A stretch of DNA of 64,000 bases from a virus. Below are positions 1-64,000 of this stretch, piece after piece; positions within the stretch are counted from its first letter, which is position 1; each line of letters opens with the position of its first letter. Made by a program: the position numbers and the translations under genes. The stretch is from IMG/VR virus record IMGVR_UViG_3300026197_000002, positions 1 to 64,000 of that record; one strand, 5' to 3'. A model generated the notes under the pieces. The model saw only the letters and a list, made by a program, of their open reading frames with translations. It was not told where the DNA came from and ran no database searches.

Positions 1-83
1 GAATAAAACGGCTTATAAGAGCCGTAGGATAAATAGTAAAAAGAAATAATCAATAACTCTTATTTACGAATTAAAGTAGGATT

Positions 84-296
84 ATGGAAAATTTATTAGG
101 TAAAATGGTACAAGTGAGAGTTCCTCTTAGGAGTAATAACTTTCCTTGTAACCCTACAAACAGGTTCACCACCGTAGTAGGTGTGTGTAAATTCATAGGA
201 GTAAATGAATTACACGGCAACTTTCAAGTTACCATAGGTAGAACTCCTATATGGTATGAAGGGTTTACATTATCTGATGTAACTCTTGTGGTTTAA
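84..296 (+). CDS. hypothetical phage protein
   Basis: 70-aa ORF on the coding strand with ATG start. Confidence 0.7.
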   Translation: MENLLGKMVQVRVPLRSNNFPCNPTNRFTTVVGVCKFIGVNELHGNFQVTIGRTPIWYEGFTLSDVTLVV

Positions 297-317
297 ATTT
301 AAAACATTATAAATTAT

Positions 318-701
318 ATGAAAATATTTGAAGAACTGATAGGTAAAACTATTAAAGAAATCAATATTAATAAAGGTTTTAATGATATTGAAGAAATAGA
401 ATTTGTTACAACTTGTGGAAACATTTATAAGATGTTTCACGAATTTGAGTGTTGTGAAGAAGTATTTATAGAAGATATATGTGGTGATTTAGAGGACTTA
501 CTATATTCACCACTCCTAACTGCAGAAATGGTGTCTAATAAAGACTTAGAATCTTATGCTTCTACAACATATACATTTTATAAGTTTGCAACAATTAATG
601 GATATGTGGACATTAGATGGTTTGGAGAGTCTAATGGTGCATATTCTGAAGAAGTGAGCTTCTACAATGTAACTGACCCTGAAAATTATTATATTATATA
701 A
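318..701 (+). CDS. conserved acidic phage protein (DUF7448-like)
   Basis: Motifs HxxxCCEEVFIEDICGDLEDL, TYTFYKFATxxGYVDIRWFGESNGxYSE recalled from a widespread phage family. Confidence 0.8.
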   Translation: MKIFEELIGKTIKEININKGFNDIEEIEFVTTCGNIYKMFHEFECCEEVFIEDICGDLEDLLYSPLLTAEMVSNKDLESYASTTYTFYKFATINGYVDIRWFGESNGAYSEEVSFYNVTDPENYYII

Positions 702-713
702 CAAATTAAAACA

Positions 714-893
714 ATGAATACATCAATTTTAACATTAAGAGAAAAGCGTCAGTTTAACAAACTAATGCAAAAAGGCTACAGTCCTACTGTGGCTTTTAAA
801 ATGGTAACAAATAGGGTAGATAACTCTATTGCTACTAGACAAACCCGTAAGATTGTAGAGAGTCGTAAGAATAAGGCTACTTACAACTATTAA
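714..893 (+). CDS. small basic hypothetical protein (59 aa, not in ORF track)
   Basis: Translated by hand: MNTSILTLREKRQFNKLMQKGYSPTVAFKMV...YNY*; A-rich start context aaaacaATG. Confidence 0.7.
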   Translation: MNTSILTLREKRQFNKLMQKGYSPTVAFKMVTNRVDNSIATRQTRKIVESRKNKATYNY

Positions 894-901
894 TATTATA
901 G

Positions 902-937
902 AAACTCCTAGTTTTACCTAGTATATACTAGGGGTTT
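902..937 (+). terminator. hairpin/possible terminator containing the perfect palindrome CCTAGTATATACTAGG (917-932)
   Basis: aaactcctag...ctaggggttt arms and an internal 16-bp palindrome in an intergenic gap. Confidence 0.5.
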
Positions 938-964
938 ATGGTTTAACAATTAAATATATACATT

Positions 965-1210
965 GTGAAAGTAACAATTCGTAAAAACTTAAAAGATGAT
1001 GCTACAAAGTTTACCATCATAAAAGGGGATGTAAATAAAATTAATGTAGACTTTAATGATGTCTATATTAATATTAATGGTGAAGAAATATTAGTTAAAA
1101 CTAATAGACCTTCACAATTATTAACTATATTAGAATCTTATAAAGGTAATAAAGACCTCTATATCATTTGTGAGAATGATATGTTTAAAGAATTTATATT
1201 AAACAATTAA
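965..1210 (+). CDS. hypothetical protein
   Basis: 81-aa ORF, GTG start. Confidence 0.65.
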   Translation: MKVTIRKNLKDDATKFTIIKGDVNKINVDFNDVYININGEEILVKTNRPSQLLTILESYKGNKDLYIICENDMFKEFILNN

Positions 1211-1252
1211 ATATTAAAATTATAAATTTAAAACTCTTGAAAAAATATTAAA

Positions 1253-1528
1253 ATGAAAAATACAGATATAGAATTTTCAACAATTAACAAAAAGGTAAAC
1301 AAACCTTTTTATAAGGTTGCCTCTGAAATAGTTGGAGCACCAATTCAAAATATTGACATCAGAAGACATGTAGCAGATGATGTTAATTATGGTACTCTAA
1401 CTGTGTATGTATATGCAGATTTAGAGGATTGCAGATATTGGTCATTAGGTAAAGATGACAAGGCTTATAGAAATTTACCTAGTAGATTGAGTGAGTTTGA
1501 AACAATTTTAAAAGAAAAAAAAATATGA
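1253..1528 (+). CDS. hypothetical protein
   Basis: 91-aa ORF, ATGA overlap with next gene. Confidence 0.75.
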   Translation: MKNTDIEFSTINKKVNKPFYKVASEIVGAPIQNIDIRRHVADDVNYGTLTVYVYADLEDCRYWSLGKDDKAYRNLPSRLSEFETILKEKKI

Positions 1529-1884
1529 TAGGAGAACCAAAAAATACTAGACTAACGTTACTAGAACAATGGGGGGATGTTTCTCCATTTTCTCTTCAAA
1601 AAATTCATAAGTTTTTTAACACTTTAAATAATCTATCAATCATAGAAACCAGAAAAAGTACACTTTCTAGTACATCTATCTATGAAATGATAATAGAGTA
1701 TAAAGGTGTAAAAATAGTACTTACTCAACATCATGCCCACGTGGTAATATCAAAATTGACAAAAGATGGAGAACAATCTTTTGTTACTTCAGTTGATAAT
1801 ATGAAAGATGCGTTGATTGAAGTAGAAGAGATAGCGGCAGAAATTGAAATAGCGTATATGCAAAATTTAAAAGAAGCTATATGA
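1525..1884 (+). CDS. hypothetical protein
   Basis: 119-aa ORF, ATGA-coupled on both sides. Confidence 0.75.
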   Translation: MIGEPKNTRLTLLEQWGDVSPFSLQKIHKFFNTLNNLSIIETRKSTLSSTSIYEMIIEYKGVKIVLTQHHAHVVISKLTKDGEQSFVTSVDNMKDALIEVEEIAAEIEIAYMQNLKEAI

Positions 1885-2387
1885 AAGTATATAAGCAAAT
1901 GCTCTTAAACGGTGGAGAAGATAGAACTGCCGTAATAAATTTAAGAGAGGAGGTAAAAGAAATTGGTGAGTTTTTAAAAAATATAGAAACTTACTTAAAA
2001 ACTCTTTATATTAAGCAGCAACCTTTCCGTGGAAATAAATATTCACTAGATGAGTATTTTGGTACTTTAGATAGGTACAATCAAGTAAATACAATAGATG
2101 AATATTATTGGTGGGAGAAAAAGTTTCCCCTTTGGTGTAATTATGAAAATATAAAGAAGGTAAACTATAACAAAATTGAATTTGTAATGTTTCCTACAGA
2201 TACTCTTAAAAAATTTACAGAAAGTGATATAGTATTACCCTTTGTAAAAAGGGTACAGCTTGTGACTATTTTTTCTAAACCTCATATTGATAGAATATAT
2301 AAGGAAAATAAGGAAAAAATAGTAAAAAAGGTAGCACCCAATGCAGTAATAGAAGTGCTTGAGTTTGATATGTATATAAATAAATAA
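1881..2387 (+). CDS. hypothetical protein
   Basis: 168-aa ORF, coupled to upstream gene. Confidence 0.75.
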   Translation: MKVYKQMLLNGGEDRTAVINLREEVKEIGEFLKNIETYLKTLYIKQQPFRGNKYSLDEYFGTLDRYNQVNTIDEYYWWEKKFPLWCNYENIKKVNYNKIEFVMFPTDTLKKFTESDIVLPFVKRVQLVTIFSKPHIDRIYKENKEKIVKKVAPNAVIEVLEFDMYINK

Positions 2388-2402
2388 AAAACAAAAGACA
2401 GT

Positions 2403-2492
2403 GGGAAAATAGTTACCCACAATGGCAAATTCCATTTAGACGAGGTAATGGCAGTAGCTATTCTTTTTAGGTATGTGGACAATAAACAATAG
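2403..2492 (+). pseudogene. N-terminal remnant of a MYG1/UPF0160-family protein
   Basis: Frame reads GKIVTHNGKFHLDEVMAVAILFRYVDNKQ*, matching the MYG1 THxGxFHxDE motif; no in-frame start codon, stop after 29 codons. Confidence 0.7.
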
Positions 2493-2496
2493 AAAA

Positions 2497-2700
2497 ATGA
2501 GCAAAAAATTAAATGAGTTACAAGAATCAATACCTGATGAAGCACTTATAAAAGAAGCAGAAAAGCAGATATTTGAACTTGCACGCACAGGCGGAAAAAG
2601 CCATAAAATGTGCGTACCCCCAATGCCTGATGATACAGATATGATATTGAGTGAACTTGTTAGAAGATATAAAAAAGCAATAGACCTAGCATCTGTATGA
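2497..2700 (+). CDS. hypothetical protein (start moved to ATG 2497)
   Basis: gaaaaATG context; MSKKLNELQESIPD...MCVPPMPDDTDMILSELVRRYK. Confidence 0.7.
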   Translation: MSKKLNELQESIPDEALIKEAEKQIFELARTGGKSHKMCVPPMPDDTDMILSELVRRYKKAIDLASV

Positions 2701-2704
2701 ACGC

Positions 2705-2737
2705 AAACCTCTACAATTAATTTTGTAGAGGTTTTTT
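2705..2737 (+). terminator. intrinsic terminator
   Basis: 12-bp stem aaacctctacaa/ttgtagaggttt followed by a T-run, just after the stop codon. Confidence 0.85.
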
Positions 2738-2742
2738 AACAT

Positions 2743-2838
2743 TTAAAAAATGGTGAATATTATGATGCTTACCGTGAAGATGACATACAACAGGATGTTC
2801 ATTGTAACGTTGATGAGTCTAATGTAGAAGAGATGTAA
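2743..2838 (+). pseudogene. start-less paralogous remnant of the C-terminal half of ORF 5213-5401
   Basis: LKNGEYYDAYREDDIQQDVHCNVDESNVEEM* versus LKNGEYYDSQREEDTEQDVHCKIDEPNVKEL*. Confidence 0.8.
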
Positions 2839-2878
2839 TAACTTATTAAACAAAAAAAGGTAGATTAAGTGGAATAAA

Positions 2879-2923
2879 GGCTAACACAGCACTTACTCTT
2901 CTATATTTTATACTGTGTTAGCC
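2879..2923. repeat. 11-bp inverted repeat with attC-like AAC/GTT cores
   Basis: GGCTAACACAG (2879-2889) and CTGTGTTAGCC (2913-2923), 23-nt spacer. Confidence 0.6.
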
Positions 2924-2935
2924 AAAATTTTAATT

Positions 2936-3151
2936 ATGAGAAAAATTATTGAACAACTAAAAGAACAAAAAGAAAAAGTAGAAAAAACTTTTATAAAGAA
3001 TTGCTTAATTAAAAGGGCATCTCCTGTAATTTCTTCAATACCTGACACGGATTCATATTTAGAAGAAATACATGAATTAAACCAAGCTATAAGTATTTTA
3101 GAAAAAGAAGACCACCGAGCTTGCAAAGATGTTGTTTCAAATAATGGTTAA
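2936..3151 (+). CDS. hypothetical protein, possible captured cassette (start moved to ATG 2936)
   Basis: taattATG context; follows the attC-like repeat. Confidence 0.65.
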   Translation: MRKIIEQLKEQKEKVEKTFIKNCLIKRASPVISSIPDTDSYLEEIHELNQAISILEKEDHRACKDVVSNNG

Positions 3152-3192
3152 GTGTATGAACTGATTTTTAATATTTAAAAAATATAAAACTT

Positions 3193-3495
3193 ATGGAAGT
3201 AATATATTTAATTACATCACAAAGTATTACAGATAAATCTAGGGAAAACCTGAAACACGTAGGTACTCCTAGATATTTGGAGGAAGATTACGTAGAACTA
3301 TATCTAAGAATTTATAAAAATTCTATGAAACCATCAGATATAGTTAAGTTACATAAAATTATTAATAATAATAAGATTGTTATTATTGATAAAATTATGT
3401 TAGATATATTATGTAAATTATCAGGTAGCTTCTATGCTATTGAGTATGATGATTATCTTATGTTAAATTATAATACTAATAAATTGATATTATGA
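3193..3495 (+). CDS. hypothetical protein
   Basis: 100-aa ORF. Confidence 0.7.
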   Translation: MEVIYLITSQSITDKSRENLKHVGTPRYLEEDYVELYLRIYKNSMKPSDIVKLHKIINNNKIVIIDKIMLDILCKLSGSFYAIEYDDYLMLNYNTNKLIL

Positions 3496-3557
3496 AACTG
3501 ACAATTAAAAAGTTTAACGAAGTAAAAAAGAAATAAATGAAGTAATAAAAACCTTTA

Positions 3558-4379
3558 ATGAAAAATATTAAAATGATTGAAAAAATAAAAGACCTGCTTT
3601 TTTCAGGAGATTCACAAAATATAGAACTCGCTAAACAGCTTGCTGAGAAATTGCCTGATATAAAAAAATACATTGGTAAACTTGAAAAGTTGGCTAAACA
3701 ACTGAATATAAACTTTATTCAGTTATCTCAAGATGACTTAAGGTTATCAAAAAAAAACTTAACCACTTTACCAAGTGAAATTGGTTTACTTAAACATTTA
3801 AAAATTATTTATTTAGGACACAATCGGATAACAAGTTTACCCAAAGAAATCGGAGATTTAAAGAATTTGGAGTATTTGTGTTTAAAAAATAACCATATCA
3901 CAACTTTACCTAAAGAAATTGGCGATTTAACAAAACTAGAAAAGCTAAATTTGAAACATAACCAACTTTCAGCATTACCTGAAGAAATAGGCAACTTAAA
4001 AAATTTAAAAGTTTTAAGGCTAAATAAAAACAAAATTGCAAGCCTACCAAAAGAAATTGGTAAATTACTGAATTTGGAGTGGTTACTTTTAAATAATAAT
4101 CAACTTTCAAAATTACCAAAAGAAATATGCAATTTAAAAAGTTTAAAAGGTTTAGATTTATTTAGTAATCAAATTACAAACTTCCCCAAAGGAATTGACA
4201 AATTAAGTAATTTAGAAAAGCTAGATTTTGAAAAGAATGAATTTACAAGTTTGCCTAAGGAAATTGAAAAGTTAGAGAAATTGAGAATATTTTTATTTCA
4301 ACAAAATTACTTAGATTGGAAAGAAGAAGATTGGAAAAAGCACCTTTGGCTAACCTGGCAAAGAGGGAGAATAAAATAA
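3558..4379 (+). CDS. leucine-rich repeat protein
   Basis: About 8-9 tandem 23-aa repeats LPxEIGxLxxLxxLxLxxNxLxx. Confidence 0.95.
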   Translation: MKNIKMIEKIKDLLFSGDSQNIELAKQLAEKLPDIKKYIGKLEKLAKQLNINFIQLSQDDLRLSKKNLTTLPSEIGLLKHLKIIYLGHNRITSLPKEIGDLKNLEYLCLKNNHITTLPKEIGDLTKLEKLNLKHNQLSALPEEIGNLKNLKVLRLNKNKIASLPKEIGKLLNLEWLLLNNNQLSKLPKEICNLKSLKGLDLFSNQITNFPKGIDKLSNLEKLDFEKNEFTSLPKEIEKLEKLRIFLFQQNYLDWKEEDWKKHLWLTWQRGRIK

Positions 4380-4391
4380 ATTAAACATATT

Positions 4392-4643
4392 ATGAAAAGA
4401 AGGACTTATATAATCTGTTATGATTATAGGAATCTTAACAGAATGTTAAAAATACTTAAAGATATTGAAAAAAGTATTAGAAATAATACTTTTCAAATAG
4501 AAGAAGAATTGTTTTTAAAAAACATTTTTTGGGATAGAGATGTATATCAAGAGTATCCTAAAAGAGAACGACAAGAAATGTGTAAAGAAATTGCACACAA
4601 CTTGTTAAAATTACGTAAAAACTTAAACACAAAAGCAAAATGA
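4392..4643 (+). CDS. hypothetical protein
   Basis: 83-aa ORF, ATGA overlap with next gene. Confidence 0.7.
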   Translation: MKRRTYIICYDYRNLNRMLKILKDIEKSIRNNTFQIEEELFLKNIFWDRDVYQEYPKRERQEMCKEIAHNLLKLRKNLNTKAK

Positions 4644-4957
4644 TAATATATATTGTAATAATTGTATCATTTACCATAGTATTAATAGGAATACTTAATG
4701 GTATTAAACAAGATATAGATGAAAAGAAAAATTTGTATCTTATAAGCAAGACTTTTTTAGATAATAATTGGGATGGTGATAAATATAGGTGGACTAAACC
4801 TCATATTATTCTTCTCATTACTAAAATTGAAAATGACACTATAACATATAATGTCATTACTCCATTAGGGAGGTTAATAGATGAGAAAATACACATTAAA
4901 GATATTAAATCTTTACATAATTATATTAATAATAGATTCAAAAATATAATTATATGA
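4640..4957 (+). CDS. hypothetical membrane-anchored protein
   Basis: N-terminal hydrophobic helix IIYIVIIVSFTIVLIGIL. Confidence 0.7.
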   Translation: MIIYIVIIVSFTIVLIGILNGIKQDIDEKKNLYLISKTFLDNNWDGDKYRWTKPHIILLITKIENDTITYNVITPLGRLIDEKIHIKDIKSLHNYINNRFKNIII

Positions 4958-5220
4958 GTAAGCCTAAAATCTTAAAGGAAAAGGAGTTTATAGATTTGTG
5001 TAATGTTGCAGATTCAGAATGGTATAATAATAATTGTGGTAACTGTAATCACAATCTTGCTATTTTTCCTATATCTGAATATAGAGAATACTTAAAATAT
5101 GGAGATTGTGGCTCATACATGAGTTATGGCATATTTAAACTAAAAGATTTGGATAGAGTTAGTTTTAAAAATGGTAGAATAACTAATTGTACTAAAATAA
5201 ACAAAAGAAATAATGGGTAA
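4954..5220 (+). CDS. hypothetical Cys-containing protein
   Basis: 88-aa ORF, CGNC motif; C-terminal segment duplicated in ORF 6406. Confidence 0.7.
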   Translation: MSKPKILKEKEFIDLCNVADSEWYNNNCGNCNHNLAIFPISEYREYLKYGDCGSYMSYGIFKLKDLDRVSFKNGRITNCTKINKRNNG

Positions 5221-5401
5221 CTACAAAATAACAAGATGGGAACAAGTATGGGTAAAATACTCATATTATGTAAACGCCCCAAATTTAGAAACGGCAAAAA
5301 ACAAGTTAAAAAATGGTGAGTATTATGATTCTCAACGTGAAGAAGATACAGAGCAGGATGTTCATTGTAAAATAGATGAACCTAATGTAAAAGAATTATG
5401 A
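5213..5401 (+). CDS. small hypothetical protein
   Basis: 62-aa ORF; diverged partial copy at 2743-2838 conserves the protein sequence. Confidence 0.75.
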   Translation: MGNYKITRWEQVWVKYSYYVNAPNLETAKNKLKNGEYYDSQREEDTEQDVHCKIDEPNVKEL

Positions 5402-5465
5402 TAATAATATTAATTATCTATGGATATGTTACATATATGTTCATTAGATATAACTTATTAAAAAA

Positions 5466-6080
5466 ATGAAAATGAAAATAGTATTAAACAAATTAAAAAA
5501 GTTATATGATACACTAAATTATATAACAGACTACTGTAATCTCCCAGATAAAATAGGAGAACATAGACCTATTTGGATAGCAGGTGGTAGTATTGTAGAT
5601 TCTCTAAATAATATAAAATTTAGAGATGTTGATATTTACTGTATCAATAAAGATATATATGACAAGATTAATAAAAGATTAAAAAATAACTTTAAAAAAT
5701 ACGAAACTTCTTATTGCACAGGTTACAGTATAAATAATATTTTTATTGATATAATATATAATGAAAATAATAGCATAGAAGAATTATTTGAAACATTTGA
5801 TTTTAATTGTTGTAAAATAGCACTTACTTTAGATGAGATAATAACAGGAGATACTAATGTTTTATATCAAATAGAGAATAAGATATTAGAAGTTGATATG
5901 GCTCACATCAATAAGTGGATAAATCGTAATACTTGCAATAGAATTAAAAAGTATTATAATAAAGGTTTTCAATTTATGAAAATTGAAGAATTGCAAAAAA
6001 TAATGTTAGAAATAACAGATAAAATACATTACAATAGTTTTATCACCAATCATAGTGATTACACAAATTATAAAATATAA
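5466..6080 (+). CDS. Pol-beta superfamily nucleotidyltransferase (tRNA-NT/poly(A) polymerase head-like)
   Basis: WIAGGSIVD, RDVDIY (DxD), FDFNCCK, RIKKYYNKGF motifs. Confidence 0.8.
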   Translation: MKMKIVLNKLKKLYDTLNYITDYCNLPDKIGEHRPIWIAGGSIVDSLNNIKFRDVDIYCINKDIYDKINKRLKNNFKKYETSYCTGYSINNIFIDIIYNENNSIEELFETFDFNCCKIALTLDEIITGDTNVLYQIENKILEVDMAHINKWINRNTCNRIKKYYNKGFQFMKIEELQKIMLEITDKIHYNSFITNHSDYTNYKI

Positions 6081-6086
6081 ATAATT

Positions 6087-6254
6087 ATGGAGTACTTAAT
6101 AATAGCAGCAACAATAGGTCTTATAGCAGGAGCTATACAAAAAGACCATTTAGATAAATTGAAAAAAGATAGATTAGAATCATTAAGGTTCTACTATGAT
6201 GACCTATCTTATAAAGAAATGGAACAAGAATACTATTTATCATGTATATATTAA
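6087..6254 (+). CDS. small membrane protein (55 aa, not in ORF track)
   Basis: MEYLIIAATIGLIAGAIQKD...; taattATG context. Confidence 0.65.
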   Translation: MEYLIIAATIGLIAGAIQKDHLDKLKKDRLESLRFYYDDLSYKEMEQEYYLSCIY

Positions 6255-6409
6255 CAATTAAGAACGTAATAGCAGGCTTCTATAAAACTAAGCCTAACAT
6301 TAAAGATATTAGGAATACCTTGTTAAATACAGGTATTCCTCTGGAAGATTCTAAATTAGTTAGTATATTACAAGGGATAAATAACAAATATAATATTGAA
6401 GAATTATGA
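6242..6409 (+). CDS. small hypothetical protein (55 aa, not in ORF track)
   Basis: MYILTIKNVIAGFYKTKPNI...; fills the gap and overlaps ORF 6406 by ATGA. Confidence 0.6.
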   Translation: MYILTIKNVIAGFYKTKPNIKDIRNTLLNTGIPLEDSKLVSILQGINNKYNIEEL

Positions 6410-6807
6410 TATACAATATATTAGAAGAAACATTCAATGACCTTATTGAAGACTATACATTTAGAAGTTGTATAGCTGTAAAATATAATACCTTAAAAGA
6501 TAGACTTGAATTAGAAGAATTATTAAGTAATTCAGGTCTTGATATAAGTTTCTTTGAAATTCAATGGCAAATAGATTCTAAAATAGAAGAATCTTGGGAA
6601 GAATTTAAAAATGAAGAAATAGAAGAATTAAATAATACAATAGATGATTTAGAAAACACTATTGAAAGTTTAGAAGATAAAATTTCTTCACTACAAGATA
6701 AAAATTATGATTTAAAATATGAATTAGAAGATGCGAATTACGAATTAAAAAAGTTTAAATTAAAAGATTTAGATAAAATTAGTTTTAAAAACGGTAAAAT
6801 AAATTAA
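6406..6807 (+). CDS. acidic coiled-coil protein
   Basis: Heptad run IEELNNTIDDLENTIESLEDKISSLQDK. Confidence 0.75.
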   Translation: MIYNILEETFNDLIEDYTFRSCIAVKYNTLKDRLELEELLSNSGLDISFFEIQWQIDSKIEESWEEFKNEEIEELNNTIDDLENTIESLEDKISSLQDKNYDLKYELEDANYELKKFKLKDLDKISFKNGKIN

Positions 6808-6813
6808 ATAAAT

Positions 6814-7290
6814 ATGAAACAGATAATTAACACAATCCTACTATTATTAGTAGTCCTATCATCTTGTAGTAACTTGCAAGATGTAGAAGAACATGTTGAG
6901 CAATTTAATGAAGACATGTTAGGTGTACGTATAACTTACAGTTATCCAAAAGATATAGCTGTAAGAAACAATGACTACCTAGTTGTACCTACAAAACTCA
7001 TGTTAGATGTAAACGACTACATTATAGCTGAATGTGATACTATATATGCTATTGATATAAATAGTGAGTACACTAATACTATTGAACTACTTGTACCAAA
7101 AGCTGATATTACACATGCACGTTTATTGTCTAAGTTTATACCTATGACATTAGGTGGTGCATATATAACATCACAACAAGTAATAAGAAGTAAGAGTAAA
7201 GAGTGGAAAACAGATAATGAGTTTTTAGAAATAATAAACCATTTATCTGATAATGGTTATGGCATATACATAGAAAGTAATAATTATTAA
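6814..7290 (+). CDS. lipoprotein
   Basis: Signal peptide MKQIINTILLLLVVLSS-C with lipobox. Confidence 0.8.
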   Translation: MKQIINTILLLLVVLSSCSNLQDVEEHVEQFNEDMLGVRITYSYPKDIAVRNNDYLVVPTKLMLDVNDYIIAECDTIYAIDINSEYTNTIELLVPKADITHARLLSKFIPMTLGGAYITSQQVIRSKSKEWKTDNEFLEIINHLSDNGYGIYIESNNY

Positions 7291-7291
7291 T

Positions 7292-7299
7292 TATATTTG
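7292..7299 (+). promoter_or_regulatory. possible Bacteroidota sigmaA -7 element (TAnnTTTG)
   Basis: TATATTTG in the gap just upstream of ATG 7315; no clear -33 TTG. Confidence 0.4.
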
Positions 7300-7314
7300 T
7301 TAAAAAAATTAATT

Positions 7315-8016
7315 ATGAAAGAGAAAATAACACAACAAGCATTGAATCAGATTATTAATTCTGATTTAGTGCTAGATGGTATAATTGGAACTAAGTCAAT
7401 AAATGCTATAAGAACTTTAATAAAAAAGCTAGATACTAGATATAACAATCTAGGATATTCTTGGTACTCTCATGAGATTATAGGATTACGTATGACTAAG
7501 ACATACACTAATAAGTTTACTGATTGGTATATACTACTAAATAGAGATACTCCTAGTAAAACTAGGATATTACCTTGTAGTACATTACCAGGATTATACG
7601 GTTTTGGTGGAGTATTAAACCCTAAAACTGTATATGGTAGACACGGTGTAGCAGTAATGAAGCCTGGTCAATACAAAAAGTGTTACAGATTACAAGGTAT
7701 TAAAAAACCTATGGGTAATACATATTTTGATAATTGGTCAGGTAAAACTTACTTGATGCAAGTAGGTGAAGTAAGTGTTTACCGTGATGGTACAAAAGAT
7801 TGGCTCATTGATTATGATGAAAATACTGTTCAAACAGGTTATTTTGGTATTAATCAACATAGTTGGAGAGGACATTTAAGTAATATAGTGAACAGCCTAT
7901 CACAGGGTTGTCAAGTATATCGTAGTGATATACATGATATGATAGTACCTTTCTGGTTTAACCTAGAAAAGGTACAAGGTAATTTATTAACATATACATT
8001 GTTAGATTTAGCATAG
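7315..8016 (+). CDS. putative peptidoglycan peptidase/endolysin (PG-binding motif plus L,D-transpeptidase-like His/Cys motif); start moved to ATG 7315
   Basis: N-terminal LVLDGIIGTKS; C-terminal GINQH...SQGCQV. Confidence 0.7.
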   Translation: MKEKITQQALNQIINSDLVLDGIIGTKSINAIRTLIKKLDTRYNNLGYSWYSHEIIGLRMTKTYTNKFTDWYILLNRDTPSKTRILPCSTLPGLYGFGGVLNPKTVYGRHGVAVMKPGQYKKCYRLQGIKKPMGNTYFDNWSGKTYLMQVGEVSVYRDGTKDWLIDYDENTVQTGYFGINQHSWRGHLSNIVNSLSQGCQVYRSDIHDMIVPFWFNLEKVQGNLLTYTLLDLA

Positions 8017-8044
8017 TATATACAGTTAATAGATATATAGTTAT

Positions 8045-8074
8045 AGCTTCTTAGAAATAAGAGGCTTTTTTTTT
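8045..8074 (+). terminator. intrinsic terminator with GAAA loop
   Basis: agcttctta-gaaa-taagaggct followed by a T-run. Confidence 0.85.
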
Positions 8075-8075
8075 T

Positions 8076-8603
8076 ATGAACAATTTTAATAATACACAGA
8101 TGAATAATCAAAATAATGTAAACACTCAAAATAAAAAAGGGGATAATCAACAAACTGAAACTTTTGTAAGTAATTACCCAATCATTCCATTAGATAAATT
8201 TAAGAATGAATATAAAGTTATTACAGAAGAAGGTAAGTGGGAATTACAAGTGCAAACTGTAAGTGACAAGACTTTTACCAATACTATCTTAGATAGAGAA
8301 GAACGCATCATTAATCTCAAAGCTATTAACTTTGCAGATGTAGATGCTATCAGACAAATTGTAGAAAGTAATAACAGTAAAGGTATTTACTATGAACAAC
8401 TTAACAATTTTGCAATGCGTGTAAACGTAGATAGTGATAGACCAACACCTATTAAAGGAGAAATTATTGATGCACACGTACATAGTTATACTAGAAAGCA
8501 CGATAGAGGTGAAGGTAAAGAAGCAGGTACTGATGTCTTAGTGGTAAGAGATATTAGCTTAAAGCCTGGTAAAAAGCCTATGAACCTTGCAGAATTACTA
8601 TAA
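8076..8603 (+). CDS. hypothetical protein (start may be ATG 8100)
   Basis: 175-aa ORF; N/Q-rich N-terminus. Confidence 0.75.
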   Translation: MNNFNNTQMNNQNNVNTQNKKGDNQQTETFVSNYPIIPLDKFKNEYKVITEEGKWELQVQTVSDKTFTNTILDREERIINLKAINFADVDAIRQIVESNNSKGIYYEQLNNFAMRVNVDSDRPTPIKGEIIDAHVHSYTRKHDRGEGKEAGTDVLVVRDISLKPGKKPMNLAELL

Positions 8604-8854
8604 TGAAATGTATCAAGTTAAGTTATAAAAGTTATATCCTCTATTTTAATACAATAGAGGATATAAATAATGGTGATGTTATACAGATAGGTTCTATATT
8701 ATATAGAGTTTCTTATGTATATCTATCATCTTTTAGGTATCACAGGATTAGTGATGATGTACCTACAATGTATATCAATCCTAATAATAGATATAATTAT
8801 AAAGTTATATCTGAACTAAGGTTAAGAAACTCCCCTTACAATGAGTTTCAATAA
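8603..8854 (+). CDS. hypothetical protein
   Basis: TAATG-coupled 83-aa ORF. Confidence 0.7.
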   Translation: MKCIKLSYKSYILYFNTIEDINNGDVIQIGSILYRVSYVYLSSFRYHRISDDVPTMYINPNNRYNYKVISELRLRNSPYNEFQ

Positions 8855-9617
8855 AATTATAAATATTAAAATTATGACAGTATCTAATGAATCACTCACA
8901 AAAGATTTTACAGTAGAAGAACTACAAGCTCTACTAAATACAAATCAAACAACTCTTAATAACTACCGTAAAGAGTTATCCAAATCATTGAACAACTATT
9001 ATAAGAGTAATGGTGTAGGTAGTAAAATTATTAAAAGAGGTGGTATCAAGTACTTTAAAGAAGGTAATGTATACTACAATGGTCATAAAATTGACTTTGC
9101 ATTTATTAAAATTAACAATAGGGTTGCTTTTGCAACAGCTAATACTTTTGTATGCAAGAGGTCAGTAATTATTGAAAATGCTGACCTTAATATTACAACA
9201 GGTGTATCATTCAAAGAACAACTTGTTAAAAAGCTAGAAGACAATGGGAAACACGTGGATTATCATAATCTAGTGCTATTGGAAGATAGAACTATTATTC
9301 ATAAGTACTTCAAAAAAATGCCAATGATAGTAGATTTTAAAGAGATTGATAATGCGAAAATTGAAAAACTTTTTGCAGAACAGCAAAAATCTTATAGATT
9401 TGCAAAAAGGCTATCTAATGAAATAGCTACAGCTAAGTTAAATAAGTTTAATTTACCTAATGTTGTGGCTAATAATTTAGAGAAAAACAATATTGTTTCT
9501 AATAATATTACTAAGGAACAATATGATAAGGCAGTAATTGCTGCTGAAAAAGATGGTCTATCAGAAGATTTAATGATGAATAATCTTCATCATTATTTAA
9601 TGATGGCAATGGTTTAA
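8841..9617 (+). CDS. hypothetical protein
   Basis: 258-aa ORF; alternative start at aaattATG 8874. Confidence 0.8.
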   Translation: MSFNKIINIKIMTVSNESLTKDFTVEELQALLNTNQTTLNNYRKELSKSLNNYYKSNGVGSKIIKRGGIKYFKEGNVYYNGHKIDFAFIKINNRVAFATANTFVCKRSVIIENADLNITTGVSFKEQLVKKLEDNGKHVDYHNLVLLEDRTIIHKYFKKMPMIVDFKEIDNAKIEKLFAEQQKSYRFAKRLSNEIATAKLNKFNLPNVVANNLEKNNIVSNNITKEQYDKAVIAAEKDGLSEDLMMNNLHHYLMMAMV

Positions 9618-9631
9618 CCAAAATTAATTTT

Positions 9632-10222
9632 ATGAATTATCATATTAAATGGATAAGGGTATTAGTACTCTTATCCATAAGTTTTATTAATGTGCCTTAT
9701 TTATATGCACCTAATAAATCAGATTATACATTTCAGCTATTGGCTGAAACACCTAGAACACCCTCTGTTAGAGTGGTAGAAGTTGTAGAACCTCCTGTAA
9801 TCTATAAGATGTCTAAGGTAATTGTTCCTATAAAAGGGAATCAACATCAAAGAAATCTTATAGCTACTTATGGTGATACATTACTTCATAGTACTGACAC
9901 CTACAGCTATACTATTATAAAAGATTTACAGTATAATAGAGAATCGTCTTTAAAAGGTGGTTATAATGCTATAAATTATAATACTAATGGTACAATAGAT
10001 TATGGTAAGTATCAAATAAATACTATATGGTTTAATAAATTTGGTATTATACCACAAATATTATCACCTATTGAACAAGAAAGTATGTTTGATAGAGTTA
10101 TTAAATCTCATGAAGTTGTATTACAACAACATGATATACCATTGACTAATTATAACTTATGGATGTCAATGCACGGTATTGGATATTTTATAAATATGTA
10201 TAAATGGAAAGTAAAACAATAA
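9632..10222 (+). CDS. exported lysozyme-like / lytic transglycosylase protein
   Basis: N-terminal hydrophobic signal; RESS...NAINYNTNGTIDYGKYQINTIW matches the SLT/c-type lysozyme catalytic signature. Confidence 0.8.
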   Translation: MNYHIKWIRVLVLLSISFINVPYLYAPNKSDYTFQLLAETPRTPSVRVVEVVEPPVIYKMSKVIVPIKGNQHQRNLIATYGDTLLHSTDTYSYTIIKDLQYNRESSLKGGYNAINYNTNGTIDYGKYQINTIWFNKFGIIPQILSPIEQESMFDRVIKSHEVVLQQHDIPLTNYNLWMSMHGIGYFINMYKWKVKQ

Positions 10223-10647
10223 TAAAAGCAATAATCAAAATATTCAATTATAAAGAACCTTTATTGGTTAATAATTATAATGAATTTTTTGAAAGTAGTA
10301 ATATATCTGATTATCAAAAAGAAATATATGATTTATTAGGAAAAAGTAATTCTGTTCTTGAAAAAGAAGGGAAACTTTCAGATGTAACAATATACAAAAA
10401 GTATATTATATCTTTTGAAAAATTACCTATATATTTTAGATTAATTGAATATTCAGATATTACTGAAACTAACGTTTTAGAACAAGTAGTTTTAAAACTT
10501 AAATGCTCTTACGAATCTTTAAATGTAAAAAATCATATATCTCATGGTATAGGTATTACAACAGAAATAGATACAACGATAAAGGAGATTGTTAAACAAA
10601 AAGATATTGAAGATTTTATAAAAACCCTTAATGACAAACTATTATGA
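10204..10647 (+). CDS. hypothetical protein
   Basis: 147-aa ORF overlapping its neighbours. Confidence 0.7.
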   Translation: MESKTIIKAIIKIFNYKEPLLVNNYNEFFESSNISDYQKEIYDLLGKSNSVLEKEGKLSDVTIYKKYIISFEKLPIYFRLIEYSDITETNVLEQVVLKLKCSYESLNVKNHISHGIGITTEIDTTIKEIVKQKDIEDFIKTLNDKLL

Positions 10648-11141
10648 CAGAAGAAGAATATCATAAAATACTAGGAGTAAAAAGAATATCTCCTGATAAT
10701 TATATTGTAGATATAGTAGATGGTGAAGAAACTTTAATAAATACAGGAGAATCTAAACCTGTATTTATAGAAGATATACCTTTTTATTGGTATAAGGTAA
10801 AAGGTACTAAAAAATACAAGCTATTTGATGCTGTTACAGGAACGTTTATTGAATATGCTCCTAAAAGTAAAAAGAAATGTTTAAAAGTAACTGAACAAAA
10901 ATTAAAAGATATTGGTTTTGATAAAGCTATATCTATATTATTTGATACAATAGAAGAGTACAACATAACACCTTCTTTTAAAAAGAATGGTGATGATATA
11001 GTTACTATACCTATTAAATTACATATAAGTTATTTTTCTGATAAAAATATACGCAGTATAACTTGGAATGGTGTAGATGTGAGAGATATATTATCAAATA
11101 TAGATTATGAATCTATTGATTTAGTTTTAAAAAATTTATAA
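10644..11141 (+). CDS. hypothetical protein
   Basis: 165-aa ORF, ATGA-coupled. Confidence 0.75.
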   Translation: MTEEEYHKILGVKRISPDNYIVDIVDGEETLINTGESKPVFIEDIPFYWYKVKGTKKYKLFDAVTGTFIEYAPKSKKKCLKVTEQKLKDIGFDKAISILFDTIEEYNITPSFKKNGDDIVTIPIKLHISYFSDKNIRSITWNGVDVRDILSNIDYESIDLVLKNL

Positions 11142-11142
11142 A

Positions 11143-11352
11143 ATGAGAGAGAATATAATAGAATTATTAAAAGAGTTATCAAAAGGAGAAAAACCATTTT
11201 TTGGACAAGATACCTTACCTAAAAAATATCAAGATATGTGTGCTAATAAATTACAACAAACAAAAGATTTAAAAAGTCTAAATTCTTTTTTTGAAGATGT
11301 AATTAGTCCTATAATTTTTCATAGTCATAATATGTATTTAGCATATAAATAA
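11143..11352 (+). CDS. hypothetical protein
   Basis: 69-aa ORF, tightly packed. Confidence 0.65.
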   Translation: MRENIIELLKELSKGEKPFFGQDTLPKKYQDMCANKLQQTKDLKSLNSFFEDVISPIIFHSHNMYLAYK

Positions 11353-11723
11353 TGAAAAAATTAACAATAAAGCATTCTGAATCATTAAGATATACAGAGT
11401 TCATAACTAAAGAATGGTTTTTAGAAAATATAAATATGTATAAATCAGAATCTTTCCGTTATTTTTATAATGAAGACATTAATAGACTTGCTATAATATT
11501 TAGAGATTTTGCATATTTAGGTAATTATACTTTTAACAAAAGTTGGAGAAGTAAAAGTTTTCTAACAGTTTTAAGGATTGTATTTACTAGCTTTAACATA
11601 GATGAAAAAGATGTTGAAACACTTGTAGAAATGGTAAATAGTCAAGACAAAGGAACAATAAACTTAGCATTTCAAATAATTAAAGGTTTAAAAAAAATTA
11701 ACTTAGTATATTTTAACAATTAA
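11352..11723 (+). CDS. hypothetical protein with C-terminal SxD..LA helical motif
   Basis: 123 aa; LVEMVNSQDKGTINLAFQI resembles the N-termini of ORFs 3558 and 25931. Confidence 0.7.
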   Translation: MKKLTIKHSESLRYTEFITKEWFLENINMYKSESFRYFYNEDINRLAIIFRDFAYLGNYTFNKSWRSKSFLTVLRIVFTSFNIDEKDVETLVEMVNSQDKGTINLAFQIIKGLKKINLVYFNN

Positions 11724-11734
11724 ATAATAAAATT

Positions 11735-12304
11735 ATGAAAGAATTATCATTTGTAACAATTTTAATATTGCTAGAAGAATTAGGGTTGAACTTTGATACG
11801 AATAATACTTTAGAACAATGGGATTATCAAGATTTATGGGAATTTTATATTAATAAAGATAAAAGAGCTTATCTAACTGACACGGATAACTATTTTAAGT
11901 ATACAGAAGATAAAACAGGTTTAGAAATTAGTGAAAAAGGTAAGGAATCAGGTCTTACAGAAGAAAGAGTTGTTGAGATATTAAATACATTAGGAGAGTT
12001 AGTATTTGTTGAAATAGTAGGTGGTGGTGAAGGTGATGGGGAACATTATCATGAAATATTCAAATTTGATAATGCTGATGTATATTTTCGTAGAGAAGGA
12101 TATTATGATAGTTGGGAAGGAATTACTGTTGAGCCTGACGTAGCAGAAGTACATAAATCAATAGTAGTAAGAGAGGAATATTATTCAACAAAAGATAATT
12201 ATATTCAAACAGATATTAATGAAGAATTATTAAAAATTCTTGAACAATTTGTTGATAACGTTAAAGATGAATTAAATGCTACTGACAGGGTCAAGAAGGA
12301 TTAA
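11735..12304 (+). CDS. acidic phage protein with GGEGxG motif
   Basis: VEIVGGGEGDGEHYHEIFKF...GYYDSWEG; overlaps the nucleotidyltransferase gene. Confidence 0.75.
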   Translation: MKELSFVTILILLEELGLNFDTNNTLEQWDYQDLWEFYINKDKRAYLTDTDNYFKYTEDKTGLEISEKGKESGLTEERVVEILNTLGELVFVEIVGGGEGDGEHYHEIFKFDNADVYFRREGYYDSWEGITVEPDVAEVHKSIVVREEYYSTKDNYIQTDINEELLKILEQFVDNVKDELNATDRVKKD

Positions 12305-13034
12305 AGAAATATACCCTGATTTTTATAGGAATATTGATAATTCAGATTATGATTATTTAGTTAAAAAAGATAGTATTACAAAAGAGCTATTAGATTTTCT
12401 TAAACTTAATCATAATCTTGATATTCATCAATTTCCTATAAATCTTATACAACATAAGTTAGAAGATGGTAAAATATCTATGAATCTAATGCTAACTATT
12501 AAAGTATCTCATATAATATATGAAACTAATAAAAATAGGTTTAATAAAACTTTAAATGATATTAGATTTCTATTACAGAAAGGTCATAGCCTTTACTATG
12601 AAATACTAGGAGTTCTTAGATTATATTGGGATAAGATAAGGCAACCATTTTCTATGAATGTTGATAATAAAGATTTCTTTAAAGATTATGTAGATAGGAA
12701 ATATGACCATGATGATTTACATAAAATATTAAAGAATCCACCTACATATAATAAAATTAAGAAAGATATTACAAAAGCTAAGGTAAATGAAGATTTATGG
12801 AATACTTTATCTATATTAGATAAGGATAATATTATATTAGAAGAATTTGCAGTGCTTATGAATGAAAGATATAAAGAAAATCATTCATATAAAATGTATA
12901 AAGATGTTAGTAGGAAGATGATAATTAGGTTATTACCTGATTATATAGCAATATATTTTGTATTAAATTATAATAAATTATTAAATAAAGGAATAAAAAC
13001 ATGCAAAACATTGAAGAAACTTATATCCTATTAG
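12276..13034 (+). CDS. phage nucleotidyltransferase-like protein
   Basis: N-terminal LTGSR...SDYDYL (GS and DxD), LTIKVSH, FFKDYVDRKYDHDDLH. Confidence 0.7.
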   Translation: MLLTGSRRIKEIYPDFYRNIDNSDYDYLVKKDSITKELLDFLKLNHNLDIHQFPINLIQHKLEDGKISMNLMLTIKVSHIIYETNKNRFNKTLNDIRFLLQKGHSLYYEILGVLRLYWDKIRQPFSMNVDNKDFFKDYVDRKYDHDDLHKILKNPPTYNKIKKDITKAKVNEDLWNTLSILDKDNIILEEFAVLMNERYKENHSYKMYKDVSRKMIIRLLPDYIAIYFVLNYNKLLNKGIKTCKTLKKLISY

Positions 13035-13171
13035 GATATAAAAATATTAATAGTAATGGTACAGTGTTAAAAGAATTTAGCACATATCTCACAGCATATA
13101 AATATATGATAAGTATGAATACTACATCATATAAGTATTACATTATTAACAAAGGATATAAAACACTATAA
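13001..13171 (+). CDS. small hypothetical protein (56 aa, not in ORF track)
   Basis: MQNIEETYILLGYKN...; aaaaacATG context; ends 2 nt before polB. Confidence 0.55.
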   Translation: MQNIEETYILLGYKNINSNGTVLKEFSTYLTAYKYMISMNTTSYKYYIINKGYKTL

Positions 13172-13173
13172 GT

Positions 13174-15237
13174 ATGAAATACATTTATGATATAGAAGTA
13201 TATCCTAATTTCTATTCCATAGTATTTTATGATGTTGATAGAAATACGTGGTTATATTTCTATTATCTAAATGGTATATGGGAAGGAAATATAGAATACA
13301 AAGATTTACTTATAGTTAAACAAGGATTTCTTATAGGATATAATAGTAATAACTATGATATACATATTCTAAATGAAATTACTAAGAGTTCTAATGTACC
13401 ACAGTCTAATAGTAGAGTTTACAGGCTAAGCTGTGATATTATAGAAAATTCTAAAAGATTATGGAATAATAATCCCAAATCTATTGACTTAGCTACTCAC
13501 ATATTCAATGGTGTACCTGATAGTCTTAAACTTATGGGATGTAAAGTTAATCACCCTAAATTACAAGAATTACCTATTGACCCACATAATAATATATCTG
13601 AAAATGATATAGAACTTATTATGTCTTATAATAAAAATGATGTTGAAATAACACATTCAATATATGAAAAGGTAAAATCTAAACTTAACAGTAGACTTGG
13701 ACAAGGTAAGTTATTTGGTAATTCTGAATTAGATTATTTATCAGATAATGATAGTTGGTTAGCAGGTAAAGCTATTAAAAATGCCTATATGAATATTACA
13801 GGATGTGATTATCAATATCTTAAATCATTGGCTAATAACGATAGACTTATATTATTAGAAGAATGTATCCTAGAACATAATAGGGAACTATGGGATAAAG
13901 TAGGTAATCAATGGGATATACAAGATTGGTATAGATATTACAGTACTCTTGAATATCCAACAGTATCATCTAGTAAGATATTACCTATAAAATTGAATAA
14001 TACAAGTTATCAATTAGGTTATGGTGGAATACATAGTGAAGATGATGCTAGGTTTATAATACCTGATTCAGGTTATAAATTAATAGATGCTGATGTAGCA
14101 TCACAATACCCTAATAAGATTGTTAATAGAAGTATTATAAATCCTAAATTGGATAAAAGATTATTAAAATGGTATGAAACTATAATATCTGACAGATTAG
14201 AATACAAGGCTTTGTATTCTAAGTATAAGAAATCTAATGCTGAATTAGCTAATAAATATAAAAAGGAATCAGATGATAGAAAAATTGTTATCAACAGTTT
14301 CTTTGGTAAATATAAGCAAAAAGGTTTCTTATTATATGACCCTAAATCATTATTACAAGTTACAGTTAATAATCAATTAGAAATACTGTATCTAATATAT
14401 ATGATGGAAATAAATGGTTTTGAAGTATTTACAGCTAATACTGATGGTTTTACTACAAAAGTACCTATATCTAGGGAACAAGAGTACTATGATATATGTA
14501 AGGAATGGGAATCTATTATGCAAATGGATTTAGAATATGCTGAATATCACAGCATGTATCAAACATCTGTTAATAGTTATATAGCTGTTCCACAATACGC
14601 TGTAAATGATACCATCAACTTAGATTATTGTAAATATAAAAATGATTTTCTAACAGATATATCATTAACCAAAGGATATTTTAGTAGAGCTATACCGTTA
14701 GCTTTACAAGCCTATTTTCTAAAAGATACTTCTATAGAAGACTATTTGAATGTAGGAAATCCTAGTCTTACAATATATGACTTTTGTAATTCACAGAAAG
14801 TTGGTAAACAGTTTAAAGTATATTATGGAGATAATGAAGTTCAACATATTAATAGATTTTATATCAGTACTGATGGTAAAACATTGGTTAAAAAAAATGA
14901 TGATAGAACTACATCTATTGTGGCAAATGAATATGTTACTTTAATGAATGATATAGATAATGAAGAATTGAGATATTATGGTAATCTTAAATATGATTAT
15001 TATATTAAAAAATGTTATGAAATAATAGATAAAATTATGAATAAATTTTTAATAACTATTAGAGTACAAAAAGAATCAGATATACAATCTTATGTCAGAC
15101 GTACTAAGAAGAGTAAGAAAGAAGTATATAAAGAAGTTGAAAAAGCATTAAATAAAATATATGGAGAATATACTTTTACACTCCAAGTATCAGATTTTGA
15201 TGAAATTCCTAGATATAATAAAAAAAATTTAAAATAA
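13174..15237 (+). CDS. polB: family B DNA polymerase (crAss type)
   Basis: Exonuclease motifs YDIEVYPN, GYNSNNYD, YNKNDV; polymerase motifs DADVASQYP, KIVINSFFGK, ANTDG. Confidence 0.95.
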   Translation: MKYIYDIEVYPNFYSIVFYDVDRNTWLYFYYLNGIWEGNIEYKDLLIVKQGFLIGYNSNNYDIHILNEITKSSNVPQSNSRVYRLSCDIIENSKRLWNNNPKSIDLATHIFNGVPDSLKLMGCKVNHPKLQELPIDPHNNISENDIELIMSYNKNDVEITHSIYEKVKSKLNSRLGQGKLFGNSELDYLSDNDSWLAGKAIKNAYMNITGCDYQYLKSLANNDRLILLEECILEHNRELWDKVGNQWDIQDWYRYYSTLEYPTVSSSKILPIKLNNTSYQLGYGGIHSEDDARFIIPDSGYKLIDADVASQYPNKIVNRSIINPKLDKRLLKWYETIISDRLEYKALYSKYKKSNAELANKYKKESDDRKIVINSFFGKYKQKGFLLYDPKSLLQVTVNNQLEILYLIYMMEINGFEVFTANTDGFTTKVPISREQEYYDICKEWESIMQMDLEYAEYHSMYQTSVNSYIAVPQYAVNDTINLDYCKYKNDFLTDISLTKGYFSRAIPLALQAYFLKDTSIEDYLNVGNPSLTIYDFCNSQKVGKQFKVYYGDNEVQHINRFYISTDGKTLVKKNDDRTTSIVANEYVTLMNDIDNEELRYYGNLKYDYYIKKCYEIIDKIMNKFLITIRVQKESDIQSYVRRTKKSKKEVYKEVEKALNKIYGEYTFTLQVSDFDEIPRYNKKNLK

Positions 15238-15245
15238 CTACAACA

Positions 15246-15821
15246 ATGAATAAAAAGTCTTTGGAAAAAGTAGAATCAATAGGTACAGCACCTATTATAT
15301 ATGTTATAGCTGCTAGTACAGCATTATTATTAGCATTAAACTTATTGTTGATATATAATGTATCATCATATTTAGCAACAGCTAATAATAATACTAGCAT
15401 ATTACAATGGTTAGGTATGTCTGCCATAGCATCTATTATGGGAATGTCAATACCTAATATTAAATATATGGATAGTCAAGAAAACACTTCTAAGATAGAG
15501 AGTGTTATTATTATGGTTATGGGAGGATTAATTATATCTATACAAGGATTTATAATTTATAATCTTATAACAACTAATTTAGATAGTCAAGCACAAGTAT
15601 TAGCTATATTTAATGTAGCATTAGGTATTGCAGTAGATGTAATACTAGGATTATTGGCTACTAAAAAAGTAAAAGAGATAATGGGAGTAGTAGATAATAC
15701 TTCTACTAAATCCACAAATACAGCTAGTACTTCCAATAATAATACAGTAAATTCTAGTAGTTCTACTACTAAATCTAGTGTTCCTGTTAAAGTTAAAAAA
15801 AAGGATAAGGAAAAAAAGTAA
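15246..15821 (+). CDS. 4-TM membrane protein; upstream partner of a -1 frameshift fusion
   Basis: Four hydrophobic helices, S/T/N-rich linker, ends GAA AAA AAG TAA. Confidence 0.85.
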   Translation: MNKKSLEKVESIGTAPIIYVIAASTALLLALNLLLIYNVSSYLATANNNTSILQWLGMSAIASIMGMSIPNIKYMDSQENTSKIESVIIMVMGGLIISIQGFIIYNLITTNLDSQAQVLAIFNVALGIAVDVILGLLATKKVKEIMGVVDNTSTKSTNTASTSNNNTVNSSSSTTKSSVPVKVKKKDKEKK

Positions 15822-15902
15822 CTGACCAAGTTCAAGAACAACATTATAAAACTCTATTAGATGAAGTATTAGATTATACAATAGAGCATTTGAACTTGGT
15901 CA
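15812..15902 (+). promoter_or_regulatory. programmed -1 ribosomal frameshift signal
   Basis: A_AAA_AAG at 15812-15818; 13-bp perfect stem 15823-15835/15890-15902; inner 7-bp stem 15852-15858/15880-15886. Confidence 0.85.
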
Positions 15903-16765
15903 AAAAAGATGATTTTAAAGAGGATGTATTTGATAGTTATCATACTTTAACAAGAAATGATACTGAAATTAAATGGTTTTATGAAGAATTATTAGAAATA
16001 TCTGATAAATTAGGAGATGTTGTTAATAAAGTAGATGAATTACATTTAGGTATTGATAAACACATAAACACCTTAAAATCTATGCAATCTTCAAAACAAA
16101 TGTTAGAAGAAGGTGGTAAAGGTAGTCATAATACTGTTGAAAGACAGAATAAAATAGAGGAATTAGAAGAATCTATTAATAAACATCAGGTAACTATAGA
16201 ACTATTGAAGAAACAACTAGAAGTATCTAATGATGACTATGATAACGTAATAGATTCTATTATTGAAATATTAGAACAATATTTTAAGATATATATTTCA
16301 GACTATAATAATGAATTAGTAGTATCTGTAAAAGATATGGACTTTACATCTACTGATAAAGAAGATGTTAGAAGATTAGCTACTAATACTGCTGATTTTA
16401 TAACTCCTTATAGAAAATTCTCTACTACTGAATTAGAAGAATTAGAATATTATTATATGAATAAGAATGTTGAAGAATATTCTAATAAAGTAGCTTATGT
16501 AGAAATGCTTATTAATTCTGCTATTGCTGATAAAAGTAATACTAATAGACATGGTAATATAAGAGGTAGGTTAGAAGGTACTATTACTTATGATACTGCG
16601 GAAGCTACTAATTTTATGATAATATCTAATAAGGTATTTGATGTAGAAAAAGCAGAAGATGAAGATGTTGATGAATTATTACAATGGTTAGTTAGTGTAG
16701 ATGTAATTAATTTTAAAGATATATCAAATTTCTATAATAATGAAATAATAAACGACAATATATGA
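15818..16765 (+). CDS. acidic coiled-coil extension reached by -1 frameshift (fusion about 506 aa)
   Basis: The -1 frame is open from 15809 with no ATG near its start; the TTG at 15890 lies inside the stem. Confidence 0.8.
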   Translation, partial: VTDQVQEQHYKTLLDEVLDYTIEHLNLVKKDDFKEDVFDSYHTLTRNDTEIKWFYEELLEISDKLGDVVNKVDELHLGIDKHINTLKSMQSSKQMLEEGGKGSHNTVERQNKIEELEESINKHQVTIELLKKQLEVSNDDYDNVIDSIIEILEQYFKIYISDYNNELVVSVKDMDFTSTDKEDVRRLATNTADFITPYRKFSTTELEELEYYYMNKNVEEYSNKVAYVEMLINSAIADKSNTNRHGNIRGRLEGTITYDTAEATNFMIISNKVFDVEKAEDEDVDELLQWLVSVDVINFKDISNFYNNEIINDNI

Positions 16766-17973
16766 AAAGAAGAGATATAGAAAAACAAGCGTCTAGTATA
16801 TTTAATGAGTATCATAATATATTATTAGAACTTGCAACAGGTTTTGGTAAAACATCATTAGCTCTTAAATTACTAGATGGTAGAAAAAAGAATCTCATTG
16901 TTGTACCCTATGATTCTATTAAAGACTCTTGGAAAAATGAGGATAAGAAATGGTTTAACGGTAAGAAGTTAGGTAAATCTGATATTATTACTTATCAATC
17001 ATTACATAAAGTTAAAGATATATATGATGCTGTAGTATTAGATGAATGTCATCATATTACAAGTAATAATTTAGGATATGTTAAAGATTTGAATAGTAAT
17101 ATTATAGCTCTTAGTGCTACTGTTGATACTGATAAAAAAGTATTATTATTTGAATTAGGTATTAATAAGATTAATACTATTAGAGTTACAACAGATTCTG
17201 CTATTGATAACGAGGTATTACCAGATTATCGTATGGTAGTATGGAAATTAAATATGGATTATCAGAATAAAAATATACCTATTAAATATAGTAAGAATGG
17301 TAAAAAACAAACATTTTATACTACAGAAGGAGATAATTATAGTTATATTAATGATAACTTTTCTAAAATACAACAATTATTTTATGCAAATGATTTAGAC
17401 CCTTTTAAAATGGCATTTAATAAAGCGTATGTAAAAAAGGTTAATACAGGTAATTCTGATAAAGATAAATTTCTTAAAAGTAGAGGGTTTCTATTCTCTA
17501 ATTATATGAGAAAAAGAAAAGATTTAATATATCAATCTCCTACTAAAAAGACTTATATTAATAAGATTATTAATGAAATGAGAAGGTTAAATAAAAGATT
17601 TATATGTTTTGTAGGAACTATTAATATGTGTAATGAGTTATCTTCTAGCACATACCATAGCAAGATGACTGATGATGCTAAAATTAAAGCATTAGATGAT
17701 TTCAATAATGGTGTAACTAATGAATTATTTGCAGTTAATGCTTTAGATGAAGGAGTTAATTTAAAAGATGTAGAGGTTGGTATTATTGGTCAAATTAATA
17801 GTAAAGAGAGGAGATTAGTTCAACGTCTAGGTAGATTACTTAGAGGTGATAGTGAGCAAATGAATACTTTATACATTACAGTATTAAAAGATACTCAAGA
17901 TGAAAAATGGTTTCATTCTGCTACACAAGATATAGATAAAAACAAAATACAATATGAAGAATATGAAGGATAG
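16762..17973 (+). CDS. superfamily 2 DExH helicase
   Basis: LATGFGKT, LDECHH, LSAT, LDEGVNL, QRLGRLLR. Confidence 0.92.
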   Translation: MKRRDIEKQASSIFNEYHNILLELATGFGKTSLALKLLDGRKKNLIVVPYDSIKDSWKNEDKKWFNGKKLGKSDIITYQSLHKVKDIYDAVVLDECHHITSNNLGYVKDLNSNIIALSATVDTDKKVLLFELGINKINTIRVTTDSAIDNEVLPDYRMVVWKLNMDYQNKNIPIKYSKNGKKQTFYTTEGDNYSYINDNFSKIQQLFYANDLDPFKMAFNKAYVKKVNTGNSDKDKFLKSRGFLFSNYMRKRKDLIYQSPTKKTYINKIINEMRRLNKRFICFVGTINMCNELSSSTYHSKMTDDAKIKALDDFNNGVTNELFAVNALDEGVNLKDVEVGIIGQINSKERRLVQRLGRLLRGDSEQMNTLYITVLKDTQDEKWFHSATQDIDKNKIQYEEYEG

Positions 17974-18475
17974 TGAAAAAAGAAGATTATTAGCATCTAC
18001 TTTTAATAGTAGACAAGAGGTTTTTGACTTTTTATCAGAGCTTATTATTGAAATAAATGGAAAATATAAAATAGATGGAACATTATCAGAACTATATAAT
18101 ACAATTCCAACTGTTGATACACAATTATCAGAAACAGAAATGGATAATGAATTGTCAGTTGTACCTAAATTAAGTTTTACTGAAACTGTTAAAAGATTTA
18201 GAACTTGTATAGGAAACCCTATGAGGTATAATAAAGATACTAAAAAATCTTATAGTATTGATGGAATAAATAGTAATACTATGAGGTCATTACGCAGTTT
18301 ATATAATAAAGGTATATTTAATCAAGAATTTATAGAAAATGCTAGGAACTACTATGGTGATATAGAATACCCTGTTGGACTCAATAGGTATATAACAGAT
18401 AAACTATATGATTCAAATTGGTCTATCAGTAAAAAAGATAATACTACAGGCTTAACAGGTTGGAGTAAAAGATGA
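17954..18475 (+). CDS. hypothetical protein, possible replication initiator/helicase loader
   Basis: Position directly upstream of and coupled to the DnaB-like gene; no firm motif. Confidence 0.6.
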   Translation: MKNMKDSEKRRLLASTFNSRQEVFDFLSELIIEINGKYKIDGTLSELYNTIPTVDTQLSETEMDNELSVVPKLSFTETVKRFRTCIGNPMRYNKDTKKSYSIDGINSNTMRSLRSLYNKGIFNQEFIENARNYYGDIEYPVGLNRYITDKLYDSNWSISKKDNTTGLTGWSKR

Positions 18476-19614
18476 ATGCAGATACATTAAGAGATATAAT
18501 TATAGAATCTAAAACTAGAAGTGAAACAGGGTTTAATAGTATTATGTTACCTGATGAATTTCCTAGTCTTATGAATACATATCCTGGATGGGTAAAAGGT
18601 GAATATTATTGTATTACTGCTAGTACTAATGTAGGTAAAACTAAGTTCACTAAATTTATTACAGTATATGGTATTTATAAGTTTTGTAAAGATAATAATA
18701 TACCATTTCATTTGAGGTGGTATGCTTTAGAAGAAGATGAAGAAGAGTTTTGGCTATCTATAACTTGTATGTTGATGTATAAGGTATGTGATATAAATAT
18801 ATCTATAAAGACCTTGAAATCACTAGGTACTAATAGGTTATCTAAGGAACAACTAGAAGCTTATGATAGAATAAAGCCTATATTAGATGATATGATGAAA
18901 TCTATTATAGTTATAGATTATATATATCATCCAACAGGTATATATTATGACTTTTTACAATATGCTGACATAAAAGGTAAATTTGCTAAGTTAGATAATG
19001 ATGGTGATATTAAAGCATTACCTAAGATGTTTAATAATGGTGAAAAGACATCACAATCTTATGATTATTATTATCCAGAGAATGAAGATGAATATGTATT
19101 TATAATAATAGACCATATATCTTTATTGAAACCTGAAAATAAACAAAATCTTAGAGAAGCAATAGAGATGATGTCTAGGGAATATTTACTTAAAAAAGCT
19201 CAAAAAGTATTAAAGTATATACCTATTGTAGTACACCAACAAGCATTAGATAGTGCTAAGGAACAATATACCTATAAGGGTGAAACAGTTATACAAAAAG
19301 TTATGCCTTCCTTAGCAGAATTAGGTGAGAATAGAACTGTTAGTAGAGATTATAGAGTAGTTATGGGATTATTTATGCCACACAAACATCAAATATCGGA
19401 ATTTCTAGGATATGATATTACTAAGCTAAAAGAACAATGTGTTTTCTTATTCTTCTTAAAAGATAGATTATATGGAAATGCTACATCTTTTGTACCATTA
19501 TTATTTAATGGTGCTAATAATACATATAAAGAAATGCCTACTTATGATAGTGATGCTATGCAGATAATATATGATGGTATAGATGAAGCTAGACAAATTA
19601 TAGAAAATTCATAG
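18472..19614 (+). CDS. dnaB: DnaB-like replicative helicase
   Basis: Walker A ASTNVGKTK, ALEE, IIIDHISLL, VVHQQ, RDYRVVMGLF. Confidence 0.88.
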   Translation: MNADTLRDIIIESKTRSETGFNSIMLPDEFPSLMNTYPGWVKGEYYCITASTNVGKTKFTKFITVYGIYKFCKDNNIPFHLRWYALEEDEEEFWLSITCMLMYKVCDINISIKTLKSLGTNRLSKEQLEAYDRIKPILDDMMKSIIVIDYIYHPTGIYYDFLQYADIKGKFAKLDNDGDIKALPKMFNNGEKTSQSYDYYYPENEDEYVFIIIDHISLLKPENKQNLREAIEMMSREYLLKKAQKVLKYIPIVVHQQALDSAKEQYTYKGETVIQKVMPSLAELGENRTVSRDYRVVMGLFMPHKHQISEFLGYDITKLKEQCVFLFFLKDRLYGNATSFVPLLFNGANNTYKEMPTYDSDAMQIIYDGIDEARQIIENS

Positions 19615-19648
19615 TATATTATATATAAATCAATAAATTAATAAAATT

Positions 19649-20407
19649 ATGGGATTAATTCCACAAGTAGGAGATGTTACTGAAAAGAAATATACATCAC
19701 CTAAATCAATAGTAATTTATGGTAAACCAAAAACAGGTAAAACTACTGTTGCTTCACAATTGCCACAAGATAAATATCTTATGGTAGATTTAGATAATGG
19801 AGCATACTTTTTAGATGTAGTAAAAACGGGTGCTATTAATACACTATCTGATTTTGAACAAGCTGTTGGTGAATTAATGATGTTAAATAAAGATAATGGT
19901 GGTAAACCATTATTCAAATATGGTGTCATTGATACTATTAGTAAATTAGAAGATTTAGCAATATCAGCAGGTGCTAGATTGTATAAGAATAGCTCAATAG
20001 GTAAAAATTGGGAAGGTGAAGATAGTGATTTACTAAATTTACCAAGAGGTGCAGGATATGGTTACCTTAGAACAGCCTTTATTAAAATGGTAGATGTATT
20101 AAATACATTATTTGAACATATTATTTATATAGGTCATGTAAAAGATTCTAGTATTAGTAAGAATGGTAAAGAAGTTAATGTTACTGATATAGACCTTATA
20201 GGTAAGAATAAGCAACTTATTAATAGTAATGTAGATGCTATTGCATATATGTATCGTGAAGATGATGGATTACATATAACATTCAAATCATCTGATGAAA
20301 TATTGTGTGGTAGTAGAACACCTAATTTAAGAGGTAAAGATATACTATTTGCTGATACAGATGGTAGTAATGCCAAATGGGATTTAATATTTGGTAAAGA
20401 TTTATAG
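19649..20407 (+). CDS. AAA ATPase (Sak4-like/AAA_24)
   Basis: IYGKPKTGKTT, VIDTISKLED, GAGYGYLR, IGHVKD, VDAIAYM, GSR. Confidence 0.9.
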   Translation: MGLIPQVGDVTEKKYTSPKSIVIYGKPKTGKTTVASQLPQDKYLMVDLDNGAYFLDVVKTGAINTLSDFEQAVGELMMLNKDNGGKPLFKYGVIDTISKLEDLAISAGARLYKNSSIGKNWEGEDSDLLNLPRGAGYGYLRTAFIKMVDVLNTLFEHIIYIGHVKDSSISKNGKEVNVTDIDLIGKNKQLINSNVDAIAYMYREDDGLHITFKSSDEILCGSRTPNLRGKDILFADTDGSNAKWDLIFGKDL

Positions 20408-20429
20408 TAATAAATCATTTAGTTATACT

Positions 20430-20439
20430 TAGTATATAT
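20430..20439 (+). promoter_or_regulatory. candidate phage promoter motif TAGTATATA (also 919, 8014, 21222; variants 19612, 25548)
   Basis: Recurs in intergenic gaps, mostly 36-46 nt before start codons. Confidence 0.4.
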
Positions 20440-20465
20440 TTCAAAAATAAAACGATAATAAAATT

Positions 20466-21143
20466 ATGGATTTCAAATCATTAAAAACTGCTGCTGTAAA
20501 AAAATCATCTAGTAAACTTACTACAAAAGGTAAATCATACTTTAAAATAGAAAATCGTACTAGAACCTTGATTATTCCTGAAAATACTACAATAGATGAC
20601 GCTCTTGAACTATATTCCGAAAAGTATCCTAATATACGTAAAGAGATGTATACATATAAGAGAGGTGCTAAAAAAGGTGTTACAAAACAAGTATTAAGAT
20701 ATGATGTAGAAACTTTTGTAATTTCAAAAGATAGATTTGATAACTTAGAATTATCAGAGTATGGGTTTATTGTAATAGATGATGATAATGTTACAGATAG
20801 AGGGGTTCTATTAATTAAAGCTCCTAAAAGTGAATCATTAGTTACATTCTTTAGAGGTAGTGAAAGTAATGCAGCATATCATGAACATTTATTAGAACTT
20901 GTTGAGAAAAAAGATATTAATAAAAAAGATATTGATATTAAGCCATTGGCTAAAACTACTTTTGATTTACCTGAAGTATATGAAGAATTTAAAGATAATT
21001 GTTATTTCTTAACAGATTCAGATATTACGGATATTGATGAAAATGGTTCAGTAAATGAATATTTTAAAGATGAAAATTATGAAGGTGAATTTTCTAAACC
21101 TGAAATGATAGATGATACTATGCCAATTGATAGTATTCGTTAA
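20466..21143 (+). CDS. hypothetical protein with acidic tail
   Basis: 225-aa ORF, aaaattATG context. Confidence 0.8.
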   Translation: MDFKSLKTAAVKKSSSKLTTKGKSYFKIENRTRTLIIPENTTIDDALELYSEKYPNIRKEMYTYKRGAKKGVTKQVLRYDVETFVISKDRFDNLELSEYGFIVIDDDNVTDRGVLLIKAPKSESLVTFFRGSESNAAYHEHLLELVEKKDINKKDIDIKPLAKTTFDLPEVYEEFKDNCYFLTDSDITDIDENGSVNEYFKDENYEGEFSKPEMIDDTMPIDSIR

Positions 21144-21164
21144 ATAAAACTGTTCATTAACAAA

Positions 21165-21205
21165 AAAGATGTATTATAATATTGCTATTATGATACATCT
21201 TTATT
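21165..21205 (+). terminator. long hairpin, probable terminator
   Basis: 17-bp stem aaagatgtattataata/tattatgatacatcttt (one G-U pair). Confidence 0.7.
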
Positions 21206-21261
21206 AATTTAGATTTTTTTCTAGTATATATTTTAATTAATTAATAAAACAAGATAAAATT

Positions 21262-22152
21262 ATGTTTAATAATCTTAAAGTTCAAAGTTCAGACAAAAAA
21301 GTTGTAAATACTAAAAGTCTATACACAGGCTTAATGAATGTAAAAGTAGTAGCTCTTAACCCAACCTTGAAAGAGCTTAAAGCTCTTGGGTACAATATTA
21401 AAGAAGATAGCCAAGAACCTCAATATTATAAGGTTAATACTTATGGTGGAGATGATACATTTACAGAATTACATTTCTTAGTAGAAGGAACTGAAATTAT
21501 TGACCAAAAACCTGTTACGGTTAAGAATAGAATTAAAGTTGTTATTTCTGATAGAGATAGGAAAGATAGTTCTACAGGTAAAAAGCAGTATATCTATGGT
21601 GGTTTCAAAGCTAATGAAGTTAAAACTTTATGGTTAGAGAATCCAGAGGATATTCATAATAGTAAATATCCTCCTACAAAAGAGGAGATTTCTAAAATGA
21701 GAGTAATTAAAGAAGGAGAAGAAGTATTGATGAATCTTCTTATTAATTGGCTAAATCTACCTACCAGAGATATTGATGGTAATCCTGGACATTTCATGTT
21801 AAATGAAGATGAATGGAAGAAATTACAGTCAAAAGAAGGTGTTAAAGATTTTGAAAAATCTTTAAAAGATGCAAAGGCTTTTGATAATGATGTGCAAGTA
21901 CTATTTACAGTAACACATTCACAAGATGGTAGTAAACACTATCAAAATATTGATACTAAAATGTTTGGTAGAGCTACTGATAAGCAACAAGTGTTTATAG
22001 ATTATCATAATAAGAGTGACTATAATGTTCCAAAAGGAGATTATAGTTATGAGTTTAAGGAATGGGAAGCAACTCCTGTACTTAATATACCTACATCTGA
22101 AAAAGAGTTAAATGCTCCATCAGGTGATGCAAAAATGAAATTTAAGTTTTAA
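21262..22152 (+). CDS. crAss-type SSB-like replication protein
   Basis: LYTGLMNVKVVALNPTxxELxxLG, PQY, GEEVLMNLLINWLN; position between AAA ATPase and primase. Confidence 0.65.
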   Translation: MFNNLKVQSSDKKVVNTKSLYTGLMNVKVVALNPTLKELKALGYNIKEDSQEPQYYKVNTYGGDDTFTELHFLVEGTEIIDQKPVTVKNRIKVVISDRDRKDSSTGKKQYIYGGFKANEVKTLWLENPEDIHNSKYPPTKEEISKMRVIKEGEEVLMNLLINWLNLPTRDIDGNPGHFMLNEDEWKKLQSKEGVKDFEKSLKDAKAFDNDVQVLFTVTHSQDGSKHYQNIDTKMFGRATDKQQVFIDYHNKSDYNVPKGDYSYEFKEWEATPVLNIPTSEKELNAPSGDAKMKFKF

Positions 22153-22163
22153 TATTCTAATAG

Positions 22164-22195
22164 AAAAAGATAGTATTTATAGTACTATCTTTTTT
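22164..22195 (+). terminator. intrinsic terminator
   Basis: aaaaagatagtatt-tat-agtactatcttttt. Confidence 0.8.
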
Positions 22196-22215
22196 ACTTT
22201 AACTATCATAACAAC

Positions 22216-23265
22216 ATGTTTAATATATCTACTACACCAAGTGATGTAATTACTAACCCTATACAATTAATTAGAGAAATTGAAAGTAAATATTCTCAAA
22301 TAGAATTAATGGAGTACTTTCTACAATGTGAGGTATCTGATAAATTAATACCATTAGATGCTTACAGAGAAGATGAATCTCCTAGTTGTGGGTTTACATT
22401 AGTAGGAAATAGATTATTCTTTTCTGATTATGGTACATATATTTATGGAGATTGGAAGGTAGCAGCATCATTATATTATCAATATATTTCTATTGATGAT
22501 AGTAGTACTAATATACCTCAAAAAGATTATACAGAACTTATTAGAAGATGCTATGATGACCTAGTTCTATCTAGTAATATAATAGAAATACCTAGGGATA
22601 TATTAAATAGTAAAATTAAATGTTTAGATAATAAATTTAAAAGTGATACTTTGATTGAAGTATCAGTAAGGTCTTATAATAATAAGGATTTACAATATTG
22701 GTATCCTATATCAAAAGAGTTATTAATAGATGAAGGTGTTTATGCTATAAATAAAGTGTGGATTAATAAAGCTATTATGCCTAAATTATCTAACACTAAT
22801 AATAATCCAACTTATGGATATAGATATGCTAATATTAATGTATCTAAGTGGAAAATATATAAACCTTTGGATTCACAGTATAAATGGAGAAATAATACAT
22901 TACGTAATAGGATAGATAAATCACCTAATAAAGATTATAATAATGATACTCCTAAAATACTATTTACATCTAAAAAAGATAGGTTAGTATTTAGGCAAAT
23001 GTTATTAAAATATAACTTAGATGATGAATATTATACGTATAATTATCAAAGTGAATCTTATATTCCAGATAATCTGCTAGGAAATACTAGGTATATGTTG
23101 AGGGATATGGATTATCCAGGATTACAATATAGTAGACAATTAAAAGAACTATTTAATATTAACATCTTAGAACTTCCTGATTGTAAAGATGTGTATGAAT
23201 ATGTTAAAGTATATTCTATTGATGAATTGTATAAATTATGGAAGAAATGGATGAGCAAGATTTAA
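22216..23265 (+). CDS. dnaG: DNA primase (crAss-type, TOPRIM)
   Basis: REDESPSCGF...FSDYG N-terminus; KIYKP, KWRNN, TSKKD, QSE, DMDYPG, KDVYEY. Confidence 0.85.
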   Translation: MFNISTTPSDVITNPIQLIREIESKYSQIELMEYFLQCEVSDKLIPLDAYREDESPSCGFTLVGNRLFFSDYGTYIYGDWKVAASLYYQYISIDDSSTNIPQKDYTELIRRCYDDLVLSSNIIEIPRDILNSKIKCLDNKFKSDTLIEVSVRSYNNKDLQYWYPISKELLIDEGVYAINKVWINKAIMPKLSNTNNNPTYGYRYANINVSKWKIYKPLDSQYKWRNNTLRNRIDKSPNKDYNNDTPKILFTSKKDRLVFRQMLLKYNLDDEYYTYNYQSESYIPDNLLGNTRYMLRDMDYPGLQYSRQLKELFNINILELPDCKDVYEYVKVYSIDELYKLWKKWMSKI

Positions 23266-23474
23266 AAGTAGATGACCTATTATTAGTAGAAGTAGGTTCA
23301 TCTGATATAGTTATGAGGGTTGAAGAAACCATTATAGGTATTACTGATGGTGTTAATATAACAGTATTAGAGGCTGTTCAAATTAATGCTAATGACCCTG
23401 TTATAATATTAGTAGATGATTTAGAAGATTATGATTGGGAATTATATATAAGGTTAAATATAAATAATAATTAA
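23238..23474 (+). CDS. small acidic hypothetical protein
   Basis: 78-aa ORF. Confidence 0.65.
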   Translation: MEEMDEQDLKVDDLLLVEVGSSDIVMRVEETIIGITDGVNITVLEAVQINANDPVIILVDDLEDYDWELYIRLNINNN

Positions 23475-23654
23475 ATGAAAAAGGCATCTGAAACAGATTA
23501 CCTCCCTAAAAATTATCATATTTATAGAGTATTGAAGTATGATTTATTTTGGTTAAAAAATAAATTAAATAAAACTGATGAATATTTTATGCAGAATTTA
23601 TTAAAAGATTTAATAAAACAAACTGAAGATAAAATAAAAAAAATAGGATATTAA
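23475..23654 (+). CDS. small hypothetical protein (59 aa, not in ORF track)
   Basis: MKKASETDYLPKNYHIY...; starts directly after the previous stop. Confidence 0.6.
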   Translation: MKKASETDYLPKNYHIYRVLKYDLFWLKNKLNKTDEYFMQNLLKDLIKQTEDKIKKIGY

Positions 23655-23685
23655 TATAAAAAAATTAAATATAAATAATAACTAG

Positions 23686-23991
23686 ATGAAAATAAAAAAA
23701 TTAAATATTTTTGAAGAAATATCTCAAAAATTGATTGGTAAAAAAATAGTATATTATGAATTACTTGAAAAATATGATAATAATAAGTATGATAAAATAT
23801 CTAGGGTTTTTGAACTAACTGATAACCAAATAGAATTAGCATTAAAAAATAATTATCATATTGTTGTAAAGACTGATACTATTGTAAATGTTAGAGAAAC
23901 TACATTAGAAGAGTTTTTAGCATTTATAGAATTAGAATCTTCTACTTCTTTATTTTTAAGATTAGATGATACAATAACTATAATTAAATAA
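23686..23991 (+). CDS. hypothetical protein
   Basis: 101-aa ORF. Confidence 0.7.
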   Translation: MKIKKLNIFEEISQKLIGKKIVYYELLEKYDNNKYDKISRVFELTDNQIELALKNNYHIVVKTDTIVNVRETTLEEFLAFIELESSTSLFLRLDDTITIIK

Positions 23992-24329
23992 TGGATATAC
24001 AAGAACAATCTAAAATATCATCTGTACTAACATTGTTACAGTTTTCATATAATATAGACTATATAAAAGATTCATTATTAAATAATACGTTCAAACATGA
24101 AGTTAAAAGGGCTTTTAATCAATTAATAAAAGCCAATGATGTATTTTTGAATAAGATAATGAAACACTTTAATAGTGATACTGCTAATGTAATAAATGAA
24201 GATTCTGACCTATTACTAGATATAACTTTGTTAATTGTAGGAAATCCTAGATTTGTCAAGGATAGACTACAAGAATTAATAGAAAACTTTGTAGAAGAGT
24301 TAAAGTCAGAACAAAAATTGGATAATTAA
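23991..24329 (+). CDS. hypothetical protein
   Basis: 112-aa ORF, TAATG-coupled. Confidence 0.75.
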   Translation: MDIQEQSKISSVLTLLQFSYNIDYIKDSLLNNTFKHEVKRAFNQLIKANDVFLNKIMKHFNSDTANVINEDSDLLLDITLLIVGNPRFVKDRLQELIENFVEELKSEQKLDN

Positions 24330-24348
24330 TAAGTATTATATATATTTG
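24318..24348 (+). promoter_or_regulatory. Bacteroidota sigmaA promoter (-33 TTG, -7 TAnnTTTG)
   Basis: TTG 24318-24320, 20-nt spacer, TATATTTG 24341-24348. Confidence 0.75.
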
Positions 24349-24352
24349 TATA

Positions 24353-24442
24353 GTTGTGATAGTTAAATAGAGTTTAAGAAATCGTTTTTTGAGTGTATTC
24401 TTTGTATTAGCAGAAGGAAGTCCTAGACTTCCTTTTTGCTTT
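24353..24442 (+). ncRNA. candidate ~90-nt small RNA antisense to the primase translation-initiation region
   Basis: Lies between promoter and terminator, contains no ATG; 24353-24367 pairs with 22198-22212 (14 Watson-Crick pairs, 1 G-U). Confidence 0.65.
24409..24442 (+). terminator. intrinsic terminator
   Basis: agcagaaggaagtc-cta-gacttcctttttgct. Confidence 0.8.
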
Positions 24443-24631
24443 ATATAGCTATTATAAAATTAACTTAGATATTATGAAAACAATAAAATATTATCCAGAA
24501 TTTTGGTATAAATTAGAATATGAAGTAGAAGAATTAAAAATTACATTTAAAGCATGGAAAATTATTCTATTAAATGAGGATAATTTAAAGCATATAATAC
24601 AGTTTTTAATACATTAAAAAAATAAAATTAA

Positions 24632-25354
24632 ATGGATATTATAACCAATTTACAAGAATTACAAGCATCTGACCAATATATTAAATTAAAGAATGGTAAA
24701 CATCATAGAATGCCACATCCACAAGATATATTGTCAGATTTTAGTAACAACTTAGGTATTAATAAAGAAGATATAGATGTTACTCTAGGTAATAAACAAG
24801 TTAATGGAACTGACAAAGGTGACTCTATTAGCTACAAGTCTTACCTATTAGAATATACAGTACCCGATTATGATTATGAAGGTCATGAAGGTAAAGTAGG
24901 AGCTGTAATCTCTAATACTAAGGATATTATTACAGTATATGCAGGAGCAAGAGCAACTGCCTGTTTAAACCTTATGGTATTTGGAGCTGATGCTTTAAAT
25001 ACTGCTGATATTAGTACTGCTGATATATCTAAAATGTTATCATTTATTAAGATTAAGTTAGAAACTAATAAAAATAAATGGTTAGATGATATACAGCGTA
25101 TGAAAGATACAACGTATACTGTTACAGAAGATTTTAATATGAGAAAAGGTGAAATTCTTAGTAATATGAATACTACCATGCTACCTTATGTAGTACATGC
25201 AGAAAAACAATTACGCAACAAGGATAGTCTATATTATCCTATGCCTGACAGTGATTGGAAATTGTTTAGTGCTATAACTGATTATAATCGTAATAGAGGT
25301 GTAGATAATCAACCTAATGAGATATTGAAGATTCAAGACTTATTCTTAAATTAA
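24632..25354 (+). CDS. DUF932-like conserved crAss protein
   Basis: VYAGARATACLNLMVF motif; C-terminal WKLFSAIT. Confidence 0.65.
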   Translation: MDIITNLQELQASDQYIKLKNGKHHRMPHPQDILSDFSNNLGINKEDIDVTLGNKQVNGTDKGDSISYKSYLLEYTVPDYDYEGHEGKVGAVISNTKDIITVYAGARATACLNLMVFGADALNTADISTADISKMLSFIKIKLETNKNKWLDDIQRMKDTTYTVTEDFNMRKGEILSNMNTTMLPYVVHAEKQLRNKDSLYYPMPDSDWKLFSAITDYNRNRGVDNQPNEILKIQDLFLN

Positions 25355-25355
25355 T

Positions 25356-25547
25356 ATGGAAGTTCACTTAAAGAAATTAATATGTGGAGAATGTGGAGAA
25401 GAAAAACATTTATTGTTTCAACGTTCAAATGGTGAAATATTGGTGAAATGTATAAAATGTAAAAATGTAAGTGATATAAAAATAACTAAACCTAAGATAG
25501 TTATTGGTAATGTTTCAGGGTTAGGAATTTTATGTCCAGAATCTTAA
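25356..25547 (+). CDS. zinc-ribbon protein
   Basis: CGEC...CIKC. Confidence 0.75.
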   Translation: MEVHLKKLICGECGEEKHLLFQRSNGEILVKCIKCKNVSDIKITKPKIVIGNVSGLGILCPES

Positions 25548-25554
25548 AGTATAT

Positions 25555-25634
25555 AAACAGTAACCGAGTGTTGTAGCCAGCATTCATATAGTGTTTAGGG
25601 TAAGGTATGAATATAACCTTACCCTTTTTTTTTT
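25555..25634 (+). ncRNA. candidate structured RNA ending in a terminator
   Basis: 8-bp stem gagtgttg-tagc-cagcattc, closing helix aaaca/tgttt, then terminator. Confidence 0.45.
25597..25634 (+). terminator. intrinsic terminator
   Basis: 10-bp stem agggtaaggt/accttaccct followed by a T9 run. Confidence 0.9.
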
Positions 25635-25658
25635 ACAAGTTAAAATAAAAAATAAATA

Positions 25659-25934
25659 ATGAAAATAGAAAATAAAAAAAGATATATTATAGTACAAGAA
25701 TCTGGTTTTGTAAGAATTGGTGAAGTAGTAAGAAACAATCATCAAATTTTTGGAGAAGTTTATACAATTACTAATAATTATATTATTAGAGTTTGGGGAA
25801 CTAAAAATGGATTAGGTCAATTAGCTACCCAAGGCAAAACGTCAGCAACTGTCCTTGATTACGAAGGTACTACACATATTCCTGTGAAAAAAGTATTACA
25901 CTTTATAGAAATTAAGGAAGGAGTGAAACTGTGA
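25659..25934 (+). CDS. conserved small phage protein (DUF6948-like)
   Basis: IIRVWGTKNGLGQLAxxG...VLD motif; followed by a Gly-rich gene, as I recall for this family. Confidence 0.7.
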   Translation: MKIENKKRYIIVQESGFVRIGEVVRNNHQIFGEVYTITNNYIIRVWGTKNGLGQLATQGKTSATVLDYEGTTHIPVKKVLHFIEIKEGVKL

Positions 25935-26287
25935 ATATGAGTAATAGTAGCGTTTACGATATGGTATTTTCTGATGAAAAGCAAAACAAAGAGCTTGGTT
26001 TAATGCTCCTAGAATCACAAGGAATTAAAAATGTTTTCTTTGGTACAAAGTATGATGCAGGGGGTGATGGATATGGTGATGGGTATGGTGAAGGATATGG
26101 TGATGGCAACGAGTATGGCTTTGGTGACTACTATGATGAAGGTAATGGCAAAGGGTATGGCTACGGTATAGGTTATGAAGACGGTGATGGTGGAGGTTAT
26201 GGTTATGACTACGGTTATGGTTATGGCTATGGTTATGGTTATAATAATAGTGATGGTGATGGATATGTTATGGGGGAGGATTGGTAA
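25931..26287 (+). CDS. Gly/Tyr/Asp-rich repeat protein
   Basis: GDGYGDGYGEGYGDG...GYGYGYGY low-complexity tract (about 26060-26270). Confidence 0.8.
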   Translation: MNMSNSSVYDMVFSDEKQNKELGLMLLESQGIKNVFFGTKYDAGGDGYGDGYGEGYGDGNEYGFGDYYDEGNGKGYGYGIGYEDGDGGGYGYDYGYGYGYGYGYNNSDGDGYVMGEDW

Positions 26288-26997
26288 TGGATATACTAAT
26301 AGAAGAAGCCAATATTCAAACTTATAAGTTTGAATATGAAGGGATAGACTTTAATGTAGATATTACAGATGTTGATACAGAATCTGTAGGAGCTTATGAA
26401 TTATGTGTACCTACCATATTTGTATTAATGATGTGTAATTTTTATGATAATCCAAACATAAACGAAATAGAGGAAGAATTATCTGATAACTATTATAAAG
26501 AATATTATACCGATAATGCCGATAATATAATACTTATTTTAAATTACTTAATTTTATATTATGATGAGCTAGTAGCTTTACATTTTAATTTAGAAGTAAA
26601 GATTAAAACTGAACACTTAACTTGGGTATTACATGATATATTGCATGCAGAATATGATGTTTCAGAAAGTGGTATATATACTTCTAATTACGGTGAAGTA
26701 GATAGAATAGTAGATTCTTGGGATGAATATTTATTCATACTTGATGACTATAATATTCCATTTACAAAAAAGGATTTAAAGACTTTTTTAGAAGTATATG
26801 AGGCTAAATCTTTTAGAATAAAAGATGATGTTAGAGATAATTTAAGAAGTAGATTATATGATTTAATAAGTGAAACATCTGTTAAATCAGAATATATAGA
26901 TGCTTTTATAGAAAATAGATATTCAGTAGAAATAGATACTGAATATAGTAATAAAGTAACAAACTTAGAAATATATGAATATGATGAAGAAATTTAA
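26287..26997 (+). CDS. acidic hypothetical protein (start moved to ATG 26287)
   Basis: TAATG coupling; HDILH possible metal-binding motif. Confidence 0.75.
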   Translation: MDILIEEANIQTYKFEYEGIDFNVDITDVDTESVGAYELCVPTIFVLMMCNFYDNPNINEIEEELSDNYYKEYYTDNADNIILILNYLILYYDELVALHFNLEVKIKTEHLTWVLHDILHAEYDVSESGIYTSNYGEVDRIVDSWDEYLFILDDYNIPFTKKDLKTFLEVYEAKSFRIKDDVRDNLRSRLYDLISETSVKSEYIDAFIENRYSVEIDTEYSNKVTNLEIYEYDEEI

Positions 26998-27187
26998 AAG
27001 AAATGATACAGTGGTATATATACCACCATACTTAGATACTACAGATATTAAACATAAATTAGCTGAAATATCTAAGGTAATAGAAGTGTTGAGTAAAGAA
27101 TATCTTTATATAGAAAATATAAAGAATGGTACACAAAGAGTAATACACATAAATAATATATATTATGACAATAGAGGAAGTAAATAA
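26975..27187 (+). CDS. small hypothetical protein (SH3/KOW-like pattern)
   Basis: FKRNDTVVY...KVIEV pattern. Confidence 0.6.
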   Translation: MNMMKKFKRNDTVVYIPPYLDTTDIKHKLAEISKVIEVLSKEYLYIENIKNGTQRVIHINNIYYDNRGSK

Positions 27188-28442
27188 TAAATTTAAAAAT
27201 CTTTCTGAACAAGATAGGAAATACTTTAATACTATTGGATTATCTAATAGTTTCTTGAAACATATCAATAATCATTGTTATAAAAGAACTTTTGATAAAG
27301 TTATTGAATCATCAGAAGGAGTAAAAGAAGGGTATGCTATATGGAGGGGTAATCAAATACATAATGTATTATATGACCCAGAATATATTAAAAAGTTTTG
27401 GTATATTAAAGTTCCTGAAATGAATAATAGAACTAAAATACCTAACATATATTATGATTTATGGTCAATAGCTGCAACAGATTTTAGATTTAAAGTTAAT
27501 TATGATGATTTAGTATTAGAGAGATATTGTATTCACTATAAGTTAAAGAATGATTATAAAGATGCAAAAACTTTATATGAGCTACTTATAGAAATGAATG
27601 AGAAAGGTGTTGATAATTTTAAAGAGTTATATGCAGCTTATACAGATAGTTGTAAAAAAGAAGTTAGAAAAATATATGATTTAAACTTAATGTTTAAAGA
27701 TAGTTTATTTGAATATTATGATAAAAAGAATCAACCTGGTACTATATGTCTTAATGAAGTAGGTAATGATAAAGGTAGGTATTTTAAAGATTTAAGTGAG
27801 ATACACGATTTTCTTATATTACTAGAATCTACAGTAACTATGCTAAATAGTAATGAGGAATACCTAGAACTTACAAGTAAACCTGATGGTGATGGTAAAT
27901 TTGTTAAATTGATAGAACAACCTATTGTAGTTGATATGGAAGATGAAGTTTTTAAGATTAAACCTGATTTCTTATCTTTATATTACACTGATAATAAAAT
28001 AGTAATAACTTTATTAGATTATAAAACTTATGTTGGTAATATTTTAGAAAAGATAATTGATAATAGATATATTGACCAACTATCATTATACTTAGAAGTT
28101 ATATTAAAATCTTATAGAAGTTTATTAAAAGGTCGTACAGTAGAAATAAGAACGGCTATTGTAGGAATACACGATAGTGGTTATAGTGAAGTTATTAATA
28201 TACATCAATACTCTTGTATGGCTTGTATGAATGACTATACTTTACAAGAATGTATGTTGAAAGATGGTATGTTTAATCCATATAAACCTGTTGAAAAAGA
28301 GTATAATGCAATAGATAATCCTTTTATTGTAGCCTACTTAAATATAGATTATAGATATGGTTTGAAAACCTTAATTGAGATATATAAGAAACATTTAAAA
28401 GATAAATATTATTATGAACTTGACGGAAGAATTTTTAACTAG
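27165..28442 (+). CDS. PD-(D/E)XK exonuclease-like protein
   Basis: GLSNSFLK, GNQIH, EQPI, KIKPD, LLDYKT, YxxQLSLY. Confidence 0.85.
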   Translation: MTIEEVNNKFKNLSEQDRKYFNTIGLSNSFLKHINNHCYKRTFDKVIESSEGVKEGYAIWRGNQIHNVLYDPEYIKKFWYIKVPEMNNRTKIPNIYYDLWSIAATDFRFKVNYDDLVLERYCIHYKLKNDYKDAKTLYELLIEMNEKGVDNFKELYAAYTDSCKKEVRKIYDLNLMFKDSLFEYYDKKNQPGTICLNEVGNDKGRYFKDLSEIHDFLILLESTVTMLNSNEEYLELTSKPDGDGKFVKLIEQPIVVDMEDEVFKIKPDFLSLYYTDNKIVITLLDYKTYVGNILEKIIDNRYIDQLSLYLEVILKSYRSLLKGRTVEIRTAIVGIHDSGYSEVINIHQYSCMACMNDYTLQECMLKDGMFNPYKPVEKEYNAIDNPFIVAYLNIDYRYGLKTLIEIYKKHLKDKYYYELDGRIFN

Positions 28443-28710
28443 CATTGCTAATGGTGGTACAAGAGCTGTAATACTTTATACATTATTACATAATATGTTA
28501 AAAGAAACTGAATCTAAAAAACCTGTTGAATCTAAGAACCCCAAAAAGGAGATTAAATCTATGGGATATACTATGATTAATAAAATAGAAGAAGTTATTA
28601 ATGAAGAAAGAGATACGTTGAATCTAAATTCAGAAGATGAAAGTTATTTATTTAAGATATTCAGAGAACCTTTAATAAAAATAATAAATGAATATTCATC
28701 TGCCAAATAA
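28414..28710 (+). CDS. hypothetical protein
   Basis: 98-aa ORF. Confidence 0.7.
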   Translation: MNLTEEFLTSIANGGTRAVILYTLLHNMLKETESKKPVESKNPKKEIKSMGYTMINKIEEVINEERDTLNLNSEDESYLFKIFREPLIKIINEYSSAK

Positions 28711-29230
28711 AAACAATTATCCTCACACTATGTCTACATATTTATTATTACCTTTAGCAGGTCTTAGTAAAACCATGTTTAAGGGATTATATAACGTATA
28801 TGTAGACCCTGTTGAATTACAATTACATGTATTTTGTAAAGTGGAGAATAGTAAATATGATAATTATGTTAGAAAGTATAATCATATTATTGATAATACA
28901 ACATACATTTGTTATATTTATTCAATAAGGCAAAAGAATCATAAATACGCATTAAAACTTTTATCAGGTGAAGGAAGTAAGATACCATTAGCTATAAGAG
29001 ATTATATAGCACAAAATAGTGGACTTACTTATAAGAAATATACAAAGAATGGTTATATATCAGATTATATAGTTTATTGTCTTATAGATAATAAAGAGTA
29101 TTTAACAATAATATATGAGAAGTTTTTTCTACCAATGTATGATACAATAGAAGAAGCTGAAAATGAATTTTATAATTCAGAACTAATCCCTTATATTGAG
29201 GGTGATGAATATATAAGTAATATACTATAA
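28688..29230 (+). CDS. conserved crAss-like hypothetical protein
   Basis: TxSTYLLLPL...NVY...GEGSKI pattern; located downstream of the nuclease. Confidence 0.7.
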   Translation: MNIHLPNKNNYPHTMSTYLLLPLAGLSKTMFKGLYNVYVDPVELQLHVFCKVENSKYDNYVRKYNHIIDNTTYICYIYSIRQKNHKYALKLLSGEGSKIPLAIRDYIAQNSGLTYKKYTKNGYISDYIVYCLIDNKEYLTIIYEKFFLPMYDTIEEAENEFYNSELIPYIEGDEYISNIL

Positions 29231-29231
29231 A

Positions 29232-29510
29232 ATGAATAAACAACTTTATGTTTCAGATGTTATTATTAAAAATGATAATGATGAAATAATATTAAAATTA
29301 GAAACCTCTATAATAAAAGGAGGTTTCTTTACTATACTAGATGATGGTAATAGTAAACCTGCACAAGGGTTTACTACCAATATAGATGTAGCTAATAAAT
29401 ACGCTTATGGATTTATTGATAGAGGTAGAGAATATGGCTATGTAGAATATACACATTTACCATGTTTTAATCATAAAGATATATGGTTTAGATTAAATGA
29501 TACAAATTAA
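29232..29510 (+). CDS. hypothetical protein
   Basis: 92-aa ORF. Confidence 0.7.
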   Translation: MNKQLYVSDVIIKNDNDEIILKLETSIIKGGFFTILDDGNSKPAQGFTTNIDVANKYAYGFIDRGREYGYVEYTHLPCFNHKDIWFRLNDTN

Positions 29511-29734
29511 TGAAAAATAACACACACTATTCTCAAAAAGATAGTAATTATGAGCCTTATAAAGTCATATCTAAATGGAATTTGAATTTTAATTTAGGAA
29601 ATGTTATTAAATATGTTGTAAGAGCTGGTAAAAAGAAGAATAATTCTTTGGAAGAAGATTTATTAAAAGCTAAACAGTATATTGATTTTGAATTAGAAAT
29701 GTATTATAATAATAAAGATAATGAAAAACAATAA
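29510..29734 (+). CDS. DUF3310 protein (T7 gp1.7-like nucleotide kinase family)
   Basis: HY...EP...FNLGNVIKYVVRAGKK...EDLLKAKQYI. Confidence 0.9.
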   Translation: MKNNTHYSQKDSNYEPYKVISKWNLNFNLGNVIKYVVRAGKKKNNSLEEDLLKAKQYIDFELEMYYNNKDNEKQ

Positions 29735-29903
29735 ATGTTTAAATTGTGGTAATGAAATTTATTCATTACTACCTAAAAAGTATTGTAATTCTAAATGTGG
29801 TTATAAATATAGAAATAGAAATGTAAAAAAGAATAAAAAGTTAAGAGCTTATTCTTGGAAAAAACAATTTAATTATAAAAGTGAAAAGCAATGGAACAAT
29901 TAA
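29721..29903 (+). CDS. small basic zinc-finger protein
   Basis: CLNCG...KKYCNSKC. Confidence 0.75.
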   Translation: MKNNKCLNCGNEIYSLLPKKYCNSKCGYKYRNRNVKKNKKLRAYSWKKQFNYKSEKQWNN

Positions 29904-30397
29904 TTTATTTGGTACTAGGATTATTGGGATTTTCTATAATATCACTGTATCAAAAAATTAAAAATGCAGTATTTTATTTTAGAAATTATATAAATTCTAA
30001 TAGTAACTTTACTGATGAAGAATATCTAAATATTAGAGAAGATTTAATAGCTAATTATAATAATATACATATAATACAGATAGAACAAGATATTCTTATG
30101 AATATCTCGGTTATTCTAGTATCTCTAGCAGTATATCCTTTTGGTCAGTATAGTTGGTATAGTTTATTAATATTACCTTTTGGATTTTGTGTTATAAGTA
30201 TATTTAATTATATATCTCAAAGATATATTAATGTTGGTAACAACTTAGATATAAATTATGAACCTAAATATACTGAATATTTAGAAGGTAAATGGAGAGT
30301 TAAACTATTTAGAGGTAAATACGGTAGATTATTACTTGGTATATTATCTACTATATATCTTATAGTTATATTATTAATTTTTAATGTAATATTATAA
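29891..30397 (+). CDS. multi-pass membrane protein
   Basis: About 4 hydrophobic segments. Confidence 0.75.
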   Translation: MEQLIYLVLGLLGFSIISLYQKIKNAVFYFRNYINSNSNFTDEEYLNIREDLIANYNNIHIIQIEQDILMNISVILVSLAVYPFGQYSWYSLLILPFGFCVISIFNYISQRYINVGNNLDINYEPKYTEYLEGKWRVKLFRGKYGRLLLGILSTIYLIVILLIFNVIL

Positions 30398-30663
30398 TGT
30401 GTAATCATAAATATATTCCTACATATAAGAAATGGATACCTACAAAAGATGGAAACTATATTAAGAAATATAGAGTACTTATATGTGAGAAATGTGGTAA
30501 AGATAAAATAAGTAAATCTCCTGAATCTAAATATAAAATTTTAGATGAAGGACTTAAAAAGATATACGATAAAGTATCTGAAAAACAAGAAGCCGAGTAT
30601 GTAAGAAATACTCATAAATTATTAGATAAATTCAACAATAAAATAGGAGATTTAAAATTATGA
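30397..30663 (+). CDS. small zinc-binding protein
   Basis: CNHKY...CEKCGK. Confidence 0.7.
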   Translation: MCNHKYIPTYKKWIPTKDGNYIKKYRVLICEKCGKDKISKSPESKYKILDEGLKKIYDKVSEKQEAEYVRNTHKLLDKFNNKIGDLKL

Positions 30664-31103
30664 TAGTAAAAAAAGTAGAAGAATGGATGACTAAGTTTAA
30701 TAGACCTTTCAATACAGATTCATCTAAAAAATTACAAGCAGCTTTTGAAATGTTTAAAGAAGAATATGAAGAATTATGTGAAGCAATAGCTAGGAATGAT
30801 GAAATTGAAATAATGGATGGTATAGCTGATTTATTATGGACAGTAATACAATATAGTTTTACCAAAGGTTATAACCCCACAGATTTAATAGATGCTGTAT
30901 ATGAAAGTAATATGAGTAAACTTATTACTGATAAAGAGCAGGGGGAACTAGAAGTATCTAAGTACAACTTGAATAATCCAGAAGTTGAACAGGTATTTCT
31001 TGAATATGATAATGATAAAGGTTATGGATACCTTAAACGTATTAGAGATGGTAAAATTAGAAAAACCTCTACATTTAAAGAACCTAAATTTATTACACCT
31101 TAA
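30660..31103 (+). CDS. MazG-like / PRA-PH NTP pyrophosphohydrolase
   Basis: EEYEEL, EIMDGIADLLW, VYESNMSKL, DGKIRK. Confidence 0.9.
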   Translation: MIVKKVEEWMTKFNRPFNTDSSKKLQAAFEMFKEEYEELCEAIARNDEIEIMDGIADLLWTVIQYSFTKGYNPTDLIDAVYESNMSKLITDKEQGELEVSKYNLNNPEVEQVFLEYDNDKGYGYLKRIRDGKIRKTSTFKEPKFITP

Positions 31104-31104
31104 T

Positions 31105-31305
31105 ATGAGAATTAGTAAAGTAATATTAGATAATCAAGATACTCCTGTTACTTGGGAGTATCTTAGATTTAAAGGTATTCCTGAAATGGACAGTGATTCC
31201 TTAGAAGGAATCATGTTTAATCAAGGATTGGTGTTTAAGACAGGAATTATAATAGATAGTGAGTATATAGAAACTTGGAGAATCCACATAATAAACAATA
31301 TATAA
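31105..31305 (+). CDS. hypothetical protein (start moved to ATG 31105)
   Basis: ATG 1 nt after the upstream stop; avoids a 119-nt overlap. Confidence 0.6.
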   Translation: MRISKVILDNQDTPVTWEYLRFKGIPEMDSDSLEGIMFNQGLVFKTGIIIDSEYIETWRIHIINNI

Positions 31306-31306
31306 T

Positions 31307-31822
31307 ATGATATTAGTAATATATGATAAGTTAAATGATTCAGCTGTTGGTGATAGAAAGTATATATTAGACGCTTTAAATAAACAGAACTATTATTTTG
31401 ATGATAGTCGTGTAATTGATGTTGAAGAATTATTCAGAAGTATGTTAGGAGATATTTCATACTCATATTTTTATTTTAATGAGTTTGCAAGACATATAAT
31501 AGAACATTACCCTGAAGTTATATACAATAGAATACTTGAAAAATATACAGTATTTAAAGATTCTAAATTAATTACTAATGTAAGCAGTAGTTATGATTTT
31601 ATAAATGATAAAATTGTAAAGGATAAAGTAGATTCTTCTTATAAAGAACCTCTTGTAATTCACCCTATTGTTGTTATAGATAGATATAATTATTTAAAAG
31701 ATATATTTAAGTCTGAATATATATTAACATGTAAAATTGATTGCATAACTAATGGTAAATTAGTTATAGCTGAATTTAATAATAATTTGTTAAAATACTT
31801 TAATAAAAAATTAGATGTATAA
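31307..31822 (+). CDS. hypothetical protein
   Basis: 171-aa ORF, last gene of the + strand block. Confidence 0.7.
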   Translation: MILVIYDKLNDSAVGDRKYILDALNKQNYYFDDSRVIDVEELFRSMLGDISYSYFYFNEFARHIIEHYPEVIYNRILEKYTVFKDSKLITNVSSSYDFINDKIVKDKVDSSYKEPLVIHPIVVIDRYNYLKDIFKSEYILTCKIDCITNGKLVIAEFNNNLLKYFNKKLDV

Positions 31823-31827
31823 AATAT

Positions 31828-31858
31828 AAAAGGAAGTTTAATAGACTTCCTTTTTTTT
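31828..31858. terminator. bidirectional terminator between convergent gene blocks
   Basis: aaaaggaagttta/tagacttcctttt inverted repeat with flanking A and T runs. Confidence 0.85.
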
Positions 31859-31885
31859 AGACCATAGCTCTACTGTATATTAATA

Positions 31886-34800
31886 TTATCTTTTAATATA
31901 TGATAAAGTTTCATCTACTTTAAATAATCTATCTACCTGATTTAATACAGGAATTAAATCTCCTGTTTCTTTCCATAACTTTAATTGACCAGCATATCTA
32001 CCTCTTTCATAAGTTTCAAAGATGTATCCAGGTGTATGAAAAGGATTTATAGTTCTATCTAGTAAATCCATAGTATCATCTAGTACGGTTATTGCAGCTG
32101 ATGGAGTCTTTAATATTTTAAGAGCTTCCATAGGATTAGTAAATGCTGAAAATTCAGAATTTAATCTACGTACTTGATATTCTAAGAATTGTAAGAATTT
32201 CTTATCTTCATCATCTCCCACACCTTCTGCTAATCCTGCTATTAACATACCTGCTAATATTGCAAATGTTGCATATTTTAATTCTGCTACAGTTTGCATA
32301 ACTTTACGTTTTTTCCAAGTAGGTAATTCTTGCCAAGCCTTAGTTTTAGTTCTACCAAAAAACATTTTAAGTATTTCACCATCTTTTTTAACACTTTTTA
32401 AGAACTCTAAGGTTGCTATATACATACCACCTTCTTCTGACCTAAGATTTTGATTATATCTATCTTCACCATTATAGGTTAATTTAGCCCAACGTTTATC
32501 CCATCCAGGTTTTACCCACTTACGGAATAACATACCAAGTCTACCTAGAGAATACTGTTGCATTACAGTAAGGTCTTGGTATGAATAGTTACCATGATTC
32601 TGTCTATATAATTCTTTTACACGTCTAGTAAATAAAGTCATTTGATAAGGGTCTACTTTTTCACCAGCTTCTACTTTCTCATATACTGATGGTAAACTAT
32701 TAAATTCTTCTTTAATTCTAGCTTTACCTTCTTTACTAAATGGGTCAATACCTTGTATATCTGCCCATTCATCTGCTGATACTATTTTACCATTTTCTAA
32801 TACTTTATGAGAGTTCATCATAGCCATTGCCATAGTTACTTGTATCTTATTCTCTCCCATAGATGATAAGAAATATAAAGTATCTGTTGATGTAAGAGAT
32901 TTAGATACTCTATCTTCTGACATAGCTGTGCCAAATTCATTAAATTGTTGAATAATATCATGTTCCATCATCCATTTAGTAAAATTACTTTTAGGTACTC
33001 TTGTAAATTTATCTTTAAACAAAGTTTTCATTTTACCAGCATATTGTTTATATGCTTTACGTAAATCTTTTTTATTATAAAATCTACCACCACTAGCTTC
33101 CATTCTATTCATTAATGTACCCATTAATAGGTTATTAACTCCTGAAAACATATTAAACCCTAACCCTATAATAGATGTAAATTTAGCTACACCATCACCA
33201 ATTTTAGGTAATGATGTGAGTAATGGTTCTTTTTTATATACATATAGCCCAGAAGAACTATATATCATATTACCATCTGAATCATAACTTATAACTTTTT
33301 TATCTAAATCTTTTTTAATAGTATCAGGTAATTCAGATAAATTATCCTCCTTATTCCACACTACTCCTTTTTTTAAAGTAATAGTTTTACCAACTTTTTT
33401 ACGTTCTCCATACATCATCATATCAATAGCTTTAACTAGACGCTTGTAGGCTTTACTCTCAATACCTTGCATCTGTATAGGATTCCCAGATTGGTCAGTT
33501 TTACCATTGTATTCCCTAGTAGACATTATATCTTTTAGAGTTTCCATTTCAGAATATACATTTAACATTTCTGAATAATTCTCACTCATTTGAGAAAATG
33601 ATATTAATGACTGAAATAAATCTAATGATACATCATTAGGACTTATATTATGCTTTTTATTGCCTATTGTAGATGTATATTTAATAGGTATAAATTTATG
33701 TTCTGTACCATCAGCATTTACAAATACAAAATCTTTTTCATTATCTTTTCTAAATGTAAAGTTATCTAAGGCTGATTCTTTTATAGCTCCTAATTTCTTA
33801 GCACCTGATTCATCATATATACGGTCTGTTGAGTTTTTATATATAGGTATTAATTGGAAACCTCTTTTATATTGATTGGGTAAATGGTATTCTGCTAAAC
33901 CTTTATTGACTTTATATGCTACATAAAATCTAGCTTGTCCAGAGAATTTACCATCTTCTAATATTTCATCTATTGTTATACCTTTTTTTAAAGATTCCTC
34001 ATTAGATTCGTATACCTTAGTTAATTCTTCTACTTCTTTTTTTAAATCATCATCTAATTCATTAGGTTTTTTAATAGCTCCTGTAAGTTTACCATCAGAA
34101 TCTCTTGCTAACATAAAATCATATAACTTTTCATGTTTTCTAACCCTAGTACTTTTACGTAAAGCATTATAAGCATCCCCTAATTCTCCATTAATAAGAG
34201 TTGTTACAACTTTTTGATTAACTCTTTCTTTCTTAGACTGCATTATATTATTAACTATTTGTAATACTTGGTCAGGTGCAGTACCTAAACTATTACTCAT
34301 ATATGTTGCATAGCTAATATCTTCTGTTGTAGATACCAATAATTGTTTAATATCTTTTTTATTAAGATTAGGGTTAAGATTATATGAATTAAGAAATGAT
34401 GATATATGTTTAATTGCTAAACTCTTATAAATAGTACTCATCTTATTACTAAATTTAGCAGTATTCATTATAGCTTCTTCAGCAGTATTTTCCATATCAC
34501 CTTTACCAAACCCTTCTTTTTCATCCATTAACTCAAATAATTGCCCTGTATCTTGAAATAATACATTAGATTTATAAATATGAAACATCTTAGTAAATAA
34601 TTGTCGTCTTTCATTATCTGTTAAATCTTCTCTCTTATATCTCTCATTAATTTCCATCAATTTCTCCATAGCAGATGCCGTGTATGTTTCAGCTAGTAAT
34701 ATATAGGAATATATAGCTTCATCTATGGATGCTGAATCTAATGCTTCTTCTGATTTTTCTACTAATTCTACTAATTCTTTTGGTGCATCACCTGAACTTT

Positions 34801-35260
34801 TTTCTACAATTTTAATTTGGTTCTTTATTTTATTAATTCTAGTAAGTAATGAGTTTCGTTTTTCATTAAACCCTTCTAAATTATCTACTAACTTACTCAC
34901 TGATGATTCAGTTATATTCTCTAATTCAACACCCGTAGCTAATAATGAAAAGTTTAATACATCTCCATAGTTGTTATATATAAGACCTTTTTCATAAGTA
35001 GGTAATTCAAATTCTCCTTTATCACCTTTCCATTTTTGAAAAGCATGAGTTTCTACCAATGCAGCAGCTTTAGATATTACAGCATTAGTATCTATTAAAT
35101 CTTTATAATCAGGTTTTGGTGTATCAGTAATACCAGCGGTCTTTAAGTCTTGATATTCTTGTTTAACTTCTCTATTATAATCTTCAATTTCTTTATTCTT
35201 TTTATCAAAATCCTCTTTAATTGCTTTATAAAAAGGATGACTCATATTAGGACATTTCAT
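31886..35260 (-). CDS. large virion/ejected protein following the RNAP gene
   Basis: 1124 aa; MKCPN start, HGNYS...QYSLGRLGMLFRKW motif, C-terminal hydrophobic helix; crAss-like synteny. Confidence 0.8.
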   Translation of the reverse strand: MKCPNMSHPFYKAIKEDFDKKNKEIEDYNREVKQEYQDLKTAGITDTPKPDYKDLIDTNAVISKAAALVETHAFQKWKGDKGEFELPTYEKGLIYNNYGDVLNFSLLATGVELENITESSVSKLVDNLEGFNEKRNSLLTRINKIKNQIKIVEKSSGDAPKELVELVEKSEEALDSASIDEAIYSYILLAETYTASAMEKLMEINERYKREDLTDNERRQLFTKMFHIYKSNVLFQDTGQLFELMDEKEGFGKGDMENTAEEAIMNTAKFSNKMSTIYKSLAIKHISSFLNSYNLNPNLNKKDIKQLLVSTTEDISYATYMSNSLGTAPDQVLQIVNNIMQSKKERVNQKVVTTLINGELGDAYNALRKSTRVRKHEKLYDFMLARDSDGKLTGAIKKPNELDDDLKKEVEELTKVYESNEESLKKGITIDEILEDGKFSGQARFYVAYKVNKGLAEYHLPNQYKRGFQLIPIYKNSTDRIYDESGAKKLGAIKESALDNFTFRKDNEKDFVFVNADGTEHKFIPIKYTSTIGNKKHNISPNDVSLDLFQSLISFSQMSENYSEMLNVYSEMETLKDIMSTREYNGKTDQSGNPIQMQGIESKAYKRLVKAIDMMMYGERKKVGKTITLKKGVVWNKEDNLSELPDTIKKDLDKKVISYDSDGNMIYSSSGLYVYKKEPLLTSLPKIGDGVAKFTSIIGLGFNMFSGVNNLLMGTLMNRMEASGGRFYNKKDLRKAYKQYAGKMKTLFKDKFTRVPKSNFTKWMMEHDIIQQFNEFGTAMSEDRVSKSLTSTDTLYFLSSMGENKIQVTMAMAMMNSHKVLENGKIVSADEWADIQGIDPFSKEGKARIKEEFNSLPSVYEKVEAGEKVDPYQMTLFTRRVKELYRQNHGNYSYQDLTVMQQYSLGRLGMLFRKWVKPGWDKRWAKLTYNGEDRYNQNLRSEEGGMYIATLEFLKSVKKDGEILKMFFGRTKTKAWQELPTWKKRKVMQTVAELKYATFAILAGMLIAGLAEGVGDDEDKKFLQFLEYQVRRLNSEFSAFTNPMEALKILKTPSAAITVLDDTMDLLDRTINPFHTPGYIFETYERGRYAGQLKLWKETGDLIPVLNQVDRLFKVDETLSYIKR

Positions 35261-35277
35261 ACATTTAATTTATTAAG

Positions 35278-38200
35278 TTAAAAACAATTCTTTAATATTT
35301 CATCAGCTTTATTATTCAGGTTATTCCAGCCTTTTTCAGATAAATCTAGGGTACTCCTGCTGTTTATATAATTCTTCAAGTATGTTACAGGAGATAAATT
35401 ATTAGATTCTATATAGGTATCATAACTAGGTAATTCTTTTGGATTTAATCCTTCAAAACTATTAGCTACTTCTTGTACTACTTTATTATATGATTTCTCA
35501 TCAGCTTGTACTTCTGATGATTGTGGAGGTGTATAATTTTCAGGTACAGATGTACTATAATTTTTAACTTGTGATGTACCTAATGGTTGTACTGTGGTAT
35601 ATTTAAGTTTTAAAGAATCCATAGCTTGCAAAGAATATTCAGGCATACCTGTAAAGTTAGCTACTGTATAATATACTATTGGTAATTCCTTTGGTAAATT
35701 ATTAAAATCATAGAGTTCAACAAATTCTCTATTCTTTTTTTGTCTAAGGAATTGTTCAGGAAAATTACCAATAATTGATTCTATATCATTAATACTATCT
35801 GACATAAGTCCTATAAAATCTTCAGCAGGTATTAATTCAATAAATGACCTAAATGTATTACCTACACCATTTTGTGATAAATTAACTGCTATTAAATCTT
35901 TATATAATTCAGGATTAATTTCAGATAATTCTCTCATAGAATCTATTAATTTGTTGGCTTCAATAGAGTCTAATTTCCTATTAGTAAACTTAATTAAATC
36001 CTTACCTTCTTTATTATAATTAAGTTGAACATCTAATGAGTTAAAGAAGTCATTATTTTTATATGTATCATTTTGTCGTAATGCTATAATACGTTTTCCT
36101 AAAGAATCTTCATTAGCACTATCCAATAAGACTTTCCCCCTAGTCATAAAATCTCTCTTATTATATTCTAATAAGTACTGTTTAAAATCATCATTAATAG
36201 TTTTAACTAATTTCTCTGCATTATATCCTTTTTGAAATTTAGCATTATCTTCTATAAATTTAATAGTATTACGATATGCTGATTTATTAAACATCTTGTA
36301 ATACCCTGCCAATGCTTTTTTACCCTCATAAACTATAGAATTAGCTTTACTAACTGTTGAATAGTTTTGAACGTCTTTTAACCCTGAAAAGTTTTCAAAA
36401 GCAGGGTCTAACATATCCTCCGTAGCTTTATGTAAAGTATACATATCTTTTCTAAATCCTTTTGTATCAGCATTTATACCACTCATAACTTTTGATAAAT
36501 TAGAACTTATCCTATTCATATTATCATAAATATATATCATAGTTCTAGCATCAGATGAATCAATTTCAGAACCTTTTAACATAGAATCTAAAACAGAATC
36601 CATATCATTATAATCTTTTATAGGAGTTTTAAGATTAGCATTATATTTACTCAATACTTTATTTCTAACAGCAGATGGTACTAAGCTAGTAAGTTCTGAT
36701 TCAGCATCTCTTTTAGCTTTTGCATAATCTCTAATAACAGGATTTCTCATAAACTTAGCAGCTACTAATGGAGATATTCCCATTCTTATCATACTATAAA
36801 ATACACCAGCTGTTGTAGGAGATACATTTAGGTAAAAGATATAAGGGTCTTTTGCAACATCTACTGCTGAATTAAGTAATGCCGATAATGTTTCAGATAT
36901 AAGATTACCATCTACATCTATTGCTCCTGAAAATATAGGATTACCTTCTTCATCTTTATTATAATTAAAAGGTATTGTAAATAGTTTTTTAGTCTTTTTA
37001 TTTCTAAGACTTTCAATATCAAACTTAATATCATAATTACTAAACAATGCGTGAGATGTACCGTGTAATGCACCAATACCTATAAGCTCTTTACCCGCTA
37101 AGAAATTACTAAATAATCCATCTTGTGTAGATACACTGAATAATTGATTCATTGAAATTTTATCATAAGCACCGTCTATCTCACTCTTTGGTTTACCTAA
37201 TTCAAGACTTCTAATTTCTTTAACTATATCTTTCATATTATCATCTGATATAGGTGACATAAGTTGTCTTACATTTTCAGGTAATTCCATAATTTCTTTT
37301 TGCAATTCTAACATTCTATTTTGTGCAGATTTCCTATTCATTTTAGGATTAATAGGATTTCTTTTAGATATTTCACTAAGAGAATCTCTTATAGCTTTAT
37401 TATATTTTTCTTGATTAAGTTGAGCAGGACTAAGAGGTTTTGATTCATTTTTAGTCCAAACTCCCAATACTTGCCCATCAACTGTTTGCTCTGAATAGTT
37501 ATATCCTTCAAATTTTAAATTTTCATATAATCGTTTTTCACCTGAATTGTATAAACCATATTCTTTTTCAAATTCATCAGAAGATAAATCAATAGGTCTT
37601 TGTTGTTTAGTTCTAGGATTGTAATGAATATAATCTTCATTATCAGTTATCAAAGTAGCCCCTGCTTCTAAGGCTTTTAATGCTTCTGTTATAGTTTTAT
37701 ATTGTTGTTCTTTTCTAATCTGATTGTTACCTCTTTTACCACCAATAGATACAAATATTACATCATTAGAAGAATAATTACCTGTATTAGCATATTTACC
37801 TGCTTGTTGCCTGTATAACTCTGTAGAACTATTTGGGATACCTTCTCCAAAACCTATAAATTGTGTAGCTACACTTGCTTTTATAGCAGCTTTATTATCA
37901 GCATATTGTTTTGGTTTTACAGTAAATAAATTCTTTTTTGTTAAAGGTTTTTGTTGATTTTTAGAAGAGTTATTATTATACTCTTGATTACTCTGGTCAG
38001 AACTAGGAGATTCTTTTTTAATTTGTAAATCATTCAAATCTTGTCTTGTTAAAAAAGCATCAGTTAGTACCTTAGTTAATTGTTCTTTTTCTAATTTAGA
38101 TAACTTTTTTAAATCTCCTAATAACCAATTAACAAACTTTGTCCACCAAGACCATGCTTCACCTTTTTGTTTAACAGCTTGTTCACCTATAGCTTGGACT

Positions 38201-41200
38201 AAAGATTCTTCACTACCCCATTTTTTTATAGCTTCTTGAACAATAGGTGTTTCTCTGTACCATGCAATATAATGATGTGCGTATTCATTAAGCAAAGTAT
38301 TATTTTTTTGATTAATTGCATCAATAAGAACTGTACTAGCTTTAGCAGCATTAACCTCATCAGTAAAACTATTATCAGCTAATAAAGATGTAATAATTTC
38401 TTCTCGTATGTTACTGTTTTTACTAAGCGTATTTGTTACTACGTTGGGTATATAATTTTCATCATAATTAGACATTGCATCATAGACTAAACTTGATGCA
38501 GGATTATCTGTAAAATAATATGCGTCATCAATATCGCCATCATAACCTTCATACTTATCTAAAATTTCTTGCGTACTTTCTATATTTTTTTTAGCAATAT
38601 AGTGAAGTAAACCTTTACCATCAGTGTTTAATTTTTTTAATATTACGTCTAAAATAACTTCTGTAGGAGAATAGTTTATACCTTCTAATGCTGACACCTC
38701 TCCTCCAAAAACCATTTCATCCATAGAATTTTCTAATCCATCATTATAAATGTAAGTTTTGATTAAATCATCTACATCTTTATTTTCATATTCTGAATAA
38801 GATGGGGTTATTACATTATATTGTCCTTTAGGTATTTTAATTTGTTGCTTTCCTACAATTCTTTTTTCTCCCTCAACATCTTCCTCATTAATATTAAAAT
38901 TATTATTATTTATATAATCTTCGTTAATTTCAATAAAATATGGATTAGTAGAATATCTACTACCATAAGATTCTGCCATAAACCTTTGTGTAGTAAAAGA
39001 TTTACCATAGTCTTTTGATAATTGTTCATAAGAAGGGTTTAAAATTAAATTACCGTCATTGTCAATTTTAGGTTTATTAGCTTGCCCTCTCCATAGAGAG
39101 TTTTTAAACTTTTGTTCAGATTCTTGTTCAAAAACTTTATCTTTATACTCATCTAATATAATTTTTTTCTGCTCTTTAGGTATTTGAAGTTCTGTAAGAA
39201 TTTTGTTTAAATCCCAATTATTCTTCTCTCCTTTACTAAATATTTGAATAGCCTTAGGAGATGCTAAAGAATCTGCAGCTTTTAATCTATAATTAATTTG
39301 ATTATTATCCTCTTGTTCCAATTTAGGGTCATTGGTAATATCTAAAGATATTTTAGGATATAATTTTGTAAGTTTGTCTTGTAATGTTTCTCTTAAAGTT
39401 TTATCATCTAAAGAATCATTAGAAGTATCAACATCATCTGTTACAGGAGCATAAGTTTCAATAGGTTCATAATATGTTAATGCTAATTCAGTATCAAAAT
39501 CTTCTTTATTATCGTGATATTCTTTTAAATCATTTGTAGCATCTTTAATTTTTTGAACAGCTAATTGCATTTCTTTTGTTTCATTAGCATTTAATATTTC
39601 ATAGAAGTTATTTTTAGCATCATTATATAAACCTTCTGCCATAGATATATCAGACTCAATACCTTCTAACATTTCTACATCATTAATATTATCAGCAATA
39701 TAATTCTTTAATTCTGTTTTATGTTCAGTTAATTCTTGTTCAAATATCCTCATTTCATCATAAGCTACCTTCATAGCATCATAAGATTGCTTATTAATAT
39801 CAGGCATAGATTTAACAGATTCCACAGCATCAGATAACTTATCTTTTAACTTTTTCTGTGTAGCATCAATAGTTAATACATTAGGTAAATATGTAGTAAG
39901 TTTATCAACATCATAATCTGACCCTGCAATACCTACTATCTCTGATGGCAACTGTATTACATTCCCTGTACTAGATGGTAGAAACTCCACAATTCTCATA
40001 TTAGCTGCACTATTAATACCTTGTGTTGGAATCCTAAATCCTACTATGGTTAATAACCTCTCATCTACTTCACCATTACGTATCATCCTATTAAACTCCT
40101 GTAAACCTCCTTTTAGACTATTAACATAGTTCTTATAACTAGGTGGTAAACTTAATCTAATTTCCATAGCCTTAGTCTTACCATCTTCTAAGGTATATAC
40201 TGATAAATCATTACTTTCTAAAAACTGCCCTTTTACCCTAGCAGCATTTTCATCTTCAAAAGTAGTAGATGCTACCTGAATAGCAGACATACCTGGTCTT
40301 TTCTCTTGTATAACCTTGTTCATTATAGCAAATAAGATATTCTCTACCTTCTTACTATTCAATAACATATCTATAGTTATACCACCTCTACGTAACTGTC
40401 TAATAGAATCTATTATATTATCATGAGAACCTCTACTATGTGCTTCATCTTCTAGTACTTTAACAAGTTTATCTTTATTATCTACCTTATACCCTAGTAC
40501 AGTACCATCTTCATCTTTAATATCTTCTATACCTAACTTCTCTAAAGTTCTATTATAAGCCTCCTCATATAAGTAATCTTGTATAGTATTGTATTCTTTA
40601 ATAAGTTCTATAGCTTTATCATTAATAGGTACACCATCTCTAATAAGATTAGATAATGCCATTTTTCTAAACTGTGTACCAGCAGTAACTTCTTTTTTAA
40701 CCTTAGGATTAATATCTACCTGTATTCCAAAGTAATTATAATTAACACCTTGTGTGGCTGATGTATAATCTTTTAATACTACATTACCTAAATCATCATA
40801 TAATTTAGCACCCTCTTTCTTATTATCTAACTTTCTACCTACTTTATTAGCAGATTCAAACTGTAACATACCTACACCAGAATCTGCCATCTGCTTCATC
40901 ATAGTAAATGACTTCTTATATCTTATACTAGGATTACCTTCACTATCCATATCTACACTATACATAGCTGATGGTAATAATGGTGCTACGGAATGCTTAT
41001 ACATAGTGGGTTTATACAATCTCTGATTCTCATTAGCATCAGTATTATATGTATTATCATTACCAAAATATTGTGTCTTTAATACCTGAACATTAAAGTC
41101 TACGCTAGGTTTCCATTCAACAATCTCTTTAATAGCTTGTTTATGCTCCTTACTATTAGGAGAACTTTCTCTAAGTTCTCTCTCATTTAACATCTTAGTA

Positions 41201-44200
41201 TATAAGTCATACTCATCCTCATATAACTTCTGATGTGTATCTAACCAATCTCCTGCTCTCCACATAGTAGACCTTACCATATCTAGTGTACCAAAGGCTT
41301 GACCATCTGCTTCTTCCATACCTAAATAAGCACTCATATAAGCAGATACTTTCTTATCTATATCTCCCTTATATCCATCTTTTTCAAACTCATCTCTAAA
41401 CATACTTTCTAAGAACTCCCTAGTAGCTTGTTTAGTATCAACTTCTATATCATCTACAATTAGTGTTTTCTCTATATCAGTATTAGCTTCACCATCAAAC
41501 ATTCTAGGGAAATGTCTATCTAAGAATGTATTAACTTCTTCACCTGTTGCAGAAGTCTTTTTAGTACCATTAGTAGCACTACCACGTTTAGTAAAATCAT
41601 CAGTACTCTTATAATATGCTAAATCCCCGTGTATTAACTTAGACATCTCTAATGAGTATGCTTCCCTATTAATTACATATTTAGCTATTAAAGCAGCTTT
41701 TGCTTCACCTGCTGTAAGGGTTATTCCAATATCTTTTCTAGCTTTAATGTATTCATCTATAAACTGCTTACTTACTACAGTATCTACTATATCCAACTCT
41801 CTAATCCTAGCAACTTCTTGTTTTACCTCCTTTAACATATAATTAGTTAGAGCTTTTCTTAAAATATTAGCAGTATTAGTATCTTGTTCTTCACCTGTAA
41901 TGAACTCTCTTATGAAAGCCATATCAGCTTCTGTATTTATTTTACCTGTATCATTTAGCTTAAATACATTATTAGTAACCTTACCATTCTCATTTATTCT
42001 AGGTAATATATTACCACCAGCATCACTACTCAAATATTCTTGTATAGTCATATTCTTTATATCCTCTACAAGTGATTCATGAGTTTCATCACTAAACAAT
42101 TGCCCTATCTTAATATCTTTAAAGAATCTTAACTCTTTACCTTTCTTATTATAATGTTTAACATCATCACCTATTTTATTAAAATGTAATTGTCTGGCTG
42201 AATGTATCTCATTGATAAGATGGTCTTTATATATATTAAATATTGAATGTTCTAAATTCTTATCATTTTCAGTTTTATTTTTCTCTCTTTTTGCTATAAG
42301 ACTTACAACATTCTCATAACTAATAGGTAATAAATTATCCTTACCAACATATACAGAATACTCTACACCTCTATCAGCAGCTCGTAGGTAGGGAATATAA
42401 CCGTGTAGAGTAGCATTTAAGTTTACAGCATATTTATCTATATCTGATAACTTTCTAGTCTTTTTACCCACATTATTAGAATCTTGATAACCATTTAATA
42501 ATGCAACATCTACTTTAACACCTTCACCAATAAGTTTTAATATCTTATTATTATTAGTTTGCATATTAAATAATTGTGGTACATCTTCTTTCAACTTATC
42601 TAATATCTTATTTTTATCAGCCTTATTAGATGTATGTTTTATCTTATTAAATACTAATGATAAATAACTGTTAAGACCAACAGCATATTCTGTTTCACCT
42701 TCACTATTGAATGCTTGTAATTCTATTTCATCTTCATACTCTTGTTGAATATCTGCTAAACGTAGTAGTAGTTTGGTTACTACAGTGCCTTTTAATTCTT
42801 TTTCTAAATCTTCTTTTGATTTAATATCAGGTAATATATTAACTAATGATTTTGTTACAGAAGAAACTTCTTCTTCTTGTTCAAGATTTTCATAATAAGC
42901 ACTATTGATATTAATACCTATGTTAGATAATTTAGTAAAATCTAATGTTCCATTTTTACTAAAATGTTGTTCTATATTAGCTTTCCAACTATCTACTAAT
43001 CTCTTAGCTACTCTTTGACCAACAGCATCAATCATTTGGAATGAACCATCTTCTGTCCTATTAAGTATTCTAAATTCTAATTTATTCTTACCAAATGATT
43101 GCATAAACTGTATCTGTAATCTAGCGTGTTCAGCATCTACAACATCTTCTGTAACTCTATTACCATTTTCATCTACACCTTTTACTACAGTTTTAACACC
43201 TAATTTACTACCTAATCTCTCTTTCAATAATTCTAATGAATATCTATCAGAATCATTTTTATCAATAAGTTCATCTATTTTTTCAATGAAGTTACTAAAA
43301 TTATTACTAGGTGTATCAGCTAAACTATTTATAATCTTATTAAAGAATGCAGAAGGATTCACTAATTCAGGAGTACCTAAAACGTTATTCCTATCTACTA
43401 CTATCTTACCATCTTGTTTTACCATTTTAGGAATACCGTATACCAACATCTTGATAGGTCTAGGTAATCCATCTTTTGAACTGAAATATATATGTGCTTT
43501 ACCTAATGGGTCATTTATCTCATCATAATCATCAGGATTTTTCTCTTTATTATCTGTTACTTCCTCATTCTTTTCATCTATATTATCATCTACTTTAAAT
43601 TCTATACCATATTGTTTTACTCTATTAGTATGTTCTTTTACTATTTCTCTCCAAGAGTCTTCTTGCATTAATATGTTTGCTATATTTTTTAAACGCTCTT
43701 TTGTTTCAGCATCATTAGTAGCTTGAAATTTTTGAACAATTTGACTAATAGTAATATTTCTTAAATCTTCTTTTGCTAAATTCAATCTACCATCTTTAAT
43801 ATCTATGGCATTATAACCATATAATTCAGATAAATTAAAATCCCTATTACCTGAAAATAAATCTTCTGCTGTACCTTCACTAAATATCTTTTTCATTAAA
43901 ACAGCACTCATACCATTCATAAGAGCTTCTGTTTCAGCAATAGTTAATTTAATATCATCTAATTCAATAGCTCTATAATCTTCTTGTGATGTAGGATTTT
44001 GACTATGTGGGGTGGTATCTTTATATTTACCAGCATCAATATTCTTATATATATCTTCTCTTGTAACAGTCTTTTTAACAAAAATGCTTTTTATCATATT
44101 CCATAATTGCTGAAATATATTTTTACGAGTTTTAGCCGTTGGCTGAATTGAACCATCAGATAACATGTATTCTCTAAACTTTTCAGCAAGATATTCTTTA

Positions 44201-47200
44201 TCAGCTAAGGTTTCTCCATAAGATTGTAGAATATCCTTGTATAACCTAGATTGTCTTTCAGTATCTGTTATCTCATCTACTAATGTTTGTTTTTCTTTAT
44301 TAGTTAAAGCATTTCTCCACACAACTTCAAAGGCTTCATGGTATGTAGTACCACCTTCTTCCATATTAGATACTACAACTTCACCTGTTGAAGTAAATAG
44401 TCCTAAACCTTTATTTCTAATTAAAGTATCAACTCTACTATATGGTACATTAGGGAATTTTTCTTTAAACCAAGAGGTTTCTTTTTCTATTTGCTTAGGT
44501 GATATTTTTACATTAGTCTTTTTAAATATAGGTAATCTAAAAGTCACATTACCTAAATCTATATTATTAATATCAGGTTTTGTTGTGTCAGATGATTTCT
44601 CTAATTCTGCTAATTTTTCATTATAGTCTTTATCAATTGCATCTTTAGCATCTTGTTCAGTTTTAAAACCCATTTTAAAACCAGGTACTTTATACACCTT
44701 TTCACCTGAAATAGTTTCTTCTTTAATATTATTTAAAGCATTATCTTTTTCTTTATTTAGTTCATCTTTTGTAGTAGCAACATTTTTAGAATCTTCAACA
44801 ACCTCTTGTTTAACAGAAGTATCAACTGTTGTAGAAGGTTTTTTCTTACTATCTTCCACAACATCTTTTTTAACCTGTTGTTTCTGGGGTTCACTAGAAG
44901 GTTCTTTCCTAGATTCTTCTATAATCTCCTGTTTTACATTAGGTATTTCAGTAGATTCATATTCATTATATACAGCAGATTTATTTTCTGCTACCTTTTC
45001 TATATTATATTTCCTCAAAGGTATACCATTATAAACCCTAGTATTAAGTACTTTATCAAATAAGTAATCTTTATATGTTGGAGATTGTTCTAACTTCAAT
45101 GTTCCATTTTTTAATACAGGATATAAGAATGGTTTATTTAACATATCTTTATTAACCATATCTACACTAACATTCTTATATTTATTAGCTAAAAAGTTTT
45201 TTAATCTGTTATATAATTTCCCTTTATTATTTTTTAAATCAGATAATCTAATAACTATTGGACTACCATCTTCAATAAAATCACCTAATTCTCCTGAATC
45301 TGTTGTGTTATCATAATTAGGGATTGTAATAGTAGGATTCTTAGGGTCAGTAAAATTAAATGATATTTGAGATTTGGGATTTTTATTACCTACTTCATAA
45401 GAAATACCATCCTTTGTAACTATAGCACCTGTACCATAGTTTAATAAACTATTAATAAGTCCTATATTATTTTTATCACTAAAAAATTTAATAGTTTTAT
45501 CATTACCATCAACAGTAGGTAATGTTATAGTAGTATTAGAAACCTCTTTTTTAGGATTTAATACATGTTTTACTAATTCAATTATAGTTTTTAAATCTTG
45601 CTCATCATCTCCCCAACGTTTTTCTGTAACAGGTATCAACCTACCATCTGCTTGTAACAATACATTCCTACCTGTTTTTTTATCTACTTCAAATTCAAAG
45701 CTATATTCATCTATTGGTATGCTATCTTTATTTTTATCTAATTTTGGGGCTATAATAACAGGTACTAACTTTCTTGACTTAGGAATATTTTTATCATCCA
45801 ATGCTTTTCTAACACTAACAGGAGAATCCATTTTAATATACTCTCCACTAGACATTGCCGTAATAGTATATACATCTCCATCATTAACATTTTTATCAGT
45901 TATTGCTTCAAATAATGGAATATATCTATTACCATTAACATCTTTTTTATTTCTAGTAGTATTAATAACAGGATTACCATCTTTATCTAAAAATACAGCT
46001 ATATGAGTAACATTCTTATTATCAATAGCTTTTTTTATTATATTTTCAGCATATACAGATTTGTTATTTTTACCTTTACTTCTTTGTAAATAATCATCTA
46101 ATAATCCTTCTTTTCTAAGAGATTCAACACTTCTTATTTTTACTTTTAATTTACCACCACCTTTTGATATATGGTCAGATATATGTTTATCTATTTGTTT
46201 TAATCTTACAGGATTGACACTTTTAGATTGTCTACTTGTATCTGATGTTAATATACTATTATCATGACTTCTAACAGCTTCTTTATATGTATTCCTAGTC
46301 CAAGACATAAATGATATAGAATCTGCTGTATTCTCTAACTTAGATACTTCTTTTACATTATCTGAACGTTTATCTAGTGAATCTTTTTCATTAGTATATG
46401 ATTCAGCTGTTTTTTTATCATTATTAGCTTTTCTCTTTTTCTCATTATCTAATTCTTCTTGTGTTTTCTCCTGTTGCTCATTAGTATCATCTAGGTTATC
46501 CTGTTTGGTACTAGGTTTTTCTTGTGTAAATTTATTATTTTCTGGCTTATAGTATTTAATTAAATCTTTATTATATTTTCCATCATTAATATCTTCTTTA
46601 GCTTCATTTTTACTAAACCAAGTTAATGGTATACCATCAATTTTTAAAGATTTTAAACCTTCTATATAATAAACTTCTTGAGTTCCTGCTGCATTAGTAG
46701 TACTTTTTAAATTCTTAATAGCTGCTGTTTTTAAATCTTCATATTCTTTATCACCTTTTTCTTGTGTAGGAGGTTTAACTTTTGGAGGAGTTTGATTCTT
46801 AACTTCAGCTATTTTAGCATCATATTTAGCATTAATCCTATCATAAGCAATTTGAAAATCTGCTTCTACCCCTAATTCAAATTTTAAATCTAACGCAAGC
46901 TGTTTTTTTATAGCTTTTACTACTTCCAAAGATTGGGTAGTTTTAGAATTTCCATTTAGTATTGATTTTATTACATCTTCTATTCTATCTGCATTTTGAT
47001 TTTTTTTCGTTACAAGTATATTTCCATCTTTATCAAATCTAGCTTCTAATACTATTTTATCTCCTACTTTTCCAATAATTTTAAGATTCTCTATATTTGA
47101 AGAATTTATATTTATATTATTGACATTTTGATAAACCATATCTGGTTTAGCATCATAGGCATCTAATTCAGCTTCTCTTTCAGATTCTAACTTCTCTATC

Positions 47201-50200
47201 TCATTTTGTTGTTGTTCTTTTAAATTAGAATCTTGATTACTTTCTTTTAAAGTTTTTCTATTCTTAACTTCAGCTATTTTAGCATTGTATTTAGCATTGA
47301 TTTCATCTTCAAATAACAGGTCATTCAAATTACTATCTATAAGCTCTTGAACAAAGTTTAATCCTTCAGAAAAAGCTATAACTTTACTACCATCTTTCCT
47401 GTTTAAATATAAATGTGCAATTATTTTCTTTAATTTTTCATCAGAAGTTCCTTTGTTTTTTTCTCTTTTTATTAAAGTTAAAATTTCTCTAATTTCATTT
47501 CTTAACTGTTTTTCTAAATCTTCTTTTGCTCTACCTTCAAAAACAGACTCGTCTATAGCTTTTAAATGAGCCATTCTTATAAGCCCTTTTGCTTTTACTT
47601 TTGAACTATTTTCTAATTCAGATTCTTTTTCAGCTTCTAATTTTTTTATCTCATCTTGTTGTTCTTGTGTAAGTTCTCCTTCTTGTGTAGTTGTAGTATC
47701 TTTTACATTAGGTTGAGTAGATGTAGATTCTAACGCTTCTAATTCTGCATCATATTTAGCATCAATTTGTTTTATAAGGGCTTCTTTAGTATCAGTATTT
47801 TTAAACCTATGTTCATCTATAGGTATAGAAATTCCCCAAGAAGTTCCTAATTTCCCTCTACGATACCAACTTATTCCTTTAATATTAGCTTTTGCTTTTT
47901 TTCTATTATCTTCTATTCTAGTTCTTTGTGAATCTATTGATTGATTATTATTAACAACATCATCTCCTTCTATTGTACCATCTTCATTAGTTAATACAGT
48001 TTCAGTACCATCATTATTTTCAGTAGGTACTTCTCTACTTTTTACAGCAACAGGTGTATGTTCCCATTCATTATTAATAGCTAAGTTATTAACATCAATT
48101 ATAAATTTATTTACAATATTTGGTACAATATCATCTTTGGTAGTAGTAGTTTCTCCCTTTTTATTTGGTTTATTAAGTTCTTCTTTACCTGCAAAAACTT
48201 GTGTTAAATTAGAAGATTTTAATATTTTATCAAATATATTATCTGCTAATTTAGATAAAGATTCAAAAGTTGATACATCTATATCTTTAAAGTTGATGCC
48301 ATTAGTAGCTTTTTCTACATAAGTTTTAAAATCTTCATTTTCAATACCTTCTACTTTACCATTTGCTTCTATAAGTTTCTTTAAAAAACTTTCACGTAAT
48401 ACATCTTTTAACTCTTTTACCGAAACTATTTTTTCCTTTAACAGACCCATAAAAGCATTTTTCTTTCCTTTAGTTTCTGCATCAGTTAATTTACTTAAAA
48501 ATTTAGATAACTGCTGTATAGCAAATACTTGTTTCTTAGATAATTGGTCATACTGTTCTTTTCCAAAATTACCATCTTTATCTAATATAGAATCTTCTGT
48601 TGCATCTGTTATATCAAACTCTTTCTGTATACCTACATTTTCAGGTTCAGTTGGTGGATTATTTTGAGCATTATCAATTTTAGCTTTTGTAGTACTTTTA
48701 GCAGATTGCACAGCAAGAGAATTTGTATTAGCTTCTGTTAAATTAGTTTCAGCTTTTTTAGCTTCTTCTTTTAATTCTTCTGCTGTTTTACTATTTTTTA
48801 TATTAGTAGTAGCTTCATTAACTGCTAACTCCTTAATTTCTTTATCTCTTTTTTTATTAGCTTTATCTATCTTTTTAGCAGTCTTTTTACCTTCTTTTCT
48901 AAAACCTTCTATAATAGATTCTTTATTCTTTTGGAAATCTTTAATCTTATCCAAGGTGTTACTATAACTTTCTAGGATACCCTTGTGATACCTAACTTCT
49001 TTACTGTCGTCTTTATTTAATGCAATATCAACAGCTCTTTTAGTAACATCTTTATCTACTAATCCTTGTAAATATTCAGTTGCTTCTTCTGGTTTAATTT
49101 CATCTATTAAACTTTGTAACTCATCTTTAATAGAATCTAATTCTTTATCTATTTTATTAATCTCTTCATCTTTTGTTGCATTAGCAAGTTCTGCATTTTT
49201 ACTTTGAGCTTTTCCTTTAAGAGTTTCTATTTTATCAGTAATACCTTCTCTTTTCTTATTAATCTTTTCTAATTCTTTAGCAGCATCTTCTCCAAATACA
49301 TTAGATACTTCTTTTGGGTCATTTAATATATCATTAACCGTATTATTAAATTCTTCCTTTTGTGTATAATCTTCTAAGAACTTTTGAGATTTTACAACAT
49401 CTTCTTGCATAATATTAGCCCTTGTAATAAATGCAGATAAATGTCCTGTATATAAAGCATTAGCTATATCATCTGATTGTTGCATAGCTTGTAAATCAGA
49501 TAATACCTTAATACCTTCTTTTACATGCTTAGCTTTTTTCTTAGCTATATCTTTATAATTCTCACCACCAAATTTCTCCAATTCAGCATCTGTATAATCA
49601 GTTAATCCTTTTAATTGTGCCTCTGTATAGTCAGGTACATTTTCTAAATTATTATAATCACTAACATATTTATCAAGAGCTTCTCTATCTTTTTCAGGTA
49701 CTCTCTCTAATACTTTTGAAATTCTAGCTTCATCTTTTTGGTCTAAAATAATCTGAAAATCTTTTTCAGACATATTTACCCCAAATTTTAAAGTATCATA
49801 ATCTTTTGAAAGTTGTTCAAGATATTTAGCTTTTTCTGTAACACTATTATCAGCTTTTTGAGCTTCTTCAAATGATGCTAGTAAATGCTCCCCCACCCCT
49901 GTAGAAAAAGCTCTTTTCATAGTTAATTCAAATAAGTCATCTTGTAGATTCTTCAAACCTTTCCTAGATTTCTCCATATCTTCCAAGTTACCACTATCAT
50001 TAACTTTATCATACAAGTTAGATATTTTATTAGTAATATTTTCATAAGCCTGCATATCAGAAATCATACTATTACGTAGAGTTCCATATTGCTCTTTAAG
50101 GTCTTCTGTGCTAGTATCAGGTTTTGAAATAGCATTCATAATAACCTTTTGACCACCACCACCTAATGCACCTAATGTAAAAGCTAATGCTCCTTCTTCA

Positions 50201-51456
50201 TCAAAAGTTCTATCAGCATAATGTTCCATCTCTGTCAATAAAGCATCTATTGCAAATATACTAGATACTCCTTTTTTACCATCAATACCTGCTTGAACAC
50301 CTGTTTTTTCAGCAAACTGATTATTTAATTCCTCTAAACCTTCTTGACCCATTTCAGATAAAACTGCTTTTTTAAAGTTTTCAGGTTTGATAGTTTCTTC
50401 TACTTTATCAAGAGATTTTGTCAAAGTAGCTGTAGGAGCAGCTTTAAAAGCCGCTTTATCTGCAACAGCGTTTTTAGCAGCCCTTCTAGCTTTAGCTATA
50501 TGTTTAGGAGATTTGAATAACATGCCAACAGATGTTAGGTTTAAAGGCATATTCATCATCATATTAATATTAGTAGCTGTACTATAACCATTAATACGTT
50601 GCTCTTTAATAAATTCTTCTTCTGTTAAACCTCTCTTTTTACTTAATTTCTGTAACTTATCTCTATTTTTAGAATCTTTCCAATACTTCTCTACTTGGTC
50701 TGCTGCTGCTACACCACCCATTACACCTTCTGTATAAGACAATGCTGCAGATGTTGCTACATGTGGTGCTAATTGATTAGGAGCTTTCATAATAGCATAA
50801 TTAATACCTTTGCCAACTTTATTAGCTTGCATTAAATTAGCTATTTTTTTAGAATTAGCGTATGCTTGACCCATAGCTCTAAACCCTGAACCTAATAATT
50901 TACCAACTCCTGCACCTGTTACAGCAAATTCTCCGATACTCTCAAGTAATCCTGAAAATTGTTGCATATACCAAGCACTATCTCCTAAATCCCATGTAGC
51001 ATTAGGATTAGCTCTATGTAATTTACCAAAAGGATTATGCACAGCTTCAAAAGTTTCTTGAATATCTTTCTGCATCTCCATTGTAGTACCAGGGTCTACA
51101 ACACCTAATAACTCACCAACACCACCACCTATACCTGCTCCTATATGACCCACATTTTGCACTATACCCATAGGTATATCTGCTATTAAATTAGCACCAA
51201 CAGTTAATAACTCACTAAAAAATCCTTGATTTCTAGCTCTTGCAGCATCTATATCAGCTCTATCATTAAATACACTACGTGTAGGGTCATCATAAGCGTG
51301 TTTCCATAATCCTGTATCTTCATAATATGTAGATTTACCATGATTATATTCTGTATTTATTGTATAATCTGCTGCACCACCACCCAATGTAGTATTTATA
51401 GCTCTATCTAAAGCATCTGATGATGGATTATATTCCTTTTTTATAGGGTCAGGCAT
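35278..51456 (-). CDS. giant virion RNA polymerase (crAss type, multidomain)
   Basis: 5392 aa; EEADGQ (~41300), GFRIPTQG (~40020-40040), catalytic GSDYDVDK (DxDxD at 39904-39918); zincin-like YHEAFE at 44326-44340. Confidence 0.92.
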   Translation of the reverse strand: MPDPIKKEYNPSSDALDRAINTTLGGGAADYTINTEYNHGKSTYYEDTGLWKHAYDDPTRSVFNDRADIDAARARNQGFFSELLTVGANLIADIPMGIVQNVGHIGAGIGGGVGELLGVVDPGTTMEMQKDIQETFEAVHNPFGKLHRANPNATWDLGDSAWYMQQFSGLLESIGEFAVTGAGVGKLLGSGFRAMGQAYANSKKIANLMQANKVGKGINYAIMKAPNQLAPHVATSAALSYTEGVMGGVAAADQVEKYWKDSKNRDKLQKLSKKRGLTEEEFIKEQRINGYSTATNINMMMNMPLNLTSVGMLFKSPKHIAKARRAAKNAVADKAAFKAAPTATLTKSLDKVEETIKPENFKKAVLSEMGQEGLEELNNQFAEKTGVQAGIDGKKGVSSIFAIDALLTEMEHYADRTFDEEGALAFTLGALGGGGQKVIMNAISKPDTSTEDLKEQYGTLRNSMISDMQAYENITNKISNLYDKVNDSGNLEDMEKSRKGLKNLQDDLFELTMKRAFSTGVGEHLLASFEEAQKADNSVTEKAKYLEQLSKDYDTLKFGVNMSEKDFQIILDQKDEARISKVLERVPEKDREALDKYVSDYNNLENVPDYTEAQLKGLTDYTDAELEKFGGENYKDIAKKKAKHVKEGIKVLSDLQAMQQSDDIANALYTGHLSAFITRANIMQEDVVKSQKFLEDYTQKEEFNNTVNDILNDPKEVSNVFGEDAAKELEKINKKREGITDKIETLKGKAQSKNAELANATKDEEINKIDKELDSIKDELQSLIDEIKPEEATEYLQGLVDKDVTKRAVDIALNKDDSKEVRYHKGILESYSNTLDKIKDFQKNKESIIEGFRKEGKKTAKKIDKANKKRDKEIKELAVNEATTNIKNSKTAEELKEEAKKAETNLTEANTNSLAVQSAKSTTKAKIDNAQNNPPTEPENVGIQKEFDITDATEDSILDKDGNFGKEQYDQLSKKQVFAIQQLSKFLSKLTDAETKGKKNAFMGLLKEKIVSVKELKDVLRESFLKKLIEANGKVEGIENEDFKTYVEKATNGINFKDIDVSTFESLSKLADNIFDKILKSSNLTQVFAGKEELNKPNKKGETTTTKDDIVPNIVNKFIIDVNNLAINNEWEHTPVAVKSREVPTENNDGTETVLTNEDGTIEGDDVVNNNQSIDSQRTRIEDNRKKAKANIKGISWYRRGKLGTSWGISIPIDEHRFKNTDTKEALIKQIDAKYDAELEALESTSTQPNVKDTTTTQEGELTQEQQDEIKKLEAEKESELENSSKVKAKGLIRMAHLKAIDESVFEGRAKEDLEKQLRNEIREILTLIKREKNKGTSDEKLKKIIAHLYLNRKDGSKVIAFSEGLNFVQELIDSNLNDLLFEDEINAKYNAKIAEVKNRKTLKESNQDSNLKEQQQNEIEKLESEREAELDAYDAKPDMVYQNVNNININSSNIENLKIIGKVGDKIVLEARFDKDGNILVTKKNQNADRIEDVIKSILNGNSKTTQSLEVVKAIKKQLALDLKFELGVEADFQIAYDRINAKYDAKIAEVKNQTPPKVKPPTQEKGDKEYEDLKTAAIKNLKSTTNAAGTQEVYYIEGLKSLKIDGIPLTWFSKNEAKEDINDGKYNKDLIKYYKPENNKFTQEKPSTKQDNLDDTNEQQEKTQEELDNEKKRKANNDKKTAESYTNEKDSLDKRSDNVKEVSKLENTADSISFMSWTRNTYKEAVRSHDNSILTSDTSRQSKSVNPVRLKQIDKHISDHISKGGGKLKVKIRSVESLRKEGLLDDYLQRSKGKNNKSVYAENIIKKAIDNKNVTHIAVFLDKDGNPVINTTRNKKDVNGNRYIPLFEAITDKNVNDGDVYTITAMSSGEYIKMDSPVSVRKALDDKNIPKSRKLVPVIIAPKLDKNKDSIPIDEYSFEFEVDKKTGRNVLLQADGRLIPVTEKRWGDDEQDLKTIIELVKHVLNPKKEVSNTTITLPTVDGNDKTIKFFSDKNNIGLINSLLNYGTGAIVTKDGISYEVGNKNPKSQISFNFTDPKNPTITIPNYDNTTDSGELGDFIEDGSPIVIRLSDLKNNKGKLYNRLKNFLANKYKNVSVDMVNKDMLNKPFLYPVLKNGTLKLEQSPTYKDYLFDKVLNTRVYNGIPLRKYNIEKVAENKSAVYNEYESTEIPNVKQEIIEESRKEPSSEPQKQQVKKDVVEDSKKKPSTTVDTSVKQEVVEDSKNVATTKDELNKEKDNALNNIKEETISGEKVYKVPGFKMGFKTEQDAKDAIDKDYNEKLAELEKSSDTTKPDINNIDLGNVTFRLPIFKKTNVKISPKQIEKETSWFKEKFPNVPYSRVDTLIRNKGLGLFTSTGEVVVSNMEEGGTTYHEAFEVVWRNALTNKEKQTLVDEITDTERQSRLYKDILQSYGETLADKEYLAEKFREYMLSDGSIQPTAKTRKNIFQQLWNMIKSIFVKKTVTREDIYKNIDAGKYKDTTPHSQNPTSQEDYRAIELDDIKLTIAETEALMNGMSAVLMKKIFSEGTAEDLFSGNRDFNLSELYGYNAIDIKDGRLNLAKEDLRNITISQIVQKFQATNDAETKERLKNIANILMQEDSWREIVKEHTNRVKQYGIEFKVDDNIDEKNEEVTDNKEKNPDDYDEINDPLGKAHIYFSSKDGLPRPIKMLVYGIPKMVKQDGKIVVDRNNVLGTPELVNPSAFFNKIINSLADTPSNNFSNFIEKIDELIDKNDSDRYSLELLKERLGSKLGVKTVVKGVDENGNRVTEDVVDAEHARLQIQFMQSFGKNKLEFRILNRTEDGSFQMIDAVGQRVAKRLVDSWKANIEQHFSKNGTLDFTKLSNIGININSAYYENLEQEEEVSSVTKSLVNILPDIKSKEDLEKELKGTVVTKLLLRLADIQQEYEDEIELQAFNSEGETEYAVGLNSYLSLVFNKIKHTSNKADKNKILDKLKEDVPQLFNMQTNNNKILKLIGEGVKVDVALLNGYQDSNNVGKKTRKLSDIDKYAVNLNATLHGYIPYLRAADRGVEYSVYVGKDNLLPISYENVVSLIAKREKNKTENDKNLEHSIFNIYKDHLINEIHSARQLHFNKIGDDVKHYNKKGKELRFFKDIKIGQLFSDETHESLVEDIKNMTIQEYLSSDAGGNILPRINENGKVTNNVFKLNDTGKINTEADMAFIREFITGEEQDTNTANILRKALTNYMLKEVKQEVARIRELDIVDTVVSKQFIDEYIKARKDIGITLTAGEAKAALIAKYVINREAYSLEMSKLIHGDLAYYKSTDDFTKRGSATNGTKKTSATGEEVNTFLDRHFPRMFDGEANTDIEKTLIVDDIEVDTKQATREFLESMFRDEFEKDGYKGDIDKKVSAYMSAYLGMEEADGQAFGTLDMVRSTMWRAGDWLDTHQKLYEDEYDLYTKMLNERELRESSPNSKEHKQAIKEIVEWKPSVDFNVQVLKTQYFGNDNTYNTDANENQRLYKPTMYKHSVAPLLPSAMYSVDMDSEGNPSIRYKKSFTMMKQMADSGVGMLQFESANKVGRKLDNKKEGAKLYDDLGNVVLKDYTSATQGVNYNYFGIQVDINPKVKKEVTAGTQFRKMALSNLIRDGVPINDKAIELIKEYNTIQDYLYEEAYNRTLEKLGIEDIKDEDGTVLGYKVDNKDKLVKVLEDEAHSRGSHDNIIDSIRQLRRGGITIDMLLNSKKVENILFAIMNKVIQEKRPGMSAIQVASTTFEDENAARVKGQFLESNDLSVYTLEDGKTKAMEIRLSLPPSYKNYVNSLKGGLQEFNRMIRNGEVDERLLTIVGFRIPTQGINSAANMRIVEFLPSSTGNVIQLPSEIVGIAGSDYDVDKLTTYLPNVLTIDATQKKLKDKLSDAVESVKSMPDINKQSYDAMKVAYDEMRIFEQELTEHKTELKNYIADNINDVEMLEGIESDISMAEGLYNDAKNNFYEILNANETKEMQLAVQKIKDATNDLKEYHDNKEDFDTELALTYYEPIETYAPVTDDVDTSNDSLDDKTLRETLQDKLTKLYPKISLDITNDPKLEQEDNNQINYRLKAADSLASPKAIQIFSKGEKNNWDLNKILTELQIPKEQKKIILDEYKDKVFEQESEQKFKNSLWRGQANKPKIDNDGNLILNPSYEQLSKDYGKSFTTQRFMAESYGSRYSTNPYFIEINEDYINNNNFNINEEDVEGEKRIVGKQQIKIPKGQYNVITPSYSEYENKDVDDLIKTYIYNDGLENSMDEMVFGGEVSALEGINYSPTEVILDVILKKLNTDGKGLLHYIAKKNIESTQEILDKYEGYDGDIDDAYYFTDNPASSLVYDAMSNYDENYIPNVVTNTLSKNSNIREEIITSLLADNSFTDEVNAAKASTVLIDAINQKNNTLLNEYAHHYIAWYRETPIVQEAIKKWGSEESLVQAIGEQAVKQKGEAWSWWTKFVNWLLGDLKKLSKLEKEQLTKVLTDAFLTRQDLNDLQIKKESPSSDQSNQEYNNNSSKNQQKPLTKKNLFTVKPKQYADNKAAIKASVATQFIGFGEGIPNSSTELYRQQAGKYANTGNYSSNDVIFVSIGGKRGNNQIRKEQQYKTITEALKALEAGATLITDNEDYIHYNPRTKQQRPIDLSSDEFEKEYGLYNSGEKRLYENLKFEGYNYSEQTVDGQVLGVWTKNESKPLSPAQLNQEKYNKAIRDSLSEISKRNPINPKMNRKSAQNRMLELQKEIMELPENVRQLMSPISDDNMKDIVKEIRSLELGKPKSEIDGAYDKISMNQLFSVSTQDGLFSNFLAGKELIGIGALHGTSHALFSNYDIKFDIESLRNKKTKKLFTIPFNYNKDEEGNPIFSGAIDVDGNLISETLSALLNSAVDVAKDPYIFYLNVSPTTAGVFYSMIRMGISPLVAAKFMRNPVIRDYAKAKRDAESELTSLVPSAVRNKVLSKYNANLKTPIKDYNDMDSVLDSMLKGSEIDSSDARTMIYIYDNMNRISSNLSKVMSGINADTKGFRKDMYTLHKATEDMLDPAFENFSGLKDVQNYSTVSKANSIVYEGKKALAGYYKMFNKSAYRNTIKFIEDNAKFQKGYNAEKLVKTINDDFKQYLLEYNKRDFMTRGKVLLDSANEDSLGKRIIALRQNDTYKNNDFFNSLDVQLNYNKEGKDLIKFTNRKLDSIEANKLIDSMRELSEINPELYKDLIAVNLSQNGVGNTFRSFIELIPAEDFIGLMSDSINDIESIIGNFPEQFLRQKKNREFVELYDFNNLPKELPIVYYTVANFTGMPEYSLQAMDSLKLKYTTVQPLGTSQVKNYSTSVPENYTPPQSSEVQADEKSYNKVVQEVANSFEGLNPKELPSYDTYIESNNLSPVTYLKNYINSRSTLDLSEKGWNNLNNKADEILKNCF
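46795..47667 (-). repeat. direct repeats flanking variable cassettes inside the RNAP gene
   Basis: 39-nt repeat 46795-46833 versus 47260-47298 (37/39 identical); ~56-nt imperfect repeat 47162-47217 versus 47612-47667. Confidence 0.85.
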
Positions 51457-51472
51457 ATTTTATTATGTTTTA

Positions 51473-53917
51473 TTATTTTAATATATTTTCAGAAACTACT
51501 TCTTTAGTAGTATTTAAGTTCAGTTCCATTTGAGTATCACCATGAACATACTTGTTAAGTAATATCGTTCCAACAGTAGCTTCAGGTACAAAACCTGTAT
51601 CTTGATTAAATGCAGCCCGTCTATTTTCATGGTCAGATATAGTATATAATAGTTGTGCATCACCATCTACATATTGTACTTTTCCATGTAGATATTTACC
51701 CGTACTACCAATAGGTTGTCCTTTTGTTTCTCTAATATCATCATCTACATTATATAATACATCTTGTTGAACCTTAGCTATTGGAGAGAATGTTTGATTA
51801 ATACCATCTTCTGCATATAATGCTACTTCATTACCTCCAAGACTGACTGTTATAGTTCCTACATTTTGAGAGAACTTACCATTTGATTCTAAATAGTTTT
51901 GAACACCTAATCCAAAACCACCTTTTGTAGATATATCTTTTTGCCATGCTGCAATAGGGTCATCTGCTTTACCATAAGTAGTAGGATAATCTTCTTTTAA
52001 TTTATTTTCAAATTGTTGAATAGTTAATCTATTTCCATTATAAAATACTTCTCCCATAGCTGCTATTTTAGCAAAGTTACCAAAGTTCTTTCTAAGTTTT
52101 TCATCAAATGCAGAACCTCCACTTAATTGCCAAGTAGCTCTCTCATTATTCTTTTTATCTATTTCTTGAACATAGGCTAATTTTTCAGCAGGTGTAGCAT
52201 CATATTTAAAATCAAGTCCACCCCATTTTTCATACATAGTATTTATTTGCTCATTAGGGTCTTTTTTTGTTGTAGTAGCAACACCAAATATATTAGTCAT
52301 AAGTTCAGAAGATTGTTTATGTGCATTATATGAAGATACCATTTCATTAACATCAGTTTTATCAAAACTTTCATCTTGTAATAATATTTTTTTTGCATTT
52401 TCTATATCTCCAGAATCCATAAATTCAAAAAACTTATTAACATTAGGATTTTTTAATAAAGCATTTGTTTCATAAAGATTTTTAGTATGATATTCAGGAG
52501 TATTTAATAATGGATGTTGTTTTCCTCTAGCTATTTTTAATACATTTCTTTTAAAATTATTACTGTCACTACCTTGTTGAATAATTCTACCATCTTTACC
52601 AATTTTAAGATTTTGTAATCTATTACCAGCACCTGTTTTTCTACCAACTGTTGCAGTAGATGTAGGATTTCTAGGTCTATTTTTCTCTCTTTCCCTAGCA
52701 AGTTTAGCTCTATAAATCCAAATAGAGTCAGCAGTACGATTTGCATCTCTATCTTGCCAAGTCTTTTTAAATGATGTTTTTTCAGCACCCAAATTAGCAC
52801 TATCATATATTTGTTGTTCAACCACATCCCTAGATATTTCTCTACGTAATTCTTTATCTGACATGTCTAATCTAGCTTTAGCTTTTGCCTTTCTTAAAGA
52901 TGCTTGTTCGTCTGTTTCATCTTTATCTATTTTATCAGTATTTGCTAAATTATTTAAGTTTTCTCTATAACTTTTTATGTCTGCATTCCTAGATACTATA
53001 AAACCTTCTTGATTTAAAAAGGCTTTGACCATAGGGTCATTTTCTAACATAGGTTTAATCCTATTATATACTTCTGCAAAAGGTATATATTCTGTTCTAT
53101 CAGAACCTTTATATGTAACAATATATCCATTTCCTGTTGAAGAAGCTGATGCAGAAGCTATTTCTTTTTGGTCAGATGCCCAATTCTTAACAGCATCATT
53201 AACTTTTTCTGTCATATCTACATAAGCAGCAGGAGTATTATGGTCATACATACCATAAGCACCTAAATCATTACCATCAGCACCTACACCTTCCTGTTTA
53301 GCATATTGTTGGTCATAAATCCTTTTTAAATTTTCAGCAGTATAAGAATCTAACCCACCATCTTTACCACCTTTTTTTACCATCTCATCTATCATACCAT
53401 GATATTCTGCCCTAGTACGTCTATTATTATACATTGACAATATCTTCTCATCAGATTTAAAATTCTTATGTAACTTATCAATAGCTATATATTTCTGCCT
53501 ATTAGTAAGTTCTTCATTTTCAGCAATTTTATCTATTTCTCCATTATAAAAATCTAAACGTTCTTTTTTATGTATTACATCAGGATTTAATACTTTACCA
53601 ATATTTACAGCATCTCCTATGGCTTGTTGTGCTGCATCATATTGTTGTTCTAAATTCATAATAGCTTTTTCTACATTAACAGTATCTCCCATATATTGAG
53701 ATAATGTAGGAGCATACGATAGACTACTAGAAAACCTAGAACCCATAGGAGAACTCTGTACTCCTGGGGAATCTTGGAAATACTGTTTAGGTGGAGTAAC
53801 AGATTGGAATATACCTGTCTGTGCAACTTTTACATCATTTTCAGCTTGTAAAGCTTTTTGTTCTGCCAACTGCAACTGTTGGTCAGACATACTTATATTT
53901 TTATCTTTCTTTGCCAT
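51473..53917 (-). CDS. putative virion cargo (ejected) protein
   Basis: 814 aa; position between the GG-motif cargo gene and RNAP, as in crAss-like phages. Confidence 0.65.
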   Translation of the reverse strand: MAKKDKNISMSDQQLQLAEQKALQAENDVKVAQTGIFQSVTPPKQYFQDSPGVQSSPMGSRFSSSLSYAPTLSQYMGDTVNVEKAIMNLEQQYDAAQQAIGDAVNIGKVLNPDVIHKKERLDFYNGEIDKIAENEELTNRQKYIAIDKLHKNFKSDEKILSMYNNRRTRAEYHGMIDEMVKKGGKDGGLDSYTAENLKRIYDQQYAKQEGVGADGNDLGAYGMYDHNTPAAYVDMTEKVNDAVKNWASDQKEIASASASSTGNGYIVTYKGSDRTEYIPFAEVYNRIKPMLENDPMVKAFLNQEGFIVSRNADIKSYRENLNNLANTDKIDKDETDEQASLRKAKAKARLDMSDKELRREISRDVVEQQIYDSANLGAEKTSFKKTWQDRDANRTADSIWIYRAKLAREREKNRPRNPTSTATVGRKTGAGNRLQNLKIGKDGRIIQQGSDSNNFKRNVLKIARGKQHPLLNTPEYHTKNLYETNALLKNPNVNKFFEFMDSGDIENAKKILLQDESFDKTDVNEMVSSYNAHKQSSELMTNIFGVATTTKKDPNEQINTMYEKWGGLDFKYDATPAEKLAYVQEIDKKNNERATWQLSGGSAFDEKLRKNFGNFAKIAAMGEVFYNGNRLTIQQFENKLKEDYPTTYGKADDPIAAWQKDISTKGGFGLGVQNYLESNGKFSQNVGTITVSLGGNEVALYAEDGINQTFSPIAKVQQDVLYNVDDDIRETKGQPIGSTGKYLHGKVQYVDGDAQLLYTISDHENRRAAFNQDTGFVPEATVGTILLNKYVHGDTQMELNLNTTKEVVSENILK

Positions 53918-53927
53918 AATCTAAATT

Positions 53928-55751
53928 TTAAATACTGTTAGTAACAAATGGATAATTATACTTTAATTTATTACCAATAGGAGATTTCATATTAGGTAAT
54001 ACTCCTCCCATTTTATAGTTTCTTAACAACTTATTTAATTTCTTTCTTTTATTCTTAGTAATAGTACCACCATATTTATTAGTTTGCACATTAGGGTTAT
54101 CAATATCTGTAACATCTACTGTACCATCATTAAAATACTTTTTAATCATGTCTAATTGTTCCCTAGATAAATTAGCAGCATTTTCATCTCTTAAGTTAGT
54201 TTGACCTCTTAAACTTAAATGTTTAAGAAAATCTTGTCTTTGAGTCTTTTTATCTTTATCAAATAAAAATTGTTCAGAAGCATTTTGATACCTAATAGCA
54301 TTATTCTGTGTACCTATTTGTTGATTCTGCATAGCAGCATTTAATCTATTTTGTTGTGTTTGACTATCTGCTCTAAATTTCTCCTTAGTTAAATCTTGTA
54401 ATTTACTAGAAGTAAGTGTTGCTAAATCAGAAGCATTACTACCTCTACGTCTATTTAACGCTTTCCTAGCAGTATTATAATTTTGTTCAATAGGTTGTGT
54501 AAACTCTTTTGCTTTTTCATAATTCATTAATTGAGAAGTATTAAGTTCTGGTACATCTCCTGTATTTCTATTAAAGAAATACCCCAATGTATCAGCATTT
54601 AATGTTAAATCTCTTAATACATTATTATCTTCACCAATTGTTTCCTTAGCACCTTTTTTAATTCTACCTAATATATTTCTTAAACCGTTACGCTTTTTTA
54701 AAGCAGGAGTATCCACCATTTCTAAATCTTCAGGTAATCCTGGTTTTGTTGCAGGTTTTCTAGTTAAATCAGCAATATCTATATTATCTAAATTTCTTTT
54801 TTTATCATAATTATAAAACTTGGGAAATATTTTTTCTACATCTTCACGGTTTAAATTTTTAATTGTTTCCATAATTTTAGGAGGTAATGGTTTACCACCT
54901 AATCTCATTTTCTGTAATTTACCACCATATCTAGCTACACCTGACTCTACAACATCTGTTGCAGCTTCTTGTGCAGGACTGCCTTCCATAGGATTACCTT
55001 CCCTCATAGATGGGTCAGTAACATTACCTTCAGGCAATGGTGCAGGAGGTTGTGGTTTAATCATCTCTTGATATTGACTAATAGCATCTTGTGCTTTATT
55101 AAATACTTTATCAAGATTATGACCATATTTACTAATCATATTAGAAGGCTTCTTTTCATACCTAGCTCTCATCTTTTCTATCCTTTCAGTAGCACTAGCT
55201 ATTGTATTACCTGATGGCATAATTAATGCAGCAGATGATATTTCAGTATCACCCGTTGAAGGATTTTCTCTAACAAATTCATTACCTTCTATTTCTACAT
55301 CCTCTTGACCATCCATATCAGTATCTGCTTTAATACCACCCATCTCATGACTTCTACCAACAGCCATACCTCCTTGTGAGCTAGTAGGGTCTACCATACC
55401 ACCTTCTGTAATATTAGCATTCATAGCATTACCACCCATCATAAACTTTTTAAGTTTACCACCATATTTCATACCTAATGGATTACTATTAAGATTCTGA
55501 TTCATATATGCTTGATTATTCATACCTACTAAATTAGCTTCATTAGCTAACTTAGCTTGTTTTTTCATCTCTTCTTTTTCTTTCATAGCCTGTATAAAAC
55601 TAATAGCAGCTCCTGTACCACCCATGACTAATGATGAAGGGTCAAAAGAACCTTCTTCTCCACCTTTACTTAATAAACCACTTAATGCACCAGCACCTGC
55701 TGTAATTGCTCCACCTGCTAAATATTTCTTTAATCTATTTTTCATAATCAA
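53928..55751 (-). CDS. putative virion cargo protein with repeated xxxGG motifs
   Basis: MKYGGKL, ARYGGKL, NKYGGTI, YKMGGVL; GRSHEMGGI...EIEGNE; Gly/Ala-rich hydrophobic N-terminus. Confidence 0.7.
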   Translation of the reverse strand: MIMKNRLKKYLAGGAITAGAGALSGLLSKGGEEGSFDPSSLVMGGTGAAISFIQAMKEKEEMKKQAKLANEANLVGMNNQAYMNQNLNSNPLGMKYGGKLKKFMMGGNAMNANITEGGMVDPTSSQGGMAVGRSHEMGGIKADTDMDGQEDVEIEGNEFVRENPSTGDTEISSAALIMPSGNTIASATERIEKMRARYEKKPSNMISKYGHNLDKVFNKAQDAISQYQEMIKPQPPAPLPEGNVTDPSMREGNPMEGSPAQEAATDVVESGVARYGGKLQKMRLGGKPLPPKIMETIKNLNREDVEKIFPKFYNYDKKRNLDNIDIADLTRKPATKPGLPEDLEMVDTPALKKRNGLRNILGRIKKGAKETIGEDNNVLRDLTLNADTLGYFFNRNTGDVPELNTSQLMNYEKAKEFTQPIEQNYNTARKALNRRRGSNASDLATLTSSKLQDLTKEKFRADSQTQQNRLNAAMQNQQIGTQNNAIRYQNASEQFLFDKDKKTQRQDFLKHLSLRGQTNLRDENAANLSREQLDMIKKYFNDGTVDVTDIDNPNVQTNKYGGTITKNKRKKLNKLLRNYKMGGVLPNMKSPIGNKLKYNYPFVTNSI

Positions 55752-55762
55752 TATATTTTAAT

Positions 55763-58700
55763 CTATCTTTGTGTAGGTTTAACATTAGGCTTAACATTAT
55801 GTACTATAATTTGCTTATCAGCATCTTTATATGTAAGTCTAACAACTATCCAATCTGTATTAAACCTTTGTCTTTTATAAAACTTTTTATCTCCTAGAAC
55901 ACCCTCGTCTAATCTAAAATCATCTATTGGAGGTCTATTAAAATCTTTATTCCACAAGGTATTCTTAGTATCTTCTCTAATAATATTACAATGCCATTCA
56001 TCCATAGTTCTACGTAATGTAAGAGTATAATCTAACTTAATAGTTAATCTAGGATTTAATTGAACTGTTGGTGTAGTAAATTTCTCACACCACACTCTCA
56101 TAGTTTTAAAAGTATCATCATATTGTGGAATACCATTCTCATCTATAACTTGTGTATTCCAAAATATCTCTCTCCATTGTAACTTTTCAGGATTATAAAA
56201 TACATAATCTATAATACTATCATAAGTTATATCTCCAAAAGTATTATATTTTCCTCTATTATGCAAATATATTTTACTATCTTCTATTGCAAATAAGTTA
56301 GACTCTATATTATAATTATCATAAAAATACTTACCATTGTAGTCATGGAAAGATACTATCATATCTCTATCAGGATAATATGAACATATAAAACCTCCAC
56401 TGTTATACTCTGTTAATACTATTGGAGATACAGAAGTAACTTCTTTAATAGCATTATCTGATTCATCTAATACTATATCCCCTACTATAAGACTATTAAT
56501 AAAACTTGTATCTGCCAATCTATATACTCCTCGTATTTTTATATCATCATCTATATATGTATGATTAACACTATCATAGGTTTTAGCTAATATAATTCTA
56601 TTATTGTACTCATCATAAGCAACACTATATCCATTAGATGTAAAAGGATTATCTAAATCAATATTATTTACAATACGCTTATTACACCTAGTAACAGATG
56701 TAACACTTGTTGTTCCAGAAGAATCTCCTGATATATAATAATATTCATTGTCATAATCTGATACCCAACCCACAGGAGGTATATAATTAACAACACATCT
56801 TATACCATCTATATAAGATATACTTCTTTTGGGTATCGTAGTAATTCCTAGTACACTGTTGTATGTAGCAGTAACATTTACAGTTGCAACAGATATATCA
56901 GTTTCATAATGTGGTAAATATTTCTTCATATAATTACGCAAACCATTACCTGATATTTCTTTTAAATTATTACTACCAGCATACATAAACCATTTACCTT
57001 GTTGTGAATCAGGAAATACATATATCCCTTTGCTCAATAAACAACCTAATTGGTCTTGTGTGCCAGCATATCCATTTTGTGTAGTAATTATTTCTGTTGG
57101 TGGTATTGCAAATATATCTCCTGCTCCTAATTCTACTTTACCAGCACTTGTAGGTAATTCAGTTCTATCTTTAGTTATAAATAATCCCCTCTCTTGGTGT
57201 ATTAATAAATTAGGGAAATATTCTTGTATGTTGATAATCTCTCCCCTATTTCTAGCAGTCTGTTCATAAGAATCAGCGGATAACCACTTTTTCCAATTAA
57301 TTAAGGGAGATTCAGGTATTTGTTCTAAACTTCTTATTACTTTATATGGTAAAGATACTTCATTGAAATCTGATATAGGATTATATATGAAACTCTGTTT
57401 TAAATCATTTAAAAGATTCCAGAATGTATTATAACCTATATTATTAGGTTCTACTGTCCAATCATAATATGTATATATTTGTGAATCATAATCACCAAAT
57501 AATGTATCTAGTGATTGTTTGGGAAAATATCTACTACCCAAATCTCCACCTAATTCATAACGCAATTGTAAATTATAATTACTTTCAGCACAATGAGATA
57601 TTACATTTCTTAACCCTCCTAATGACCCGCTATCTTGTGTAGTTTGAGAAGGATAATTCTTAGAATATGTTATATAATTATATTGTCCTTGATAACAATC
57701 TCCACCTAATATATCTGTACCTGATGAACCTGAATTATAATATCCTGTACTTACAAGTGTTTGAGAATCATAAGTAGAATAACAATCTTCCCTAGCAGAT
57801 TTTAATACGCATAAATGATTTGGAACATTAATACTAGCATTAGTAGCATCATTTGTACCTACGCTAGGATATACCATAGTATCTTGAAATTCAAAATCTT
57901 CTGTATATACACCATCATTATATACTTGTAAATATAATGTAGATTCAGAAGATTCATTTCTAAATGTTGCAAAACCTACATCTGAATTACTATTAGTAGA
58001 CATGTATTGATAATTATCAATCCTTCTATTTTTTTGTGAATCTGTTATAGCAGAACTAGAGTTTAATAATGATTGAACAGGACTATATTCAACAGTTTTT
58101 CTATCAACAGTTCCTGTAGAACCTTCTTCAACAGTTGCTGTTGTTTCATACTTACAAACACCTTCTATATAAGGTTCTATTAATCCAGGTAATCCATATC
58201 TAGTATCAAAAGAGTTAAATCTTAAATATTCATGATTATTGGCACCTGATATAGCTTCATCAACTATAAACCTATCTTCATTACCTGATAATGCAGGAGT
58301 AGGTGTACCATTATAATCAATATTCCAATTACCTCCCGTAGTCCATAATTCAGATACATCATAACCACCAGATGTACCAGGCGTTGCTACCATATTACCT
58401 AACCCCATACCATATACAGTGCTATTACTACTATCTCTCTTACTATATAATATTTCCCAATACCTAACATCAGAAGGGATGTTAGTTACATTAGTTACAT
58501 TTATTCCTAATATTGGTAATTCAATTTTGTATATATCAGAATTAGTAGGTCTAAGATTATCATATAGGTATCTCTGTGAAGGAAACCTATGATGTCTAAC
58601 ATTATTTCCTGCTAAACTAGGAAAGCCTGGGGGATATTGTTCATTACTATTTTCCCAATATCCCATATCACCACCTGTAACACCTGTAACAGTATCTTGT

Positions 58701-59923
58701 ACTTGAAATCTTTTTTTATTAGACCATCCACCTGATTGAGCTTGTGTTAATACCGTAGTATCTGATGCAGTAGGAGTTCTACCAGGTATATGAAAAGCTC
58801 TTGAATATGTACCATCATTGTACCAGAATCTAATATAAAATGAATATACCTCTCCTGCCATAAACCCATTAAACTCTTGTAAAGCATTCATTTCTTCAGC
58901 AGAAGATGTATTTGATGGAAAATTTATTGACCTATAATCTACAATTGTCCAACCTATTGATATATTATTAGCAAATTGTTGATAATCTAATGTGTCTTTT
59001 TGTTCTAAATTAGCTCCATATAATCTATCATTTAAAAGAGCTAATGATTTAACTTTATTATATCTGATTTCAGGAACTAATAAATCTTCAACTGTGGTAT
59101 TATTATAGTTATTAAGAGATGTAATTAATATAGATTTAGTACTACTATTATAAGATATTAAATCTGATTTATAAGCTAATAATCCTGTACCACCATTAAA
59201 TAATACTCCTACTTTAATAAAATCATAACGAGTATCTAAATTAGTAAATGTAGCAGTTATAGCTTTATCAGTAATTTGATTACCTGCATCACCCTCATAT
59301 TGTTCACCACTTAAACCAGGTGCTGCAAAATCTCCTGATACTATATAAATAGGATTACTAACATTATATTCAGATGTTTCTGTATCAATAGTTGCATAAC
59401 TATATGTAATATAATATGTACCACTACGTAACAAACCTTCTTTTGATATACCTGTTGTAATATTAGCTATATTACTACTAGGAAACATCTCTATATCATT
59501 AGGGTCATCAGCATTAGTAACTATATTAGACGTAGGAGTACCAATATTTATAACCTTAGGTGTATTAAAATCATCTGTAAATGCTACAATAATTTCATTA
59601 TCATTATTAAATTCAGATTTACCTACCACAGGATAATCAGCATTAAAGTTTAATGAAGCTATTATACCACCTACGTCTGTAATTTGTGTTACAGTTAAAT
59701 CAGGTTTCTGCAAGTAGATACTAGGAGTAGTAGTAAAGATTATACTATATTGTCCTAGAGGTACTACTCCTATAATAGTACCTGTTACAGTAGATATAAG
59801 ATTATTACCTAATTCATTAGACGCTTCATCTAATGATTCAGATAATACTATATTTTTAGCAAAGTTTACTTCACCTTCTTGCCTTCTATGAGGACTCCTA
59901 TCTTGTTGAATACCTTTTACCAT
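55763..59923 (-). CDS. tail stabilization / muzzle protein (P22 gp10-like)
   Basis: 1386 aa, beta-rich; AKNI...NELG, FTDDFNTPKVIN, RLYGAN, GEVYSFYI...FHIPGR, VRHHRFP, SFHDY. Confidence 0.85.
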   Translation of the reverse strand: MVKGIQQDRSPHRRQEGEVNFAKNIVLSESLDEASNELGNNLISTVTGTIIGVVPLGQYSIIFTTTPSIYLQKPDLTVTQITDVGGIIASLNFNADYPVVGKSEFNNDNEIIVAFTDDFNTPKVINIGTPTSNIVTNADDPNDIEMFPSSNIANITTGISKEGLLRSGTYYITYSYATIDTETSEYNVSNPIYIVSGDFAAPGLSGEQYEGDAGNQITDKAITATFTNLDTRYDFIKVGVLFNGGTGLLAYKSDLISYNSSTKSILITSLNNYNNTTVEDLLVPEIRYNKVKSLALLNDRLYGANLEQKDTLDYQQFANNISIGWTIVDYRSINFPSNTSSAEEMNALQEFNGFMAGEVYSFYIRFWYNDGTYSRAFHIPGRTPTASDTTVLTQAQSGGWSNKKRFQVQDTVTGVTGGDMGYWENSNEQYPPGFPSLAGNNVRHHRFPSQRYLYDNLRPTNSDIYKIELPILGINVTNVTNIPSDVRYWEILYSKRDSSNSTVYGMGLGNMVATPGTSGGYDVSELWTTGGNWNIDYNGTPTPALSGNEDRFIVDEAISGANNHEYLRFNSFDTRYGLPGLIEPYIEGVCKYETTATVEEGSTGTVDRKTVEYSPVQSLLNSSSAITDSQKNRRIDNYQYMSTNSNSDVGFATFRNESSESTLYLQVYNDGVYTEDFEFQDTMVYPSVGTNDATNASINVPNHLCVLKSAREDCYSTYDSQTLVSTGYYNSGSSGTDILGGDCYQGQYNYITYSKNYPSQTTQDSGSLGGLRNVISHCAESNYNLQLRYELGGDLGSRYFPKQSLDTLFGDYDSQIYTYYDWTVEPNNIGYNTFWNLLNDLKQSFIYNPISDFNEVSLPYKVIRSLEQIPESPLINWKKWLSADSYEQTARNRGEIINIQEYFPNLLIHQERGLFITKDRTELPTSAGKVELGAGDIFAIPPTEIITTQNGYAGTQDQLGCLLSKGIYVFPDSQQGKWFMYAGSNNLKEISGNGLRNYMKKYLPHYETDISVATVNVTATYNSVLGITTIPKRSISYIDGIRCVVNYIPPVGWVSDYDNEYYYISGDSSGTTSVTSVTRCNKRIVNNIDLDNPFTSNGYSVAYDEYNNRIILAKTYDSVNHTYIDDDIKIRGVYRLADTSFINSLIVGDIVLDESDNAIKEVTSVSPIVLTEYNSGGFICSYYPDRDMIVSFHDYNGKYFYDNYNIESNLFAIEDSKIYLHNRGKYNTFGDITYDSIIDYVFYNPEKLQWREIFWNTQVIDENGIPQYDDTFKTMRVWCEKFTTPTVQLNPRLTIKLDYTLTLRRTMDEWHCNIIREDTKNTLWNKDFNRPPIDDFRLDEGVLGDKKFYKRQRFNTDWIVVRLTYKDADKQIIVHNVKPNVKPTQR

Positions 59924-60792
59924 TCTTGTTGTGTTCTAGTAATACTTCTTTCTGTATAAATACTTTCTGCATTATGTCTATAAAAATCTTCAATATTCCA
60001 ATCAGGTATGAGTTTAACAAACTCTGATGAGAAACTTCTAATTTGGTCTGATGATGGAAATGATATAGCTACCCTAGCAGCCAATACAGCTTCCTCATAT
60101 AATTGTTTTAATAACATAAATCCTTGACCACCTCTAAATACCGGATGTTCGTAACCCCTACCTACCATCTTTTGTAATACATAATAATACATAGCATCTC
60201 TAAGATGTGCTGAATCAGGTATCATTGGAAAATTATCACAATCTAAATACCAAGTCATAAAATCTATTTCAACAATTCCTTCTTCAAATGAGAACTTATA
60301 AGCATCTCCATCTATATAATAATATTCTGATATAGTAGTGCTAGGTTGAACACGTTGTAATGTTAATCCTGTATCTCTATTATCTACCAAACTTGTAGAT
60401 ATTTGATTACCATCTTCATCAAATTTAATAGTTCTATTTATATAAAGCCTGTCAGTCCAAGTTGTTGCTGTACTTTCCTGTGAATCCCTAGTATCTTCTG
60501 AAATACCCCAGCGTCTATTAGAATTATGATTACGTACATCAGCACCATAACGTAACCTACAACCTTTGTGAGTTACTGCAATAGTTCTATATACAGGACA
60601 TGGAATATATGCTGTATGGTCAGACACATTTAAACTAATATTACCTCTTATTAATGTAGGTTCACAATTAATCTTTTCCATAACTTCAGCTATCCAACCT
60701 TTCATAGCAGAAATGTCATAGTTTGCATCTTTACCTATATCTGTAATAATTTTAAATATTACAGTCTTAACTGATGTATAACGTTCTATCAT
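59917..60792 (-). CDS. tail tubular / ring protein (P22 gp4-like)
   Basis: YTSVKTVI...WIAE, FSFEEG, DxDNFPMIPD; directly upstream of the muzzle gene. Confidence 0.8.
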   Translation of the reverse strand: MIERYTSVKTVIFKIITDIGKDANYDISAMKGWIAEVMEKINCEPTLIRGNISLNVSDHTAYIPCPVYRTIAVTHKGCRLRYGADVRNHNSNRRWGISEDTRDSQESTATTWTDRLYINRTIKFDEDGNQISTSLVDNRDTGLTLQRVQPSTTISEYYYIDGDAYKFSFEEGIVEIDFMTWYLDCDNFPMIPDSAHLRDAMYYYVLQKMVGRGYEHPVFRGGQGFMLLKQLYEEAVLAARVAISFPSSDQIRSFSSEFVKLIPDWNIEDFYRHNAESIYTERSITRTQQEW

Positions 60793-60804
60793 TGTTATCT
60801 ATAT

Positions 60805-61362
60805 TTAACGTACAAAATTCTTCCTTCTATTAATCTTTTTATATTTATGTATTAAATTAGAATTAGCATTATTAGCTTTAACTAATAAACCCTTAGCACC
60901 AAGTTTATCAGGAGTATTATTATTAGTAGGTTTAAAGTTATGCCACATTCTACCAAATTCCCCCTTATCCCAATTAAATCTTAAAAACCTATTATTATCA
61001 TATAATACTAACCACTTCTCACCATCAGGTGCTGTTTTTTTATTATAAGGAGTTCCTCCTCTAGCTATAATACTCCTTTTAATCTCATTAGATTTTCCCC
61101 AATTAACCTTAGCATTTTTAACTTTATTTTCATCATTTAAAGAAAATACCTTTTCACAATTAATTACATTAATAGACCCAACAGTTCTACCTAATGAAAA
61201 TGATTTACCTTGATAAATGATTTTATCTAATGCTTTTTTCATCATTCTTTCAGCAATTAATCTAAATAGATTATATTGCATAATATCTTTTACCTTATTT
61301 TTTTTAGCTTTATTTTTATACCATTTATAAATATCAGTAAAAGTAACACTTTTATTTCCCAT
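60805..61362 (-). CDS. IHF/HU-like basic protein of the crAss tail module
   Basis: Basic; IIYQGKSFSLG..GSI, VNWGKS, RFNW, FKP; synteny. Confidence 0.7.
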   Translation of the reverse strand: MGNKSVTFTDIYKWYKNKAKKNKVKDIMQYNLFRLIAERMMKKALDKIIYQGKSFSLGRTVGSINVINCEKVFSLNDENKVKNAKVNWGKSNEIKRSIIARGGTPYNKKTAPDGEKWLVLYDNNRFLRFNWDKGEFGRMWHNFKPTNNNTPDKLGAKGLLVKANNANSNLIHKYKKINRRKNFVR

Positions 61363-61380
61363 AATTTTATCTATTATTTA

Positions 61381-62001
61381 TTACCTTAAATCTTCATCAA
61401 TTTCAGCATGTTGTGTTTGTGGTTGTAATGGTGTTAGTAATCTATAAATATTACTAATAATTTGTGATGCCATATCATCTGAAACATGTAACTTATCAGG
61501 TTTACAATCAGAACAATCATATTCTTCAAGAGATAATGGGTCATCATATACCGCTACAATATTTATTTTAGTTAATAATTGATTATTCAATATATATACA
61601 TAATCATTAATTAATGTCCACCTTAAATCTTTAGATGTCCATTTACTGTGCTTAAAAAATGGTATCTCTTGTGGATTAATATAACCTATCCAATTAAGTA
61701 AATCTACAGTAGATACTTTATATTGAGGCATTCCCTCTATATTAATAGCTGTTGGTATTTGTAATTTAGTCTTTAATGCAGCACATATAGGTAAATTACA
61801 TTCATTAGCTAATGTAGAAGATTCTAATTCAAATGTAATAGATGATTCATACTTAGAAGGGTCATCCCCCTTCTTAATACGCTGCTTCAACATCCTAGCC
61901 CTTTCTTGAACAACCAATTTACCTATTGTATTAATAATAGATTCATCAGTATCTCTGCCTAAAATGTTTATAATCTCATATTCTATTTCTTTAATTGTCA
62001 T
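61381..62001 (-). CDS. tail ring protein
   Basis: RARMLKQ, LKTKLQIP, NDYVYI, AVYDDP motifs; synteny. Confidence 0.7.
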   Translation of the reverse strand: MTIKEIEYEIINILGRDTDESIINTIGKLVVQERARMLKQRIKKGDDPSKYESSITFELESSTLANECNLPICAALKTKLQIPTAINIEGMPQYKVSTVDLLNWIGYINPQEIPFFKHSKWTSKDLRWTLINDYVYILNNQLLTKINIVAVYDDPLSLEEYDCSDCKPDKLHVSDDMASQIISNIYRLLTPLQPQTQHAEIDEDLR

Positions 62002-62308
62002 CTTTTAAATCATATTTATCTGTATAATTAAACCCATATTCCTCTATATACTTACTAAAATCTACTGCAAAGAAATCACTACAAGTAGGAACTTCTGTAA
62101 TTTTACCACCTAATTCCATAAAGGCAAAAAATGCCCATTTTAATAATTCTAAATCAAAAGTTCTAACCCATAAAGGGTCTTTTGCAGTAATCTCTTCTAA
62201 TGACCAAAATTTATTAAATAAAACATCCATATCTATAACATCCCAAAATGTTTTATTAAAATGTTCTGTTAATATAGGAGCTTCATTATTTTCTATTAAT
62301 AATTCCAT
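61991..62308 (-). CDS. hypothetical protein (start moved to ATG 62308)
   Basis: aaaaatATG 4 nt after the upstream stop. Confidence 0.65.
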   Translation of the reverse strand: MELLIENNEAPILTEHFNKTFWDVIDMDVLFNKFWSLEEITAKDPLWVRTFDLELLKWAFFAFMELGGKITEVPTCSDFFAVDFSKYIEEYGFNYTDKYDLKDDN

Positions 62309-62312
62309 ATTT

Positions 62313-62873
62313 TTAACATCCACAAGGTTTATAACAATCATCACAATATGTCGCAATACGTGATACTAATTTTACTAAATTAGAAGAATCTTCACTATAT
62401 GCTGCTATCTCATCAATAGTAGTAATTACAGCAGATTCTGTCTGAACATCTGTCCAATAATGGTCTAACTTAACCATATAATTAAGAACTGTAAATAATA
62501 TTACTTTATCTTTATCATAACATTTATAACAATCATTACATAAATTATTCTCTATTAAATTCTTAGTAATCTTTAACATACAATTTAATAAAGATTGATA
62601 AGAACCAACAAGTATATAATATACATTACTAGCATGATAACCTGTAAATTCTATAAGATATAACCCTTCATCTAGTTCAAACTCATAACTTGTAGAAGTA
62701 TCTACATTAACATAGGTAGTACTAGATGTTACTGTTAAATCTAAATTTACTAATTTAGCTGTTATAGTTGGAGTAGTTGTACCCGTTAAATCAGCAGGAG
62801 TAATAATAGTATATTTAGAGGCTGTGTCTTTAGTTATTGTATGAACAAATGTATTTATTGTAATATTTGCCAT
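62313..62873 (-). CDS. putative tail hub/structural protein with C-terminal Cys cluster
   Basis: CNDCYKC...CDDCYKPCGC; position in tail module. Confidence 0.6.
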   Translation of the reverse strand: MANITINTFVHTITKDTASKYTIITPADLTGTTTPTITAKLVNLDLTVTSSTTYVNVDTSTSYEFELDEGLYLIEFTGYHASNVYYILVGSYQSLLNCMLKITKNLIENNLCNDCYKCYDKDKVILFTVLNYMVKLDHYWTDVQTESAVITTIDEIAAYSEDSSNLVKLVSRIATYCDDCYKPCGC

Positions 62874-62885
62874 TATTGTTTAATT

Positions 62886-63998
62886 TTATGGTTCTAATTG
62901 AGTACTAATAGCCTTAGCTTGCATATCTTGATATTGCATTTCTAATGCTGCAATATCTACTGCTCTATCTACTATATTCTGATGTAAGGCTTCATTGAGT
63001 TCCGAGTTCCACCCAGACCTTAAATTTATAGGTCTAGGTATTCTTATATAATCTAGGTAAACCTTGTTGATAGATACATTATCTGCAACATATAGTATAA
63101 TATTATTATTAGTCCTATTATATAAAGGTCTATCTTTACTAGGCTTATCTATTGGAGAATCTATATATTCATAAGTCTTTTTTATATCAATATTTCTACC
63201 TATACCTGTACCTTCAAAAGGAATATTTGCTAAATTTACATTTCTAGTAGTATATTGAACAGCATTAAATATACCCCTACTTCTATAATCATTTATAATA
63301 TAATAATTAGAATCAGTAGGTGTAACACTATATGAAGCACCTCCTGAATTAATTTCTAATTCCATAAACTTACCACTTGCATAAGTTTCATCATCTGATA
63401 CAAATATAAAACTATTAGGGTAATATAAATCATCAAATCTTTCCCAATATACTTCTAAGTTTAGAAATTCATCTAATAAGAATGTATCAGCAGGATTATT
63501 ACGTATAGCTGATGCAGTAGTAATATCTAATCTATTTTCTCTATTTAAGAAATCAAGTATATGATTAACTACATGGTAAGCATCATTCCAACTTTCAATA
63601 GTCCAATTATAATCTGATGAATCAAATAATGTTATAGGAGTACCTGATTGGTCATAGTTAATCTTAATAGTATAACTATTTAATGTAGCAAACATATCTT
63701 TATTCATTGGTACAATAGATATAAATTTATCTACATTTGAATCTGTTATATTATTACCTGATAAAGGATTACATTTATTTCCAGCATCAATATCAGGTTT
63801 AACGTTTACTGTATATAAATGATTACCAGGTAGTTGAAAATAAAAAGTGTTTACGTGAGGTTCAAATAAATGATGAGGTTCTTTAATAACATAACAATCT
63901 AACACTCTATTTTTAGTAAGAATATTAGAAAAATCTTCACTATTCTTATCTATCTTATTACCATGTAATTTCCATTGAGATTCTATAACCCCTAATTG
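62886..63998 (-). CDS. tail ring / head-tail connector protein, 5' end outside the window
   Basis: Frame stays open to the window edge (QLGVIESQWKLHG...); C-terminal YIRIPRPI...ELNEALHQNIVDRAV. Confidence 0.7.
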   Translation of the reverse strand, partial: QLGVIESQWKLHGNKIDKNSEDFSNILTKNRVLDCYVIKEPHHLFEPHVNTFYFQLPGNHLYTVNVKPDIDAGNKCNPLSGNNITDSNVDKFISIVPMNKDMFATLNSYTIKINYDQSGTPITLFDSSDYNWTIESWNDAYHVVNHILDFLNRENRLDITTASAIRNNPADTFLLDEFLNLEVYWERFDDLYYPNSFIFVSDDETYASGKFMELEINSGGASYSVTPTDSNYYIINDYRSRGIFNAVQYTTRNVNLANIPFEGTGIGRNIDIKKTYEYIDSPIDKPSKDRPLYNRTNNNIILYVADNVSINKVYLDYIRIPRPINLRSGWNSELNEALHQNIVDRAVDIAALEMQYQDMQAKAISTQLEP

Positions 63999-64000
63999 AC

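Follow-up and report, generated by a model that had tools for sequence, protein, structure and literature searches.

A candidate programmed -1 frameshift cassette between a membrane protein gene and an acidic reading frame in the replication module of a crAss-like phage

Known recoded genes and the layout of the phage locus

The frameshift trick itself is textbook, and several described systems can be set beside the locus analysed here. In dnaX of E. coli, one gene gives rise to two isoforms, tau and gamma, that share their N-terminal part; the slip site is the heptamer A_AAA_AAG, a stem-loop 3' of it serves as the stimulator, and the spacer between the two is 6 nt. In the "reversed" dnaX of some bacteria, the 0-frame stop lies directly after the shift site, and it is the long product that is made by the shift (PMC5009743). 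In IS911 and the orfA-orfB arrangement of the IS3 family, the upstream ORF has A_AAA_AAG close to its end, and the -1 ORF lacks an efficient start of its own. The structure 3' of the IS911 slip site is elaborate and branched, with a three-way junction (PMC5009743). Both dnaX and IS911 carry a Shine-Dalgarno (SD)-like stimulator upstream, which is not universal among such sites. A phage example is gpG/gpGT of lambda. A -1 slip within the last few codons of its upstream frame gives a minor share of the molecules an additional C-terminal domain.

The locus described here comes from an uncultured soil phage, crAss-like, with a genome of 92.7 kb; its host group is probably Bacteroidota. To our knowledge, no productive -1 frameshifting has been known in Bacteroidota outside housekeeping genes. 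The window, that is, the whole stretch of DNA analysed, is 64,000 nucleotides long, and the features of the locus within it are the following.

13174..15237, + strand: family-B DNA polymerase gene (polB), the upstream neighbour; 687 aa; PHROG 1252 "DNA polymerase", E 9.5e-103
15246..15821, + strand: 0-frame ORF, 191 aa, ending GAA AAA AAG TAA
15797..15803, + strand: earlier copy of A_AAA_AAG, also in phase and part of an A8 run; one codon after a -1 slip the ribosome would reach TAA 15806-08
15812..15818, + strand: putative slip heptamer A_AAA_AAG, covering the two final sense codons of the 0-frame ORF; TAA 15819-15821 directly 3'
15818..16765, + strand: -1 frame ORF, 315 codons plus TGA; acidic, mostly helical
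15823..15902, + strand: branched stem-loop beginning 4 nt 3' of the heptamer, identified from an inverted repeat and by folding
16762..17973, + strand: SNF2/DEAD-like helicase gene, the downstream neighbour; Pfam Helicase_C and ResIII; PHROG 16

The best reading of this arrangement, which appears moderately probable on sequence grounds, is that of a dnaX/IS911-type cassette for programmed -1 ribosomal frameshifting. The heptamer is identical to that of dnaX, a stem-loop follows it, two isoforms with a common N-terminal part are predicted, and the stop directly 3' of the slip site matches the layout of the "reversed" dnaX. Unlike in dnaX, there is no homology at the protein level, the stem is longer and branched, and the spacer is 4 nt. 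The position of A_AAA_AAG near the end of the upstream ORF and the -1 ORF without an efficient start of its own recall IS911 and the IS3 family; the phage gene, however, is no transposase and has no terminal repeats, and its 3' structure consists of a long stem with a smaller hairpin inside. With gpG/gpGT it shares being a phage gene in which a slip close to the stop would extend a minority of the molecules at the C-terminus. The lambda gene, in contrast, uses the heptamer G_GGA_AAG, belongs to the tail module, encodes a soluble protein and has no strong 3' structure, whereas the present locus encodes a membrane protein and lies in the replication module.

The slip site, the stem-loop and the two reading frames

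The end of the 0-frame ORF reads GAA (from 15810), AAA, AAG (15816-18) and TAA (15819-21), just as the first-pass annotation had given it. The run of seven A occupies 15811-15817, and translation confirms the X_XXY_YYZ phase of the heptamer 15812-15818. After a TAA at 15806-08, the -1 frame stays open from 15809 to 16765, again as had been claimed. With the 0-frame stop directly after the heptamer and the -1 frame stop just before it, the overlap of the two frames is therefore only 13 nt and is centred on the heptamer. The earlier heptamer at 15797-15803 is a dead end, because a slip there runs into this same -1 frame TAA. The predicted junction peptide (...DKEKK|VTDQVQEQHYK) was found to be correct by translation.

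The heptamer by itself is not a rare motif in this phage. In-phase copies in its genes number 23 for A_AAA_AAG and 25 for A_AAA_AAA, and neither is avoided; evidently, the heptamer by itself does no harm in the host. This non-avoidance fits a host that has a separate tRNA-Lys(CUU), with which AAG is less slippery; only one tRNA-Lys is present in about half of bacteria (PMC5009743). Among the in-phase A_AAA_AAG copies, the one at 15812-15818 is unique in lying on the last two sense codons and in having a -1 partner without an ATG of its own. Five other gene junctions combine, by chance, an X_XXY_YYZ motif close to the end of the ORF and a following gene in the -1 frame. AAGGA and AAGGAA occur 1-10 nt 5' of the slip site. 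An SD-like stimulation by these is doubtful, since the sequence ahead of this phage's starts has no SD and is depleted in G.

The inverted repeat reported 3' of the heptamer, TGACCAAGTTCAA (15823-35) and TTGAACTTGGTCA (15890-902), is indeed perfect, with 13 Watson-Crick pairs, and a G-U pair between 15836 and 15889 extends the outer stem to 14 bp (15823-36/15889-902). It encloses the second stem of 7 bp that had been noticed (15852-58/15880-86) and also an inner stem of 4 bp (15861-64/15874-77). The minimum free energy of the fold is -23.3 kcal/mol (z -5.1 against dinucleotide shuffles), and the fold is kept in a 181-nt context. When the same peptide was recoded synonymously, none of 2000 sequences was as stable (z -5.0); the stability of the hairpin exceeds the need of the protein sequence. 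Only four places in the 92.7 kb have a perfect inverted repeat of at least 13 bp with a loop of at most 100 nt, where a Markov model leads one to expect 1.2. Folds of nearly this stability are found in about 2.7% of all 90-nt coding windows, and none of the 23 in-phase A_AAA_AAG copies is followed by a more stable 90-nt fold than this hairpin. The spacer between heptamer and stem (15819-15822) is 4 nt, one under the usual 5-9 nt, and other lengths are known (PMC5009743). The hairpin matched no Rfam family. It is not terminator-like and no terminator was found; a scan for sigma-70 promoters stayed at background level.

The 0-frame ORF begins at an ATG whose context scores in the range of real starts, and its 191-aa product is recorded exactly in a JGI assembly and in a Logan/ENA assembly. 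It has four hydrophobic helices (about residues 15-45, 50-67, 78-109 and 115-137), in agreement with the positive-inside rule. The earlier description as a four-TM protein is thus largely borne out; its less certain part is the second helix, of which the hydrophobicity is weak, although AlphaFold modelled all four. Residues 139-191 form a basic tail rich in S, T, N and K (pI 10.2) with predicted disorder. This low-complexity stretch, the C-terminal 53 aa of the ORF, looks more like a linker than like a C-terminus.

The 315-aa part encoded in the -1 frame is acidic, with a pI of 4.5 and 67 D+E against 33 K+R. The ORF is intact across its 315 codons with normal codon usage, and its TGA shares bases with the ATG of the helicase gene (ATGA). 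The AlphaFold models of both parts are of low confidence (pLDDT 52.6 and 51.4); in that of the 315-aa part, about residues 48-172 are modelled with confidence as a helical hairpin. The first-pass annotation had called the whole domain a coiled coil. This is supported for about residues 48-172, on the strength of two long confident helices in the low-confidence model and of sub-threshold generic coiled-coil hits in Pfam, and is not supported for the rest.

Both ORFs appear to be orphans in the databases searched. No relative was found among 5.8 G proteins, in which both ORFs were compared with entries close to their own length and the membrane ORF also with longer ones; a full HMMER scan, run with the 315-aa part against 1.84 G representatives, returned only P0001, a near-identical protein. 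This variant, about 99% identical with 2 amino-acid changes, is encoded on a 23,413-nt JGI contig and keeps the unfused layout. Pfam, PHROGs, NCBIfam and PADLOC gave sub-threshold generic hits for the two ORFs, the ESM Atlas gave no usable hit, a PDB sequence search gave nothing relevant, and Foldseek against PDB gave, from the low-confidence model, generic coiled-coil rows at E>0.2. No relatives came from protein-pattern scans of viral and metagenome contigs or from DNA-pattern scans allowing A6-A9, in which near-identical records may have been hidden, and blastn against GenBank phages found no match. In 80 helicase-aligned loci, the genes next upstream of the helicase are unrelated and give no match to either ORF. 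A polB search found one distant relative (L002), and the polB-helicase slot of distant relatives likewise holds unrelated genes.

A pair of the lambda RexA/RexB type, a 4-TM protein with a soluble partner of about 300 aa, was considered, and nothing pointed to it: no Rex family appeared in Pfam at E<=10, PADLOC found nothing, no RexA chain was among the Foldseek rows (obtained with a weak model), and the gene order is the reverse of rexA-rexB.

Frameshift, second cistron, decay or slippage

How the -1 frame is reached may be explained in several ways, and one of these is a separate start downstream. The product would then begin at TTG 15890, TTG 15896 or another non-ATG codon, and the hairpin would be a coupling or regulatory device, in which a ribosome that stops at 15821 would open the 5' arm and thereby free the TTGs. 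Both TTGs do lie within the 3' arm and the 5' arm starts 2 nt after the stop, which is the classical geometry of structure-mediated coupling; the gap of 68 nt is ordinary here, since 11 of 55 same-strand gaps are that long or longer. Gene calls on three assemblies gave an unfused product of 289-291 aa in all three (one of them the variant with 2 amino-acid changes). The two gene callers both chose a TTG, but each a different one (15890 vs 15896). As the first-pass annotation had noted, there is no ATG near the start of the -1 frame: the first in-frame ATG is at 16082, after 91 codons, and TTG 15890, TTG 15896 and ATA 15881 are the only start candidates before it. The other long ORFs all begin with ATG in the ATG-only ORF set that was built for comparison, which covers 93% of the genome and holds 97 ORFs of at least 60 aa. 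The contexts of the two TTGs score -2.4 (15890) and -3.7 (15896) against a mean of +3.1 for real starts, and resemble internal decoys; moreover, this phage uses no SD able to direct re-initiation. A further objection comes from the 24 codons 5' of the first TTG (15818-15889), which are stop-free and coding in character. Their codon-usage log-odds is +10.9, compared with 12.8 +/- 5.2 for true frames; no off-frame window reaches this value (0/2210), random stop-free sequences reach it in 1.7% of cases, and 11% of intergenic stop-free windows reach the same coding score. About 5% of off-frame windows are stop-free as these 24 codons are. A separate TTG start is accordingly judged rather unlikely.

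The locus might also be a gene in decay. A single original frame of about 506 aa would have been shortened by one base, from A8 to A7, and the loss fixed, so that only the 191-aa stump is made besides error-level slippage; the hairpin would have nothing to do with it and might, for instance, act at the DNA level or in RNA stability. Indels arise most often in homopolymer runs, an orphan in the variable polB-helicase slot may be dispensable, and the sampled population is almost clonal, so that a recent fixation would give the same picture. Decay, however, would need several coincidences at once: a break in the right phase on the most shift-prone heptamer of bacteria, stops of both frames that bracket it closely, in 13 nt, and, 4 nt 3', the start of a long perfect inverted repeat of a kind that the genome has at four places. 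It also has to accommodate a downstream ORF that has remained whole with ordinary codon usage and a configuration that is unchanged from 2017 to 2021 and in the 99%-identical variant; we consider it unlikely. Transcriptional slippage, an established alternative in dnaX and IS elements (PMC5009743), would have the host or phage RNA polymerase add an A within A7 in some transcripts, from which the 506-aa protein is made by standard translation. One extra A gives an identical amino-acid sequence, and the junction peptide by which a fusion could be detected, EKKVTDQVQEQHYK, is the same for ribosomal and transcriptional slippage. Productive slippage in bacteria usually needs about 9 or more A/T, and A7 is below this run length. 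Runs of A>=7 number 68 in the genome, both strands together, so that efficient slippage at A7 would harm many genes. An RNA polymerase should not be helped to slip by a hairpin 3' in the RNA, yet this hairpin is the most non-random feature of the locus. Slippage in transcription is thus quite improbable. Finally, the real sequence may be A8 with one continuous ORF, since homopolymers are error-prone on some platforms and contigs hide minor variants. A7 and the whole hairpin are nonetheless identical and without an indel in the contigs of runs X1, X2 and X3, which come from three studies (2017-2021) at depths of about 16, 6 and 3.7; all run data are Logan contigs, and X3 and a further run, X4, cover the stretch in part. 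Together with the exact 191-aa product from both the JGI and the Logan/ENA assemblies, this makes a sequencing or assembly error very hard to believe.

The programmed frameshift is thus preferred for its anatomy, for the coding signal that reaches up to the slip site, for a structure beyond codon constraint, for the poor TTG contexts, for the stable A7 and for the unfused product called on all three assemblies. On these points the recoding proposed by the first-pass annotation is the more probable reading. Set against it are the heptamer that is not avoided, the five chance junctions, the coding windows that fold nearly as well, the intergenic windows that reach the coding score, the almost clonal population and a spacer slightly shorter than usual.

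A possible membrane-tethered accessory factor of replication

If the cassette works as proposed, ribosomes on the membrane ORF would arrive at A_AAA_AAG (15812-15818) with the 14-bp stem at the mRNA entrance. The majority would terminate at the adjacent TAA and release the 191-aa protein, a four-helix protein of the inner membrane with both N- and C-terminus predicted to be cytoplasmic. A fraction would slip by -1 on the two lysine codons and continue into a protein of about 506 aa and 57 kDa, in which the tail rich in S, T, N and K would become the linker to the acidic, largely helical cytoplasmic domain of 315 aa. Both the slipping itself and its efficiency we infer, and the two isoforms would presumably meet in one membrane assembly through their common TM part. 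Our best guess for the role is a membrane-tethered accessory factor that would be expressed with the replication genes. The constant isoform ratio, the mixed membrane complex and the roles in replisome anchoring, exclusion or division blocking that the first-pass annotation put forward are conjectures.

A functional parallel may be seen in p16.7 of phi29, a phage with a family-B polymerase: this membrane-anchored, coiled-coil protein organises membrane-associated DNA replication (PMC11476376). By analogy, the frameshift might set the ratio between the bare four-helix protein and the version with an acidic coiled-coil arm, and the mixed assembly might tether or organise the replisome (polB, the SNF2-like and DnaB-like helicases and a Sak4-like protein) at the host inner membrane, as a recoding-controlled functional analogue of p16.7; this is a long shot. 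The likeness is one of function only. Unlike the candidate, p16.7 is small, has one N-terminal TM helix and involves no recoding. The 315-aa domain is strongly acidic, which does not agree with a DNA-binding C-terminal domain of the p16.7 kind. The PDB sequence search (E<=10) brought up no p16.7 chain, and none of the generic coiled-coil rows returned by Foldseek for the low-confidence model was better than E 0.2.

For annotation, the locus shows how gene callers give two "hypothetical proteins" with arbitrary TTG starts where one recoded gene may lie. Its present value is that of a clean, testable candidate rather than of a new mechanism. Annotated phage frameshifts are nearly all in tail-chaperone genes, this kind making up 2397 of the 2476 joined frameshift genes of SEA-PHAGES (PMC10885494); therefore, a frameshift in the gene of a non-structural membrane protein would widen the known range. 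If true, recoding would be at work in the replication module, in a phage without Shine-Dalgarno sequences at its start sites.

The ORF pair within the replication block

The virus record is 92,710 bp long; the window (G+C 27%) covers its first 64 kb, and most public runs containing this stretch are soil metagenomes. A gene arm on the + strand (84-31,822) meets a converging arm on the - strand, where one ORF encodes 5,392 aa. Throughout the genome, gene-start leaders are poor in G and rich in A (-14 to -11, and -3), and no Shine-Dalgarno motif was found at its gene starts. A-rich, G-poor leaders of this kind are typical of Bacteroidota, and the pattern suggests a Bacteroidota-type host. The replication block is tightly packed, with a median same-strand gap of 1 nt.

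Replication block in gene order (window coordinates)
13174-15237, +, family-B DNA polymerase (PHROG 1252, E 1e-102)
15246-16765, +, pair formed by the 0-frame ORF (15246-15821, 191 aa) and the -1 ORF (315-aa part)
16762-17973, +, SNF2/DEAD-like helicase
between the two helicase genes, 173-aa ORF
18472-19614, DnaB-like helicase
19649-20407, Sak4-like annealing protein

At 16762-16765 the -1 ORF and the SNF2-like helicase gene share the bases ATGA, with the stop TGA of the former overlapping the start ATG of the latter. Frame-shifted ribosomes would thus finish right at the helicase start, and translational coupling of the two is possible. Since the pair also shares the orientation of the replication genes and is packed closely among them, this layout makes its co-expression with the replisome likely.

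Candidate slip site and hairpin

The first-pass annotation had proposed that a -1 frameshift fuses a four-TM protein to a coiled-coil domain in the replication operon, and all the sequence features it named are present: the heptamer, the open -1 frame with no near ATG, the 13-bp repeat and the 7-bp inner stem. The 0-frame ORF ends with GAA AAA AAG TAA. Its A7 run lies at 15811-15817; the heptamer A_AAA_AAG at 15812-15818 has the X_XXY_YYZ phase. After a TAA at 15806-08 the -1 frame stays open to 16765; therefore the two open frames overlap by just 13 nt, with the heptamer at the centre. A second in-phase A_AAA_AAG, within an A8 run, occurs 15 nt upstream (15797-15803), where a -1 slip would reach the TAA at 15806-08 after one codon and merely trim the tail.

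The stem starts 4 nt past the heptamer and consists of 13 perfect pairs and one G-U pair (15823-36/15889-902), enclosing 7-bp and 4-bp stems. Folding bore out the predicted structure as a stable branched stem-loop (MFE -23.3 kcal/mol, z -5.1), which is retained in a 181-nt context. It is the most stable fold among those behind the 23 in-phase A_AAA_AAG heptamers of the genome. When its 31 codons were re-drawn from the phage's own codon usage in 2000 synonymous versions, the mean MFE was -9.4 +/- 2.8 and none of the 2000 reached -23.3; the hairpin is therefore no by-product of the peptide. Perfect inverted repeats of at least 13 bp with a loop of at most 100 nt start at four places in the 92.7 kb (8632, 15823, 87783 and 88527). 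The one at 8632-8666 (TATATCCTCTATT...AATAGAGGATATA) has perfect 14-bp arms, from 8632 and 8653, and a 7-nt loop, lies ~30 nt inside an ORF (8603-8854), and is followed by no T-run.

The heptamer by itself is no more than chance. Among the 256 Lys-Lys dipeptides encoded by this A-rich, lysine-rich genome, 23 are in-phase A_AAA_AAG and 25 are in-phase A_AAA_AAA; 25% of Lys codons are AAG. Genome-wide, the coding sequences show no sign of avoidance of shift-prone heptamers, which suggests that these are intrinsically not very slippery in the host. ARAGORN found a sole tRNA in the 92.7-kb record, tRNA-Met (CAT) at G000:C1:64125-64199 (-) (whole-record coordinates), and thus no phage-borne tRNA-Lys able to influence slip-site decoding. 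At five other junctions X_XXY_YYZ falls within 15 nt of a stop and the next gene is in the -1 frame (1507-1522, 1863-1872, 15222-15234 and 30651-30657 in the window; G000:C1:71193-71196 (-)); these serve as chance controls because the downstream genes all start from an ATG of their own at the junction. About 6.4 kb past the window end, a gene at 70123-70617 has an in-phase A_AAA_AAG (G000:C1:70450 (-)) directly followed by the second-best structure of the 23 (-21.3 kcal/mol). The -1 frame there stops after 2 codons, a dnaX-gamma-like layout, and a slip would leave a ~58-aa stump of the 164-aa protein without its C-terminal coiled-coil and TM anchor.

Proposed frameshifting and its alternatives

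A putative dnaX/IS911-type -1 ribosomal frameshift is probably the simplest account of all the features jointly, and it would yield two isoforms, of 191 aa and ~506 aa. The layout proposed here, a 0-frame stop immediately past the shift site and a shift that yields the longer protein, is known from some bacterial dnaX genes; a branched 3' stimulator is likewise known from IS911, and the cso2 frameshift cassette has no 5' SD element (PMC5009743). The 4-nt spacer counts against frameshifting, 5-9 nt being usual (PMC5009743), and so does the lack of heptamer avoidance.

A rival reading, in which translation of the downstream ORF starts on its own at a TTG and is coupled through the hairpin, is considered unlikely. 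The -1 ORF runs for 91 codons before its first in-frame ATG (16082), and the earlier non-ATG candidates are just TTG 15890, TTG 15896 and ATA 15881. Both TTGs are base-paired within the stem and score like internal codons in a start-context matrix (-2.4 and -3.7; real starts average +3.1), so these alternative starts are poor. In an ORF set built with ATG starts only, covering 93% of the genome, 97/97 long ORFs start with ATG. The codons 5' of the TTGs (15818-15889) are also coding-like: their codon-usage log-odds is +10.9 (true frames, 12.8 +/- 5.2), a value reached by 0/2210 off-frame windows (0/113 among stop-free ones), by 1.7% of random stop-free sequences and by 11% of intergenic stop-free windows. 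In a sliding window, frame 0 carries the coding signal as far as the heptamer and frame -1 carries it from there on, and the frame joint looks coding.

A one-base deletion fixed in a dispensable gene is about as unlikely as TTG initiation, or very slightly more so, and transcriptional slippage is a little less credible again. Sequencing or assembly error ranks far below these. The A7 run and hairpin are without substitution or indel in contigs of three runs from three studies (2017-2021), one of which (X1) may be the source sample; this upholds the first-pass reading of the run at contig level, where a minor A8 subpopulation would be hidden. Both JGI and Logan/ENA assemblies have entries for the identical 191-aa product, and in three assemblies the downstream product was annotated with a length of 289-291 aa; one of the three is a variant with two amino-acid changes. 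Matching contigs and recorded unfused products therefore make assembly error very unlikely.

Orphan proteins in a variable slot

In the 191-aa product, four hydrophobic helices follow a basic N-terminus, and a very basic stretch comes after helix 4; because of these flanks, both ends are placed in the cytoplasm by the positive-inside rule. Rich in S/T/N/K and predicted to be disordered, its last 53 residues resemble a linker. Helices make up most of the acidic 315-aa part (pI 4.5); a helical hairpin at residues ~48-172 was modelled with confidence, the rest of this part poorly. From the predicted topology, the long arm of the putative fusion would face the cytoplasm.

Searches of 5.8 G clustered proteins, of 1.84 G representatives scanned in full, and of family, PDB and Atlas collections found no relatives of either part past ~99%-identical copies. 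The polymerase and helicase do have distant relatives, in which the same slot, before or between these genes, holds unrelated, often acidic genes. Before the helicase, three such loci carry a 67-aa soluble protein (L002:4823-5026), a 255-aa protein (L003:4217-4984) and a five-gene string whose first product is 369 aa (L021:2221-4989). This makes the ORF pair an insert specific to its lineage, placed in a variable accessory slot. The pair had no match to phi29 p16.7, lambda RexA/RexB or defence families in the searches made, and none of the tests made supports a specific role.

Frameshifts in curated phage annotations are almost entirely those of tail-chaperone genes (PMC10885494). Here a textbook signal stands in a new gene context, and the locus offers a clean, testable candidate in orphan genes.

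Follow-up and report, generated by a model that had tools for sequence, protein, structure and literature searches.

A candidate small RNA gene in a crAss-like phage with a predicted 5' end antisense to a leader motif shared by several phage genes

The DNA analysed here (the window, 64,000 nucleotides) is the first 64 kb of a 92,710-bp single viral contig with a G+C content of 28%. The contig has a crAss-like layout, in which a plus-strand module at 1-31.8 kb encodes a helicase, a DnaB-like protein, an AAA_24 protein and MazG, and a minus-strand block contains a 5,392-aa ORF and the major capsid protein (MCP). The plus-strand module also encodes a 273-aa leucine-rich-repeat protein (window 3558-4379; LRR_14, E = 6.6e-33), an unusual cargo on the replication side. 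Approximately 270 bp are identical at both contig ends (window 38-307 and genome 92428-92697), representing either a direct terminal repeat or a circular-assembly overlap. The nearest MCPs across all collections are ~50% identical to that of this phage and the MCP of the nearest GenBank phage is 29% identical; in the MCP alignment, IMG/VR relatives reached at most 36% identity and short metagenome contigs 44-50%. Homologues of the primase-like protein included a 99%-identical set (P0001, P0004, P0005) and a 33%-identical one on a 100-kb ENA contig (P0002, P0016). Megablast and blastn searches of the locus against GenBank phages gave no match, and the downstream 240-aa protein, the primase and the MCP, used as queries against viral, metagenome and genome contigs, identified no close related locus. 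The locus itself is the spacer 24330-24473 of the plus-strand module, and the features considered in this study are as follows.

24318-24320, plus strand: -33-like TTG(G) element, within the final codons of ORF 23991-24329
24341-24348, plus strand: -7 box TATATTTG, of the Bacteroidota sigmaA type TAHHTTTG
24353-24373, plus strand: predicted +1 and single-stranded 5' seed, unpaired in the MFE fold, opening energy 1.8 kcal/mol
24374-24408, plus strand: middle of the predicted RNA, weakly structured in the fold
24409-24445, plus strand: predicted intrinsic terminator with hairpin (24409-24440) and U-rich tail TTTTTGCTTT, from the fold and a terminator scan
24444-24458, plus strand: degenerate sense copy of the leader motif with 3 mismatches, in the leader of ORF 24474
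24474-24617, plus strand: 47-aa ORF directly downstream, without a family match, the first gene for any read-through transcript
22163-22195, plus strand: AU-rich 15-bp hairpin between an A-run and a T-run, directly preceding the primase motif (-19.2 kcal/mol, z = -3.7)
22198-22212, plus strand: leader motif copy and predicted target site, 3 nt upstream of the primase ATG
22216-23265, plus strand: primase-like ORF of 349 aa, with 23-27% identity to crAss-like "DNA primase" genes by tblastn (best E 1e-10)
Genome 67443-68951, minus strand: MCP (PHROG 11589, E = 6.5e-65)

The original prediction read TTG-N20-TATATTTG at 24318-24348 as a promoter of the Bacteroidota sigmaA type with a start site near 24353. 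Indeed, the two elements are present in the sequence, separated by 20 nt and with aTTG instead of the consensus TTTG. The Bacteroidota sigmaA consensus is a -33 TTTG and a -7 TAnnTTTG (TAHHTTTG) (PMC6847099), and the G of its -7 box occupies position -5 (PMC6847099, PMC9723704). Because this published geometry sets the G of the -7 box at -5, the predicted +1 is 24353; both the published consensus and the geometry support a sigmaA-type promoter with a start there (PMC6847099, PMC9723704). The predicted +1 is also the first base of the inverted copy of a motif that recurs in the genome.

The whole arrangement could be a coincidence in a 28% G+C genome, in which the hairpin marks the end of the operon before it, the words that resemble a promoter are either inactive or drive read-through, and the complementarity is functionless. 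In line with this explanation, TTG-N18-21-TAnnTTTG was found 12 times genome-wide against 10.3 expected, which is no enrichment. However, six of the 12 full matches are intergenic, although intergenic DNA makes up only 6.6% of the genome, and all six are in sense orientation. These six form a promoter family, TTG[GT]-N19/20-TAT[ACG]TTTG, whose consensus is best fitted by the 24318 site (TTGG ... TATATTTGTA). The other five members precede structural-module genes, and the 24318 site is the sole member in the plus-strand module.

SigmaA-type promoters were also compared between this genome and three complete distant relatives, and their leaders measured 0-43 nt. A promoter of the same class precedes the ortholog of the "MAK..." gene in the three distant relatives, with its position kept. 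Among such promoters in the four genomes, only that at 24318 is separated from the next gene by a long stretch devoid of ATG together with a terminator. For 5 of ~22 sigmaA-type promoters in the four genomes, the predicted +1 is the A of an ATG, so that the +1 rule looks sound in these phages. Such cases lie at genome 70617-70651 (minus strand) and, in the relatives, at G001 81273-81303, G005 18138-18166, and G002 94413-94442 and 73798-73828, and leaderless mRNAs may be common in these crAss-like phages. A sigma-70 consensus scan of this genome was uninformative (110 sites versus 106 expected). In addition, GAACACCTC-containing words are repeated in large intergenic regions of the presumed early region (genome 86352, 86673, 87340 and 87844).

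Downstream of the promoter, the absence of ATG that had been noted between promoter and hairpin holds for both strands of the entire spacer 24330-24473. The strong hairpin and U-run were likewise recovered, at 24409-24445, where the terminator stem has 11-14 bp with 4 G-C pairs, a core GGAAGTC/GACTTCC (24416-24422 / 24426-24432) and a 3-nt loop, CTA. This is the sole plus-strand terminator-like site within 18-30 kb, and termination there would be expected to place the 3' end of the candidate RNA at ~24438-24444, giving a predicted length of ~88 nt. A twin terminator, built from the same stem words GGAAGT/GACTTCC, closes the plus-strand module at 31832-31858; the terminator AAAAGGAAGT-TTAATA-GACTTCCTTTTTTTT (window 31823-31860) lies between the convergent modules. 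Elsewhere, a hairpin (CAAACCTCTACA ... TGTAGAGGTTTT) with a T-run at window 2690-2740 encloses the word TAATTTTG and is probably a terminator rather than a promoter.

Searches for known RNA families gave no Rfam match, the best overlapping model, AS-pc01, reaching 19.7 bits against a gathering score of 79 (E = 7.8), and ARAGORN found no tRNA or tmRNA. An origin or primer RNA was rejected, as the cumulative skew has its turning points at 31.8 kb and 86.3 kb and shows nothing at 24.3 kb. A small ORF or type I toxin was also rejected, the spacer having no ATG and the downstream 47-aa ORF, translated and judged by eye, not being hydrophobic. A promoter and a terminator of its own and no ORF, as expected of a trans-acting sRNA, are thus found in the spacer, and the stand-alone unit of promoter, ~88 nt and terminator appears credible from the sequence.

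The segment following the predicted +1 belongs to a small family of related sites. The motif TTTAACTATYATAAC (UUUAACUAUYAUAAC in RNA form) has exactly three copies in the 92.7-kb genome, at 22198 before the primase, at 68954 before the MCP and at 65515 before a 414-aa late gene; each of the three is intergenic, reads in the sense direction and precedes an ATG by 2-16 nt. The name primase is reasonable for ORF 22216-23265 on the basis of the distant tblastn homology only; searches of this ORF against Pfam and PHROGs gave no match. A PWM scan returned five top sites, all intergenic, with scores of at least 16.7 against at most 12.7 for the rest. They consist of the three exact copies, one site before genome ORF 68993-70096, and 24353-24367, which is an inverted copy of TTTAACTATYATAAC with 1 mismatch and scores 21.1, compared with 21.7 for the primase copy at 22198-22212. 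Further sites are weaker: the MCP spacer has a second, tandem motif site, a sense copy spans the start codon of genome ORF 71894-74623, and degenerate copies lie upstream of three or four further genes. Copies with 3 mismatches, like that at 24444-24458, occur at chance frequency in the window (35 found versus 36 expected). For the inverted copy, chance is a poor explanation: counting both strands and allowing up to 1 mismatch, chance should give 0.031 extra motif copies in all intergenic DNA and 0.0008 in this spacer, and the copy begins exactly at the predicted +1. Viewed as an inverted member of this motif family, the complementarity is, judging from these sequence counts, non-random; and because TTTAACTATYATAAC is a repeated motif, the 5' end of the candidate RNA is predicted to pair with several start regions.

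The same order of a hairpin or T-run, then the motif, then an ATG is seen at the primase, again at the 65498 gene and, as a degenerate version, before ORF 24474. In the 21 kb examined of the relative WLWE01000033.1 (104.8 kb), no shared leader motif was found. Two other repeated elements were observed. The word TAAAATT (ATAAAATTA) occurs at most 45 nt upstream of 23 of 102 ORFs across the whole genome, against 2.2 expected, and is a general A-rich leader signature separate from the 15-nt motif. A perfect 22-nt inverted repeat (genome 66194-66215 / 67416-67437) surrounds the 372-aa gene 66219-67337, and its word AACTTAATAAAAT is seen again at genome 70103.

The sense motif also resembles the "epsilon" translational enhancer of T7 gene 10, UUAACUUUA. 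Both are short U/A-rich words that start with UUAACU and lie directly upstream of a phage major capsid gene, but the motif is longer and is present before non-structural genes too. By analogy, the likeness suggests that the sense motif could be a translation enhancer.

The proposed pairing of the candidate RNA with the primase leader was reproduced. Apart from one G:U, 24353-24367 (GTTGTGATAGTTAAA) matches the reverse complement of 22198-22212 (TTTAACTATCATAAC), giving 15 contiguous pairs that stop 3 nt short of the ATG at 22216. The predicted hybrid at this site has an energy of -16.7 kcal/mol, and opening the site costs 0.8 kcal/mol. By run length, however, the pairing does not stand out. 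Runs of at least 15 pairs (G:U allowed) between the 90-nt RNA and some one of 102 start regions arose in 53% of dinucleotide shuffles, exact runs of at least 11 with some start region arose in 41%, and exact inverted 11-mers between intergenic regions number dozens. These figures speak for coincidence, and the fact that the primase pairing is no better than shuffles in run length counts against an sRNA. Duplex energy gave a different result. Energies were calculated between the first 25 nt of the RNA and the start regions with 500 seed shuffles; full-length RNAduplex results for the 90-nt RNA were set aside for their long AU-rich pseudo-duplexes. The leader of the 65498 gene gave -22.4 kcal/mol (P = 0.002), that of the primase -19.5 kcal/mol (P = 0.006), that of the MCP, the third best, -18.5 kcal/mol (reached by the third-best target in 0 of 500 shuffles) and that of ORF 24474 -17.7 kcal/mol, whereas the best duplex per shuffle averaged -14.3 kcal/mol (sd 1.6). 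The shuffle comparison that had been suggested for the primase pairing therefore fails for run length and holds for the energy of the 5'-terminal 25 nt.

Natural controls agreed with the energy result. The genome contains 113 TAnnTTTG words; when the 25 nt downstream of every one were compared, the candidate ranked 1/113, for its best target and its third-best target alike. Predicted accessibility is high on both sides: opening the seed costs 1.8 kcal/mol and opening the targets 0.8-4.2 kcal/mol. Given these ranks and the placement of the promoter family and the inverted copy, a functionless coincidence is quite improbable. The leader of genome ORF 64254-65498, the minus-strand gene of 414 aa, would form 21 pairs that run 6 nt past the motif, and the MCP leader would form 16. 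In the three strong duplexes, every position that is not Watson-Crick is a G in the RNA opposite a U in the mRNA. These G:U-only exceptions and the extension beyond the motif at the 65498 gene weakly favour pairing at the RNA level, as far as sequence can indicate it. The targets differ from those originally proposed. The primase is not singled out, as the 5' end is antisense to a motif common to the primase, the MCP and the 414-aa gene and its strongest predicted partner is not the primase; moreover, the suggested secondary targets, ORFs 20466 and 15246, rank only 89 and 11 of 102.

Alternatively, the motif may act in DNA. In this case, TTTAACTATYATAAC would be recognised either by a modified or alternative polymerase, as a promoter specific to the phage, or by a phage regulator, as its operator, and the RNA complementarity would be a by-product. 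We consider this unlikely, but several observations agree with it. Over 15 nt the three copies do not differ at all; this length exceeds the need of an RNA seed and is typical of protein or polymerase sites, which also weighs against an sRNA. The recurrent order of hairpin or T-run, motif and ATG, seen at the primase, the 65498 gene and 24474, is the setting expected for a restart promoter; the copies in the MCP spacer are in tandem; the primase and the MCP have no sigmaA-type promoter directly upstream; and leaderless starts occur in these phages. If the motif were a promoter for leaderless mRNAs, it would be untranscribed at the primase and the MCP, and the RNA would therefore have no pairing partner there. 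The motif is, however, unlike TAHHTTTG, with 3 of 6 invariant positions fitting at the primase when +1 is set on the ATG. A role at the mRNA level is consistent with the placement of the four good direct copies, every one of which is in sense orientation at a distance of 2-16 nt from an ATG. An inverted promoter copy at 24353 would fire leftwards, antisense to ORF 23991-24329, and would serve no gene, and the position of an operator would vary, from +1 at one promoter and ~+13 at another to two sites without a promoter.

A further possibility, to which we give rather little weight, is that the spacer acts in cis as a leader or attenuator for the downstream genes at 24474-31822 and that the promoter serves that operon. 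In lambda, the 6S RNA of PR'-tR' is a promoter-proximal terminated leader that is read through by Q, and a promoter-proximal terminator in the spacer would similarly yield a short abortive transcript unless read through. The layout of a promoter, a terminator within ~200 nt and then an operon is present, and the downstream genes may need the 24318 promoter because it is the sole canonical host-type promoter in the plus-strand module. The likeness to lambda PR'-tR' would thus extend to a strong promoter, a terminator within 100-200 nt, a gene block beyond and a short abundant RNA. In contrast to lambda, neither a Q-like antiterminator nor a binding element was identified here, the candidate lies inside the replication module and not before late genes, and its 5' end is specifically complementary to other leaders. 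Pfam searches of the neighbouring ORFs gave nothing relevant to antitermination, and inspection by eye revealed no alternative pairing with the terminator arms.

RNA folding also speaks for a role in cis. In a read-through RNA, 24354-24365 would pair with 24446-24457 through 12 bp, including 3 G:U, with 7 more pairs; the MFE and centroid structures of 24353-24490 both contain this helix (z = -3.2), and none of 200 shuffles folds as well. The 3 G:U among the 12 pairs restrict the helix to plus-strand RNA, and both of its arms lie within any polycistronic RNA that crosses the spacer. The resulting ~20-bp helix around the terminator could mask the 24474 leader or be an RNase III-type site. The downstream arm, however, corresponds to 24444-24458, merely a 3-mismatch motif copy of the class that occurs at chance frequency. 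Bacteroidota leaders are also short, with a median of 24-33 nt (PMC9723704, PMC6847099), as are the 0-43-nt leaders of these phages. In addition, a role in cis does not account for the better match of the seed to the primase, MCP and 65498 leaders than to its cis partner.

We tentatively favour a trans-acting sRNA of ~88 nt that is aimed at the shared leader motif and not at the primase specifically, an explanation that rests on sequence and falls somewhat short of an even chance. In this model, the spacer 24330-24473 would be an independent non-coding gene, in which host RNA polymerase would start at 24353 from the Bacteroidota sigmaA-type promoter and stop near 24440. The first 15-21 nt of the RNA would be unpaired and antisense to the leader motif. 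Its targets in trans would be the mRNAs of the primase (22216), the MCP (genome 68951, minus strand, tandem sites) and the 414-aa late gene (genome 65498, minus strand), with weaker targets in the genes starting at genome 70096, 74623 and 24474. Pairing would modulate, and most simply block, ribosome access on this small set of phage mRNAs. The analysis shows the sequence features, the family of motif copies, a seed and targets predicted to be accessible, and duplexes stronger than those of the controls; transcription of the RNA, its 5' and 3' ends, in vivo pairing and the sign of regulation are inferred. A late-class promoter fits a late shut-off of the primase, but such a promoter would make the RNA alongside its late targets, the MCP and others, so that simple repression looks odd there. 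The three complete distant relatives lack a unit equivalent to the candidate RNA gene, which also argues against an sRNA. The spacers of the nearest relatives examined, with MCP identities of at most 50%, are too diverged to align with the candidate spacer, and an IMG/VR pattern scan for the -7 box and seed gave 29 matches, all unrelated.

In the bare outline known for crAss-like phages, a virion polymerase transcribes early genes and the host polymerase middle and late genes. [quoted passage not shown] Intergenic non-coding transcription, which for the candidate is a prediction, would be common to both, but the RNAs of phi14:2 are long, early, of unknown function and encoded in another genome region, and the two phages are very distant. 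The absence of any described equivalent had been overstated in the original prediction, given the known phage base-pairing sRNAs (10.1101/2024.10.31.621285, PMC12197685) and the 5'-seed sRNA GibS (PMC7366714). GibS of Bacteroides thetaiotaomicron is an intergenic trans-acting sRNA of ~145 nt, with a single-stranded 5' extended seed that acts on start regions (PMC7366714). Like the candidate as predicted, it has a Bacteroidota-type promoter and an intrinsic terminator in a spacer, a 5' seed and several mRNA partners in an AT-rich, Hfq-less setting. The candidate differs in being ~88 nt long and phage-encoded, in its predicted targets, which are phage genes with the 15-nt motif, and in having no sequence or Rfam relationship to GibS. 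LPR1/PreS of lambda is a phage base-pairing sRNA that acts on host mRNAs, enhances dnaN translation with Hfq in E. coli and affects phage replication (10.1101/2024.10.31.621285; reviewed in PMC12197685). It resembles the candidate as a short phage-encoded RNA proposed to tune replication-related expression by pairing, whereas the predicted targets of the candidate are phage mRNAs, including that of the capsid gene, and its host would be a member of the Bacteroidota.

If the RNA is real, it would offer a testable handle on the balance between replication and capsid production in this phage, and a phage example for the very small set of characterised Bacteroidota sRNAs. The link to the persistence of crAss-like phages that had been drawn earlier is speculation. 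The leader motif is of interest regardless of the RNA. The few genes that carry it include the structural gene with the highest expression, and in hosts without Shine-Dalgarno recognition the motif may act as a signal for translation or processing. It is conceivable, if doubtful, that one sRNA made from a late-class host promoter reads the 15-nt leader "address" and thereby co-ordinates replication and virion-protein synthesis post-transcriptionally. To our knowledge, no post-transcriptional regulator has been described in crAss-like phages; if this proposal were true, the RNA would be the first riboregulator described in Crassvirales, and a phage sRNA whose regulon consists of the phage's own genes.
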